Positions 1-64,000 of a stretch of DNA of 64,000 bases are shown in pieces. The DNA is from Pseudovirgaria hyperparasitica (Eukaryota): assembly GCA_010093815.1 (NCBI GenBank), contig ML996580.1; one strand, given 5' to 3'. The position numbers and the translations under genes are program-made. The notes under the pieces were generated by a model. It was not told the origin of the DNA and ran no database searches. It saw nothing but the letters and a program-made list of their open reading frames with translations. Every line of letters begins with the position of its first letter. The first letter of the stretch is position 1.

Positions 1-152
1 CCTTCGCTCCACCACCGACTCCAGCGCCTTTGCCTGACACAGTCAAGGTGGCATCTTCAAAAGACCAAGATGAAGCTGCCAGTCCACGCTGGGCTGAAGC
101 AATTAGCAAAGTCGGTATTATTGAGTGCAGAAGACGCATTGTTGCCCAATGA
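1..152 (+). CDS. possible 3' end of an upstream gene (partial, unidentified)
   Basis: Frame 3 is open from the window edge to TGA at 150-152 (..APPPTPAPLPDTVKVASSKDQDEAASPRWAEAISKVGIIECRRRIVAQ*) and is followed by AT-richer UTR-like sequence. Family not recognised. Confidence 0.3.
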   Translation, partial: FAPPPTPAPLPDTVKVASSKDQDEAASPRWAEAISKVGIIECRRRIVAQ

Positions 153-551
153 TGTGTGTGAAGCTTTCTTCAATTTGAAGCTTCGAGTCCAACTTGCAAC
201 GTAACCACTTGCTAGAAACCGGAACGCACGGGCCTCATTTTCGTCCTCACATATCACACCGCATTGTGAACATGCAACAGCTCTAAAAGTCTGTATCCTC
301 TGGAGATTTATAGCTAAGACGAAATTATTCTCCTACACAACAATATTTCTTGTGTAAATGTTGAGTAGCCCATGATACGAGTGTTTGATATGATTCAGAT
401 CACACATGGTATCAAGCTGTTCACGATGCTTGCAGCTTGCTACAGCTAAAGGTCGGAGTTTTCAAGACGATCGCTATGATCTATGAAATGACAGTATCGG
501 ATTCTCAAACCTTCCAACACATAGATTGGTAACATGAAACACGTCAACTGC

Positions 552-2398
552 TCAAGCCCTCTCCTCGCCCCTAGCGGGCACAACCTCGACACGCTCGGCA
601 TGCTTCGTTGCTCCGAGCTTCTCATTGAGTGAAAGGTCATGCGGATCGACACCCCGGGCAGCAGCGTCAGCTTCCACGTTCTTAACCAATTCGGTCACAC
701 CGAAAAGATCGTCCATCCTTTCAAGCGCGAGACCCTTCGTCTCAGGAATAAAAAACCACACAAAGACAAACATGGAGAAACAGAATGAGCCATAGATGAA
801 GAATGTACCATATCCGTTCTTCCCCACAGTCGCCATCATGGTCAGCGTCGCGCGCCCAACGACGAAATTGAACAGCCATTGTGTTGCCGCAGCAATTGCG
901 ACATTCAGCGATCTTAGTCGCGCAGCAGGTATTTCTGACACGTAGATCCAACATACCGGGCCCCAGCCAAACTGGAAAAAGGCAGCAAAGAGGAAGACGC
1001 AAACGAGTGCAACATATCCAGCAGGTGGTACGGATTCTCCTTCGACCTGATTCGAAATGCGGAGGTATAGCGCGATATAGAACATGGCCGTGCCTTGCGC
1101 AATGGATGTCCAGAGGAGCGATTTTCGGCGGCCGAGAGAGTCGGCAGCAAAGAGGAGAAACGCGGCACAAGTTGTCATCTTGACGACACCATAGATTCCA
1201 GTAGCGAAGAGACCAGTTTTCACACCTACGATTCCAAGCTGTTTGAAGATCTGAGGGGCATAGTAATCTTGAAAATGTTACTACTGTGTAATCTTTGGAA
1301 TGCATGTGCAAAACGACTGAAACTTACTAATCGCATTTGTTCCGGTCATTTGTTGGCATATCATCAGAACAATCGATATGATAGCACGCTTTCGATTCCC
1401 AGGAATTGTCCACATCTCCCTCAGAAGATCCATGACAGATGCACCACCAATAAGCATACGTTCGTGGTCAAGCTGAGCCTGTATGTCTGCCAATTCGTTT
1501 TGGATGTATGGATGTGTCGTAGGCAAATGTCGAACTCGGGCGAGAACTTTGCAAGCCTCATCCCAGCGATCAGCCTTTGCTAGCCAACGGGGCGATTCCT
1601 TGTTCAAGAACATAGTAACGATCAGTAGGACAGCTGGCAGGGCCTGGATAGTAAGAGGTGCGATGTAGGTAGCACTTCCTGTCATATGCAAGATGCATCC
1701 ATAATTCACCCAGAAGGCCAACATGGTTCCAGTCGCAATCTATTGACATGATTAGAAGATGCTCTAGAGAATGATGAATTACTGGGGTCATACGAAAAGC
1801 TGGTAAATACCAGTCAGACCGCCACGGATCGCCCGTGGAGCATTTTCTGAGATGTAGAGAGGGACAGCCATAGATGCGGCACCCACGCCAAACCCAGCGA
1901 TCAAGCTAAGAACGAGTAAGTTCCTGGTATACCTAGACTTCTGCTGGTGCTTACCGGCCAATATACATGACTGCAATGTGGCCGAAGCCACATGCCTGCA
2001 TAACAACACCGGCACAGGTAATAATTCCAGATGCCAGGAGGGTCCAACGTCGACCGTATTTGTCGCACGTCCAGAATGCAACCAGGCATCCAAAGAAACA
2101 GCCAGCTTGGAGCGTCGAAGCAATGTTGGACGCGAGATCGGCTTTAGCTGTTTTGCTCAGTGTGTCAAGGCCATACTTCCTGCGTGCTAGTGAGTACTAC
2201 AGATGCTGAGTGAGTGAGTGCTACATACGCTTCAAATGCTGGTAGCGTCAGGACACCACCGATAGTTCCAATGTCCATACCGAAGAGCATGCCGCCAAAG
2301 CATGCGGACAATGCCAGAACAAAGATCCTCCATCCGTAGATTTCTGGAGGGTCTTCTTTCATAGAATCATTCTTGACGATTCTTTGAAGGAGGGTCAT
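552..2398 (-). CDS. MFS sugar-porter family transporter, quinate-permease-like; resembles Neurospora GAT-1 galacturonate/uronic acid transporter (multi-exon)
   Basis: Exons [97 protein letters not shown] and PETKG, separated by GT-AG introns (first donor GTATGT at 2228). The N-terminal [10 protein letters not shown] motif matches my recollection of the GAT-1 clade. Confidence 0.85.
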
Positions 2399-3518
2399 GT
2401 TGTCGGCGGTTCGCGATCAACGATTGGTGTGTGAACAGCCTCCAGCACGTATGAGGGAGAGCAAGAACTGGGTCGACGGCTCCAGGCTCGAGGCGAGGAT
2501 AATATCATATTATAATCGTTCTGGGATCGACCTCGCTCCCGTGACATGGTAGACAAGCTTTGTAGTAGTGCAGTGGCAGCCACCATGAGGTGGGACGAAC
2601 GCCCAGATTCGGTTACAGCAAAGCTACCTGAAGTGGAGAAGAGTGATAGGTGGGTTATTTCGTCCGCCAAGGCGGCAGAAACAACGCCCTTTCCAATGCC
2701 AACCTTCATCAGCTTCGAGCAGACCTATGAAAATTAGGTCCAACATCTGCAAGAGAACGTCGTCAGTATCAATAGTCTGCATTCGATTCATCGATCACAT
2801 TCAAGAATACATAGGATTCTCAACAGCTGTTCTATGGAGCATCTCGGGGTCGTCAGTAAAGAGTCATTCAAAGTGAAACAAGTATAAGCCATGGATAAAT
2901 ACGATACATGGGCATGGTGGGTCAAATGCTGGAACTATTCTGCCTAGCGGCTGTGGGGCGTCCGGGGTATCGCTTGGAAATTCCAACACCCAAAACCAAT
3001 TACTGCTTACTACGATTTTTATCATTGACAGGTATGCTCGTTTGATATTGGTGGGAGATTCCGAGCAATGAGTCTATCGTCTTCTCCAAACGGCGATAGA
3101 CAAAAGGTATATCCTGCCCAGCATCATGGTCCTTTCGATGTAGAGGAGGCTGTTCAGATCAGATGAGAGTACAAAAGAGACCGAAGTGGGGAAAATGCAG
3201 GACAACGAGGTCAGAATGTTGTTCGGGTGTGTTTTGTGCGAGGCGGCGGCGGCAAATGACTTTAGCCGGAAGCCCACTGTTTTTCATCCAATCCCTTCAC
3301 GTTACCTGTTCACCAACCTGTCGATCTCCGTCCCTAATTATACCCGGGCTCGCATATCGTTCTTATGCTGTCTCATTCAAGTACTGGGCCGGGCCTAGAT
3401 GATAGGGCATGTCGCAACGCTGGACTCGTCATCGAAGCCTAGACATATTGTTTCTCGGGGCAATGCAAACAATTGCTATGTCGTTGATCTCGGAGTGAAG
3501 GATGCGTGTCAGCTTATT

Positions 3519-5729
3519 ATGTCTCCAATCACAGATCTAGGCAGTTCGCCTGTAACCTTCTCGTCTGCTGTGGCAGACAAGAATCGTTCTGGGCCCTTGC
3601 ATCCATTTTCGCAGAATCCATTCGTTACACGCCAGGACGTCGTAAATGCTGTGGCCTCTTTGCTCGACCCCCTTGCTCATGGTACCTCCGACGAGGGAGG
3701 TCTCGTCAAAGTCGGCGCAACAGGGACTCGCTTCGATGAGACAGCCGCGCAAATCGAGGGCTATGCTCGACCATTATGGGCGCTTGCACCTCTCCTCGCT
3801 GGAGACAGCAAGTATGCTGGCACACAGCGCTTCGTCGATGGGCTGGTTAACGGCACCGACCCGAAAAGCCCGCAGTTCTATGGTTGGATGGAAGATACTG
3901 ATCAGCGAATGGTAGAAGCGTGTCCAATTGGTTACACCCTGGCCATTGCTCACAAGGATTTTTGGGATCCTTTGAGCGTTGAGCAGAAGAGCAACGTTTC
4001 CACGTGGTTGGACAGCATGAACGCCAAGGTCATGCCCAACACGAACTGGTAAGTGTGATTTCGATGTTATACGATACCTATCATGAGACCTATAAATAAT
4101 CGGGTTAAGTGGCTGTCAATGCTTGTGGCGGCGAAGTCGAGAAGAGACCTTGTGTTGATGTACGCGTGTGATGTGTTGCCATGAACACAAGACGTGCGTC
4201 TCACTGATTAAGGGGCTCTGGTGTCATCATTCTGACTGATCTCTCCCAGGCTCTGGTTTCGTGTCTTCGCAAACTTAGGACTGGCTAAAAACAAAGCTCC
4301 ATACTCGGAGGAGCGTCTCGAAGCCGATATCAAGCAACTCGATACGTACTATCGCGGTGATGGATGGTCTAACGATGGCCCAAAAGGCTATCGTCAGATG
4401 GATTATTACTCCGGTTCATTTGCTATCCAATATCTGCAGTTACTGTACGCCAAAATAGCCGGAGATCGTGACCCAGAGCGAGCCACGGAATTTCGTAAAA
4501 GGGCTGGACTTTATGCTCAAGACTTTGTCCATTACTTTGACCCCGAAGGTCGTGCAGTCACCTTCGGTCGGAGTTTGACTTATCGATGGGCAATGGTGGC
4601 CTTCTGGTCATCTGTTGCTTTTGCAGATGTCGAGCTTTCTGCACCCTTATCTTGGGGCGTTGTGAAAGGAATATTTCTGCGGAATCTGCGATGGTGGTCA
4701 ACCCAGCATGATATCTTCCAACCCAATGGCATGCTTTCGCTCGGCTACTCATATCCGAATATGTACCTGCTTGAGAATTACAATAGTCCTGGCTCGCCGT
4801 ACTGGTGTATGCTTGCTTTCGCGGCGCTTGCATGTCCGGCGACACATCCGTTCTGGTCCTCCCCTGAAGAGCCACACCCCTGTGCATCAACACGCATCCT
4901 TCGTCCTCTACCACATCCACGACACATCTGTGTCCGCTCAGCAGGTCACACCTACCTGCTGTCCAGCGGCCAGACGTGCCACTACGCGCTGAAAGCCCCC
5001 CAAGCCAAATATGGAAAATTCGCATACTCGTCTGCCTTCGCCTACTCCGTGCCCACAGGCTCATACACATTAGAGCAGCATGTCCCTGAATCGTCTCTCG
5101 CGCTCTCCGACGACGGCGGCGAGCTATGGAAAATGCGCCGCGCGCTCGACGGAGATAGCACCATCGAGACTTTCGACGACGTCCCCGTACTAGTCAGTAG
5201 CATGAAACCCTGGAGCGACGTACAAGTAACCACATACCTAATCCCGCCATCCTCATCCTCCGATAAGCCTGAAAGTGCCTATCATATCCGTGCACACAGA
5301 ATCACGACCGCCCGGGCTTTGCAATCCGCCGAAGGTGCATTCGCAATCTACGGGTGTCGCGCCGTCGACGGCCGTACGCTTGGTCCATGGTCCGACGAGC
5401 GTCAGGACGGATACTGGTACGACAAGACGTCCGTCTGGGGTGTGTCACGCTCCGGAGCTGTTGGCATACGGGAGCTTCATCAGCGCGAACGGCATGGTGG
5501 GATGTGTCTTGCGGATCCGAATTCAAACCTCGTGGAGCAGCGGACGATGCTACCCACGTTGTATCGCGACCTGAGTGCCGGCGAGACGGTGTGGCTTGTC
5601 AGTGCCGTGTTTGCGGTTCCGAGTAGTAAATATGGATGGAAGTTGGATTGGAAGCATTTGTGGGACGAAGAACCTGTCGTGCCGGCGTGGTTGGAGAACA
5701 TCATTGCAAACGATGGAAAAGCCGTCTGA
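3519..5729 (+). CDS. DUF2264 protein (GH154-like; putative beta-glucuronidase)
   Basis: ATG 3519; intron 4049-4249 (GTAAGT..CTGAC..CAG) joins [15 protein letters not shown]. Motifs [53 protein letters not shown] and [10 protein letters not shown] are typical of DUF2264. Confidence 0.85.
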
Positions 5730-6184
5730 AGAGTACTGTGTGTGAACAGTGTGCTCGCGTTATTTAGAGGCTACTCTAGCGCATTATGCCATGAACGTGT
5801 ATGCCAGCTGTGCGTTCAATGAAACTTACATAAGTCAGTTTTAGATAGGTACGGCTGGCTGCGTAGTATTCATTCAGCTGTAAAATCTCACACAGGCGCG
5901 TGGGATCGATACTCATCTGTAAAGCCCCCGACACAATAAATGTGATGTATATCGTTCATGAAACACTGGAATCTCCACTAAAGCACATATCACTTAAGCT
6001 ATGAGGATTTCGAGCTCCCCTCTGTTTTGAGTATCTGATGATAGCATGCGATATTGAATCATACTTAGTAGTCTGGGAACCTACTGCATTCCACCATACC
6101 CGTACAACTAATGCCTGATAACGCCTAAGGAGAACCTAGTTAAAAACAAAGCCTTCATGTCGACGAAAGAAACTCCAACCCGGC

Positions 6185-6845
6185 TCATGCACCCGTGGGC
6201 TTCTCATCAGCTGTATACGTCAGTCTTGTAGGTCTATATATTACCTGGTTATACTAGCGTCACATACCTGTCAAGATGCCCTCTTTGACCAACTCATCCG
6301 CGGTCGGACGACGACCCAGTGCTTTCTCAAGATTGTCCGCGCGCATTTGACGTTCGAGCTCTTTTCGTTGGCTCTGGATACCGGCGGCGGCTGTGGAATC
6401 GGGAAGGATATTTCCTAGGAGATGTTTGTGAGTACGTGGGCTTTATGTATGGAGTGAATGAGAGTATATGGGGTCAAGGCTGGATAAGTGACATACTGCT
6501 CACGAGTTCTTCGCGATCAGGGCGGGTTGCGAGGCCTTTCTTGAGGCTGTCAGTGGCACGTTGGCGTTCGAGCTCTTGTTGTTTGGACTGAAGAGAACTG
6601 GGATTTAAGTTGGCATTAGCATGGTTCTTGTAAACTCGCGAGATCAGCCGTTTTGATAATAGGAACGAAAGGACTCACGGTGCAGCGGACGTGTCTAGCA
6701 AGATATGCCTGTTCTTTAGATCTTGCTGGTCTGGCCTGTGCTGTAGGTGCTTCTCGAGCGAGTTCCGACGAAGCATGCCTTCTTTCACAGGAGAAATCGG
6801 GGTCGTGTCGACGACTACTGCGTTATCTTGATCGGACGACACCAT
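6185..6845 (-). CDS. RPEL repeat protein (multi-exon)
   Basis: Three RPEL-like repeats across exons: LEKHLQHRPDQQDLKNRHIL, LKKGLATRPDREELV, LEKALGRRPTADELVKEGIL. ATG 6845; stop at about 6185 in a short last exon. Confidence 0.8.
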
Positions 6846-7431
6846 GTTTGAGATTTGATTGGGAAATGGGGATAGTAGAGAGCGAGGGCTGTTGTTTGGA
6901 GGCGTAGGTAGAGTGGGAGTATAGCTACATGCACAGGAATGGCGTTGAGAGCTGTGGGAGAGCTTACCTTGTGACCTGACCGCCGCAGCGAGTTTCACCA
7001 GGCAACGGCAGCCCACCCCGCATTATCTCATGGATTGATAGTGGAGCATCCTTGCCGCCATAAGTGGGGACGACATCTGACGCAGCTCGTTGTATCTGGA
7101 CTGCCTGACGGCCTGAGGGAATGATAGGAAATCAGCAAGGTATCGCTCCTTCCAGACCTGCTCACTTTCGTTGAATATGGCATGTGATGGGAGACATATT
7201 CTAATGCAATACGTTACAGAAATCTGTCTCAATTGTTGGAAGGGCAGATAATTGCATCCATGGACGAAGACGCACGTGAAGACGCGAGATGGTAAAACCT
7301 TAGCGTGCTTGACGAAGCCACTGTTCGCGTTCACTTCCAGGGCCCCTCCTACAGCGACATTCAGAAAACCCTATCACTAATCAACGAGACCATCGCGATC
7401 ACTTGCTTCCTCAAACAGCGCCTACTTTACC

Positions 7432-7818
7432 ATGGATGAAGTACAAGCGAGCGCATACCTCTCTCAACTCATCGGAAAAAATTTGCGTATCCACACCAAC
7501 GATGCCCGCATGTTCATCGGACAATTGCGATGCACCGATAAGGTAAGTAGTCACATCACCCAACCTCAGCCCAAACCCTACAATGATCCACCAGCACTCA
7601 TAACAGACCAGGACCGCAACATCATACTCTCCCTCACGCACGAATACCGTCAACCGTCAGAAGCCACCATCCGTCAAGCAATCGTCGAATCTGGCAATCC
7701 AACCGCACAGGTGCCTCTGGCAAGTCGCTTCGTAGGCCTCGTCGTTGTTCCTGGTCAATATATTACGAAGATTGAATACGAAGAGAGTATATTCAGTCGG
7801 GATCAATTTGTGCCATGA
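7432..7818 (+). CDS. LSM-domain protein (Mak31/NAA38-like NatC auxiliary subunit)
   Basis: Sm1 motif LIGKNLRIHTNDARMFIGQLRCTDK; intron 7543-7611; DRNIIL; Sm2 motif RFVGLVVVPGQYITKIE. Confidence 0.8.
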   Translation: MDEVQASAYLSQLIGKNLRIHTNDARMFIGQLRCTDKVSSHITQPQPKPYNDPPALITDQDRNIILSLTHEYRQPSEATIRQAIVESGNPTAQVPLASRFVGLVVVPGQYITKIEYEESIFSRDQFVP

Positions 7819-8255
7819 AATGAAGAAGCTTGTTTGGAGAGCTAAAATACGTTCTTTTGTAGAGCCTTCCGGTATTTCGGAAACTTTTCAACACTGAGAT
7901 ACTCACCCATAACTGCCACAGGTTTAGACGCCTTCTTTATGTTGTAGCCACTGGTTGATAAAGCTAGGAGAAGGCTGGACGATACACGCGCCCCTCATAC
8001 TGTTTCTGCAGCTCAGGAGAATTAGCTAGAGTAAGCTAAATATCTCCCAAGTAGGCACTGTGCGGAGGATGATCAGACATGTTCTCATCCCAGGTATCGC
8101 ACTCACAGCCTCTATATCGTTCAGAGCGAGGGTTAGCCATTTCTCAAACCTGTGAAACCATAGTGTATGACTTTTTGCATGTGCTGGGTGCTCAATTACA
8201 TGAAAATATGGCGTGCATGTACGTTTCATTCAAAGTCGATATACGCATGGCTTTG

Positions 8256-9867
8256 TCATGCATTCTCGTGCTGGGCTAATGAGGTAGGCGCAGGCTCCTT
8301 CTCTTTCACCCTCGCTGTAATGAACGTGTCAGCTTCTGAGATTCTATTCTCGGGCGCGCTCGATATGGACAATTGCTCCATACCCTCAATACCCTTCTGC
8401 AATATATCATCACTTGGTGTACTCGACACCTTCGAAGCTGATTGCTCCTTATCCTTCTGAGCTTTGTCGAGATTCTGCAGCTCGTCCATGCGGATCCTTG
8501 TTCTCTCTACGTCCATAGCTTCTTGCCTCTCCCTCTCGGCTCGTTGAGCGATCTCAATCTTCTCACACTCCGCCCGTTCAAGCGCCTCGAATTCTTCATC
8601 CACCTCACCCTCATCCACCACAGCCCCGCCAACCTCATTCAGCATTCCACTGATCTCCTCTACGTTTTCGATCTCCTCTCTCAAGCTGTCCACTACGCCT
8701 TCCACCCCGCTTGCCCCGCCAACTGCTTTATTCAAGTGTCGCAATACACCAGCACTTGCTTCCATCACCCGCACAATCTCCACGTTATCTGTTGCAGCTT
8801 CGATCGAGTTATATGTTCGCTCAAGCTGGGCTAACGTATCAGAACGGCGGGCGAGGGTAACTTCGGCGAGTTTCTTGGAGCGAAGCGCAGTGAGAGCGGT
8901 ATTGCGTGACTTTGAAGCAACAGAAGCACGGGCTTGAGAGTCAAGGGATGCGATGCGGGACCCAAGGATGGTTATTTGGTTATTGAGAGAGTCGATAAGG
9001 CTGCGGAGGGAAGCGATGACTGTGTCTTGTTGGCTTATGGGCTCTGGATTGACGAAGGACGAGGGCGCCGCAAATTTTATGGTTGTGGAATTGTATGTTA
9101 TGGCGTGCTTGTCGCGGGCGAGGTATGTAAGGAGAACTTCGAGGTCAGATGCCGTAAGTGAGTGCGTGGATGAGTTAATGCTGCCGAACTCGGAGAGGAA
9201 GCCAACATGGGAGTATATACGCTGGATGGAGGATTTAGAATCAATATGTTTGAGAATGGCGGTCGCGACAGACTATAAGGACTGTCAGGTAGGAGCAGGT
9301 AGTACAAGCAGCGCTGTATATATCTACCTCGAGGTTGGCTACTATAACGAGTTTCCCTGTGGTTATGTGTTCTGAATTGCTTTCTTCACCGAGTATGCCG
9401 AGTTGCCGTAGCCCCCAGGCTATCGCCTGCCGTGGTGACAAGGCCCAACTCCTGTGATAGATGCTCGTTGTTGCTGATAGGAAGTCTTTCAGCGGAATCA
9501 TTTCTTTCTTTGTAACCGCTTCATGCTACGCAACTATTAGCCCCGTGGCAATGAACGCGTTGTGTACTTGCTCACGTACTATAACCGCTCCTAGCGCCAA
9601 TGGTCTTCCCCATTCCTTGCTTGCCAGTGCTCTTGAGAGCTGCTCACCTGTACTTATGCTGAGTAGATCATTCGCTGCACCCTGGGAAGGAACAGCGCCA
9701 GCCGCTGCAGCATTCGAGAGAGCTTTCTTCCATGCTACAATGTTGGCTTGGTAACCATCCGGGTTGATCGTTGCGCTTTGCGAGAAGTCAGAGTAGAGAG
9801 ATGAGAGTCGGTTGCGACTCTTAAAGGCTTCTTCGTGGCTGGTGAGATATTCTAACAGGTCGCCCAT
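8256..9867 (-). CDS. CHM7: Snf7-family ESCRT-II/III hybrid protein Chm7/Cmp7 (CHMP7)
   Basis: N-terminal RNRLSSLYSDF..NPDGYQANIVAWKKAL and WGRPLALGAVI; C-terminal Snf7 region EIVRVMEASAGVLRHLNKAVGG..VDEGEVDEEFEALE; multi-exon. Confidence 0.8.
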
Positions 9868-10125
9868 TGTGGGTTGAGTTGCGAAGGAAAGTGGCGTTTG
9901 CGCGTCGCGTGCTTGGAAATTGAGGATGGATGCCAAGAGGAACCCACGTGTTCGATATCGATGAAACATTGCGTCATATGTTCAGATCTCATTGAGTAAA
10001 TGTTGATCCTTGTCCTTTGGTCACAGGTTTTGGGTATATACTAGACTGTGTATGTATCGAGCGCCCGTAATACATATTTCTTCGCATCCATTGCGATCTG
10101 TTCGATCTCCAGACGCAAAAGTTCC

Positions 10126-12497
10126 TCACGCGTCAATATAACCGACTATTTGACCCATCAACAAAGCGTCCACTTTGTCACCTTTCGAAAGCATTCCCTT
10201 CCCTGCAGGTAGGCACAAAAGTGCGTTTGCACTCTTGAAGCTACCAATGCGGCTGCTTCTCTGCATACCAGTACTATTTGCATATAGGATCCCGTCTCTT
10301 TTAGCTGTGACAGCGACTCGGTGATACTCAGGGCGACCTTTGTCACAACGGACTGCAGACTCCAATATCACAGTAACCTTCGGCAGTCCTGGAGGACTAA
10401 TACCACTGGCTGTATGTAGGGACGGAAAAACGAACAGGTGGTAGCAGACTGTTGCACTAGCTGGGTTCCCAGGTAAGGAGAAGATTAATTTTGTGATCCT
10501 GGCCCCTGAAGTCGGGTTTTTGAGAACAAGAGATGCAAAAGTCGTCGGTTTGCCAGGCTTCATGTTGACTCGGCCAAAGTGAATCGTACCACCAAGAGCT
10601 CGCTCGATAGTAGGCTTCAGAAGGTCAAGCTCGCCCATGGAGACCCCACCAGTTGTAATGAGAACATCTACGTGAGTGAATGCGGTGCGCAAGGCTTCTT
10701 CTAGGGCGCCTGGCCTAAAGCTGTCTTAGCATGTTGACCAAAAGTATTTCACCATTGCACGAACTTATCTGAAGCGATACCCAGGTCCATGGCTTTAAAT
10801 CCAGAGCCCTGTATTGCCGTCAATAGTGTCGGTCGGTTTGTATCTCGGACTTCACCTAGGCGTAGATCTCCTAGTCTATCATGAGGAACAATCTCATCAC
10901 CAGTACTTAAGACTCCCACCACAGGCTTGTGATACACGAGAACCTGACGGACACCAACTGAGGCTAGAAGACCAAGCTCTCCTCCGATGGCTGTGATGCC
11001 TTCACCTTTTTTCATGATGGTTTCACCAGCTTGCACGTCACTACCCACTTCCCTTATATTTTCGCCACGCACAATTTCATCCGTGAGAATTTCGACATCC
11101 TTTTCTTCCTGACCGTCTGTAGTATTGCTTTTCAGGACTGTATCTTCGACCATGACCACAGCATCCGCTCCCGGTGGAAGTGGAGCCCCAGTTGTAATCC
11201 TTGCAATACTACCCTCTTCCAAGCTAGCAATATCTCCAGCCTGCGCATGTGAGATCATAGCAACTGGGTAAATGCCTTTGACGGATTTACCAGAGCTTGG
11301 CAGCTTGATCTAGGGATTGTTAACGAGTTGGGGCGGGCCATTAGCAGCACGATGCGACTTACGGCATATCCATCAACAATACTGGCTCTGAAAGCAGGGA
11401 CAGACTCAACGGCTTTGACATCATCTGCGAGCACACTACCAACTAGAGCTTCATCTACGAGTCTCATTACTGCTTTCGATGAAGGGGTATGCTCTTGTAT
11501 AAGTTGCAAAGCCTCGTCTACTGAGAGCATCGGGTATGGCGAGCTGCGGTATCGTCTGCTAGGCCCAGCGTTTGGATCGTTTGACTGCGGATGAGATTCG
11601 GATTTGGTATGGGGAACCGGTGCCTTGTGGCTGCCATGTACATGACCGTCTGGACGCGACTGAATATGGTCGTGGTGGCCATGCTGATGATGCTGATGCT
11701 GATGTTGAAACGGATCTTGTGGCGGCAACAAGTGAGACTCACATATCTCGCAATTGTATACTGACATACCTTTGACGGTCATAAAACGTCTCAATCCGGC
11801 GTCTTGTTCCAATTGCGTCACGCCTCCAACATGCAACTCTCGGGAATCAGCCCCAGCGGCTTGTTGGCAGGCATGTGGTAACTGACGAAGAATAGCCTCT
11901 AAATTTTCCTTTGCACCTTTCGGTGATCCTGGCAAAGTGATTATTAGAGTACTGTTGCGCACACCAGCTATTGGTCGCGCCATCATGGCGACTAGAAGAT
12001 TTCATCAGTTACTGTTTAATATATGTGGTAGATGATCATGGAGGGTTTACATGGGGTAATTGCGAGGGATGCAGACAACATTGCATGCCTATCCCAATCA
12101 GTATTTATTTGATGTTTTAAATGTTGACGTACGTACACAAGGCCTGTGGCATGTTTATGTATAAGAGGCGACACAGCCTGTGGCAGTTCAGCTTGCACAC
12201 GTGGAATTGTTATTGCAAACGTCGCACCTCTGGGGTACTATCTTTGACCGCAAAGCCTGTACCACCGGACGTGATTATCAGATTGACAGGGTCGGCGTGG
12301 TCTGTATTATGCTTAATGAAGTGTTGAATCGCTTCGGTGCTGTCCGGGACGATCTTGACTTCCGAGACTGCGAAAGATCCTCTCTCGTCCGACTCGAAGA
12401 CTTCCTTCAAAGCAGGTCCACATCTGTCAGTAGAAGCATTCTGAGACGCTGTATCAGATACGATCAAAATTGCAGCTGTCAATTTGCTGTCCGACAT
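10126..12497 (-). CDS. cnxE: gephyrin-like molybdenum cofactor biosynthesis protein (MogA-like G domain + MoeA-like E domain)
   Basis: AAILIVSDTAS, ITSGGTGFAVKDSTPE, TLPGSPKGAKENL, His-rich linker, RSSPYPMLSVDEAL, PAFRASIVDGYA, RITTGAPLPPGADAVVMVED, TTGGVSMGELDLLKP, MKPGKPT, LPGNPAS, QRSSR; several introns. Confidence 0.92.
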
Positions 12498-12952
12498 GAT
12501 CAAACAGGTGCAGGAAGGTAGGTTTTAACAGCACCCATGCTGGCCGTGGCTACACTAGATTACTACACACTGGTCTAGTGTGTACCTAGTATCTTCGATA
12601 TACTCAGGCAGCAATCTGAATATTTTTGAGGTACACACCCAACCAAGTATTCAGTGTCGGTTCTTTAGAGGAGCTCCCTTATCGACGTGAGAACCATATG
12701 AGTGCGATGATGTTGGTTTTATATCTGTATTCTTTTACATGCTAGAAATACATCTATTGTATCCATGAAATCCATAAATTCTGCACGTTGACCGTGTGCA
12801 CTGTGTGTTTTCAACCGACATGTTTGGTATATCTACATATGGAGATCACCTCCATCTTCCAGCAATGGGCTGAAACGGTACAGGTCCATCAACTTCGCAG
12901 TTCCTTGGACAGATTGACCTATCAAGCTACCAGTCACTCAAAGATAGTCTCG

Positions 12953-13763
12953 TCATTCTACGATGTGATTGTCGAAGGCAGCGGCTTTTCCAGACACGAG
13001 TAGGCCTATGATGAGACCAAAGAGACCGAGAACGGAGCTAAAAATCTCAATAACCAGGACTTTGACAAATCTGAAATGATGTTAGTGTTCTTCTAACGTG
13101 CTGGGAGGTCTGAGCTTATACAAGCTTGGGTCTGCGGCATCAGCAAGAGCCGCACTACTGCCATTGATACCAACGGACACGCCGCAGATGAGGTTACACA
13201 TTCCGACGGTGATACCTGCCCAGAATAGAGCAAAGCCAGTGTAATAGTTTCCCGCCGAATATAGGCTATCCCCTTCCACGGGAACCAGCTTTTGTGAAAA
13301 AACAATTGACATTATGACGCCGTAGATCGCAACGACTTCGCAGAAGATGATGGAAATCAGGTTTTTCGTTCGTATTCGCGGTGCCTTGACACCTCCTCCG
13401 ACGATCGATGAACCGGTTATAAAAATTCCCCTTCGAGTAAGTTAAGATAATTCTATGTGAGCTGCGAGGTGACATACCATGCAGCACCGACTACCGACAA
13501 TCCTATGCACAAGCCAATACCCATGTCTGCCCATAGGTAGGGGGATACGCTTTCGAGAAAGGCTCCAACCTGTAAGAAATTCTTCAGCGTCTGACTTAGA
13601 GACGTAACATATATGGCATACGTTGAAAGCCTCGCCTTCTCCATTGAAGAGCATGTCTAGCTTCTGTTAGCTGTCGGGCTTCTCATCCAGGGCAGAGTGA
13701 CTCACAAAGCCCCACGACAGTAAGGGCAGCAGTGATGCCACCAGCTGTATAGTAGAGACCCAT
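12953..13763 (-). CDS. VMA16: V-ATPase proteolipid subunit c''
   Basis: Exons [62 protein letters not shown] and [27 protein letters not shown] 13763, stop 12953. Confidence 0.92.
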
Positions 13764-14040
13764 TGTTGGCTCTTCCGTTCTCGAATGGTGTGATGGTGAC
13801 TATATGTAATGAGAGACAGGAAGTTTCAATCTACTGCATCGGCGACGGCCTGGCAGTTAGCTTGACTGGGTCGCACATGCATACGGATTAGCGTTGCTTA
13901 GTAACATTGCTTAACCGTCCGGGCACCCCCATGCCTGATCGCTCTCTCAGACTCTCGCCAGGTGCCTATTATCATTCCGGCTCGCCATCTTCACCCAACG
14001 CACGTCGAATCACACCTAAAGATCCACCACCAACTCGAAG

Positions 14041-14501
14041 ATGTCCGCCGATAAACAATATTATGAACTCTATCGTCGAAGCAGGTACGGCTTTTTGATC
14101 CCAGCTCTGCGTACGTCATGTGAGCATGTCGTTAACATCGTGATATAGCGTCGGAACCACCCTCACCGATACGCTTGATCAACTCATTAGCGAGCAGCGC
14201 CTTGAGCCTCAACTTGCTATGAAGATTATTGCAAACTTTGATAAGGCCATTGCTGACGTCATCGCGGACAAGGTCAAGACACGCCTGACTTTCAAGGTGC
14301 GCATGGCTCTATTGAACATATTCCGTGCTACGGCTAATGATGACATGAACATAGGGACATCTTGATACCTACCGCTTCTGTGACGATGTATGGACTTTTA
14401 TCATCAAAGATATCAACTTCAAGTTAGACAACACGAACCCTCTACAAGCTGATAAAGTTCGCATCGTGAGTTGCAGCAGCAAGAAGCCAGGCGAGGCGTA
14501 A
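14041..14501 (+). CDS. TOA2: transcription initiation factor IIA small (gamma) subunit; not in the ORF track because its exons are short
   Basis: Three exons: [87 protein letters not shown]; canonical GT-AG introns. Confidence 0.93.
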
Positions 14502-15166
14502 GAGACTCTGGTCACCCAAATGCTTTCAACCCCACCCTGTTCACTTCTGCGCATGCGCAGTTTCAAGACCTTCAGTCTATCCTCTGCTCTGCTTAGAGTG
14601 GCAAATGACCGATGAAGGATGCCAGATCTGAACGCAAATTATGCACAGCAAGAAACCTGGACCCGAAAAGACATCCTGGGCAATCGTATAACACGCATCA
14701 TTCCACTAACGTGAAGTCAGTTTATCTACATCAGCTTCCGACCAGTCTCTTATCGATGCCCTAGCCTATAATCGATGAAGTCTTTGACTTCCCGGACAAC
14801 ACCACGGTCCCTTTTCCAACGTCCCATGCAAACCTATAGGGCGGATTCTTTTTTTCAAAAGAGGCCCATATTTGTGCTGTTAAAACTATAGTCTGAACGA
14901 TATGGCTTCTAGCACAGAGCAACGCTCTTCCTAAGGCGCTCAACTGTATGGCGATGAGAACATGTGGACCTCATCTAAATGGACTTAGATGCTGGTACGC
15001 CGAGTTTGTCTTTTGACGCTCAATAAGGTTGCTGATGAGATTTGGCCTTGGGAAGCAGCGGAACATTGGTTATATGGCATGCAGATTTCCGCGAATGAAA
15101 TTACACATTTACAGCTTATCAAGTAGAGTAGCAGGCTTGACATAAGGCCGTACAGATGATATGCTA

Positions 15167-15853
15167 TTATAGCCGCTTCTTCTCCGTCGAATTACGTGTG
15201 CTGTTCGTAGTAGTACTAGTTATCCTTCTCGTATCCTCGGGAGCCGTACTGATCTGTGTTTTATCTGCAAGATCATATTAGCAGTGTAGACTCAATGACC
15301 TCAAGTAGATGAGCGATTCACTGGTTGTAGTGGAGTTACATTCAGCTCTCTTTTTACTCTCATCATTGGCCACATCTCTTATTCCAATAATCACACTCCC
15401 CGCGACCAGCATTGCTGCGCCCACCCACCATAATGGCGGCAAAGCCTCCGTAAACACAATCCGGCCCAGCAACGCCGTAAGTAGAAAGTTGGAACACGTA
15501 TTGATAACAGTGACCTGTACCGTGGAGTTCGCCAGAGTGAGCGCACGCGTGAACAAGCCCCACATCACTCCATTGAAGACAGTGTTAAGCGCAAGGAATA
15601 GACCGCGTACAAGTAATTCGGTCACTTTGGGGGAAATCGGAATGGACATATTGTTCACGAATGTGGATATATAGAATGCCCATGTTGAGGTCAGATTGGT
15701 GGTCGTTCTAAACATGTCAGATCGTGGGAGCATGATGTGTGAGTGACCATACAATTTTGCGAATACGCCATTGACTGCCGCAAAAGCACCGCTGGCGATG
15801 GCGACGGGGAGCCAACCGTATCTGGACGAGGACTTGGAAACTTTACGTGACAT
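15167..15853 (-). CDS. TMEM42-like / EamA-type small membrane protein
   Basis: AIASGAFAAVNGVFAKL, NGVMWGLFTRALT, STVQVTVINTCSNFLLTALLG..FTEALPPLWWVGAAMLVAGSVIIG. The last exon (about 15265-15167) is inferred. Confidence 0.72.
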
Positions 15854-16165
15854 TGTTGCCGTATGGAACGATCATACGTATCAGGTGGATATCTATACAT
15901 TTGACGCGTCGGCTAAATTGGGCCTAGCGTGCGTTGGAAGGGCCTTCATTACCATGGCATGTGATTCGATTATGACAGTCTTACTTCAAAGGCATCCGAA
16001 TTAACTATATCATACAGTACTGTCAAATGCTGTACTTGCTACCAAGTTCTGAACTTTGGCTTTGTGTGTATTGGACAAGCTAGGCAATCCTGAAATCCAG
16101 GGGATAGTATTCCCATCATTTGAAACAAAGATACCCTGACACTTTGTATCTTCTTCCATGGTGTG

Positions 16166-16201
16166 TGATTCTGTGCCACTTGATTCTGTGCCACTTGATT
16201 C
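16166..16201. repeat. 15-bp tandem repeat (TGATTCTGTGCCACT) x2.4
   Basis: Read directly from the sequence, between the TMEM42-like gene and POP5. Confidence 0.8.
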
Positions 16202-16370
16202 AAGTCCGATCGCCAAGTACTGACTTTCGTTTCATTCCGGGCTTATGTTACTCGTAGCTGCGATAAGTGGCTTCTTTCGTTTATTGCAGTAGTTGCTTGG
16301 TGTGTCAATTTGTCTCAAAATGTTGTCTATCAACGCAATGTGCATGTTGACGCCTGGGCTTCGCACAATA

Positions 16371-17019
16371 TCATCGTTCGATTTTCTCGCCGACGTCCTC
16401 CATCTCATCGTCCTCTTCATTTGTATCATCGTCCTCGATACCTTCGCTGTCTTGCAATCGTGGGGTTGGTTGATTAACGACCTGCTGTAGTTGGGCACCT
16501 GCGTCTCTGCCTATGAGCTTTGCAGCAGTCTGAGCCTTCATAATCGTTTCCTTTGCCCGCCGAATAACTTCGTCCTCGGATTTCCTGATAGTTCCTGATA
16601 CACGCACAACACGTATTACACATTGCTGGCTGACCGGTGCTGGAAGCTTAGTAATGAATGAAAGTGCACCCCAGACGAGACGATAATGATTTCGCGGGGC
16701 TCGTATGATCGCAGTCGAGGTTGCGGCGGAAAGGTAATTCACTAGAACCACATTAGTAGGTGTGGATATGGCCTATAGATATGGCCTATGCAGCAAAGTA
16801 TTCACCCTTCAAGCCGCTACCGACTGCTCCAGCGCCATATTCGCCATACATTTCGAGGATGCCATCTCGAATCAGTCTTATCAAGAACTGCGGTGTCAAA
16901 GCGTCAGAACTTGGTTGTTGGAAATATACCACATCTGGAAGCGGTTCTTTTGCTGACGCCTTTGAAGGTGTAGGGTACAAAAAATTGATAAGCAGATATC
17001 TGTTCTTGATGCGAACCAT
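16371..17019 (-). CDS. POP5: RNase P/MRP subunit Pop5
   Basis: MVRIKNRYLL..MYGEYGAGAV; intron; VNYLSAATSTAIIRAPRNHYRLVWGALSFIT..VVRVSGTIRKSE. Confidence 0.9.
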
Positions 17020-17512
17020 ATTGTGTTCGTGCGGGCCAGGTTACATTTCTCTGTCAGCAGTCATTTCAGAAGGATACATTCTATAGTAGTACCGCTTCTA
17101 GTTGATGAGATATTGTGTAACACTCATGTGCAATCCCACACGCGTAGTTTGCTTAGCTCTGAACTTCACGCGAACAGGCTCGGGCTGACTTGACTTGCGT
17201 CTATACCTGATACCCACCCAACCCACCCAGGTTAGTGCCTTGGCTGATGCGGGAGGCGCCTCCAACTGGCTTCTTGGCTGCAGACCGGAGACTGAGAAGG
17301 TACGGCCGCAGGTGGGAATCCGCACATCTCTTTACTGGCCACCCACTCTAAGTGGCCTAAACATGATTTACCTATGATTGAGATTATCATCAGTCTCTCA
17401 CACTCTTTTGTCTATACTCCTATCAGACGAGACTCTCGAACACGCGCGCGCTCACCTCCTGAGAGCCGACTAGGACGATCGTCGTTGCGTACTACATACT
17501 ACGGCTCCGAAG

Positions 17513-19324
17513 ATGCAGCTCGACCGTTCCGGTATTCGTTCGATTAGATGCGGAGCAGGACGTGGGCTCTTGGTGCTCCCAACATGCCTTTTCATGACTC
17601 TAGCTTTAGCTCTGTCGAGCCCGGAAGCTTTACACCTGGGTCAGAGACAGGTCCCGATAGATAAATTAGACCAGGCTGCAGCGACGAAGCTAAAGGAAGC
17701 ATGTCCGGACTATACACTGTATGCGAGGCATAGACAGTAAGAGTCTCTAGGGAACTTTTAGTGGGCTCATATTTTAATATATATCAGTGCACCTTATAGC
17801 GAAGGTCCGATGGAGATACCATTTCAGCGCCCCCATGAGCATTGCCGGACATTCGTCTCCCCGCTTGTAGAAGAAGTGATAGAGTATATGAATGAGAACA
17901 TGAAGGACAAGGATTTGGCACGAATATTTGAGAATGCGTTTCCGAACACGTTAGATACCACGGTCCGCTGGCACGTTGATGGAACGGAACAAAAGAAGAA
18001 GACATGGGGACTACGAGCAACTTATGGAGATGACGAATGGCAGGGACCGCAAAGCTTCATTGTGACCGGCGACATCAACGCGGAATGGTTACGCGACTCT
18101 ACGAACCAGCTCGCTCAATACCAAAGCCTAGCGAAGAAAGACCAGAAGATTAAGACTTTGATATTGGGGGCTATCAATACACAGATAGAGTACGTTATTG
18201 GGTCACCGTACTGCAATGCCTTTCAACCGCCTGCTCCGAGTAAACTCAAAGTCACGCATAACGGGGAAGGTGATAGTGTACATCCTGCTTACGAGCCTTC
18301 GTTTGTTTTTGAATGCAAGTATGAGCTTGACTCGCTTGCAAACTTTTTGTCGCTCGCGAATCAATATTACAGCCACACTGGATCTACGGATTTCATGACA
18401 CATCGTTGGTACAAAGCACTCGAGACCGTGCTGGAGGTCTTAGAAGCTCAATCACAAGGCTCTTTTGATGAAAACGGGAAATATCACCGAAACATGTATA
18501 CATTCAATCGCCACACCGATAGCGGCACCGAAACTCTTTCACTAAGCGGCATGGGGAATCCATTGAATAATGGCACTGGCCTTGTTCGCAGCGCTTTCCG
18601 TCCGAGCGACGATGCAACCATCTTAGGCTTCCTCATTCCCGCAAACGCCATGATGTCTGTCGAATTAAAACGCACAGCTGACATACTACGCAAGGTCAGC
18701 CGTAACAAGCTGGCAAAAAGAATGGAACTTCGCGCCGACCTCATCAGGGCGGGAATTATGGAGCACGGAGTGGTCACCCATAAAGGATATGGAAAGGTGT
18801 TTGCATTCGAGGTTGATGGATATGGAGGCCAAATCCTGATGGACGATGCGAACATACCGTCCTTGCTAGCATTGCCTATTCTTGGTTTTGTGGATGCTAA
18901 GGACGAAATCTATCAGAACACGCGTAAGATGATACTCGAAAAGCAGGGTAACCCATTTTACCTCACAGGGGAAGATTTTCATGGGATCGGGGGACCGCAC
19001 ATTGGCTTGCAACATGCCTGGCCCATGAGTGTGCTCGTACAAGCGATGACTAGTGACGATGACGGTGAGATCAGTAAGAGTCTTAATCTGGTGAAGAGTG
19101 TTACGCAGTTAGGTCTGATTCATGAGAGTGTCCGTGTCGACATGTCTAGAGATTACACCAGTAAGTCACTTAACGCCCTCACAACCTTATTGTAGCTAAT
19201 GTGAGGCTCAGGAAGCTGGTTTGCTTGGGCCAACTCTGTCTTCGCTCAGACAATCCTTGATCTTGCAAGGAGAAAACCTCACATCGTCTTTGGTGAAGGA
19301 GCCATACCTTACAGTCCGGAGTAG
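17513..19324 (+). CDS. GH125 exo-alpha-1,6-mannosidase-like glycoside hydrolase (probably secreted)
   Basis: Hydrophobic N-terminus; FENAFPNTLDTT, VTGDINAEWLRDS, FECKYELDSLA, SAFRPSDDA, MDDANIPSLL, GIGGPHIG..AWPMS, LIHES; last exon SWFAWANSVF ends at TAG 19324. Confidence 0.9.
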
Positions 19325-19630
19325 CATCTCTACTCATTACAAGGATGCGGCCCTATTATACCCATAACCTATGATAATACATTTTTATAATAGTAAAACT
19401 CTGCACGGCGAATTCTGATCGAACTGGTGAGAGCTCCTAGGCGTGTAGTTGGTAAGGCACGTAAGGCACGCAGGGCCGAGCTAGTACCTACAGTACTGCC
19501 CAGATCCTCGGGACCACCCGTACCGAATGTTCTTTTGACGTCAGCTTGCTCGAACCCTACTTAGAACTTAGTTACATGGGTGTCCACGCTATCTCGGCAA
19601 TCGACAAAGGGCTGCCAACTTTCTTCGCCA

Positions 19631-21447
19631 ATGACCCCGCATCATGTCGGACCGCGTCTCGATCGCAACTCATTGTCCCTCTCGGACGACGAGCATGGAT
19701 CAACCTTTCAAATGCGGAGTTATGGTGGCCCAGGCAGCAGGATGGGCCGCGTGCTAAGAGACCTAGATGTAGACGAGGATGTCGACCAAGATGAGGACGC
19801 AGGTCTACTGAGCCGCTCAACAAGAGCCCGACGATGCAGCGTACAGAGCTTCATGTTGTATAAACCTGATGAAGAGAGAGCTGTAAAAAGGAAACTAGAC
19901 CGCAGAGTCGTAGGATTGATGTTTCTCCTCTACCTACTAAGCTTCGTAGATCGAAGCAACATCGGTAATGCGAAGATCGCCGGACTAGCACGGGACCTAA
20001 ACTTAGGCAAGGGACAATATGAATGGTTGCTGACATAGTTCTACGTGAGTTACATTGCGTTCGGATGGATGACCTTGTTGTTGTACGTGACCCGTCTCTT
20101 CATGAGCGCCTTATTGCAGAGCACTAAATCATGGGAGTGTGTCTTTATAGATACCGTATCATTCCCGCCCATATCTACATATCGCTCTGTGTCCTCTCTT
20201 GGGGCATCCTAGCTTCATTACAATCGGTCTCAATCTCATTTACATCGCTCCTCATTCTTCGCTTTCTACTCGGCGTGTCGGAAGCGGCTTTCGGGCCTGG
20301 CGTTCCTTACTACCTGTAAGTCTCCATGACACGGTCGCCCAGGTGACGTACTAACATCAGATAAAGGTCATTTTTCTACCGTCGGGACGAATTGGCTTTT
20401 CGTACCGGCCTGTTCATCTCAGCGGCACCTCTAGCCAGTTCCTTTACGAGTAGTCTAGCCTGGCTCATTACTGAATTCGCTGAGGGCGGCCCTATCGCTC
20501 CGTGGAGGTTGTTATTCCTAGCTGAAGGGTTTCCAAGTGTGGTAGCTGCAATTGTAGCTTGGGAATGTGTGCCCGATGGGCTGGATACGGCGATGTTCTT
20601 GAATCATAGAGAGCGCGAAGTAGCCATGCTGCGTGTGCAAGAGCAGAATGAAGATGCAGACGAGAAGGGTGCAAAGCATGAAAATAAGTATTCGGATAAC
20701 TATAGGCGAGGGAAACTGATTTGGAGAGAGATTGGAAGCGCGCTTGCGGATCCAAAAACCTATACGACTGCGGTATGCCTCACACGCCCATTTATAGGGC
20801 CAAGATAGAGTCTGACTTGCGTACAGGTCATGTTTTTTTCGGCAAATGTTGCTTTTTCCTCCATGCCAGTATTTCTGCCAACAATAATTCGAGAAATGGG
20901 ACACACAACTTTTGCGTCTCAAGCGCTCTCCGCGCCGCCATACCTCCTCTCTTTTGTTACCGTCCTTCTTACCGCCCACCTCTCTGACAAGCACCGTCTG
21001 CGTTCGCCTTATATACTCTTGCACTCCTTGTTAGCTGCTTCGGGGTATCTGCTGATTGCGTTGGCGGGTCATTTCCACTGGGCACCAACCCTGCGATACA
21101 TCGGTGTTTATCCTGCATGCGTGGGTTTCTTCAGTGTTATAACATTGATCATCACATGGACGCTAAACAATCAACAAGGCGAGTCAGCTAAAGGTACAGG
21201 AATGGTGATCCTAGGGCTCATAGGACGATGTGGGCCACTATTAGGCATAAGACTATACCCCAAAGCGGAAGGCCCGGAGTATGTGAAGGGAATGAGCATA
21301 TGTGCTGTATTCATGGCTGGTGTTGGGATACTCGCCGTCTGTCTGGCTCTTGCATTGAGGAGCTCTAACTTGCGAGCACAGAAACAATGGGCTCAAGATG
21401 GAGGACAGCAAAGTGGAAGGAGACAACCATTTACATTCATTCTGTGA
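19631..21447 (+). pseudogene. MFS anion:cation symporter (allantoate/nicotinate permease-like) with one in-frame TAG at 20036-20038
   Basis: RKLDRRVV..LSFVDRSNIGNAKIAG..QYEWLLT*FYVSYIAFGWM, LRFLLGVSEAAFGPGVPYYL, SFFYRRDELAFRTGLFISAAP, APWRLLFLAEGFP, QALSAPPYL. Three canonical introns; no other disruption seen. Confidence 0.75.
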
Positions 21448-21490
21448 GACTAAAGATAGCAACGTTGACCATAGGCACACTCACAGTCTC

Positions 21491-22475
21491 TCATTGAGCT
21501 TCCTTTGCGGCAGTGTTCTTAGCATATTGTTCGAAGCTGATAAGCGGTCCAAGGCCATGCTTTTCGAGAAGTTGGTTTCCTTTGGCGATTGCGTCAACAG
21601 GCTCGCCTACGTAGTAACCACCAACATCTGGGCGGATAAGTTTCATATTGCCGCTCAACTCTTCGCGGACGGACTCCGGCAGGTAACTTGCGAAGAGCTC
21701 GGCTGAGAGCTCATTGGCCACGGCTTTGCGTCCTGTTCCAGCTTCATATTGTTTCGCTGCCTCCGCAAACTCTAGCTCAGTCGACGCAGCGACACGTTCA
21801 CCTGTCGGTCCTTCGAGTAGCATCGCAGCGATGAAAGCCCCAGAGTCAACATCAGAAGCGATGGTTGGGATCTTCGTGGTAGTGGGAAAAGGCAGATTCA
21901 AGGCATATACACCGTCGGGTCCTGGTCGAAACATACTGTACAGACTGGAAAGAAACATTCCCGGCATGTAGAATGATGCTGGAATGTTCAGACTGCGGAT
22001 ATACTCTTCAACAACAGCCTTACTATCGAAGTGCTTGACAGAGGTTATAACGCCATCAGTGGCTTTGGAGACGTACACCAGAGACGACCAGATCAAATGA
22101 TCGACACCGGCATCTTTAGCGGAGTCGGCAATGGACTTTCCTTGGGTGACTTCATCGTCGTAGGAGAGTTTGGCCCAGACTGGAGGTCATTAATTTTTGC
22201 CGCCTTCTTTCGCAAGTTTGCAGCTTACAGTCTGTGACTCCGAATACAGCAGACGAGCCTCTGATGGCTTTTCTTACGGACTTGGGGTCGTCTAAGTCGG
22301 CTTCGAAGATCTCACAGCCCCTTGTTTTGAGATACTGGGCGGCTGGCTTACTGGCATCACGAGTGATGGCTCGAATCGTGTATATGGAGGAGAGCTTGGG
22401 GTGGGCGAGGATGTGCTTGATTACTGACCCTCCCTGGTTGCCAGTGGCACCGAAGACAGTGAGAACTTTAGACAT
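21491..22475 (-). CDS. NmrA-like (HSCARG-type) atypical SDR protein
   Basis: LTVFGATGNQGGSV, IRAITRD, VFGVT; intron; IWSSL..VKHFDSKAVVEEYIRSLNIPASFYMPGMF. Confidence 0.9.
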
Positions 22476-23048
22476 TCTAGCTCGGTTCGGTGATATATAA
22501 TGTGGAAGATATTGTGGGCAATCAGATCGCGAGAATGGCGCAGTATTGTTGAGGAAATGTGAGAAATGAAGTTAGGCACTAATCTTTGGGAAGTTCGAGT
22601 GGAGAAGAAAATGTCCAGCCATATTTATACATCTTAATCACAAGATACACATGTAATGAGATAACACGCGTCAGAGCCTAGAGCTGACATCAATAAATCA
22701 TTTGCCGAAGGCTCACACCCCGGGGATAAATATTTGCCAAATTGAGTAACTCTCAAAGTCCATACATGGAGAGTTGGTCAGCAGTTCGCGAGCGGCGCTG
22801 AGAACCTCGGGATGTTGCCGATCTACCGACTCTTGATAAATTAGGAAAGCTTGGCGTTTCGGTCTCAACCTCATAACACCGGTCTCAATATCATAATCCG
22901 TTTCAACATTTCTTCGCTGATCTAGTTACGCCTGTGCTTGCCTCCCTCGTACGTCTCCTTGAGTGACGAATTACAAGATATAGCACAATATTTGGTCATG
23001 CTGTGCCATCAATAGCGCAAGGTGAGCCGCGCTTCCGCTTGAGGCGAA

Positions 23049-26000
23049 ATGGAGTCCTCGAAAGCAAATCAACCTCCGCTACTTGTCTCCAACAAGGAGG
23101 TGACTTCTTCGCACTCTGCTATCCTTGATCCACAGGATCGACGTTCAACGACTAATGGCAGCCATCCCGAGCAGCATTCCAGACCTTCCCTAGAGCCAGT
23201 CAGCAGCTCAAGGAGTTTGCACCAAAAGCCGGACCGAGATAGGGAAACAAAGCGTCAATCAGATGCAACTAGTCTGAAGATCGAAGGTGACGAAGAAGAA
23301 CCGGCTGAACCTCAGTCCTTCCAAAGATCGTCAAGTCCAGCAGCTCTGAATCGTAACAAAGGCGCCACCTATGAAAATGTCCGTGACGGAGGGATCAATA
23401 AAATGCAGCGGTTCTCCTTGTACGAGACCAGTTCCAGATTTTATCTTGTTGGCGGGGATGTTATGGACAAACATTTTAGAGTATTGAAGGTTGATCGTAC
23501 TGCGCCGCCGGGACAGTTGCAGATTACCGAAGACGACATAGTTTACGACAAACGAGAAATGAACCAGCTACTCAATGCTATCGATGATGGTAACAAAGGA
23601 AGTGGAGGACTGAAGTTGAAGTGTAGTTCTTGGGGCATTTTGGGATTTATTCGATTCACTGAGGCCTATTACATGCTCCTCATCACGAAACGAACGCAAG
23701 TTGCCATCATTGGAGGTCATTACATTTATCGAGTTGATGGTACTGATCTGGTACCACTGACCACTGGTTCTACATCTCGCTTCCAAAGCAACAGGAACCC
23801 AGAAGAGGCGCGATTCCTAGGCATCCTCAATAATTTGGACCTCACGAAAGGATTCTATTTTAGCTATTCGTACAACATCACGCGCACACTCCAGGACAAT
23901 ATCATGCGAGAGCGTAACGCTATCAAAGATGGCAAGCGGCGTGCTAAACGAGACTTCAACGACATGTTTGTTTGGAACAACTACCTTCTTGCGCCTGCGT
24001 TTGGAGCTGTCAAGAACCTTTATGACTGGTGCTTTCCGATCACACATGGGTTTGTGGACCAGTCTTCCTTGGATGTCTTTGGACGTCGCATCCACATAAC
24101 CATAATCGCTCGAAGATCGCGATTTTTCGCTGGTGCACGTTTTCTCAAACGAGGTGCTAATGATTTAGGATATGTTGCAAACGACGTTGAAACAGAGCAG
24201 ATCATATCAGAAGTGTTGACAACTTCGTTCCATGCTCCAGGACCTCGTCTATATGCAAACCCTACATACACATCGTATGTACAGCATCGTGGCAGCATTC
24301 CTTTGTATTGGTCACAGGATAATACTGGTGTGACGCCGAAACCCGACATTACCCTGAATATGATTGATCCATTCTATAGTGCTGCAGCACTTCATTTCGA
24401 TAATCTATTTGAAAGATACGGAGCTCCTGTCTATGCACTCAATCTCATCAAAGCACGCGAGCGAACTCCTCGAGAATCTAAGCTCTTATATGAGTATCAG
24501 AATGCGATCGCGTATCTCAATCAGACGCTGCCAGAGGACAAAAAGATCATGTATGAAGCTTTCGATATGAGCAGAGCCTCCAAGACGCGTGGACAAGATG
24601 TTATTGGTACACTCGAAATCCTTGCAGAGAGGGTCCTAGACAAGACAGGCTTCTTTCACAACGGCGATAACGATCTACACACATCCAAGATTCAGAACGG
24701 AGTAGCCAGAACAAATTGTATCGACTGCTTAGATCGAACAAACGCAGCACAGTTCGTGATTGGCAAGCGCGCACTCGGTAGACAACTGCAGGCTCTTGGG
24801 GTAATCAGTGGTAGCACTGTGGAGTACGACTCTGACTGCGTCAACATATTCACTCACATGTTTCATGACCATGGTGACACCATTGCAATTCAATACGGAG
24901 GCTCTCATCTGGTGAACACCATGGCGACCTATCGGAAGCTCAACCATTGGCAAAGTCATTCCCGCGATCTGGTCGAAAGTTTCAAGCGCTACTACCACAA
25001 TTCGTTCCTCGACTCACAGCGCCAAGAAGCGTACAACCTGTTCCTTGGCCATTACATATTCTCGCAAGGGCAGCCTTTCTTGTGGGATCTAACCACTGAT
25101 TACTACTTACATCATACACATCCACGATCATGGTCAAACAAGCGCAGAAGTTATATTCAGTGGTACACACCGGGCTACCTTGAACCTCGTACTATGCCTG
25201 AGATCGAGGGACCAGCGCCAAAGTATCATGACAAGAATTTGTCATTCTTCGATGACTACTGGATGGAATACTACCGCCCTTTAGCAATATCATCATTCTT
25301 GAAGATTTTCCAGTTTCGTATGAACTCAACGATCAACTATCTTCCCGAGAAGATTGACGGCCAGTATGACCTAAGCCCGTTCCACCCCCGTAAGCTACCT
25401 CCCGGTGAAACATCTCGCGAGCGAGAAAAGAAAGTCCGAAAAGGGGTGACTATCGTTGATCCGAACAGCGATCCGGAGAAACGTACCTCGACCTTGCCCT
25501 ATTCTCCTAGATATCAGCCATCGCCCGTAAAACAAACAAGCATTTTACGCAGTGAGTCGGGAACATATGGCCTGCCACTTTTGACGACGTCTTGGCCTAA
25601 TACCGGCACATCTACATCCGGGTCCGTCCCATCAGCACGAAATTCTCTACTTCTAGCGGACAAGAACGCGATGTCACAGTGGACACTGAATCAACTAATG
25701 CACCATTCTCTGCATCCGTCAGTAACTCCTGCTGAAGAAGAGGAGTACGAACACTACGTGTCGCATCCCTTGAATCTTCCACTTGTTACCTCATATCCAA
25801 CCCCAGATGATTACGCTACCAATCAAGACTTTGTCGACTACGTTACCAGTTATCTGCCTACATCCGAGACTTACCAACCGCAAAGTTCGGAGATACCTTA
25901 CACCGAGCTACAATCCGTTTTTGGTCTTGAGGATATAGTCGAAGGAGTCCAGAGTCATACCCACAGCCGCAGTGTCTTCCCGACAACTTCCGAACACGAC

Positions 26001-26354
26001 TTTGGACTGCAGCGTCAGGCCACCCATTCCAGAAGTCGTAGCATGCCACAAACGAAAGCAGAAGCTCAAGCAGCACGGGACGTTGCGAGAGATGAACAGT
26101 ACACCCTCGCGCAGACTCCTGTGCAACGTATTGCACCACAGCATAGCCAAAGAAGTAAACAAGAGCCAAGTGAGGAGGATATTGCGGAATATACAGCATT
26201 TCTGGAGGTCGCAGAGAATCCGTTGACGGTGACAGAAGCAGATGGAGATAAGAAGAGGTATAAAGCATATCGACAGTGGCTGAGAGGAAAGAGTTTGTTC
26301 AAGCAAAGCAAAATTGATCCCGAGTGGAAGGATACATTTGGGGTCACAGGATGA
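23049..26354 (+). CDS. FIG4: Sac-domain PI(3,5)P2 5-phosphatase Fig4
   Basis: Intronless 1101 aa; IARRSRFFAGARFLKRG, ANDVETEQI, SYVQHRGSIPLYWSQ, catalytic RTNCIDCLDRTNAAQ, HGDTIAIQYGGS. Confidence 0.95.
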   Translation: MESSKANQPPLLVSNKEVTSSHSAILDPQDRRSTTNGSHPEQHSRPSLEPVSSSRSLHQKPDRDRETKRQSDATSLKIEGDEEEPAEPQSFQRSSSPAALNRNKGATYENVRDGGINKMQRFSLYETSSRFYLVGGDVMDKHFRVLKVDRTAPPGQLQITEDDIVYDKREMNQLLNAIDDGNKGSGGLKLKCSSWGILGFIRFTEAYYMLLITKRTQVAIIGGHYIYRVDGTDLVPLTTGSTSRFQSNRNPEEARFLGILNNLDLTKGFYFSYSYNITRTLQDNIMRERNAIKDGKRRAKRDFNDMFVWNNYLLAPAFGAVKNLYDWCFPITHGFVDQSSLDVFGRRIHITIIARRSRFFAGARFLKRGANDLGYVANDVETEQIISEVLTTSFHAPGPRLYANPTYTSYVQHRGSIPLYWSQDNTGVTPKPDITLNMIDPFYSAAALHFDNLFERYGAPVYALNLIKARERTPRESKLLYEYQNAIAYLNQTLPEDKKIMYEAFDMSRASKTRGQDVIGTLEILAERVLDKTGFFHNGDNDLHTSKIQNGVARTNCIDCLDRTNAAQFVIGKRALGRQLQALGVISGSTVEYDSDCVNIFTHMFHDHGDTIAIQYGGSHLVNTMATYRKLNHWQSHSRDLVESFKRYYHNSFLDSQRQEAYNLFLGHYIFSQGQPFLWDLTTDYYLHHTHPRSWSNKRRSYIQWYTPGYLEPRTMPEIEGPAPKYHDKNLSFFDDYWMEYYRPLAISSFLKIFQFRMNSTINYLPEKIDGQYDLSPFHPRKLPPGETSREREKKVRKGVTIVDPNSDPEKRTSTLPYSPRYQPSPVKQTSILRSESGTYGLPLLTTSWPNTGTSTSGSVPSARNSLLLADKNAMSQWTLNQLMHHSLHPSVTPAEEEEYEHYVSHPLNLPLVTSYPTPDDYATNQDFVDYVTSYLPTSETYQPQSSEIPYTELQSVFGLEDIVEGVQSHTHSRSVFPTTSEHDFGLQRQATHSRSRSMPQTKAEAQAARDVARDEQYTLAQTPVQRIAPQHSQRSKQEPSEEDIAEYTAFLEVAENPLTVTEADGDKKRYKAYRQWLRGKSLFKQSKIDPEWKDTFGVTG

Positions 26355-26419
26355 AATATTATCAGTCATCCTTGATGCAGGTAGCTCATATTCAGAACAA
26401 AAGCAGACTACGCTCAGCC

Positions 26420-28177
26420 TCACGTGGCTAGCAGCTTCCTCAACGTTGAGAACATGGGCGTTCCCAGTCCTGTTGCCGGATCCCAGCCCTCCAGCGCCGC
26501 GTAGCCCCCTTCAATGAAGTCGCCATCTGAACATCCTACGGCGGATCCCTCCTTGACATCTGTCCATCCTGCTCTACCCTTCCCGTACAGCAGGGGATTC
26601 AAGAATCCTAAGGTAGGCATCCCATTCCTCGTCCGCAAATCATTCAGTAAGGCTACCACAGCGGTCACAACAGGCGTACTTGCACTAGTCCCAGCTTGCT
26701 CACTTTTCATACCCTTAGCAACAATTACATAACGTTCTCCCATAGCACTCACATCTGGAATACCACGTCCAGACGAATTGTAGAACCCCTTATGCTTATC
26801 TCCTAATTTGCTCTGATACGTGGCCACAGCATCACGCTGCCAATCCGGCACGCCAAAGTAGTTGCTGAACCCGCCACTGCTGAAGGCCGCAGGCTCCTCG
26901 TTCGCCGGTGATCGGAGCCCCTGCGTAGCCCCGACAGACGTGACCCATTCGCACGAGCTCGGAAAAGTTGGCTTGAAACCCCGAGACCTGCCGTTGGGCC
27001 CTATGCAGGTGCCTTTTCCAGCAGACCCCATGGCACCGCCGTCTCCCGATGCGACAAGGACTGAGACGCCGCGCATAGCGAGCTGCGCGAATTTCAAACA
27101 GACTTTGTTTGCATAGGGCAGCGGAACGGTCTCTTCATTATCTGCGTACGAGATACTGATCACGCTGGGAGGGTGCTCTTCAGCGAGGATGGCGTCAAGA
27201 AATTCGAGATATGGTTCATTTCCACTTGCTGTGGTGTTGACGGTCATATTGTCGGGCTGGGATTGCGTGGGCGGACGACCGGCTGTCGAGTAGAAGGTGA
27301 TCGGGAGAGTAGACGTGAAGGCCATGACATAGCCCAGATCCAGCATTGCTTCGACGCCGGCTTCCGAGGGCTCTTGAGAGTTGATACCGTTATTGATGAA
27401 CGTCTCGGTGAAGTTGTAGGATGTGGAGTGGTTCTGGAGACCGAATTGAGTGAGAAAGGAGGTAAGGTCGGCGTGGTTCCCGTATTGCTCCAGGAACGAC
27501 GCTATCCCGACCCGGACGGACGAGCCGGAGGGGGGCGAGTAGTTGATTTGATAGGCGTCTGCTATTGTCTTGGGGCAGATTGAATTCGAACAGTTCAGAT
27601 CTTCACTGCGCACCCCCTGCCGCTTTGCGAGAGAGGAAGACTCATATGATGAGCGTGGCTGCTTGGGGGTGAGGAAGTGAATGGTTGGATAGACGAAGTC
27701 GATATCATTCTGAAGGCCTCCTGGGATGCTATATGATTTTGTCCGAATGACAGGTGTAGAGTCTAGGTGTTGATACCAGGAGAACTCCGCATTGAGCAGC
27801 TGAGAAGCTTTTCCAACCGTTGTTGAGATCTTGATCTTGTCGCCTATGCGATGGGCATCGATAAGGTTGTGAGATAGCCACTGTTCAATTCTTTGGGCAG
27901 ATGTGTCCAAATTGGGGAGAGCAGCTTGGAGCTCAGGACTGCTGAGATATCGAGCGTATGATGGTGAATCAGGGTTGCTGATCTCTCGAGCTCTGTCTAG
28001 ATAATTCTGATGCTGTGGTCGTATGGAGATGAATAGCGTGATATGTTCCTCCGGCGTCGCCACGGATCTTTGTGTCCATCCTTCAGGCGGATATCCATAT
28101 TCTTCGTGAACTACATGACGGCCTGCGGTATTAAATGCTGCCAGAGCTCCTGTAATGAAACCAAATAAGAGGTGCAT
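26420..28177 (-). CDS. secreted S53 sedolisin / tripeptidyl-peptidase
   Basis: Signal peptide and prodomain; catalytic EAMLD, ISISYADNE, ASGDGG, GRGIPDVSA, GTSASTP, GWDPATGLGTP. Confidence 0.92.
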   Translation of the reverse strand: MHLLFGFITGALAAFNTAGRHVVHEEYGYPPEGWTQRSVATPEEHITLFISIRPQHQNYLDRAREISNPDSPSYARYLSSPELQAALPNLDTSAQRIEQWLSHNLIDAHRIGDKIKISTTVGKASQLLNAEFSWYQHLDSTPVIRTKSYSIPGGLQNDIDFVYPTIHFLTPKQPRSSYESSSLAKRQGVRSEDLNCSNSICPKTIADAYQINYSPPSGSSVRVGIASFLEQYGNHADLTSFLTQFGLQNHSTSYNFTETFINNGINSQEPSEAGVEAMLDLGYVMAFTSTLPITFYSTAGRPPTQSQPDNMTVNTTASGNEPYLEFLDAILAEEHPPSVISISYADNEETVPLPYANKVCLKFAQLAMRGVSVLVASGDGGAMGSAGKGTCIGPNGRSRGFKPTFPSSCEWVTSVGATQGLRSPANEEPAAFSSGGFSNYFGVPDWQRDAVATYQSKLGDKHKGFYNSSGRGIPDVSAMGERYVIVAKGMKSEQAGTSASTPVVTAVVALLNDLRTRNGMPTLGFLNPLLYGKGRAGWTDVKEGSAVGCSDGDFIEGGYAALEGWDPATGLGTPMFSTLRKLLAT

Positions 28178-29752
28178 ATTGAGTGGCTGATGGAATTGAT
28201 AGAGGCGACTGGGAGAGAACGTATGTACATGAAAGATGAGAAATAGGACTTAGCAAGTGACGCCTAAAAATGGGTTCAGCATGAACAGAGCGAGAAATTG
28301 ACGCGGTCGATCCTTTCATCATTCCCAGTACACCTACATGCTTGTCCAGGGATGTCGTCGGATCGTACCTTGGAGCAAGCTTCTGTCGAAAACTAGCCCC
28401 TTCACCACCCTGTCACGCGATGCGTAGATATCTCGCCTCGCGATTCGCTGATAGAATGAAATAAATGCAAAGCGTAGACATCTATTCGCAAATAGAAGAA
28501 CAGATGTCACTAGCCGCCTTAACGGGTTTTCTATAGTCTGCCCATCAGTAACGAAGCATATTCTCGTCTGTGCTATCGGACCGTTGTAGTCAAAACTCAT
28601 ACGCACAGTCTCGCTTCTGTACCCTGCACAGAGACCTGTGCTTGCTTTGTGCATGTCTACAATGTATGTATGACATACCCCCGGATCTGCCTAAGAAACA
28701 CCGCTGTTTTCCATTCATAGCAGTAGTCGCGGGAGCTATAATGAATTCAGACCCAGACTTAAGTCTACGCACATCGTTCATATTTCCGTTCGTTATAGTT
28801 CAAGCCCATCATTATGGTTAGAATTTGGAATCGGGTGTATGGAGAGGCGGAGCGTATTCATAACCGGCTATTCTCGATAACCACGTTCCTTTAGAATCGA
28901 AGATTAAGAATGGGCTGTTGTGGGAGGCTTGAACTCGGTGCGCAGCTCTAAGTCAGGCTATAATTAGACGCTAAATACCTGGCTGTCACTTAGGGTGTGC
29001 CATAGCACGCACCTTGCTTTGTTTGAGAATACAATCATCGTCCGCCCGTCACTATATGAGCTGACATAAATAGACCTTGGATACTGGAGCGCTACATCAA
29101 ATAGTATTCGTGCATTCGTACATGCCGATATGCTGAGAGTATTGGAGAGACTCTCTGCTAACGCCTCAATATCTTCCTTGATAATGCAGCCATTATCCAG
29201 TCCAGAAGTGATAACTGTGAGGTATTGACCTGTAGTTTTTAGCGTCCATATGAGCATTGTTCTGCGAAACTACGAAGAGGGCATTTCATGGTCTTTTTGG
29301 ATGCCAAGTAAGTGCAGATTCTAACGGAACTATGGTCGAGTAGAGAATGTTGTCTGGGCCGGTGCCGTTCTCATCATGACAAGAGAATGAGTCGGGATAG
29401 TGAGCCTCCCTTTGACGATGGCAGACTGTCAAACGTTCAAGTGTATTCGTGGTGTTGTAAGTATAAGAAGAGAACAAAATTTAAACTCAAGTCCAGCTGT
29501 GGCGCTAGGCCAGGTACGGTGATGTCAAAAGCACGTGCCCCTTAATTTAGTTTCCGACGTCCTCCGTGAATGCGAACCTCTGTCTTTGCAACTCTCGTTG
29601 CCTCCACCACTACCCTTAATTGATCTCTGCGCCTCGACATTCACGACAACCACTCTGCCTAGTTGCTCTCGACCAGCCACGTCTTTTGTTCCTCGAACAC
29701 AATATCGCTCCTCTCAGACTCGACGGCGCAGGCCTGCGCACCCCTCACAGCC

Positions 29753-30813
29753 ATGATCTCTCTTCCCGAGATGCCCCGTCCAAAGGTACCAAGGACCTGC
29801 GCAAAACAAGACGAGATTCATACTGACATATTTCCCAGACCTTCCTTCATATCATGTCATTGCGCTCCGGCGCTGAGCTCATAACCCTCACCATTCTCAT
29901 CAACAAGGTGTCTGGATTCTACGGTCTCCTCGCCATTTTGACCGGCCTGGAGCTTTCTACGACACAGCTTACAATGTACCTTTACTCAGTCGGCGCTCTC
30001 ATCCTGACGATATACCTCTTCCCATTCATTCGCACAGGAAGCCCACTTCAGTGTATGGCTCTAGCATACTTCTATGTCATCGACAGCATCATCAATGCCG
30101 CATACACGGTCGCATTTGGCGTCGCATGGTTTCTGGTGCTGGCAAATCACCCGGAAGACTCCGCGGGCAAAGCTCCGGGAAGCGGCACGATAGACAAAAC
30201 TGCAGGATTCACCAGTCCAGGCCCGGAAATCAACGCCAGCGAGGTAGATGTTGTACCAGTGCCGAAGCCAGGCATGCAGCCGGGGGTAGATGCTGCGACT
30301 TTTGCTCATGGAGTGACGGACGCACCCGCTGGACTTGGCAATGCGGTGTTTCAAAGCGGGAGCATCATGTCTGTGTCTGCGATTGCATTTCTCTGGGCAA
30401 TCCGCATCTACTTTATTGTTATCATGCTCGCATATGCTCGTACTGTCCTTCGCCAACATATCGCCACCACCTCATCTACTTCTTCCTGGGGTAGTGCTGG
30501 CACTGGTACGGACTCATCAAAGGGCACAATGGCTGAAAATCCATTCGAAGATCATCGTGAAGAAGGTCTAGGTTGGAAGGGCAAACTGGGCCGCGCGATG
30601 CTCAGAGCGGGCCCCAAGTACTGGCTTGGTGCCGCGGAGGACGAGCAGTGGACCAAGAGCGTCAGCACGAGATTCAACCGGAAGCATAACAACAACAACC
30701 TTAGCGTAGACACAAACGCTACAGGAGAAAGAGAGCGAAGGCGAAGGAGTGGAACTGGACCTCCTGCACCACCACCAATGCCACCTTTTGTGAATAACAC
30801 TGAGACAAGATAA
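29753..30813 (+). CDS. KEI1: IPC synthase regulatory subunit Kei1 (DUF1753)
   Basis: MISLPEMPRPK; intron 29786-29838; TFLHIMSLRSGAELI..INKVSGFYGLLAILTG, YVIDSIINAAYT, IRIYFIVIMLAYAR, WKGKLGRAML. Confidence 0.85.
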
Positions 30814-31481
30814 GCACAGTCGAGGAGAAGTTCGATGGAAAGGGATTTATGGAAAGAAATAATAGCGAATGCAAGGTATTCATCGAATGCCGGCGTTCGT
30901 GCATCCACCGCTCGCTGCATGCAGAATAGGGTTTTGGACATCACCGACGGCGTTTGAAGGGCTTTCGCATGTACGGTTGCATTGGATTGACGACATGATC
31001 GTAACAGCATTCAGACTTCCAGAGAATTGTTCTGAGAGCATTTGTACCAGCCGAGCGACTATCAACTTCAGATTCAAATTAGCATTTGTTCTCCGCGTAC
31101 TTAATTGAATCGTGCTTATGTCTTCGGATTATGTTGAATACGATAATTCGGTGTCACGCACCACCATAGAGTAGCATTGTAGTGAATGAATCAGCCATGG
31201 ATCACTATCTGATCTAACATCTAATGTGCTCTGGAGAATAGACCGAAGTCGGTATATTCACCTCAAATACACGTTTTGCCGCAGCTCCTACCCCAATAAG
31301 ACCAAACGACTACCCCCTCAAGATCATGACTGCCAACGGTTGACCCTTCTCTCCCGTCTTTCTTAATCTACCTGATTCCATGGCCCTGTCAGCACATCGT
31401 CATGATTAGGTCCCCTCCCCCAAAACCCATCTCTTTCCCAGACCCAAACCACATACACTATCCACTCTGATCATCTCTGCA

Positions 31482-32321
31482 ATGCCGGCTGAGTCTAACG
31501 GCAGCTCAGGTCCGCCACGATCCTCCATTTTTCGTAAGATGCTGCTGATCCGTCTCGTTCACTAGTGTTTTATCCAGTCTGCTGATGGCCTGTTCGCAGT
31601 CACACCCCCAAAAAGGCGTGTAGTGTTGGGAGACATCACTGCCCGGATACTAGCACACGAGGCGTCGCTGGACAATGCTGAGGCAGGCCAAGCCGAGACG
31701 ACAGGCAATAACAACTCGGACAATGTTACCACAGGCACGCTCGCGACAGATATCACTCCTACAGGTACCCCACTGACGTCCAATGCTTCAATAACCAATC
31801 CCGCCGCGACAATCCACACTACACCACGCGGCTCAGCATCCAGTTACTTAGCTGAAGCAAGCGGGACCCCCCAGGAGCGTCCTCAACCCAGCCCGATTCT
31901 AACTGGTAAGCAAAGACCAATACATTCCACTATATCATACCAATCCGCTCGTAGTTTGTGAAACGAAGCACTGTCGACTTGACAACGCCGCACCAATCAA
32001 CCTAGAGACGTTGTTTTACGCGTATGGAGCTGATCTCCTCTCCTCAATCATTCGAAGAAGCGAAGCAAGCTAATGACCCATTATTCTTGTTCAGATGCCG
32101 CAAGAGTCCCTCCATGGCAGCTCGGCATGAGAGAAGGCGACTTGAGAGCGACGCCTCCGTCAAGAGCAGGCGGAAGCCGAGCCATTGACCCTTCGCGAGA
32201 CGATGCGTACTGGGAGAAGCTGAGCGAAATGGTGTGCTTGTGTCGTCGCGCATATCGGAAGATTTTATTGTCGCTGATTCGAGTATAGGGCCTCGATAAG
32301 GATACCAAAAGGCGTAAATGA
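31482..32321 (+). CDS. hypothetical low-complexity protein with D-box-like and CDK-site motifs (orphan, spliced)
   Basis: ATG 31482; introns 31534-31599 (GTAAGA..CTGAT..CAG), 31906-32094 (GTAAGC..CTAAT..CAG) and 32232-32288 (GTGTGC..CTGAT..TAG) give a continuous frame to TGA 32321. No family recognised. Confidence 0.55.
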
Positions 32322-33025
32322 GAAATAGACCTCCTTCGTGTACGTCTGTACGAGTCAGTCCCAGGGGATCTCGACTACCGCCTGTGTGGTCTCATGTCGG
32401 AAGAGAGAGCTGATGGGATTTTGTTATCGTTGCCGTATGCTGTTTATTCGTACTTGCTCGCTAGGTTATCAATCATTGTGAAGGATTGAAGAGTCACTTG
32501 TTTTCACTTACTCATGCGGTTCAATCAGAAAGATGCAGGGTCTCAGAGTAACTATTAGGACGAAAAATCGATACACACAGTCATGTTTGTTGAAGTGCTA
32601 TATGCAGTTCCATAGTCTTTGAGCGCGTCCAAATATTGCTTAGGTTGTTTTTTCACAAAGCCGTCTGAAGTAGCGCATAGGTCATTGCCATCTGAGATAG
32701 GGAAAGATATACACAAGATTGTGAGAGGAGCAACGCAAATGCCAAATCCGACCATGCTTCCGTCATCAGTCATGCCGGAAGTAAGGGACTACCACCAAAA
32801 CGCCATAAAATGCGATATCGAAGCAAGAACCAGAGGGGTCTGAAGACCAAAGGGAAGAGAAGAGATGGCAGGGCTCGACGTCGTACTATATACACAACAC
32901 CCTTTGGGAAGACCGCGAACGGGTTGGTGGAGGATTTGCACAGAACGCCGACAGATGCTGATTGGAACAAAGGAAATTCTGGGAAAGAGTAGTGAGTCGT
33001 TGCTGTAAGATAGGCGACATTACGA

Positions 33026-35645
33026 TCAGAGATCGTCGTCCATGTCGATGGCGTCGGGGTTTGCCGGGACAGCTTGATCGATAGTCGCGGACGCGGGCTT
33101 GTTGATTTGGCTGCCTTCTGGCCCGGTGCTTGCGGCGACGAAGCCTACCGGTGCGCGGGCTTGTCTGTCGAGAGCAGCCATAGCATCGAGGCGGTCATTT
33201 GTGTCCGCGTCACCATTGGTGTCGGGCTGTGCCTGGCCACGTGCGATTGCTTGCGAGGCGATGAATGAAACATCAGTGCTGTCACAATGTTACCGAGAGC
33301 CCGAGCATGAAATGGATAAGGGAAGGGACATACTTGTACTGAGCCTGTACGCTACGTTTGATGCGAAGCATCTCCTTGAACGTGTCTTCGTTGCCGTGCT
33401 GCACCTCGAAGCTCTCCCAGGTCTTCCAAAAGCCAGGTTCAGTACGCGGATCACAAAATTGACTAGCGTGGCCATAAATTGCTCTTGCGCGATCGATTTC
33501 ACCCAGCCGCCTCTCCATTTCGGCAAATTTGAGGCACATGTCTTTGGCTTCGGAGTCAGGTAGTGCGGCGATAGCACGCTCATAGATGGGTCGTGTTGAC
33601 GTGAGGCCGAAGTTGGACGCCGACTTAGTAATGTAGAAGTTGAACATCTCAAGCTTGTCTTCGTCCGAGACGGCACGGGTGGCACGTTCGTAGATGCGCA
33701 TGGCGTGTCGGGCGAGGCCACGTTCTTCTTCGAGAGCGCCATACATGAGATACAGGACACGAGCGAACTTCGGGGGGCAGTCTTCTACAGCTTGTTCAAA
33801 CAGGTCTCGGAGACGCTCCATGCTGATCTTGCGGTCGACAGCCTTGGTAAGGTAAAGATTCCATAGTTCGAAAGCGACAGGGTAGCTGAACAGGTCTAGA
33901 CCGCGCTCATAGATCTTGAACGAGTCTTCAAAGTACTGATTTTCTTCGAGTAGATTAGCGTAATTGACAACGGTTTGAGGCGTAGCTATCCGGAGTTCGA
34001 ATATTCGTTCATAGACTTTCTTGGTTTCTTCAAGGGTGCTGACACTCTCAACAAGGTCGACATAAAAGGACCAGAGTTTCCAGCTCTTGTGCACACGCTG
34101 CTGTGGGGACAGCGTTTCGTCGAAGTAATCAACATTGGAGCGCTTGGGTGCTTGTGTAGCTTTTGCCATGATTTCCATAGCTTTGTCGAAATTTTCGTTG
34201 CGTAGTTCCATTTCAGCCCACTCGCACCACATCTCTGCGAGTTCAGCAACAGACTTGTAAGGCACCTTGACAGCCTTTTCCATAATGACTCGGGCATTTG
34301 ATAGATCTCCTCCGGATTCATAGAATTTAGCATAATTAGCCCATAAGTCATGGTACTTTCCCACGGCCTTCTTCGGATTGATGACCGCAATGGCATTGGT
34401 GTAAGTCTGCACTACCTCTTTCTTGTTATCACCCCACAACGCAACGCGTTTCTCCCATTCCGGCACGTTATTTGGGTTCTGTCGCAAGAGAACGTCATTC
34501 ACAAGAAATGGGCGTCGATCCATTAATTGTTCAAAACGCATCATGCGAATGTCCAAATCGAGGTCGGCATCCTCGTTTATTCTGCCTTTGTCTGATCGTA
34601 CGGCAGCCTCGTCCATTTTGATACCGATTAAAGCTTCTTCAGCTTCCGCGTAGGTATCGAAGATGATAGAAAAGTCTCGTACAGTCATGACAGTCGTAAT
34701 ACCTTCCTCGAATATATCGCGCGCGCGTTCATATTCGCCCTTGTTGATCCAGTACCGTGCCAGGCCGACCCAAAGAATACCCCTTTGGTCGGAAAACTTG
34801 AGAATCCCACTTCTGATAATTTTTTCGACGTTGATACCGCTGCCGTCTCCTGTTTCGATCTCCTTTGCATGATCGATGATGAGTTCCAGCATCTCTGTCC
34901 AGAATTGGAAAGGACCTTTCGCTTCCTTGCTCTTGAATCGGGGGTTGTTCAGGATGTCCATATATTTTCTAACAGCTTCTGTATATTTGTGCATGTCAAC
35001 CAGAAGCTCAATATAGTCTTCCGTGTGTTCCGGGTGTATCTGAATGTACCGTCGCCATATCTTGACCGCCGTCTCCCCGGACGCGGAGTTCGCGAAAGGC
35101 CGGTACAACGCCCATATGCGGCTGTGCTGAGTGATAGGTAGTGCTCGTAGTGCACGGTCAAACGTCCTTCGCGTTGATGTAATGATAGGTTGCTGCATTA
35201 AGAATGTGAGGTACATCTCCCATATTCTTGGCATCTTATTGAGCAGGACCAGCGCGCGCTCGAACAACGAATTGACCTTGGCATACTGAGGCATGAACTT
35301 CGCTGGATTTTTGCCTTCCAGGTGTCTTGTCCGGAGCTCCAGGTACATCTTCCACAGCTTATACGACCGAGGAAGTGTAGTGCAAGCCCGTTCGAGTACG
35401 AAGGCCCGCTCTATCAAACTTCCATGCTGTTTCTTGTAGGCCACGTAGTCCAACCATGGCTTGATACTGCCTGGATTGCGTAGCAGCTCTTGCTCATAAA
35501 CCACATCATTCTCGGAAATGAGATAGAGTTCCGACGACATCTTAGAGACGCGCTTCACGGCCAGCGCAGGTCCCGAAGGGCTTCTAGTCGAGGTGATGGA
35601 ATGAGAGGTTGCAGCTGGCATCTCCCTGATGAGCTCGCCGGGCAT
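33026..35645 (-). CDS. SYF1: pre-mRNA splicing factor Syf1 (HAT/TPR repeats)
   Basis: DVVYEQELLRNPGSIKPWLDY, LPRSYKLWKMYL, DVLLRQNPNNV, HKSWKLWSFYVDL, HGNEDTFKEMLRIKRSVQAQY; terminal exon ends NPDAIDMDDDL*. Exact start ATG uncertain (35645, 35621 or 35540). Confidence 0.95.
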
Positions 35646-36035
35646 GTTAGCGAAGATGCAGCGCTCCAATGGGCGCAGGAGAAGGTTGAGAGGTCGCCAA
35701 TGTGGATGCGGGCAGAAGGACGTAGGTGAGGTTGGTAGTAGGACGGACTGGCGCAGCAGCGGGTGTTGCGATTTTTGGCGGAGCGCGCTTACGAGACGAG
35801 CTCAATCAATCAGAGCGCTCGGCAACGCTTGCATCTAATAACAGATCCCTGCACTGCAGTCTACCCAGGTAACGCTACGCCATTCGACCCTCTCCGGCGA
35901 CCTTTTGCGTTTACACTGTATTCCGTTTCATTTGCCCGCGATCACAAGAACAACGCATATTAGCAGCCAATCTCGTTCCTTCGTCTTTGTCCGAACCCTT
36001 CTCATTTCGAAACATAAACCAAGACCTCTGTCATC

Positions 36036-37032
36036 ATGTCTGGCAGCGGGGTAAGCTCGTTGATAGCTTTGAAGCTTCTTTGATATATTGATGATATACT
36101 AATGGCTCGAAGCAGGCGAGAGAATCGGTCTTCCCGACCCGACAATCGCTGGGCCTGATGAAGAGCAAGCTTAAGGGCGCTCAGACCGGTCATGACCTGC
36201 TCAAGAGAAAGAGTGAAGCTCTGACAAAGTACGGTCTCCCTATCCTCAACGTGAAGCTTGGAAACAATGTCAACAATAGCATGATAGTATGATCTCGTGT
36301 TAACGCATGATTGCAGGCGTTTTCGTGAAATCACCCGCCGTATCGACGAAGCGAAGCGTAAGATGGGCCGCGTCATGCAAATCGCAGCATTTTCCCTCGC
36401 CGAAGTTACGTACGCCGTGGGAAACTCTTCCCTAGGCTATCAGATTCAAGAGTCTGCAAAACAAGCACGTTTCCGAGTACGGACAAAGCAAGAGAATGTC
36501 TCTGGTGTATTCCTGCCGCAGTTCGAAGTGTTCACAGAGGAGGGTAACAACGACTTCGGTCTGACCGGACTCGGCAAGGGTGGTCAACAGGTACAGCGAT
36601 GTAGGGAGACGTATGCAAGGGCTGTCGAGACATTAGTAGAGCTCGCTAGTTTGCAAACAGCGTTTGTTATTCTTGACGAGGTCATTAAGGTTGTCAACCG
36701 AAGAGTCAACGCTATGTATGCTGATACAGTCTCCGCGACACTGGACATTGCTGATTGACTCTAGTGAGCACGTCATTATTCCTCGCACAGAGAACACGAT
36801 TAAGTACATTAACTCTGAGCTGGACGAGCTGGATAGAGAAGAGTTCTACAGGCTGAAAAAGGTATCTGGCAATAAAAAGCGTAATGCTGCAGCAGAAGAG
36901 CTTGAGCGAGCGGGCAAGAAGAAAGCGGACGATGAAGAAGAGGAAGAGGAGGATGAAAAAGAAGAGGAGGAAGATGTCCCAGAAACGAAAGACATGCTAG
37001 GCGACGAAGACGATCAGGATGTGATTTTCTGA
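36036..37032 (+). CDS. VMA8: V-ATPase V1 subunit D
   Basis: MSGSG/ARESVFPTRQSLGLMKSKLKGAQTGHDLLKRKSEALTK/RFREI..LTGLGKGGQQV..VVNRRVNA/EHVIIPRTENTIKYINSELDELDREEFYRLKK. Confidence 0.95.
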
Positions 37033-37185
37033 TCTGAGGTATGAAAAGCGATATACCTTAACTATTGAGTATTGGGCACGCAGCTTCCCACATACATGTA
37101 TAATACAACGATGCAATGATACCTTTACCAGCGCCGTGCATGATTTAAACCCTTCCAACGCCGTGACTGACCTTGATCGCCCTCT

Positions 37186-37995
37186 CTATTGTCTCTGGAA
37201 AGTGACCTTCATAGGTTTGCCTTCATCACCAAGCTCCATGCCAGCAACTGACTCCTTCGCACTAATGGCACCGTCCTCTGCTTCATACTCCACGAAGGCA
37301 ATACCGGGCCGATAGGGTACAGGCCGTACCTCCTTGAATCCGGCGAATCTGGCGAATATCGCTTCGAGATTCTCGACATCATAGTCGTGCGGCAGGTTTT
37401 GCACGAACAGGATCTTGTTCGGGGGCAGGTATTCATCTGGGATGACGGCAGCTGAAGCTGTCGACTTAAGTTTAGACGTCTTGATCGGTCGCTGGGTAGG
37501 TTCGGAGTCTGGTGCGCCGCGCTTGAGTTTCTGTTGAGTAGTTGCCGCTTCAAGAGCCTGCTTGCGCTCTGCGAAGAAATATTAGCAAAAGGATCTTCTG
37601 ACCGCGATATATAAGACGTACCTTTTTCAGCTAGTCTCCTTCGTCGATGTAACTCCAGCTCTTCAGCATTTCCGTCGCGCTTGACCGTCGCGTCGCTCCG
37701 CGTCCGCGCAAAGTCTACGCTCATCGGTTTGTCCCATAGCTCGAAGCCCTGCAAGTCTTCTACCGCACGCGCGGCGTGCTCAGGCGACTGAAAGACGACG
37801 AAGGCTTGACCTTTAGCTTTCACGTTGGGTTTTGCAATTATCTCTACAACCGGACCGAAGAGTGAGCACAGGTCTTCGAGAGTCGATGTGAGCATGGACA
37901 GGCGCACGCGCTCGTCGAGATTGCGTACGTATATCCTTAGGCATGTTAGTGAGGCTCAGGTAAGGTTCAATGGGTACAGACGTCGTGTTAGCCAT
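37186..37995 (-). CDS. U1A/U2B''-type snRNP protein with two RRMs
   Basis: MANTT/IYVRNLDERV..KAKGQAFVVF..KPMSVDFARTRSD; second RRM PPNKILFVQNLP..FAGFKEVRPVP..IAFVEYE. Confidence 0.88.
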
Positions 37996-38328
37996 GGTTG
38001 ACAGTCTGAGGTGTAGAAGGGCGCGAAGATGTAGGCTGGTGGGTTTGTCGTTTGCGGAGCCGGAGCTGTAGTTGCAGTCGAGCTTGAAGAGCGTCCTTAA
38101 CGAGCTACCTCGTCACCAAGCAACAACGCCCATTTGTAGAATGGATTCCTCTCTGTCCTCAACACGATCTGATTGCACGAAAGCTTATTTCCTGGAGATC
38201 AGCGAATGCCCATGACTTAGTAGAACGAGTCTGATCGTTTGTTACGCGCACATCACCCATCACTTCACAATCTAAACATCAAACATAATTCAGCATCGTT
38301 ATCGGAATATGATTCCTGAAATGAAGCT

Positions 38329-41290
38329 TTATCTCAGTAGGCCTTGCAACCGCTTATCCTCTGCAAGCAGTCGATTGATCTCATCAGCTATCGCGATACT
38401 ATCGCCTTCGATAGCCTCCCTTAGCATTATCGCTGTGTTCCTTAGTTCCGCTCGAACATCCGCAAATTCTCCTCCGTGGTCTTCCAGTCGAATCCAACAT
38501 ACACACAGTCCTTTTAAGATACCCCCTCGATGAAAAGCCAAACGAGGCTTGCTGTTCCTCATGATCACTTGTAACGCTAGAGAAGCTCTGACAAGCAACG
38601 GCGGGTACGCATAACCAAATGGGTCTGATAGAATGGTACCAAGCATGGGAATGAGATCCTTGAGATGCTTGACTGAGTAAATCCCCTGTGCATCAAGTAA
38701 CGGACAGAGCTCTGTCAGAAGAAGCTCAGCAATTTGCACATTTTCACCCGCGTGATAGTATGGTGCCAGAATTCCTTTTCGAATGATGGCATCAATAAAT
38801 TTTTCTCGTTTAACGCAAACGACTGACCTGGGAGACTGTACATTCGAACTGGGATATTGAATATTTGCAAGGGTAATCAGGGTTGGGAAAGTTGCTTTCA
38901 GCAATTCAATGCTTTCGTTTTCAGGGGTGAGTGATGGGAGGTATGTGAACAGAGGGAAAAGCTCTTTCTCAAATATATCACCGAGGCCAGTTCGAGATAG
39001 TAGTTCTGGGGTTGTACGTTGTAACAATATCTTCAGAAGAGTGACGCCTTTTGCCTTCCAGCTAACATCAAGGTCATCGAGTAAAGTCATGACTGGGGGC
39101 AGGAGCAGAGGCCAATTATTCTCGACACGCTTTGCATCAAGGATTGTTATTGACCAGCGGAGCAAATCGATGACGTAGCTAGCGTCCTTCTTCCATGCTT
39201 TAGCTTTGTCTGTATGTATGATGCCGCTCATCGAGATTTTGGCGCTTGGTAGATCACGTGTGTTTTTATGCCCGGTCGCCGTTACGGGTGCGTGTTGTCT
39301 CTGTTCCTTTGATTGAGCAAAAATCGGGCGTAGGGTAGAGGAGAGAAAATGGTGGGCGAGGCGGAAGGGAAGCTCACTTTGTGACGTTGTAGTAAGACTT
39401 GCAGCAACGCGTACTTTGAGTTCCGGTTTTAATGCTTCAATGGCCAGGGAAGGATCTGTGAGATCTGGATGCAGAAGTTGCCATGCCATAACTACTTCCA
39501 GCGCCTCTTTCATCCAAGGTCCGGGTTTTGCAGAAAGCGCTTTGGCAATTGCGTTTCCATCTATGAGAGGTTTGAATGTGTATGCTTCAATGATGCCGAG
39601 ATCTGAGATATGTGCGAGAAATTCTGCGTAGGAGGATACAATCACTGATACACGTGAGTGAGCAGGACAAAAATACACTACTGTTGAAGCACTTACAGTC
39701 TTCTGAATCTGGTGCATTGACTATCTCATGCATCAGTGCATAGAGGGTCTGTTGTCTCCAGCTTGAACCCCATTGACGTATAGCCATCCCAAGAGTATCA
39801 CGTCCAGTAGCATCACCGTCTTCTGCATTCTTCTTCGACAATTTCTTCTGTCTGCAAAACTGGTCCTTGACATTCTTAATGTCTCCAAAATTGCGCGCAG
39901 CTGCAGCGACAATATCGCTATATCGATTTGGTGCTTTGACGCCTTCTCGCGCCATTACTGCTGCAAGTTGTTGGGGTTTACCCTTGCCGGTAGTGATAAC
40001 TGGGGCGTCTGCGTAAGGTACCAGGGAACTGAGAACCCAAGCCAAGTACCTGTCCTCAACGTTCCGAATGAGTATTGGTAGCACTGTTGCCAAGGAGGCA
40101 GAATCGGTCCTGTCTGCTCGGAGTAGCTTCGATACGAAGCGGTACGCAAGGGGGAGACGCGCAACCTCAGGCAAAAAGTCATGCTTCTGTGTAGGGTCAT
40201 CAAAGACTGTATTGTAAAGACCAAGTTTATCGATCAAGGAGAGAGCTTCGCAGGGGTCTGGCCCCTTCAGCATTTTCTCGAACTCTATACCAACACGCTC
40301 ACGGGTGATCTTGACTTTGAAGTCTGTCTTGATCTCGTCATTACGCATGGCCGCCTGTGCGTCCTCGTCGATGGTGTACCCCAGCCTACTGGCAAATCTA
40401 ATCAATCTCAGGACACGGAGCGGATCATCCTTGAACGTCTGGTATGGATCTAGTGGAGTCCTGATGATTTTGAGTTGCATATCTTTGAGCCCTCGTCCGG
40501 TAAAGTCCTCGATGGTGGATGTCTCGAGGTTGTAGAACATCGCATTTACTGTAGCGTCGCGACGGAGAGCATCTTCTTCAGGCGTACCAAATTCTATTTG
40601 AGGGTTCCGACTGTCGTTGGTGTACGTCTCCTTCCGAAGGTTAACCAGGTCAATCTCCAGGCCAAAAACTTTTGTAGTTATGGTTTCAAGATGCTTCGAT
40701 CTCTCAGGATTAGCTTCTATCTTGTGAAGTCCTACTTTGCCGACGTTCTCGTATTTGCTAGCATTACCAGGAATCTGTAGATACTCCTGCATTTTCAGAC
40801 CAAACTGCTCGCCTGTCATCTTGTTGATGGCGATATCGATATCTTTGCTACCTACACCGAGCAGTTTGTCGCGAACCCAGCCTCCTGTCCAACGAAGCTC
40901 AAGCTTTGCTTTCGCAAGCTCTTCAGGGAGCTTCACCGTCGAAGACGCAGCATCTCCTGGAGATGATTGATCAATATATGCTGCAGTATCTAAGAGGAGC
41001 TGTCGCAATGCAGACTCGAGCTCGGTCAATTCAATAGTCGGTGGCTTAGTTGCACCGTTCGACGACATCTTCGGCACGTCAGCCGTAACTGTCTCAGGTA
41101 GTTCGATTCTCCTTCGTTTTAATCCACGTTCGGTTTCTGAGACTGGCGAAGTCTTCGACTTTTCAGGCATCCGATATACGTTCGCTGCAACATGAAACCA
41201 CAAACGTCGTAGCTGAATGGCAGTTCGCGATCTAGGGCGAAAAGTGCGCGAAGAAAGGAGAAATGGGCGAGCGACCTGGTGTAGAGTCAT
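38329..41290 (-). CDS. CCA1: CCA tRNA nucleotidyltransferase fused in frame to a C-terminal Tti2-like domain (~969 aa)
   Basis: GGWVRDKLLG..DIDIA, DLVNLRKETY, EEDALRRDATVN, DDPLRVLRLIRFASR, ERVGIEFEKML; one intron 39696-39645; CCA tail KPGPWMKEALEVVMAWQL, then with no stop WPLLLPPVMTLLDD..WKAKG..LLSRTGLGDIF..YLPSLTPENES..KHLKDLIPML. Confidence 0.88.
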
Positions 41291-41764
41291 GCATAGACCT
41301 GACTCTTAGTACGTATGGTACGTAGAGGGCTAGTCTGGTCTCTTGTAACGGCTGATAGTCACTCTATTCGCCTATGAGTCGAGCGATACGGTTTCAGTAT
41401 AAGAGGAAGACTCTAGGTTGATAAGAGTTAAGAAAAGAAGACACGATAGATAGATATATGATACATGATAGATCAAAAGTAGGCGAGTAGGTAGAAGCTG
41501 GCGCCACAATGTGGCGTCGGTTTTAGCAAAACGGAAAAGGAACAGTGCCAGCCCGGTCTACGCCATACCGCGTGGCATCTCCGTTAGCATTATACGACAA
41601 TGCAGTGTGAACGAAACCCGCGACCTTATTAGTATCTGTACCCTTTCCCCATGCAAGAGCAATCCCACGATTGACTTACAGAGCAATATCACCTTGCGAC
41701 CCATGCTACGTACATCTGCGCTGCTCTATCGACCTTTTCCCAGCCGAGCGAGGCGGAGGCTTCC

Positions 41765-44243
41765 ATGACGCCTTCACAAGATGCCACACCAATACCACTC
41801 CCGATCACCGCTCCTGCGCTGTCCGGTATAGATGAGTCCATAAAACTCCCAAGGAGACGGGCTCAATCGCCTGGTGCGTCTCTAGCGTCTCTTCCAGATC
41901 GTCGCTCCAGCCCTTCTCTGTCCTCCTTGTTCGCATCCACCTCGTCTCTCGCCGGTAGTAGGCCAGGTTCAGGCACATCAACTCCTACTGCCTCGACGAT
42001 CCCAAGTTCAGTCTTCTCCCCAGTGTCACGATCAAACGGGGCTCCCTTCCCCGGTCCAGGATTCGAAGGAACAGAAGAGCTACGGAACCTAATATCCAGA
42101 TCGTTTGCGCCGCATGTGGGAGTGCTGGCGTCTGAAGACACAGAAGAGCTGGTGCAGCAGAAAGGATTTCAGGGTGGATTACTAGATCTTATAAGACCAT
42201 TTGGCGAGCATATAACAGGAAAGCTGGCCATACGAGACAGCAATGGCTCCAGTAAAGTCGTCGACGATTTCGGGATACGTTTCATGGGTCTCAAAGATGG
42301 CCTCGGCTACCCGTCGTTCCCTAGAAAGAGCGCGGAGGGGGTGTATGATTCAACAAATCGGGAGCTGAACTCAGGAAAACCGTCAGACCGATGGTCGCGG
42401 ACAGGTGGTGACATATCGCATATTGAAGAAGCTGTAGGCCGACATATTGCATATGCCGAAATGCAAAATACAGGGTCGATCTCAGACTATTTCAATAGCA
42501 GGAACATTTCATCTGCCGGTTGGGAGGCGTCGCCGTTCTACGCTCTTTATCTAAGGCGGTTGTTGTCGGGTCTTCCATTGGTACCCCACGAAACGTTCTC
42601 GCATCCTGTGGCCTGTGTTATAGCCATAAGTTCTCATAGCACATCACCCATAGAGGAACTCCGACGCCTATACACCAGCACGAACATTAGTGATTCTAGG
42701 CTTCCACAATGGGTGAACAACGAATTCTTACGATACTACGTTTTATTGCATGATGAAGACAATGACGATATCAAGCAGTCAATGGGCCTCTATGAGCAAA
42801 TGAAACGTAACTTTGGGCTTCATTGCCATTTATTACGGATACGTAGCGCACAGGCTGTTCCTTCAGATGATGAAAGTGTGAGAATACCGTTATGTGAGTG
42901 GATGTCTGCCTCTGAGGAATTGGCAGAAATCGAAAAGCGAGGTAAGACCATTATTATCTATGGTCGTGTTCAATAAAACTGATGGCTCCTTAGAAGCTGC
43001 AGACGATGACGTTGATCCAACGCCATGCATTTTCGAGTCTGATGCCACAGCCATCAGGAGTTTCGTCCGTGAGCTTGTAGCGTCTTCCATCGTACCATTG
43101 ATGGAGCGGATGTGCGCCCAATGGAATGAACAAATTCTTTCGCGCCGCAAAGGTTTAAGCGGCCGATTCATGTCCCTCTCAAAACGGTGGACTCCTTTTG
43201 GAGCTTCGTCGCGCAACAGCTCCGGTCCTATGTCTGGCGGGTCCAGCAATTACGACTCCTTGCAGGGCTTTTACAAACCCGACACACCCGAAGCGTTGAT
43301 GCGCAAGCTCGCTGACTATGCGTTCATGCTACGCGACTACAAACTGGCCCAATCTACCTACGACGTACTGCGTTCTGATTTCAATAGTGATAAAGCGTGG
43401 ACATACTATGCAGGTGCTAGCGAAATGGTTGCCATTGCAGCGCTGATGACCCCGAATAATATGTCCTCAAAAGCCCGCATTGAGAACATTGACCAATTCC
43501 TGGAGGCTTCGTCATACTCCTACGTCACCCGCTCCGCAGCTCCGTATTACGCACTGCGAACACTCGCCCTAGGCCTGGAACTTCTTCGGCTACGCGGGAG
43601 TTCAGCCGCGGACGATGCCGCACGCTGGGCGTCTCGAATACTAGAATCGAGGCTGGTGGGTCCCATTGGACATGCGCTCTTCACGGAGCGCGTCTCAGCA
43701 TCATATGGTTGTCGTCGCGGTGTTGGGAACCTTAACTCTGGAAGCCGCACAAGAAAGTCGGCATTGTGGGCTTTACTTGCTACCTCAGAGTGGATCGCAC
43801 TCGAGAAAACGGACTTGGCCGAGAAAGCACTGCACCGTGCGTGTGCCCTGTACGGTGTCTTGCCCGGTGCATTTGAGGACACGCCTGTTGATATAAAGGA
43901 GGCTGAAGATGGCGTAGACAAGCTTGGCCTGCCGATGAGAGCATATCCTCTCGCATTCGGGGAGATGAAGGCCCATATTGATAGCCTAAGAGAGGCCTTA
44001 AGCGAGCAGAGGAGGATGGCTGACGGATATGATGACATGGCCGAAACGCTCATGCCAGCTGATGACGAAGAATTGGAGGTTGAAGATGTAATTAGCGAGA
44101 GTCTGACCGTGAACGCGCGGCCGAACCGCAAGAGCTTGATTGGCGCTCAAATGCCCTTTGGTGTAGATGTGGCACCATTGAGTCCCGTGCGGACAAGAGA
44201 CGAAGGCGAAGAAGGGTTTACGGAGAGTGATAAGATCTTGTGA
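41765..44243 (+). CDS. TRS85: TRAPP III subunit Trs85 (TRAPPC8)
   Basis: HETFSHPVACVIAISS, FLRYYVLLHDE, MKRNFGLHCHLLRIRS; intron 42942-42993; PEALMRKLADYAFMLRDYKLA..DFNSDKAW. Confidence 0.92.
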
Positions 44244-44329
44244 GCGGGCTAGGTGTGGTTCAGCTTCAGATGTGTGTAAGTATACCCTTATTTCAGTACT
44301 CATTGACACTGGCATCTACATCAAATAGA

Positions 44330-46111
44330 TTACAACCATGCTAGCGCTACTGCATCCCACATAAATCCTCTCCATCTCGTGCTTCTTTCCACTCGAAACT
44401 CCAACCTGTTCCATCCTGCCTTCAGACTTCCCGAAGGTAGCTCGAACTCAAATTGCCGCCATTGTCCAGCCGTAGTCGCACTCCTATACAAGCCCGGATC
44501 ATTCTGCAATCCCTTGTTATAGTCCGTCGTACTACCGCCACCCGACGTCAAATTGCCCACCTTTGCGTCATTCACGAATATTGTCGAACTCGTACCTGTC
44601 GAATATCCTGCCAAGCTCACGGTCAAAAGTGCCGTCGAGTTCGCTCTCCGCACGGATTCGCGCCAAGACATTTCAAAGTTGACGGCCCAAGACCCATTGG
44701 CTGTTTGTGCGAAGCACCAGTCTTCGGTCCTACTCCTTCCAACTGTGTAGTTGAGATTGTCCGGGCAGAGGTCTGATGAGCCGTGCGTGTAAGGGGCGCC
44801 GCCGTGCGCGAAGCCGATCGTCTTACGATCAAACGATCCGACACGGAAAATCTCGCTTCTTTCTTTGTAGCGTGGTTTCCAGACTATACGACCAAGGTCC
44901 GTGTAGCGAGATGAGACAACGGAGACATCGTTCTGTAGGTAAAACCCGGGCACGTTAAAGTGCCGGCCCCCGGTGGACCAGGCTCGGAGGCCATACGTGC
45001 CGGCTCGGACATCGCGGAAAGAGAAGCGCCCACGCTCGTCTGCGTAGGTGGTGTAGTAGTTTTTCGAGCCCATCTCTAAACTCGATTTGTTCGAGTTGTT
45101 GTCACCAAGAAAGATGGCTGCATTACTTGCAGGAGAACCGTCGTCGAGCTTCAGAACGCCAGACACTGCGCCTCGGGACTGGTACACTGCGTCGTCGAAC
45201 CATTTATATGGCCACGCCGCGTATTCTCTTGCCGCGCGCGCGGCTGCATCTCTTTTGTTGCCGTCGTTGAGATACCACAACCACGGACCCCACGTCTTTC
45301 CCACAGCGAATGTGTCACTAGGAGAGGACTGAAAATGTGTCCCGTGCAGCATATTCAGTTGAACCGCATCGCCTGTTGAGGACTCACGGTGTACCATGAG
45401 CTCCTGCTTCAGGTGGTCACCATTGTATTCGTCTTTACCGGGATAGATGTACCAGCTCCCGAAGTCAGGGCCATACACGCCGTAGAACTTCTCTTCGCGG
45501 ATGAAGCTGCTCCAGTCGTATTTGGTGATATACGACCCATCAGCGCGCTGCCACGTCTCATCTTGGATCTTGGTCGAGATGCCATAATCTGATAGCGGCG
45601 GGAGTGCTTCATCTTTGATACTCGTGTGTCCGTTCGGGAAGGAAGTGTTGTCGAGGCGCCAGAGACTGCGGAATTCACCGAGAGTGGGCAGCGCACGGTT
45701 TACGAAGTATTGGTATGCGCCGACGAGATCTCTTCTTATTATCCAATGAAAGTCGCCTTCTATAGCAGTGAATGAGACATCAATGAAGTCATGTCCGCGG
45801 CGAACAATTGTAGGAGATGTCCAATTGAGATCGCTTGCGGCGCCATCTGGAAATACTGTCAATATATCTATAACTGGGTGGTTACTGGTGGGAGACAGAC
45901 TGTAGCTCACGTAGTGTCCAACAGCATTGCCGACTAGATCCTGGTTCTTATGGTACAACTTCGTCGCATATGCAAAACCTTGGGTGACGTTCCAGTGGTC
46001 ATTCCCAATCACCGAATGCGTCGCGTTCAAGATCTGAAGGAACGGACCTCTTGCATGTGCCAGCTCAGCAGCAGTAGCAAGAAGAGCCCAGACAGTAGAC
46101 TGCAGCCACAT
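44330..46111 (-). CDS. secreted rhamnogalacturonan lyase, polysaccharide lyase family 4
   Basis: Signal peptide; LGEFRSLWRL, YITKYDWS, GDHLKQELMVH, LNMLHGTHF, TWGPWLWYLN, FnIII-like VRAGTYGL and CBM-like C-terminus; in-frame 54-nt intron 45900-45847. Confidence 0.88.
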   Translation of the reverse strand: MWLQSTVWALLATAAELAHARGPFLQILNATHSVIGNDHWNVTQGFAYATKLYHKNQDLVGNAVGHYVSYSLSPTSNHPVIDILTVFPDGAASDLNWTSPTIVRRGHDFIDVSFTAIEGDFHWIIRRDLVGAYQYFVNRALPTLGEFRSLWRLDNTSFPNGHTSIKDEALPPLSDYGISTKIQDETWQRADGSYITKYDWSSFIREEKFYGVYGPDFGSWYIYPGKDEYNGDHLKQELMVHRESSTGDAVQLNMLHGTHFQSSPSDTFAVGKTWGPWLWYLNDGNKRDAAARAAREYAAWPYKWFDDAVYQSRGAVSGVLKLDDGSPASNAAIFLGDNNSNKSSLEMGSKNYYTTYADERGRFSFRDVRAGTYGLRAWSTGGRHFNVPGFYLQNDVSVVSSRYTDLGRIVWKPRYKERSEIFRVGSFDRKTIGFAHGGAPYTHGSSDLCPDNLNYTVGRSRTEDWCFAQTANGSWAVNFEMSWRESVRRANSTALLTVSLAGYSTGTSSTIFVNDAKVGNLTSGGGSTTDYNKGLQNDPGLYRSATTAGQWRQFEFELPSGSLKAGWNRLEFRVERSTRWRGFMWDAVALAWL

Positions 46112-47203
46112 GTTGTCTCAATTTGTTTGTCAAGCACCTTATCTAATTCGTTCAAAACCATCCCAGGACCGTGACGAAATATATATAGCATCACTAATTG
46201 CATCAACGTTGATGACATAAAGGTGCAGCATCGCTTAAAGCCAAGACAGTGGAGTGCATTAGACAGGGACTATCCCCGCAAACATACGAAGCAAATCCCG
46301 ACTTTCTGGGGAATGTACATCGTCGAGATGTTCACGCGATGATGATTGCGGAGTCTCGGGCAAGCACTGCGCGAGCTTTGGGAGAGCTTTGGGCGAGCCT
46401 CGTACGGCAGTGCCACAAGACTGGACGGAAGAACTGGATATAATAACATAAGACTAAATGGAGTACAGTGCAATTGGCCCGTTCTTGCGCGTTAGTCGAT
46501 TGACTGACTCGATGAGAAGAGGACGGAAGGGTCTTTCATGGCGCCACCAAAGAAGCCTCTGAGTCAAGGGCCTAATTACTACATCTCCGGTCTTCTCATG
46601 ACAAATTTTCTTAGGCGTGGCTAGCCATTCGAGTAAGTCGAGAGAAAAGCGGATGGAGTATTAGTACATTCCCCTGAAATGCAAGATTGGTGTTTGTGTA
46701 GACAGGAGAGAGAAACTCATTATAATGTTCCTGCTTCCTTGCCGCGGCAAGACATTCAGCGCATCTAAATAATGTTACAGGAACGTATGGTACAATCTAT
46801 GATCCTAGGCACCTGGATGATAATACATGCGCCCAGCTCGGATCCTAAATCCGCTTTCATGCAGAACCTCGGTTGGAGTATGGACCACGTTGGTCATGCT
46901 CACGAGCGAGGCTGCATCTACACGTACAGAGGTGAGTGGTATTGAAAACCAATTTATAATGTAGAACCAAGTCCTCCATGACAGTCGTAAAGTAGGGGAA
47001 AGTACAGGATCCTCTCCATAGACAGAGAAGTGTGCGCTGAACACGGCCTCCGTGGGTGTTGATTCTAACCTCGCATGTCGATGCGTCCTTTAAGCGGAAG
47101 GAACGCTAATACTCAGACAGCAATGTCCCTCAAAACCACTGTATGGGCGATTTGTGAACTTACATTACCCTACGCCCTCGAATTTTCACGAGGCAAACTT
47201 TAG

Positions 47204-49864
47204 CTATAAAGTAGTGGGTGTGATAGCTTCGGACTGTCCAATGTTTGTTCTTTGTCCTGAATACTCTCGGGGCTCCCGATCTTCTCGGTTCTCCTGCGAA
47301 TCGATACCCTCGTCTTTATGAGCATCTCGGACAAGATCTTTGTGGTCATTCTCTGAATCCTGGCTTTGCCATTCTTCTTGCCTTTCCATGACCTGATCGT
47401 GAGGACTAGCCCCAACAAGACCTGGAAATTCGTTCGAGAAGTCCCAGTCCTCGTCTGACTGGTCCTGGTCCAGCTGGCCATCTTCGAGCAAGCTCTGTAG
47501 GGCTTTCATCTTCCTCTCCTGCGCCTTCTTTCTGTTGAGAGGCCTCAGATTCGCAATTGCTACTTCCATTTGTGCTTCTACTAGCCCTTTAACATGGTTG
47601 GCTAAGTTTCGTGTAGTAAAAACGTTGCTGAATCTGAAGCTTAACCACAGGTAGGCGACAAGCTGCTTGTGCAGCTGTACGAGTTTTCTAAGTCTTGTAG
47701 AGGGCTCCTGGATAACTGCTGTTGTCTCTTCCAACTGACTCAGGTCGATCGCTTCTAAATCGAGTAAGCCGCCGCCTGACCTGGCTGCGATCGCTCGACC
47801 GAACGACTGCAAGACAAGTCTGTCGTTTTCGTCCTTTGGCGGAAGCGGCACTAAGCACATATTGTTTCTTTCCTCAAGAGTCAGACCTTCAACAGGTTCC
47901 AGGGCCTCGGCAATCGAAATTTCATCTTTAAGTGGACAGAGCATGAAGGTACTCGGTAGCCTTAGTGTATCGTAGAGCTTTTGCAGAAGATAAGAAAAAG
48001 GTGTTCCGTTTGGAAAGTACTGGCCAAAACGCTGCACCATGTCATTGGGCGGTCTTATTCCAGCTTTCGTCAAAGGTTCAGCTTCTGTCTGAAATGCGTG
48101 AGTCACCAATGGAAGATCAAGATCGTCCAACGTGGTTACACTCCCGCCCGTTGACACTGATGGAGCTGGAATTATGTCCACGACTGACTCCGATTCTTCC
48201 CGAACTTTACTGATCGTACCGGGTCTAAAGCCATCGTCAGGATCGATGACAGGATCCGTCGGAACATCTTCCGCCGTAGTGATAGCTTCCTGTGCAGTCT
48301 TGTATCTCCCTGCACGTCCACCTATCTGTTTGAGATCAGATATCTCTAATGGCTTCATTTGTTGCCCATTGAACTTGATCGTGGATTCGAATATAACACG
48401 CTTGATACTCCTAGAGCCCATCAATTAGAGATTACCAATCAATTGGCAAGCTAAATGCATATACTCACAGATTCAGTCCCATTCCGATAGCATCGCTAGC
48501 AACCAGGTAATCATAATCGTTGTTGGGGTCGTTGAATAGACGTGCCTGCTGGGCTCTGATTTCAGGTGGGAGACTGCCATACACCATGGCCACGTTCTTT
48601 TTTGTAGCCTTTTCAATCTCTCTCTTCATACGTTGAATTGCCACGACAGAAAACGAGATGACGGCATCGCCCTTTTGTAGCTTTTTGAGGCTGCCGCCGA
48701 GACTCTTTGTTTCCACTGCTAGAGGACTCAGACGGGCATACTCATGGACTACTACTCTGTCACCAACCAAAGCGGCCAGCTCTTTGATTAACGGAACCGT
48801 TCGCACCTCACCACAAACGTGTAGCTCCTCGGTGTTTAAGCCTAGAAACGCCTGAGTCCACGCCCACCCTCGGTCTGGATCGCCCAGCATCTGTATCTCG
48901 TCTAGAACCGCGACAGGTACTCTCAAGCCGGCCGGAACCATTTCTACGGTGCAGCTGATCAATGGCGTATCTGGGTTCTGGGTCGTAAAGCCCGAACGAG
49001 TAATTTCCTCCATTTCTTGAGGGGTGGGAAAGCGCCGCTCCTCTCCGGTCAATAAGCAAGCCGGGAGGCCCTTTGCTTTCAGTCTCGTGAAAACTTCGTG
49101 AGCGAGTAGCCGTAGCGGCCCAGCATATATGCCGGCGCCGGCCTCTTCGAGCCTCTTGAGTGCATTATAAGTCTTCCCAGAATTTGTTGGTCCAACGTGA
49201 ACGTGTATGGTGCGTTGTATTGATCGAGCTTCGACATAAAACTCTGACGCAAACCGGAGATCTGTTACATCCTGCTGCTGTTGAATGTCTTTTTTGGAGA
49301 ATTTGTCGGCCAGAAGCCAGTCGAAGAAGGCATACTTGAGTCGATCCTTGACACCGTCCGTCCCTCTCTGCATCATAGCAGACCGCAAGTCAGCAAGTAA
49401 TCCATACCGACTGCTACTCTGTATCCCAGTCGTTTTGCTGTCCGCTTTGAATCGGTCTCTACAGAATGTTTCAAACAGAGCTTTGCTTCGTGACTTATCA
49501 ACTCCAAGAGTTCTCAATGCTTTTGAACGAACCAAGTCATGCTGTACAGCGACTACGCAGTCGGATATGGTCTTCTTCATGAGTGTGGGACTACCATTCC
49601 TATTCGACGGTGACCAATTGGGCCCATGGTGCTAGTACTGTAAGCGTTGAGCAAGTCATGATGACGAAGAGAGCTCACCGATGACTGTGGACCATTCTGT
49701 AAACGAAATTTTCGAGACGACTTCGATTTCGATGTAGATGAGCGCCAGGCGCGCTGGATAAGTCCGCCATTATGTCGTAGGAACTGCGAGTTTTGAGGAG
49801 GCGCAAGAAAGGCTGCTGTCATGCAAAAGATACATATGCGCGAAGGTGTGTTACTTGAAACCAT
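47204..49864 (-). CDS. SUV3: mitochondrial ATP-dependent RNA helicase Suv3
   Basis: HVGPTNSGKT, GPLRLLAHE, CTVEM, DEIQM..RGWAWT, YGSLPPE, ASDAIGMGLNL, QIGGRAGR; Arg/Ser-rich N-terminus; two introns. Confidence 0.94.
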
Positions 49865-50004
49865 ACCAACTTTGACATAGGCGAGGTCAAGTCCGAATAT
49901 TAATTACGGGCTGCGGCAATGTGAGGGCGTGGATGAGGAGGGTAGTATGGGTTCGACGTGAAGTTTTTAGAATTGATAGCTCCGGAAGTGTTCCGTCAGT
50001 CTAC

Positions 50005-50397
50005 TAACTAGTGCGAATCCTTAGTGTGATTGTTACTACCTGGACGGAGGTAAATATTAACCGTTTTATTGTATTCTATGTGATAGTTCTACTAAATTAT
50101 AAGATTAAGCTATATACCTTTTAGAGAAAGAGAATAGTAAGTAGTATGCCATCAATCGAGAGCATAAGTCCAGTTAGTTCTTCTAATCAGGGAGAAAGTT
50201 CCTCTTTCATTTCTCTCTTCGTCGGTCAATATATGAATTAGGACAGGACCTGGACAATTTCATTTCTTTCTATATAGTTCTATAGAGACATAGAGTTATA
50301 TGCCTAGGCTATAGCTATATAAGTCGTCGATATGATTCCGTAGGGCGAGTTGCGAGGTTGGAAATGACTTAAAGATGCCAAGCATTCGCACCCATTA
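50005..50397. mobile_element. possible RIP-degraded MITE / DNA-transposon relic in the SUV3-SEC1 divergent intergenic region
   Basis: TpA-rich ~390-bp patch bounded by a degenerate inverted repeat: TAACTAGTGCGAATCCTTAGTGT on the left versus TAATGGGTGCGAATGCTTGGCAT (reverse complement) on the right. Confidence 0.35.
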
Positions 50398-50630
50398 AAC
50401 ATCTACCTAAGTCGGTTTCATAAACGGCTGCGCCAAGCCAATCCCGCTGCAACGCGCCGCATCCACCCCTCGCTCTCAAGTCTCCAACATATCATAGCTG
50501 CATACCTTCACTGTTGCTAATACAACTTCAGAGGCTGGCCTTTGAAATTAACAGTGACTGCTGTCAAGCTTGTACTTCAGCACCTTAGGCGATTTCCGCG
50601 TCGATCTGTGCCTTTTCTTCCTGCTTCACC

Positions 50631-53059
50631 ATGGGGGTCTCCATAATTGACATACAGCGGGACGGTAAAGAACTCCCTTTCTTACCTGGCAAACACTCCC
50701 ACTGACATGTGCATATACAGTTATCCTTGACGCTCTGAAAAATGCGTCTCGTGGCGAAGTACGTAAATGAGTAGACGATAGCGAACACTAGATCAGTCAC
50801 TGACTGAAATGTCCCAGTGGAAAGTCCTCGTACTGGATCCGACGAGTAAGAAGCTTGTATACAATGCTGTGAGAGAGGATGATATTCTGAATCTTCAGAT
50901 TACTAGTAAAGTCTCAACGCACTCAGTAATTTTTCGCGAGCTAACCGGTGCTAGACATTGAGCTCATTGATGAAAAGAGGCCAATGAACAAAGACATGGA
51001 TGCCATATACATCTTGACACCCGAAAGCTGGATAGTGGATTGTATGATGGCGGATTTTGAAAGACACAGGTATCGTAGTGCACACTTAATATGGACCTCT
51101 CGTGCGTGCACAATCTGAGACCATGTTTGTACCCAAATTTTAACGATGATATAGTTCCACCACCCGCTCTTCGAGAACGCATTGATAGATCTAGTACAGC
51201 CAGGGAACAGATCAGGGTTTTTAAGGTCCTGGACGCGGATTATTTCCCACGGGAATCTCACCTTGTCACCTTCCGCGACCCGTGGAGTTTTCCAATACTC
51301 TTCCACCCGGCATGTAACAACCTCGTTCGGGAGCATTTAGAAAAAGCCGCCAGTCAGATTGTAGCAGTATGCGTATCCCTGGGAGAATATCCAACGATTC
51401 GCTACTACCGCCCCCGTACCGCATCTCATGAAGCAGGAGTATTGTGTACTCATCTCGCACGTATGGTACAAGAGCAAATAGATATGTACGCGCAGTACCA
51501 CCCAGACTTCCCTCCGCAATCAAACCGACCACGAGGAGCTTTGTTCATAACCGATCGCTCGATGGATCTTGTCGCGCCCTTTTTGCACGAGTTCACCTAC
51601 CAGGCAATGGCCCATGACCTGCTCCAAATTAAGGACGGGGACAAAGTATCCTACAAGACGCTGATCAACGAAGGACAACGTGATGAGCAAGAGAAGGAGC
51701 ATGATATAGTGGAGTCCGACCGGATATGGGTAGAAAATAGGCATAGACACATGAAGGACACCATCGAGAAGCTTATGGGGGATTTTCAGAAGTTCATGGA
51801 TGAGAATCCACAATTCACAAACAAAGACGGTGGGAACGCCACCTCGCTCAATGCTATCAAGGACATGTTGGCTGGTTTACCGGAATTTCAGTCTATGAAA
51901 GAAGCATATTCACTGCATTTGAGTATGGCCCAAGAATGCATGAGCCTCTTTCAAAAGCAGAAACTGCCTGATCTCGCGTCCGTGGAACAGGTACGTCATT
52001 GAAGCTCTCCTCATTCAGTAGACAAGCTGACCTAGGTAGTCACTCGCAACAGGTCTTGACGAAGACTATCGAAAGCCGAAAAATCTCGCGGATCAGGTGG
52101 TCCGCACTCTCGATGAAGAAAGCATCAAGCACCCTGACCGTCTGCGCCTCATCGCTCTGTATCTACTATACAAGGACGGCCTTCTCCCAGCCGATCTCAT
52201 GAAGCTCTTGGCCCACGCGCAGCTGCCCCCACAGGACGGCGAGGTCTTACATAGCCTCGAGCTACTAGGAGCTCGAGTATCAAGGCCGCTAAAGGACACG
52301 AAGAGTGCCCCCATTCCCCTGTTCCCGCGTAAACCCAACGGAGCAAACAATCCCAATCAAGAAGAATATGCACTCTCTCGGTTCACGCCTGCTCTCAAAT
52401 ATCTCCTTGAAGATCACGTTCGTGGTGGACTTGATCAGTTAACATTCCCCTTCACTAAACCACAAGTAGATGCGGCAGAAACGGCTGCGCTTGCCCAAGA
52501 GTCTGCCCAAGCTGCATCATCACTTCGATCCGCAAAACCTACTTGGGCCAAGTCCAGACTATCCTCTGTCGAACCCAGGCAACGCATTATTGTCTTTGTT
52601 GCAGGGGGTGCTACGTATTCGGAATCGCGCGCGTGTTACGAAGTGTCGCGGGCTACTTCGCGGGACGTCTTTTTAGTGACTTCCCACATGCTAACACCGG
52701 GTCTCTTTATGCGCCAGCTTGGGGATCTTGGTGTTGACAAACGTCGGCTTGGTATACCAGCGGAGCAACCGAAGCGCAAGGCGCCAGCGCATCTTTTTGA
52801 ACCGGAAGCACAAGCTAAACCTATCGTATCAGCTGGGGCGCAGCGTCCTGGTGGTCTTCCGAGCGGACCAGCGCCCCCGACTGCTGCCATGGGTAAAATC
52901 TCGCTCAGTGCCGGGGCTCCCCAAGGACGTTCTGCAGCAAATGGTACGCCGTCTGCTGCTCTAGCTGCTGCCCAGCAAGCATCCAGCGGAAAGATTTCTG
53001 GGAAGGAGAAGGATCCAGACAAGAAGAAGAGACATCACTTCTTTGGCTCCAGAAAGTGA
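50631..53059 (+). CDS. SEC1: Sec1/Munc18 family exocytic SM protein Sec1
   Basis: ATG 50631 and several short 5' exons (WKVLVLD, MDAIYILTP); YFPRESHL, VCVSLGEYPTIRYY, DRSMDLVAPFLHEFTYQAMAHDLL, HRHMKDTIEKLM, RIIVFVAGGATYSESRACYE. Confidence 0.95.
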
Positions 53060-53308
53060 AAGATCGCCTATAAACTACTTATTTCCGCCATATATTCAGC
53101 ATTGTATCGGAGCGCACGGAGTCTTGGAGCATAAATACTCGGTACAATCAGAAGGCGTTCAGTAATCTGCCATAACGGCGAATGATACCATTTGTCTTCA
53201 GAGTTAGGTACTGTCTTCCAAAAGCGTAAATACGTCACACAACCACGGTCACGCATATGTTACTTGTATACCTTATTTGTAAATTCTGTGCCTTGTTATA
53301 GTGCGGCC

Positions 53309-54850
53309 TCAAAGTGTCGACCTTGGACCCAGCATGTTCATTACTTCTCTGACTGCACGCTCACCGGTCTCCAACGCGCCCTCCATATATCCTTTCCATT
53401 CTGTCGCGAACTCCGTCCCAACAAAATGAAGATTTCCAACTGGTTTGCCATACACATCTACAAACTTGGTCAAATGACCAACAGCAGTTATAGGTGTCAA
53501 AGCACCCTTGCTAAACTTCTCCTCCATCCAGACCTGGTCAAATATCTCGATTGGACGCCACACCTCCGAGTCCCGGTCAACTTTGTACACCTTGGCAAGC
53601 TGCTCGAGCACTACCTTGCGGCGCTCATGTGATCGTAGTCTGCTCCAATCGCGGCCGAATTGACCATTTACGAAGCACGTCAGTGAGAACTGGCGCTTCT
53701 CGTCGACGCTGGTATCACGAGCCAGGTTTACTGGACCATTAAAACTCATAAAAAAGCCATTGTAGCCCTGGTCTCGCCACCAAGGGCGGTCGTAGCAAAC
53801 GATCGCCTTGTTGTAATCGCCTAGTCGTGTCGAGTTGTAGACCTCTTGAGCTCGGGGCGGTAGTGGAGGCAAGATATTGATGTCTTTGTATAACGTGGTC
53901 GGGAGGGACAGGATACACTTCTTGCCCTGAAACGTGTTACCATTTGTCGTGATGACCGACACGTGCCCGCCATGGTCCTGTATCGAAGCAACAGGCGATG
54001 AGAGGTGTATGTTGGCATGGCCGACCAGACCTGCGATCCCTTCGACGATGGCGGACGTCCCTTTACACCAGTCAGTCAGCAGACAGTCCCTCGACCAGTT
54101 CAGTGGCACATTGCAAACAGCACCTTGGTGATAGCGCAGATACTGCCCGCCAGTCCTGTCGTCGGCACGGATCGCGAGCAGCCCGTGATTCCGCCTGCAG
54201 TAGTCGATGAAGAAGGCCGCCGATTGCTCGCTCGACTCGACCCCGTGCATGACCTGACTCCACAGATTCACCATCGACCGCGTCTTCGGCCGCGCGCCTA
54301 GATCTCGCACGTACTGGTCTAGCGTCACGGCGTCTTGTTCTTGGCTGGGGAGTCCGGTCTGCATCGACTCGGCCTGTATGTGGTCGCGCACACGCTCCAG
54401 GTCCCGTTTCTCCGCCGCGCTGAACTGCACATTCCATTAATACAAACAAGCAAGCACACACGTACGCACGCAAGCAAGCATAAAAAGGCCCGCTTCAGTC
54501 ACACAAACACACACATACATACACACCTCAGGCATAATCCCAAAGGGAAACTCCACCCTTCCGCCCTCGCCCTCGCCCGCGATCATAACCGCCTGCCCTT
54601 CAAGCCGCTGCCGCACCACATCCAAGCCAAACATCTGCGTATACCGCCACACGCGCTTCTGCATCGAGTCATTCACCCATGCGGCGCCCAGATCGACAAC
54701 GCCGCGGCCGCTGGCCAGTGGGACGGACCAGACTTTTCCGCCGAGGCGGTCGCGTGCTTCGACGACGGCGACGGTGAGGCCGGCCTCTTGGGCGGAGAGG
54801 GCGGATTGTAGGCCGCTTAGGCCGGCGCCGACGATGATTATGTCGAACAT
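53309..54850 (-). CDS. flavin-containing monoamine/amine oxidase (MAO-N-like)
   Basis: DIIIVGAGLSGL, EARDRLGGK, DLGAAWVND, KAIVCYDRPWWR, LHFVGTEFATEWKGYMEGA; two introns, the first containing AC/GT-rich simple repeats. Confidence 0.9.
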
Positions 54851-55573
54851 AGGGTGTTTGAGGTGGGGCGGGCCCTTTCGTTTTCGGGGTTTGGATTTAT
54901 GGATGGATTGGGTGGAATATGGGGTATAGGATAATGGGAAGGCTGGGAGGGTGTTGGTGTGAGGAGGAGGAGAGTTGGGGGTTTGTTCAGACTAATAATA
55001 CACACATGAAAGCTTTCTTCTTTCTAAAATATGCCTGCTACCATGCTGTGCTCTGATTTTAGACGACATGCGATCCCTTTGCTATCCGATACGTGTGCTG
55101 CGGCCTAGGGTGTTGTGCTGTTGCTTTGATTGAGAGTAATTGACTAGTCCGGAACGGGAAATATCTTGCGTACTCACGCACGAATCAAGTCGTGAGCGGG
55201 ACTCTTTGCGATGTTGTACAGAAGTGAGCAGACTGGTATATATCTCTATCCGGACTACATAAGCAGAGTACTCACCAATAACAGAAGGTGCAGGGGGTTT
55301 AACGTCTTTTATTGAGGTGGGTGGAGGAGTAGAAGATCATGGACCAATCGCGATCCGGGCCTAGCATCGCGAAAGTTGTCTCGATTGGGCAATGTGCTTT
55401 CATAGCCACGTCGGCTACGATAAAATATTTTTGAGGGATGGTGAGTTCTTGATTGACTTTGTCTACGATGCGCGAATTCATATTTCCCGGCCTTTTCTGT
55501 GATTTTCTTGTTGAGAGCTGTGTCTCCTATCCTATCCTACCTCCGGCTTGCTTGGAGCTCTCTTCTGCGAACG

Positions 55574-57247
55574 ATGGTAACCACGGTGCCTTCTCTACAG
55601 GACCAGTCTTTGTTTATTGGGAAGAATTATATCAATGGCCAATGGGTCGATTCATGTGGAGGGAAGACATTCAACGTCACAGGTACGTACGCGACATTGA
55701 AGTGTCAGATTGAATTGAGCAAGCACATTTTGACACCTCAGATCCCGCAACCGGCTTGCACATAGGCACATGTCCCGAGTCAACGGTCGAAGACGCACAA
55801 CACGCAGTCGACGCAGCAGCCGCTGCGTTCCCAGCATGGAGGTCGAAATCCGGGCGTGAGCGCGGCCGCGTCATACGCAGATGGTACGAGCTCGTGCTGG
55901 AGAACAAGGGCGATATTGCAACGTTGATAACGTGGGAGAATGGAAAGGCCCGGGTAGATGCGGCCGGGGAAGTCGTGTTTGCGGCGAGTTTCTTGGAGTG
56001 GTTCTCGGAGGAGGCAGCGAGGATTTACGGGGATGTGGTACCGCATAGCAATGCGCAGATGCGTGCTCAAGTCATTAGGGAGCCTGTTGGGGTTTGCGGG
56101 CTTATTACACCGTTAGTCTAGAGGGGTGATGTGTTGTAGTGACTGGTTGTGCTGATGGAATGTGCTGCAGATGGAATTTTCCAATTGCTATGGCGGCTCG
56201 GAAACTGGGACCTGCGCTTGCTGCTGGGTGTACTGTTGTGCTCAAGACAGACGGCCAAGCGCCGTTCTCTGGGAATGCCATAGCCGTACTGGCGGAGCGA
56301 GCTGGAGTGCCCAGAGGCGTCCTGAATGTCGTGACAGCATTGGAAAACACCCCGGCAATTGGCAAGTTCATGTGCGAATCAGACACGATACGAAAGATCT
56401 CATTTACCGGCTCGACGCGTGTTGGGAGGATCTTGATGAGCCAGTCTGCGCATACGTTGAAGGGACTGAGTCTCGAACTAGGCGGCAACGCACCATTCAT
56501 CGTCTTCAATGACGCTGACCTAGACCTGGCCATCGCCGGTACGGTTGCTAGCAAGTTCAAAGTGAGTGGACAGACTTGCGTCTGTGCGAATCGAATATAC
56601 GTCCAAGATGGCATCTATGATCGATACGTCGCCAAGCTCACCGAAGTGGTGTCGAGCTTCAAAGTTGGACACGGTTTCGACGCTGCTACGAGCCATGGGC
56701 CTCTGATCCATGCAGCTGCGGTCGCCAAGGTTCAGGAGCATGTCGACGATGCCGTGAAGCATGGTGCACGAGTCGCCATTGGAGGCAGGAAGATGCCCTC
56801 ACTAGGTGAGTAGAGCAGCCATCGCATTCTGCAAGGTAATGCTAAGCATTCATCTCCACAGGCCCAAACTTCTTCGAGCCTACCATCCTAATCAACGTCG
56901 ACGACCGCATGAAGATCGCGAGCGAGGAAACATTCGGCCCAGTCGCACCGATATTCAGATTTTCAACAGAGGACGAGGTCATTGCTCGCGCCAACAACGC
57001 ATCCGTTGGACTTGCATCATATCTCTTCAGTCAGGATACCGGCACGCTGGCGCGTGTGTCGGAGGCGCTGCAGGCGGGGATGGTAGCTATCAACACGGGT
57101 GTTATTTCGGACGCGTCGGCGCCGTTTGGAGGAGTGAAGCATTCTGGGCTTGGGCGCGAGGGCAGTCGGTATGGGATGGAAGACTACATGCAGTTGAAGA
57201 CGATTATCACTGGCAATGTTAAGGTCGTTCATCGCGCACAGCTCTAA
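55574..57247 (+). CDS. succinate-semialdehyde dehydrogenase (GabD/Uga2-like ALDH)
   Basis: YINGQW, EWFSEEAARIYGD, GLITP/WNFP, FTGSTRVG, LELGGNAPFIVF, catalytic GQTCVCANR, EETFGP, SGLGREGS; three introns. Confidence 0.9.
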
Positions 57248-58165
57248 GTCCTGACTGTGTGTGGGACCTCGGCCGAGAGGAGTGAATTCTCTTGGGTCCT
57301 TGGCATATGTCTCATGATTCATGCTACACAGAGGCACTACATTAAAGATGCTGATGGTTTTTGCTATAATTCCAATATGGATTGCACAATATCCACTTGG
57401 GGATATGATGGAGCTTCGAAAGAGCTCATGGCGCTCTTTCAGCCTTACGAGGCAGATCAAATGGTCGTAATGCTAGACAGTCGTGAGCACAGGCTGGCAG
57501 TGCTCTGTATGAATCAGTAGCTCATGCTGACGTGCATCATATGTCTACCCTAGTCCATGTCGTATAAGGCCGCCGCCGTCGAGTGTCGGATGTTATTCCG
57601 GGGGGAGGGGGGACAAAGGGCCCAAAAGGCCCGAGGGACAGTGACAGACGGTGAGTATTGGCCCTGCAGTGACATAAATCGTAGTCTATCTGCCAGCGTG
57701 CGAGAAGCATGCGATCAATCGCCAGGAGCTGATGCTGACTAGTTGTAGATGCACCATGAAGATTGTAGATGCGACCAGCTAGCAATTGCAGCGTATCATA
57801 GCCCATGCCAATCCGACAGCCCAGCAGACCTGTAGCCATGACATAACCATATTCGCAACCATACTTGGCAGAAGCCAGGGCTGTTTCCGAGGACGCCGCA
57901 GGATAATTGAAGAGTGAGAAACTGAGGAGACATGACATACATGACACGCATGTGGGTCCGGAGCTGAATCGCCAACGACTTTCACCAGCGACAGTAGTGT
58001 TCTCGAGCTGCTGTCGGTCTCGGTCGCGGTCGCTCGACGCTGTTTATTATAACTCGGTCTCTGTCTATTATTTCTTTACGTATTAGTCCACTCAGTGGGC
58101 CATGAAGCCCGTGGAGTGCCGGGAGGCTACGCCGCGAATGGCTTGGGCCCTAGGGTATCGTGGAC

Positions 58166-59641
58166 GGTATGTATCAGCGGGCCACACTTTTTTTTTACCG
58201 AGGGCACACACCTTAAAAGCATACTTATATATATTAAACCTACTTCCCCCTCTCTAAATATCCCTCTCTTTATATATAATACGTGCCTATCTATATATAT
58301 TTTCTCTCTTTATATAATAGCGTAATAGATAGCCTATCTCTAGATAGAGATTATTTTAAAATATACCTCTAGTTATATATAGAATAATCTCCTAGCCTAG
58401 ATTAAGTATATATATAGTATTATAGTATTCTATTATATACTTAAGCGCTATTTCTCTATATAGAAGATTTAAAAGGACTCTTCTTTACTTCCCTCTTCTA
58501 TATAAGAGAGTCTATATAAGAGAGTCTATACTCTTACCCTTAAACTAGCTCTTCTAGATACTAAGATTATTTAGATTCTTTAAGAAGAAGGGTTTAAGAT
58601 CTTATAGAGTTCTCTATATCGCCGTTATATAGATATAGATATTATATAAAAGGTACGAGGTATTAATATATAATAGACTAAAAGTAAGAAGATAATATAG
58701 CTTATATAGAAAGGCTTAGAGTTAGAAGTAATTAATAGATTTAGTTAAGGCCTACTCTATATATATTTTCTAGAAGCTAGAGTCTAGATTATATAGTATC
58801 TATACCCTTCTATCTATATATAAAGACTTATTCTAAGAATCTATCTAGAGATTAGCTATTTTAGACTATAAAGATCTTAAATCTAGAGGGCGTACGACGC
58901 CGCTATTATAATTTTTAGTACTATAGAGGCTAGTATATTATAAAAGATCCTAATTATATCTAGAGTATAGATAGGTACTATAAGCTTAGCTTATATAGTA
59001 TTAAGATCTATACCTATATAGATATATACTTAAGATATATTATCTAGGCCTATATTAGTATCTTATCTACTATAGTAGTTAGTTATCTCTTTTAGTTTCT
59101 AGAAATTTTAAGAATTAGAGATATCTAGTTACGCTTTATATAAAGTAATAGAGGTAGTAAGATAACTTATATAGTAAATATTTAGTAGAATCTCTACTAG
59201 GTTAATAATCTAGAGATTCTACTAAATTAATACTAGATATTTAGGATAAATATATCTAATTAAAGGATTAAGGCTTAGTAGATATAGCTTTCTAAGGTAC
59301 TCTTATTCTAATAGAGAGTATATATTATACGCTAGTATATTATACTTAGCTAATAGATATTTAGAACTTCTTCTTAGAGCTTAAGTAGAGGGATATCTTT
59401 AATATATAGAGTTATATAGATTAGTATAAGGAGGCGGGCTCCACGTACCAACCAACTATACTAAAAGGACCGAATCTTAAAGCTACTGCTTTAAGGGTGG
59501 AGTACACTGCTTATATATAACTACTACACACATGTATAATTAACTGGCAGGCACGTGCCTAACAATTAGATTACTATTTAGATAATCTATATTCTAATTC
59601 TCTACATAGAAGTTTTAAGCTTTATATAGATATAGAATTAG
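58166..59641 (+). mobile_element. RIP-mutated DNA transposon with a DDE integrase-core transposase (IS3EU-like, Clr5-like N-terminus), interrupted by LTR insertions
   Basis: Reversing C>T/G>A changes in one frame gives ILQEEGF, NPEGVRRR (58886 unmutated), GPNYIWSxDG (D at 58970), IDAYSRYI, SDRG (D at 59147), TSNQRIEAWW (E at 59270), and after the solo LTR IYIPIL..FVxxWN. Left boundary approximate. Confidence 0.75.
59425..59564. mobile_element. solo LTR (140 bp) with 5-bp target-site duplication
   Basis: TATAAG (RIP form of TGTAAG)...CCTAACA flanked by ATTAG at 59420-59424 and 59565-59569; removing it restores the transposase frame. Confidence 0.85.
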
Positions 59642-60800
59642 TGTTAGAACTTAGCCTTAGGTAGGACCCGACCTACACGTACCTTAGCTAACAGGGTTAG
59701 GAGGTAACGTGAAGGGCGGTAAACAGTTACGTGCTAGATAGATCGGCGTCCCTTTATATATATACTCTCGGATTCCTACTAAAAGGGTTTAGTAGTAATT
59801 CGTTCTATAATAGAATACACCCTATTATTCTATCTAACTATACTACTATCTAATAACCCTATTCTTATATTCGAATTACTCTCTATATAGTACTATAGTT
59901 AAGATAGTCTAACTAGAACCGAGAAGGTCGACACGATCTACTATAGGGATAAGTAATACTATATTAAATAATAGGGATCCTCTATAATCGGTATTAATCC
60001 TAGCCGTTTCTAACTAAGAAGTAGAAATATTAGACCAAATCACAGAGCTTTTAGACGAAGAAATAGTAGATACGCCAAGTAACTTCTAATAATATAAAGC
60101 CGGATAACGAGTCGTGGCGGAGCCACGCGAGGTATTATAATAAACTATTACTAAACTTTAGGAATACGTTACGAATTAGGCTTAAGAGATTTAAACCCTT
60201 AAAGAATAGATAGAACGCGCGAAACTCCTCGTAAAGAGACGAGAACTTAAGGAGTCTCTTAAAGAACTACGCCGAACGATAGTAGGTGGACGACTTCCTA
60301 TACTAATTTAGGCGGAATTAGTTTACCTACTATTAGAGTTACGATAATCTACTATATACCCAGCCGCTTCGTTACCGATTTACCCTACTCCTTCTCTAGA
60401 TATACTAAAATCTAAAGACCCGACTATATTTATAGGGAAGAACTAAAAGGAGTAGAAAGACTAGAAGAGAGACTACGAAAAGTACTTCCTCGATAACCCT
60501 CTACTCTTTTCTACTAAAGTATAACGTATTTCGTTCGGAGAACGATACCTAGACTTATAATCCCGCGATTAATAGGATAGATAGAAGGAAGTATAGCTAC
60601 TATCTACGATAACCTAGAAATATTTAGCTATATTTATACTAAATACCCTCGGAACGGATAGAGAACATAAAAGAAAGGCACTATCTAAGTTAAGAAGCGT
60701 GGCATAACGACCGAACTAGACACCTACTTAACTACTATAATACCTCTAAAACCTATAGAATAATATCCCTACGCTATAGAAAAATATTCGTATATTCTAG
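59642..60800 (+). mobile_element. LTR retrotransposon A, 5' part (LTR about 59642-59855 plus RIP-mutated gag)
   Basis: TGTTAG...CTAATA (RIP form of CTAACA) termini; gag-like frame at about 60408-60790 (KSKDPTxFxGKN..xKDxKRDxEKYFLDNP..QRPNQTP after de-RIP); cut at 60800 by element B. Confidence 0.7.
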
Positions 60801-63800
60801 TGTGGAAGGCCGCTCCTACAGCCCCACATGTATGTATCCCTAGCTCGATTACATAGCTTTATTATATATTTAAGGAGGGCGTTTTCCTTAGTCATTCTAC
60901 TCGGCGCGCTTCCCCCATTACTAATATTCGACTATTCGACCTTTTCTTACGTTTATAGGCCTCTATAGGTATTAATTATTAGGCTTAGCTATTAAAGAAT
61001 TAATTAAGAGTATTATATAGACCCGTCCTATTATAAAAGAGAACTAATAAGAAGTCGTGCGTTTAAAGAGAACTTATAATACCTAGGAGAGATACTTATA
61101 AGTTCATCGCGACTACTATACTAGAAACATAGCTATTTATAAAAGGGATACACGTGGTAATAGCTTACTATAATTTTAGAGGTCGTACCCGGACTACGAA
61201 CTTATAGAGGGAGATTAGGACTCCGAAACTAGCTTAGGGGAAGTATATAGCGTGCCTAATAAGGTAGTCTAGACTTACTAGATCGAAGCCACGAGTCTAG
61301 AAAACAGGGAGTCCGGAGTTACTAGGGGCTAGCCTCTTAAAAGTAGCCATAAAAAGTATATGCATGCTAACACGGGTAATAGCGCGACTCGAAAATGTCT
61401 TAGGGGAATAGAATATAAAACAGGGCTAGATAAAGTAGTAAAGAAGAGTTCAAAAACGACAAATATAATCTATTTAGTACTACCATAGCTATTATTTATA
61501 AACACGGCCATACGAGTATACCACTTTAGGAACGCCTTATATAAAGATAATAATATAAGTAGGATACTATAAACCTTATATCGATAAAGATAATAGTAAT
61601 AGTTTACCTTATAAAGGGATTAGTTAACATGGAGAAGGGATAATAGGTATTATAGATAGACGCATTAGGCTAACCTTTAGTTAAGGTAATCCCTTAACTA
61701 ATAACCTTACCCCTAGCGTCTCTACTAGTATATCTACTACTAGTAATAGTATAATAGAAGCTTAAAATAATAATCTAGTAACTCGTAGAGAGATACTTAA
61801 CTTCTTCGTAGTATTTACGCAATAAGGAAGGATAGTACCTCTATCTACCCTAGCCCCTAAGCGCTTTAAAGGAATAAATATCACGACCTTCCTTCGGAAG
61901 TACGAGGACATATATATAAACTACGAAGTTCCGCCTAATAAGAAGATAACCTCCCTACCGTTATACTACGAGGACTATCTCCGTCCTACTATTAAAGAAA
62001 TAAGTAGGTTTTAGAAATAGTAGTAGGCTATACTACGTGAAGAATTATTAAAGGAATTCTCTCTATTTAACTCTACCCTTAAGGAAGGCACTATCTACTT
62101 TATCCAAAAATACGTGGAAATAGTTAAAGTAGACCTATCCTACTCTCTCCCTATATACTACTCCCGGTATCGTATTATTACGGAGAAACTTACGGCTAAA
62201 GGAAGCCTAAGCTCGTATTCGCGAATAGAGCTCTTCCTAGAAGGGCTGTCTAATAGTCTTAAGGCTCGGGCTATAGAGAAATATTAACTCACGATAGAAG
62301 CATATAGTTATGACTAGGTAATTATCTATGGCTTCGTATCACGAAAGGCTAGAGTACTTAAGGAACTAGCTCGTATTAATAAGTACTTAGCCGTATAAGA
62401 GCTAGCCATAGCTATATACTATAAATTAAAGATAGGGAGTAAGAAGACCGGCTTAGAAGAGTAGTCACATAAAGAAAGAAGAACTAATGAATTTAACCAC
62501 CCCTCTCTAGTCGTAGTACACGTCGCGCTAGAATCGGATAAGTTTAACGAGATAGTAGAGAGATTTAGTAAACTAGACCTCACGTTAATTAAGATAAAGT
62601 CCTACTTTACCTCTAATCTCTTATTTCTATCCCTTAAGAAGTATAAACCTAAGCTACTTTTAGCTATTATTAACTAGTAGACGCAAAGGCTAAATCTTTT
62701 AGTACATCCCTAAGTATAAGGCATGCCTATAGAACTAACGTAAGTTTATCTATAGAATTATATATAGAATAGAGAATATATCTCTACCCGAGACTCCTAA
62801 GGAGGTATTATAGCCTAGAATAGGCCTCGAAGACTAATCGTGTGCATTACGTACGGAGGAGATTACCTAATATATAGATGTCCGGAGATAGTAGGATACA
62901 TTAGAGACGGATTACTAAATATTAACGGGGTACGAGTATTCTAAGGGCGTTTCAGGGCGAACGGAGAAGAAATCCTATTACTACCCTCCTCGGTAGGGCT
63001 ATAAGCTACTCTATAAGCTATCCGGAACTACGTAGTAATAGTTTAAAACGGCCTAAGCTAGTACGGAGAAGGAGTAAAGGTTTCTATATCCGTAGTAAAT
63101 ATTAACGCTTTATAGAGAGTGCCGGTATATAGTATTAGTATAAAACCTACGAAGGGTCTCTACCAGGCCTCGGCGGATAGTAATTTAGAAGAAGAAGTTA
63201 CGTCACCTAAGAGTAAGAAAGATAGATATATAGAATTCCACGAACGCTTTAACGTAGCTAGTAATAGATATATCCACGAGAAGATAGCCCTAGAAGAGCC
63301 CGCTATACTCGTAATATCTAGAAGGGGGATCACGAAGAGTATACCTAATTATACTAAAGAAAGAAAGATCGCCCGTCTCCGCGGAATACGTAAAGAGTAG
63401 TATATAAGGATTATTAAGGAATAGAAGGACGGCGAGAAGAGTAGCGACTAGGGAACGTCTAAATAAGAGCCAACAGCGCTAGAGGATAAGATAGATAAAG
63501 GAGATAGCCTAAATCCTAGTTAAAAGGCACGTATCTAAGGCGTTAAGCTTAATAACTATCTACACGAAGAATAGTAGCTAAGTATAGAAGCTAGCGAAGC
63601 ATGGCTAGTACGCGTTCTAGGGATAACTATAAACATTACTATTAGCGAACTATTAAGCCTTAATAGCGACTTATATTGTACGGTATTCGAGAAGGGCGCC
63701 CCCGACTTTATAGCTAGAGAGATCCGCGAGGCTTAAGAAGAGAAAGCCGAGAAGAAAGAAAGAAATAACTATACTATGGCTTCTAAGATAAATAAACTTA

Positions 63801-64000
63801 ACGTATTAGCACCCCTCTATGCCATAGAGACGGCCATTATATAATAAGATATTAATTAGCTTAAGGAAGGGATAGTAAGGCTAGTGGCCGAGTATCTAAG
63901 GTACCCCGTGGAAGTTAGTCCTAAAAGAGTAACTAGTATAGTACTATTCGATAGTAGCGCATAGGTAAATAGCATTTAACTAGATGCTACGAGGCGTCTT
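60801..64000 (+). mobile_element. LTR retrotransposon B (probably Ty3/gypsy), RIP-mutated, running off the window
   Basis: Starts TGTGGAAGGC; LTR ends at 60917 or 60967; gag PKRFxGxNITTFLRKYED..LPLYC at about 61860; Cys/His knuckle CxxCxxxHxxxxC at 62843-62881; protease-like FDS(G)AQVN at 63950 after de-RIP. Confidence 0.75.

What the first reader, a model, noticed from the sequence alone, without database searches (positions are those of the whole stretch)
38329..41290. CCA-adding enzyme fused to a Tti2-like (TTT co-chaperone) domain
Seen in sequence: after one 52-nt intron (39696-39645) the CCA1 frame passes its usual end (..WMKEALEVVMAWQLLHPD..AIEALKPELK, about 39415). It continues with no stop for about 360 aa (ELPFRLAHHFLSSTLRPIF, KAWKKD..IDLLRWSI, WPLLLPPVMTLLDD, WKAKG, LLSRTGLGDIF, YLPSLTPENES). 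I recognise this as the conserved part of fungal Tti2. Established: Tti2 works with Tel2 and Tti1 to mature PIKK kinases (TOR, Mec1, Tel1, Tra1) and is a separate gene in yeasts and animals. The CCA1 motifs (DxD, EDxxRRD, flexible loop) look intact. Inference: one polypeptide could link tRNA 3'-end maturation to PIKK/TOR assembly, or the nucleotidyltransferase may have replaced the Tti2 N-terminus. I know of no functional description of this fusion, though it may sit unremarked in related annotations.
Basis: partly seen in the sequence, partly recalled or inferred. Interest (0 to 1): 0.78.

Follow-up and report, generated by a model that had tools for sequence, protein, structure and literature searches.

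The report
CCA1–TTI2 fusion gene with switch intron
A fungal gene joins the enzyme that finishes tRNA ends to a helper protein for TOR-type kinases, but a small intron at the joint is cut out in the RNA seen here, so the main message encodes the tRNA enzyme alone and the joined protein can arise only when that intron is kept.

Summary
On the minus strand, 41290..38329 is one open frame after a 52-nt intron. It carries a CCA-adding enzyme (PolyA_pol, E 7e-25) followed directly by a Tti2 domain (PF10521, E 3.7e-73). An identical 895-aa model is already annotated in Pseudovirgaria hyperparasitica. All 80 longer relatives found carry both domains, mostly from Dothideomycetes. Ten literature searches found no description of it.

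cDNA-like contigs of two runs from one sample skip 39377..39301 (77 nt, GT..AG), exactly at the domain joint. This shifts the frame and stops CCA1 eleven codons later, giving a 557-631 aa enzyme. The 77 nt encode the first, most conserved Tti2 helix. Its donor GTGAGCT is identical in 13 of 13 related loci. Short CCA1-only products that end at this point exist in relatives. One is an Ascochyta lentis protein identical to the fused model for 551 residues.

Best reading (0.55): one locus gives two products. Splicing gives CCA1; intron retention gives CCA1-Tti2, the only route to a complete Tti2 domain. Retained RNA and the fused protein were not observed. The Tti2 part lacks the N-terminal half, which binds TTI1 in humans.

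The parts
38087..41471 (-). Transcribed unit as covered by one cDNA-like contig (run X1, 3256 nt). It spans the CCA1 and Tti2 coding regions with two segments skipped.
   Evidence: table 8 (X1 record 2: 38087-39300 and 39697-41471; X2 record 6: 38388-39300 and 39697-41341) and table 5 joints
41171..41290 (-). N-terminal extension from the first in-frame ATG (41290). Its 40 residues have 8 Arg and no Lys, Asp or Glu, like a mitochondrial presequence. Further in-frame ATGs lie at 41170 and 41068; the public model starts at 41068.
   Evidence: (P0001 start). Mitochondrial targeting is inference.
39697..41068 (-). Exon 1 coding region common to all starts: head, neck and body of the CCA-adding enzyme.
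   Evidence: the A1 profile matches S. pombe cca1 (9ns2) at E 1e-104
40460..40894 (-). Pfam PolyA_pol head domain (PF01743), residues 93-237 of window:39697-41170:-
   Evidence: E 7.2e-25, 88.2 bits against cut-off 23
40202..40381 (-). Pfam PolyA_pol_RNAbd (PF12627), residues 264-323
   Evidence: E 1e-05, 25.6 bits against cut-off 22
39645..39696 (-). Intron 1, 52 nt, GTAAGTGC...TATCAG
   Evidence: skipped in contigs of both runs
39378..39644 (-). Exon 2: C-terminal tail of CCA1 (GPWM...AWQL helices) plus a short linker up to the donor site
   Evidence: free-standing CCA1 of Trichoglossum and Teloschistes ends about 20-25 residues after the AWQL motif
39301..39377 (-). Intron 2, a coding intron of 77 nt (GTGAGCTT...GAACAG, not a multiple of 3). 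When kept, it encodes residues 89-114 of window:38332-39642:-, the first Tti2 helix, which holds the invariant Phe and three nearly invariant residues.
   Evidence: skipped in both runs; helix H90-109 with block pLDDT 96 and 92; conserved columns L95, L100, P106, F108; donor conserved in 13 of 13 related loci
39266..39268 (-). TAA that ends the CCA1 frame after intron 2 is removed (11 codons after the joint). Product is 631, 591 or 557 aa (70.8, 65.9 or 62.1 kDa).
39229..39231 (-). First ATG in the Tti2 frame after the joint (would give a 300-aa, 33.7-kDa ORF2 lacking the first helix). It is not conserved in relatives.
   Evidence: a Met in this segment occurs in only 32 of 75 fused relatives
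38332..39300 (-). Exon 3 coding region: the remainder of the Tti2 HEAT/ARM-like solenoid, in frame with CCA1 only if intron 2 is retained
38611..39402 (-). Pfam Tti2 (PF10521) match, residues 81-344 of window:38332-39642:-, profile positions 25-278 of 279
   Evidence: E 3.7e-73, 246.9 bits against cut-off 25.2
38329..38331 (-). TAA ending the Tti2 frame

Best explanation
This is one transcription unit that carries two normally separate housekeeping genes. One is the cell's CCA-adding tRNA nucleotidyltransferase (CCA1). The other is the C-terminal two thirds of Tti2, the smallest subunit of the Tel2-Tti1-Tti2 co-chaperone of PIKK kinases. A 77-nt intron lies exactly on the joint and acts as a switch.

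Shown: when the intron is spliced out, the frame shifts and CCA1 ends 11 codons later, giving an ordinary-sized CCA1 of 557-631 aa. This is the RNA form seen here, and matching short products exist in relatives.

Inferred: when the intron is kept, the same 77 nt are read as the first, most conserved helix of Tti2. The ribosome then runs on into Tti2 and makes a 100-109 kDa CCA1-Tti2 protein. No conserved start codon exists for Tti2 alone, and the intron-encoded helix is conserved as protein even in fungi whose Tti2 is a separate gene. Retention with translation entering from the CCA1 frame is therefore the only conserved route to a complete Tti2 domain. Splicing efficiency would set a high-CCA1 to low-Tti2 ratio.

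The arrangement derives from an old CCA1-TTI2 tandem gene pair. In Dothideomycetes and allied classes, the CCA1 stop, the spacer and the Tti2 N-terminal region were lost.
For: 1. Domains: Pfam PolyA_pol E 7e-25 and Tti2 E 3.7e-73, abutting. BLASTP of the Tti2 part against free-standing Glutinoglossum Tti2 gives E 5e-82. That alignment begins inside the intron-encoded segment (query residue 11 = subject residue 93) and runs to both C-termini.
2. Spliced form: contigs of runs X1 and X2 (one sample) skip 39301-39377 with GT..AG on the minus strand. They also skip seven other GT..AG or CT..AC segments across the 10-kb stretch, so they are cDNA-derived. The resulting frames were computed.
3. Conserved splicing: the donor N|GTGAGCT[TC] sits at the [GS]-E-L codons in the window and in 13 of 13 metagenome loci that reach the joint, about four lineages. 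Among six lineage representatives only 4 of 32 third-codon positions are invariant, and two of these are the xGT and GAG codons of the donor. By a regular expression, 75 of 80 fused proteins have [GS]EL there: 44 GEL, 30 SEL, 1 GEPL.
4. Spliced products in relatives: of the 117 near-length CCA1 proteins new to the session and examined (P0118-P0234, of the 120 listed), 20 extend beyond intron 1. Eleven of these end shortly after the joint with tails that are not Tti2. Ascochyta lentis P0185 (552 aa) equals the fused model P0070 (905 aa) for 551 residues and then ends after one more residue, at the Ser codon of SEL.
5. The intron is coding: it encodes helix 90-109, block pLDDT 96 and 92. It holds F108, invariant in 65 sequences, and the nearly invariant L95, L100 and P106, also in free-standing Tti2 of other classes.
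6. No independent start: a Met lies between the helix and the PWK motif in only 32 of 75 fused proteins, and in the linker before the helix in only 7 of 75. One open frame runs through the joint in 13 of 13 loci.
7. Origin: in Teloschistes chrysophthalmus, CCA1 (Q9189_000529) and a full-length Tti2 (Q9189_000530) carry adjacent locus tags.
Against: No RNA with intron 2 retained was seen. Depth in the two bins around the intron equals what the single spliced contig gives in both runs. However, contigs drop rare variants and cannot show absence, and raw reads were not available.

No protein evidence exists for a fused product. The many fused models are outputs of gene predictors, which favour long open frames.

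After splicing, the CCA1 stop is followed by about 1.2 kb of 3' sequence. Such a long 3' region is expected from general knowledge to attract nonsense-mediated decay, yet this is the form assembled.

The part of human TTI2 that pulls down TTI1 is the N-terminal 1-193, and TTI2 194-508 was mostly insoluble (Pal et al. 2021, PMC8278493, section 9 read). The fungal domain aligns to human residues 216-452, so it is unclear whether this truncated Tti2 works as usual.

A product started at ATG 41290 would probably go to mitochondria (inference), where Tti2 has no known role.

Whether the genome holds a second TTI2 could not be tested.
Confidence: 0.55

Rival explanations
1. There are two proteins and never a full fusion. 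CCA1 comes from the spliced mRNA. Tti2 is made separately by one of two routes. Either a shorter transcript starts inside the CCA1 gene and is translated from a Met in the CCA1 tail (GPWM or VVMAWQL, giving about 394 aa, 44 kDa). Or ribosomes re-initiate at ATG 39231 on the spliced, effectively bicistronic mRNA (ORF2, 300 aa, 34 kDa).
For: Only the spliced form is seen in RNA contigs. ORF2's ATG lies 37 nt after the CCA1 stop. In other fungal classes the two genes are separate neighbours, so independent Tti2 expression is the ancestral state. The two Met residues in the CCA1 tail are conserved. A contig spanning both reading frames does not prove a single RNA molecule (note).
Against: ORF2 would lack the invariant first helix. 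Its Met is not conserved: 43 of 75 relatives have no Met in that segment. The internal-Met route still needs intron 2 to be retained, and it still yields a Tti2 carrying CCA1-derived residues. The tail Mets are also conserved in free-standing CCA1, so they say nothing about initiation. No contig end or start inside the gene was reported (table 6: none).
Confidence: 0.25
2. The fusion is constitutive. The main product is a single ~100-109 kDa CCA1-Tti2 polypeptide, and the spliced form is a minor or non-productive by-product.
For: The frame is uninterrupted in the window, in 13 of 13 related loci and in 80 annotated models. The public model of this species is the fused one.
Against: Both RNA runs assembled only the form with the 77 nt removed. 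Splice-derived CCA1-only proteins recur in relatives, some clusters having 18 and 45 member sequences. The donor is conserved at synonymous positions, which would be pointless if splicing were noise.
Confidence: 0.1
3. The Tti2 part is a decaying remnant now serving only as the 3' untranslated region of CCA1, and a functional TTI2 lies elsewhere in the genome.
For: It lacks the N-terminal half that binds TTI1 in humans. No genome was available to exclude a second copy.
Against: It has full-length open frames of 345-379 codons in 12 of 12 loci that reach the end. It is 36-46% identical across a whole class with E down to 1e-107. The AlphaFold model is confident (pLDDT 90.9). Among 37 near-length Tti2 hits, none is a free-standing Tti2 named from this species or from any Dothideomycete.
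Confidence: 0.04

Closest known systems
Tti2 / TTI2 (Pfam PF10521), subunit of the Tel2-Tti1-Tti2 (TTT) co-chaperone of PIKK kinases; solved human chains 7f4u_C, 7ole_J, 9wjy_B
   Same: Strong Pfam match over nearly the whole profile. The family profile hits human TTI2 at E 2.4e-13, chain residues 216-452. It is 37% identical to free-standing fungal Tti2 through to the C-terminus. The predicted fold is an alpha-solenoid.
   Different: It is not a separate gene and has no start codon of its own. It lacks the 90-200 residue N-terminal region of free-standing fungal Tti2. In humans that region (1-193) is the TTI1-binding part (PMC8278493, section 9). Its first helix is encoded by a segment that is spliced out of the observed RNA.
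Eukaryotic class II CCA-adding enzyme (S. pombe cca1/cca2, PDB 9ns2 and 9ns4; S. cerevisiae Cca1, whose several in-frame starts for mitochondrial and cytosolic forms are recalled, not checked)
   Same: PolyA_pol head and RNA-binding Pfam domains are present. The profile matches S. pombe cca1 at E 1e-104 over 6-527. The GGWVRD, DxD, RRD and DDPLRVLR motifs are present. There are three in-frame ATGs, the first preceded by an Arg-rich extension free of acidic residues. The spliced product has ordinary length.
   Different: Its natural stop codon is gone. Termination depends on removal of a frameshifting intron; otherwise translation continues into Tti2.
Retained, translated introns and 'one gene, two proteins by splicing' in fungi: S. 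cerevisiae PTC7, SKI7/HBS1 of pre-duplication yeasts, and plant/animal 'exitrons' (all recalled from memory; only a listing for 'exitron' + 'fungi' was seen, with nothing relevant)
   Same: The intron has no in-frame stop and lies inside a continuous reading frame. The spliced and unspliced RNAs would encode different, both meaningful, proteins.
   Different: Here the choice is between one essential enzyme and that enzyme joined to a second, unrelated essential protein. The intron is not a multiple of three, so splicing ends the frame rather than deleting a segment. Translation of the retained form has not been shown.
Public gene models with the same architecture (for example P0001, 'poly A polymerase C-terminal region-like protein', Pseudovirgaria hyperparasitica; 79 others)
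   Same: P0001 is 100% identical to the window's model from ATG 41068, with intron 1 removed and intron 2 kept.
   Different: These records name only the nucleotidyltransferase half. None mentions Tti2 or the junction intron. Some species also carry a CCA1-only model of the same locus.

Membership tests
Class II CCA-adding tRNA nucleotidyltransferase (Pfam PF01743 + PF12627) | Head domain and RNA-binding domain score above Pfam's curated cut-offs | tested here: met
   88.2 bits against cut-off 23; 25.6 bits against cut-off 22
Class II CCA-adding tRNA nucleotidyltransferase (Pfam PF01743 + PF12627) | Catalytic and specificity motifs (GGxVRD with DxD carboxylates, RRD, EDxxR-type motif; motif names recalled) | tested here: met
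   GGWVRD...DIDIA, EDALRRDATVNA and DDPLRVLRLIRF are read in P0001 and the window translation. The same motifs occur in related loci.
Class II CCA-adding tRNA nucleotidyltransferase (Pfam PF01743 + PF12627) | Full-length similarity to a solved eukaryotic CCA enzyme | tested here: met
   the A1 profile matches S. pombe cca1 9ns2_A at E 1.1e-104, profile 6-527 to chain 6-486
Class II CCA-adding tRNA nucleotidyltransferase (Pfam PF01743 + PF12627) | Adds CCA to tRNA 3' ends | not testable with these tools
   needs an enzyme assay
Tti2 (Pfam PF10521) | Family profile scores above the curated cut-off | tested here: met
   246.9 bits against cut-off 25.2, E 3.7e-73, profile 25-278 of 279
Tti2 (Pfam PF10521) | Homology to experimentally defined TTI2 | tested here: met
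   the profile matches human TTI2 7f4u_C at E 2.4e-13 (chain 216-452). A single-sequence phmmer search found nothing.
Tti2 (Pfam PF10521) | HEAT/ARM-type alpha-solenoid fold | tested here: met
   all-helical model, pLDDT 90.9.: CAND1, karyopherins and mTOR HEAT region at Z 15-18. These are generic repeat matches; TTI2 chains were not among the rows shown.
Tti2 (Pfam PF10521) | N-terminal half that binds the C-terminal half of TTI1 (human TTI2 1-193; PMC8278493, section 9) | tested here: not met
   Homology to free-standing Tti2 starts at subject residue 93 of 444 and at human residue 216. Free-standing fungal forms have 90-200 extra N-terminal residues. tblastn of those regions against the window gives a best E of 0.099.
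Tti2 (Pfam PF10521) | Assembles with Tel2 and Tti1 and matures PIKKs | not testable with these tools
   No Tti1 or Tel2 sequence of this organism was at hand. The complex-prediction queue was full.
Translated retained intron (PTC7-like / exitron-like alternative splicing) | Intron lies inside a continuous reading frame without in-frame stops | tested here: met
   also 13 of 13 related loci
Translated retained intron (PTC7-like / exitron-like alternative splicing) | The spliced form exists as RNA | tested here: met
   joint 39300|39378 in contigs of both runs. Splice-derived protein ends occur in relatives.
Translated retained intron (PTC7-like / exitron-like alternative splicing) | The retained form exists as mature mRNA and is translated | tested here: inconclusive
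   No retaining contig was found, but contigs cannot show absence. Support comes only from protein-level conservation of the intron-encoded helix.
Bicistronic mRNA with re-initiation | Conserved start codon for the second reading frame | tested here: not met
   a Met lies in the relevant segment in only 32 of 75 relatives. Examples without one are seen (L005-L007, L009).

The most novel reading that the evidence does not exclude
In Dothideomycetes and allied classes, the CCA-adding enzyme has become a structural part of the TTT co-chaperone. Its helical body and tail replace the lost TTI1-binding N-terminal half of Tti2, so a fraction of the cell's only CCA1 is built into the machine that matures TOR, ATR/Mec1, ATM/Tel1 and Tra1. 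The retention rate of one 77-nt coding intron sets, and could regulate, the ratio between tRNA 3'-end maturation capacity and PIKK biogenesis. That would be a direct, splice-controlled coupling of translation capacity to growth signalling.
Probability: 0.12. Interest if true: 0.85.

Novelty: new variant of a known kind. Interest (0 to 1): 0.6.

Why it matters
CCA1 and TTI2 are essential single-copy genes in yeasts (established knowledge). Here, and apparently across the largest class of ascomycetes (which includes many plant pathogens and rock, lichen and marine fungi), they share one promoter, one transcript and one reading frame. An intron at the joint decides which protein is made. If the retained form is translated, this is a clean natural example of three things. 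First, splicing efficiency would set the ratio of an abundant enzyme to a scarce chaperone subunit. Second, an intron would be under double selection, both as a splice substrate and as a protein helix. Third, a neighbouring-gene fusion would have replaced a protein-binding domain. In practical terms, current annotations of this locus are inconsistent: some are fused, some CCA1-only, and none names Tti2. Orthology tables may therefore report TTI2 as missing in these fungi.

Tried and rejected
- Whole-genome search for a second TTI2 or CCA1: no genome is held for this window, so this stays open.
- The look-up of sequencing runs listed no RNA holder. The two holders, of unrecorded kind, were laid anyway, and their contigs skip introns.
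- No contig covers 39301-39377 or 39645-39696 in either run. Depth in the two bins equals the single spliced contig scaled by covered length. This is not evidence that retention is absent.
- phmmer of the Tti2 part against PDB sequences: 0 hits; the profile search was needed.
- Foldseek against PDB: no match at E <= 0.001, only generic ARM/HEAT rows. The VIA second look gave the same, with TTI2 chains not among the 50 rows shown.
- tblastn of N-terminal regions of seven free-standing or merged Tti2 proteins against the window: best E 0.099, so no remnant.
- Pyrimidine richness of the intron: it exceeds every equal-sized window of the next 900 nt in only 3 of 6 lineage representatives. This is not a general signal.
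- Cluster look-up of short Tti2 hits: only fragments, uninformative.
- Single origin of the compact fusion. The careful tree of 34 Tti2 parts needs 2 changes, and 26% of 200 bootstrap trees need 1. The AU test does not reject one clade (p 0.763). A single origin is neither shown nor rejected. Tothia and Parastagonospora were dropped because a motif regex failed, and the Plenodomus slice started too early.
- In-frame alternative acceptors for the observed donor within 160 nt in the window: none.
- A second structure job (whole 895-aa protein) was not accepted.
- A complex job (CCA1 1-540 against Tti2 547-895) never entered the queue. Interdomain packing is therefore untested.
- Earlier findings of the scan: nothing on this genome or on similar sequence. 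A word search met 'Tti2' in no finding.
- Rfam and tRNA scans of the window: nothing.
- Supplementary files of papers were not consulted.
Full report
**Observation.** On the minus strand, two stop-free frames, 39587..41305 and 38329..39720, overlap around 39645-39696. Removing GTAAGTGC...TATCAG (39696..39645, 52 nt) joins them in frame. From ATG 41290 the joined frame has 969 codons without a stop. It has 929 from ATG 41170 and 895 from ATG 41068. Pfam places PolyA_pol (E 7.2e-25) and PolyA_pol_RNAbd (E 1e-05) in the first part. It places Tti2, PF10521 (E 3.7e-73, 246.9 bits against a cut-off of 25.2, profile 25-278 of 279), in the second part. The Tti2 match starts at residue 81 of window:38332-39642:-, directly behind the CCA1 tail.

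**Public databases.** A search for longer relatives of the CCA1-tail-plus-Tti2 segment returned 80 proteins of 776-1070 aa, and every one carries both PF01743 and PF10521. The best, P0001, is 100% identical. It is an 895-aa NCBI/UniRef protein of Pseudovirgaria hyperparasitica named only 'poly A polymerase C-terminal region-like protein'. It uses the same 52-nt intron and starts at ATG 41068. The species is a Dothideomycete. Judging by genus names, the other hits are mostly Dothideomycetes. They also include Alyxoria (Arthoniomycetes), Xylona (Xylonomycetes), Sarea (Sareomycetes) and one Lachnellula model (Leotiomycetes).

Ten full-text searches found no paper describing the arrangement:
- Tti2 with nucleotidyltransferase and fusion
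- Tti2 with CCA1
- Tti2 with CCA-adding
- Tti2 with Dothideomycetes
- TELO2-interacting protein 2 with tRNA nucleotidyltransferase
- exitron with fungi
- TELO2-TTI1-TTI2 with cryo-EM
- Tti2 with Aspergillus
- PF10521
- tRNA nucleotidyltransferase with intron retention and fungal

Only listings were seen for these, except for PMC8278493. Supplements were not available.

**What the RNA shows.** Two public runs of one sample hold 90-94% of the words of this stretch. Their kind is not on record. Over the 10 kb laid, however, their contigs skip eight short segments with GT..AG or CT..AC ends, stop near gene ends and differ in depth from gene to gene. I therefore take them as cDNA assemblies. One contig per run covers the whole locus (X1: 38087..41471). 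It skips the 52-nt intron and also a second segment, 39301-39377, which is 77 nt with GTGAGCTT...GAACAG on the minus strand.

Seventy-seven is not divisible by three. In this RNA the CCA1 frame runs 11 more codons to TAA 39268..39266, giving 631, 591 or 557 aa (70.8, 65.9 or 62.1 kDa). The Tti2 frame is left without a start until ATG 39231, which opens a 300-aa ORF. No contig covers the 77 nt. The binned depths equal the spliced contig alone. Contigs cannot show that a minor form is absent.

**The 77 nt are also protein-coding.** They encode residues 89-114 of the 437-aa segment. In an AlphaFold model built on 65 aligned sequences (pLDDT 90.9, pTM 0.88), these residues form helix 90-109 with block confidence 96 and 92. 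This is the first helix of an all-helical solenoid. The segment holds F108, invariant in the alignment, and L95, L100 and P106, each at least 90% conserved. The alignment includes free-standing Tti2 of Lecanoromycetes, Geoglossomycetes and Sordariomycetes. BLASTP against free-standing Glutinoglossum Tti2 (E 5e-82, 37% identity) starts inside this segment, at subject residue 93, and runs to both C-termini. The intron must therefore be translated in at least part of the molecules.

**Both features are conserved in relatives.**
- A scan of metagenome contigs gave 15 loci, of which 13 reach the joint. They fall into about four lineages at 35-40% protein identity.
- In 13 of 13, one open frame runs through the joint, with 79-103 codons upstream (back to the intron-1 position) and 345-379 downstream. 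CCA1 motifs lie upstream wherever the locus reaches that far.
- In 13 of 13 loci and in the window, the donor N|GTGAGCT[TC] lies on the [GS]-E-L codons. Ser is AGT in 5 of 5 cases and Gly is GGT in 9 of 9.
- Among six representatives, only 4 of 32 third-codon positions around the joint are invariant, and two of them belong to the donor.
- The nearest acceptors, 65-77 nt downstream, all give lengths of 2 modulo 3 and a stop after 1-28 codons.
- At protein level, 75 of 80 fused models match a regular expression for [GS]EL followed by the helix. Of the five misses, P0019 shows GEL by eye. P0017 and P0068 are isoform models of one species that skip the helix. P0078 is the Lachnellula model. P0071 was not inspected.

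**Splice products in relatives.** A near-length search with the CCA1 part listed its best 120 proteins, 117 of them new (P0118-P0234). Of those 117, 97 end in or before intron 1; they look like frames called on unspliced DNA. The other 20 extend beyond it. These 20 divide as follows:
- 11 end soon after the joint with tails that are not Tti2 (P0118, P0119, P0120, P0123, P0124, P0147, P0154, P0185, P0196, P0210, P0211).
- 4 carry the Tti2 helix.
- 2 are free-standing Trichoglossum CCA1.
- 3 are unclear.

Ascochyta lentis P0185 (552 aa) is identical to the fused A. lentis model P0070 (905 aa) for 551 residues. It then has one different residue and ends exactly where P0070 continues with SEL. P0154 ends in the way predicted for a 65-nt splice of the L001/L012 type.

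**No independent start for Tti2.** Only 32 of 75 fused proteins have any Met between the helix and the conserved PWK motif. Only 7 of 75 have one in the linker before the helix. Re-initiation at an ORF2-type ATG is thus not a conserved solution, and it would lose the invariant helix. The conserved way into the full domain is from the CCA1 frame with the intron kept. Translation could start at the CCA1 starts, which is the default because the only RNA seen begins upstream of them. It could conceivably also start at one of the two Met residues in the CCA1 tail on a shorter transcript (394 aa, 44 kDa). Sequence alone cannot separate these two.

**Origin.**
- An exhaustive HMMER search found 890 representatives of the family at E <= 0.001. 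Many are 500-590 aa with the match starting near residue 170-250, meaning free-standing proteins with their own N-terminal region.
- In Teloschistes chrysophthalmus, CCA1 (P0377, 525 aa, locus tag ..000529) and full-length Tti2 (P0250, 532 aa..000530) have adjacent tags. Another annotation merges them into a 1070-aa model.
- Merged models that keep the Tti2 N-terminal region also exist for a Fusarium, for Helicocarpus (Eurotiomycetes) and for Lachnellula.
- A CCA1-TTI2 tandem pair is therefore old in leotiomyceta. The compact form lost the CCA1 stop, the spacer and the Tti2 N-terminus.
- On a tree of 34 Tti2 parts, the compact forms cluster: two changes on the best tree, none of 500 label shuffles as low. 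One clade is not rejected (p-AU 0.763) but is found in only 26% of bootstrap trees.

**What is missing from Tti2.** The family profile aligns to human TTI2 residues 216-452 of 508. In Pal et al. 2021 (PMC8278493, section 9 read), GST-TTI2 1-193 co-purified TTI1, whereas 194-508 was barely soluble and did not. The fungal domain thus corresponds mainly to the half that does not bind TTI1 by itself in humans. No remnant of the N-terminal region is found in the window (best E 0.099). It also leaves open whether this Tti2 works in the usual way. In structural comparisons, many solenoid alignments begin at model residues 20-46. So the CCA1 tail helices are modelled as a continuation of the repeat stack. 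This is a weak hint only. A test of interdomain packing could not be run, because the queue was full at each of eight tries.

**Verdict.** The fused reading frame and its Tti2 identity are real, conserved and already present, unremarked, in public annotation. The new point is the conserved, frameshifting, protein-coding intron on the joint. The observed RNA encodes CCA1 alone, and the fusion can arise only by intron retention. I rate the two-product splice-switch reading at 0.55. I rate separate Tti2 expression without a full fusion at 0.25, a constitutive fusion at 0.10 and a dead Tti2 remnant at 0.04. Any regulatory coupling of tRNA maturation to PIKK assembly is speculation.

Noticed in passing
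window 41066-41471, minus strand: There are three in-frame ATGs (41290, 41170, 41068). The first opens a 40-residue extension with 8 Arg and no Lys, Asp or Glu, like a mitochondrial presequence. The cDNA-like contig reaches 41471 and also contains upstream ATGs at 41466 and 41294. This recalls the multiple-start design of yeast CCA1 (recalled, not checked).
   Followed up: partly
P0377 / P0250 / P0376 (Teloschistes), P0343 (Fusarium), P0316 (Helicocarpus), P0078 (Lachnellula): CCA1 and a full-length TTI2 are same-strand neighbours (adjacent locus tags in Teloschistes). Some annotations merge them into 1000-1236 aa models in Lecanoromycetes, Sordariomycetes, Eurotiomycetes and Leotiomycetes. 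Such long-conserved adjacency may itself reflect co-expression.
   Followed up: partly
P0020 (Xylona), P0043 (Sarea), P0080 and P0356 (Arthoniomycetes): The compact fusion with the same GEL joint occurs outside Dothideomycetes, in Xylonomycetes and Sareomycetes. Lecanoromycetes and Geoglossomycetes keep separate genes. The pattern needs either an old single origin or an unexpected class-level relationship.
   Followed up: partly
L001, L002, L010, L012, L013 near the joint; P0070/P0185: In Pleosporales-like sequences, the codons just after the likely acceptor read AAT AAG or ACT AAG. After the frameshift a TAA follows within one codon, so the stop for spliced CCA1 seems to be built into the Tti2 coding sequence.
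   Followed up: partly
P0017 and P0068 (Dothideomycetes sp. NU459, isoforms t1 and t2): Two annotated isoforms of one gene skip, in frame, either the first Tti2 helix or a larger N-terminal part of the Tti2 domain. This suggests further alternative splicing at this joint in some species.
   Followed up: no
P0014 (JGI, 944 aa, longest contig 3243 nt): This is a continuous fused frame on a contig barely longer than the ORF. It has no insertion at the intron-1 position and has the intron-2 helix present. If that contig is cDNA, it would be a retained-intron-2 mRNA. Its nature could not be determined.
   Followed up: partly
A1 alignment at the intron-1 position (P0012, P0018, P0021, P0025, P0035-P0038, P0055, P0056, P0058): In many relatives intron 1 is itself open in frame. 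Intron-blind gene callers read through it and insert 17-25 residues.
   Followed up: no
window 35935-37981 and 41591-45000: The cDNA-like contigs also define introns of the neighbouring genes: 36050-36111, 36229-36316 and 36716-36764 on the plus strand; 37569-37621 and 37935-37980 on the minus strand in the RRM-protein gene; and 42940-42991 on the plus strand. One contig bridges two convergent genes (35935-37568).
   Followed up: no
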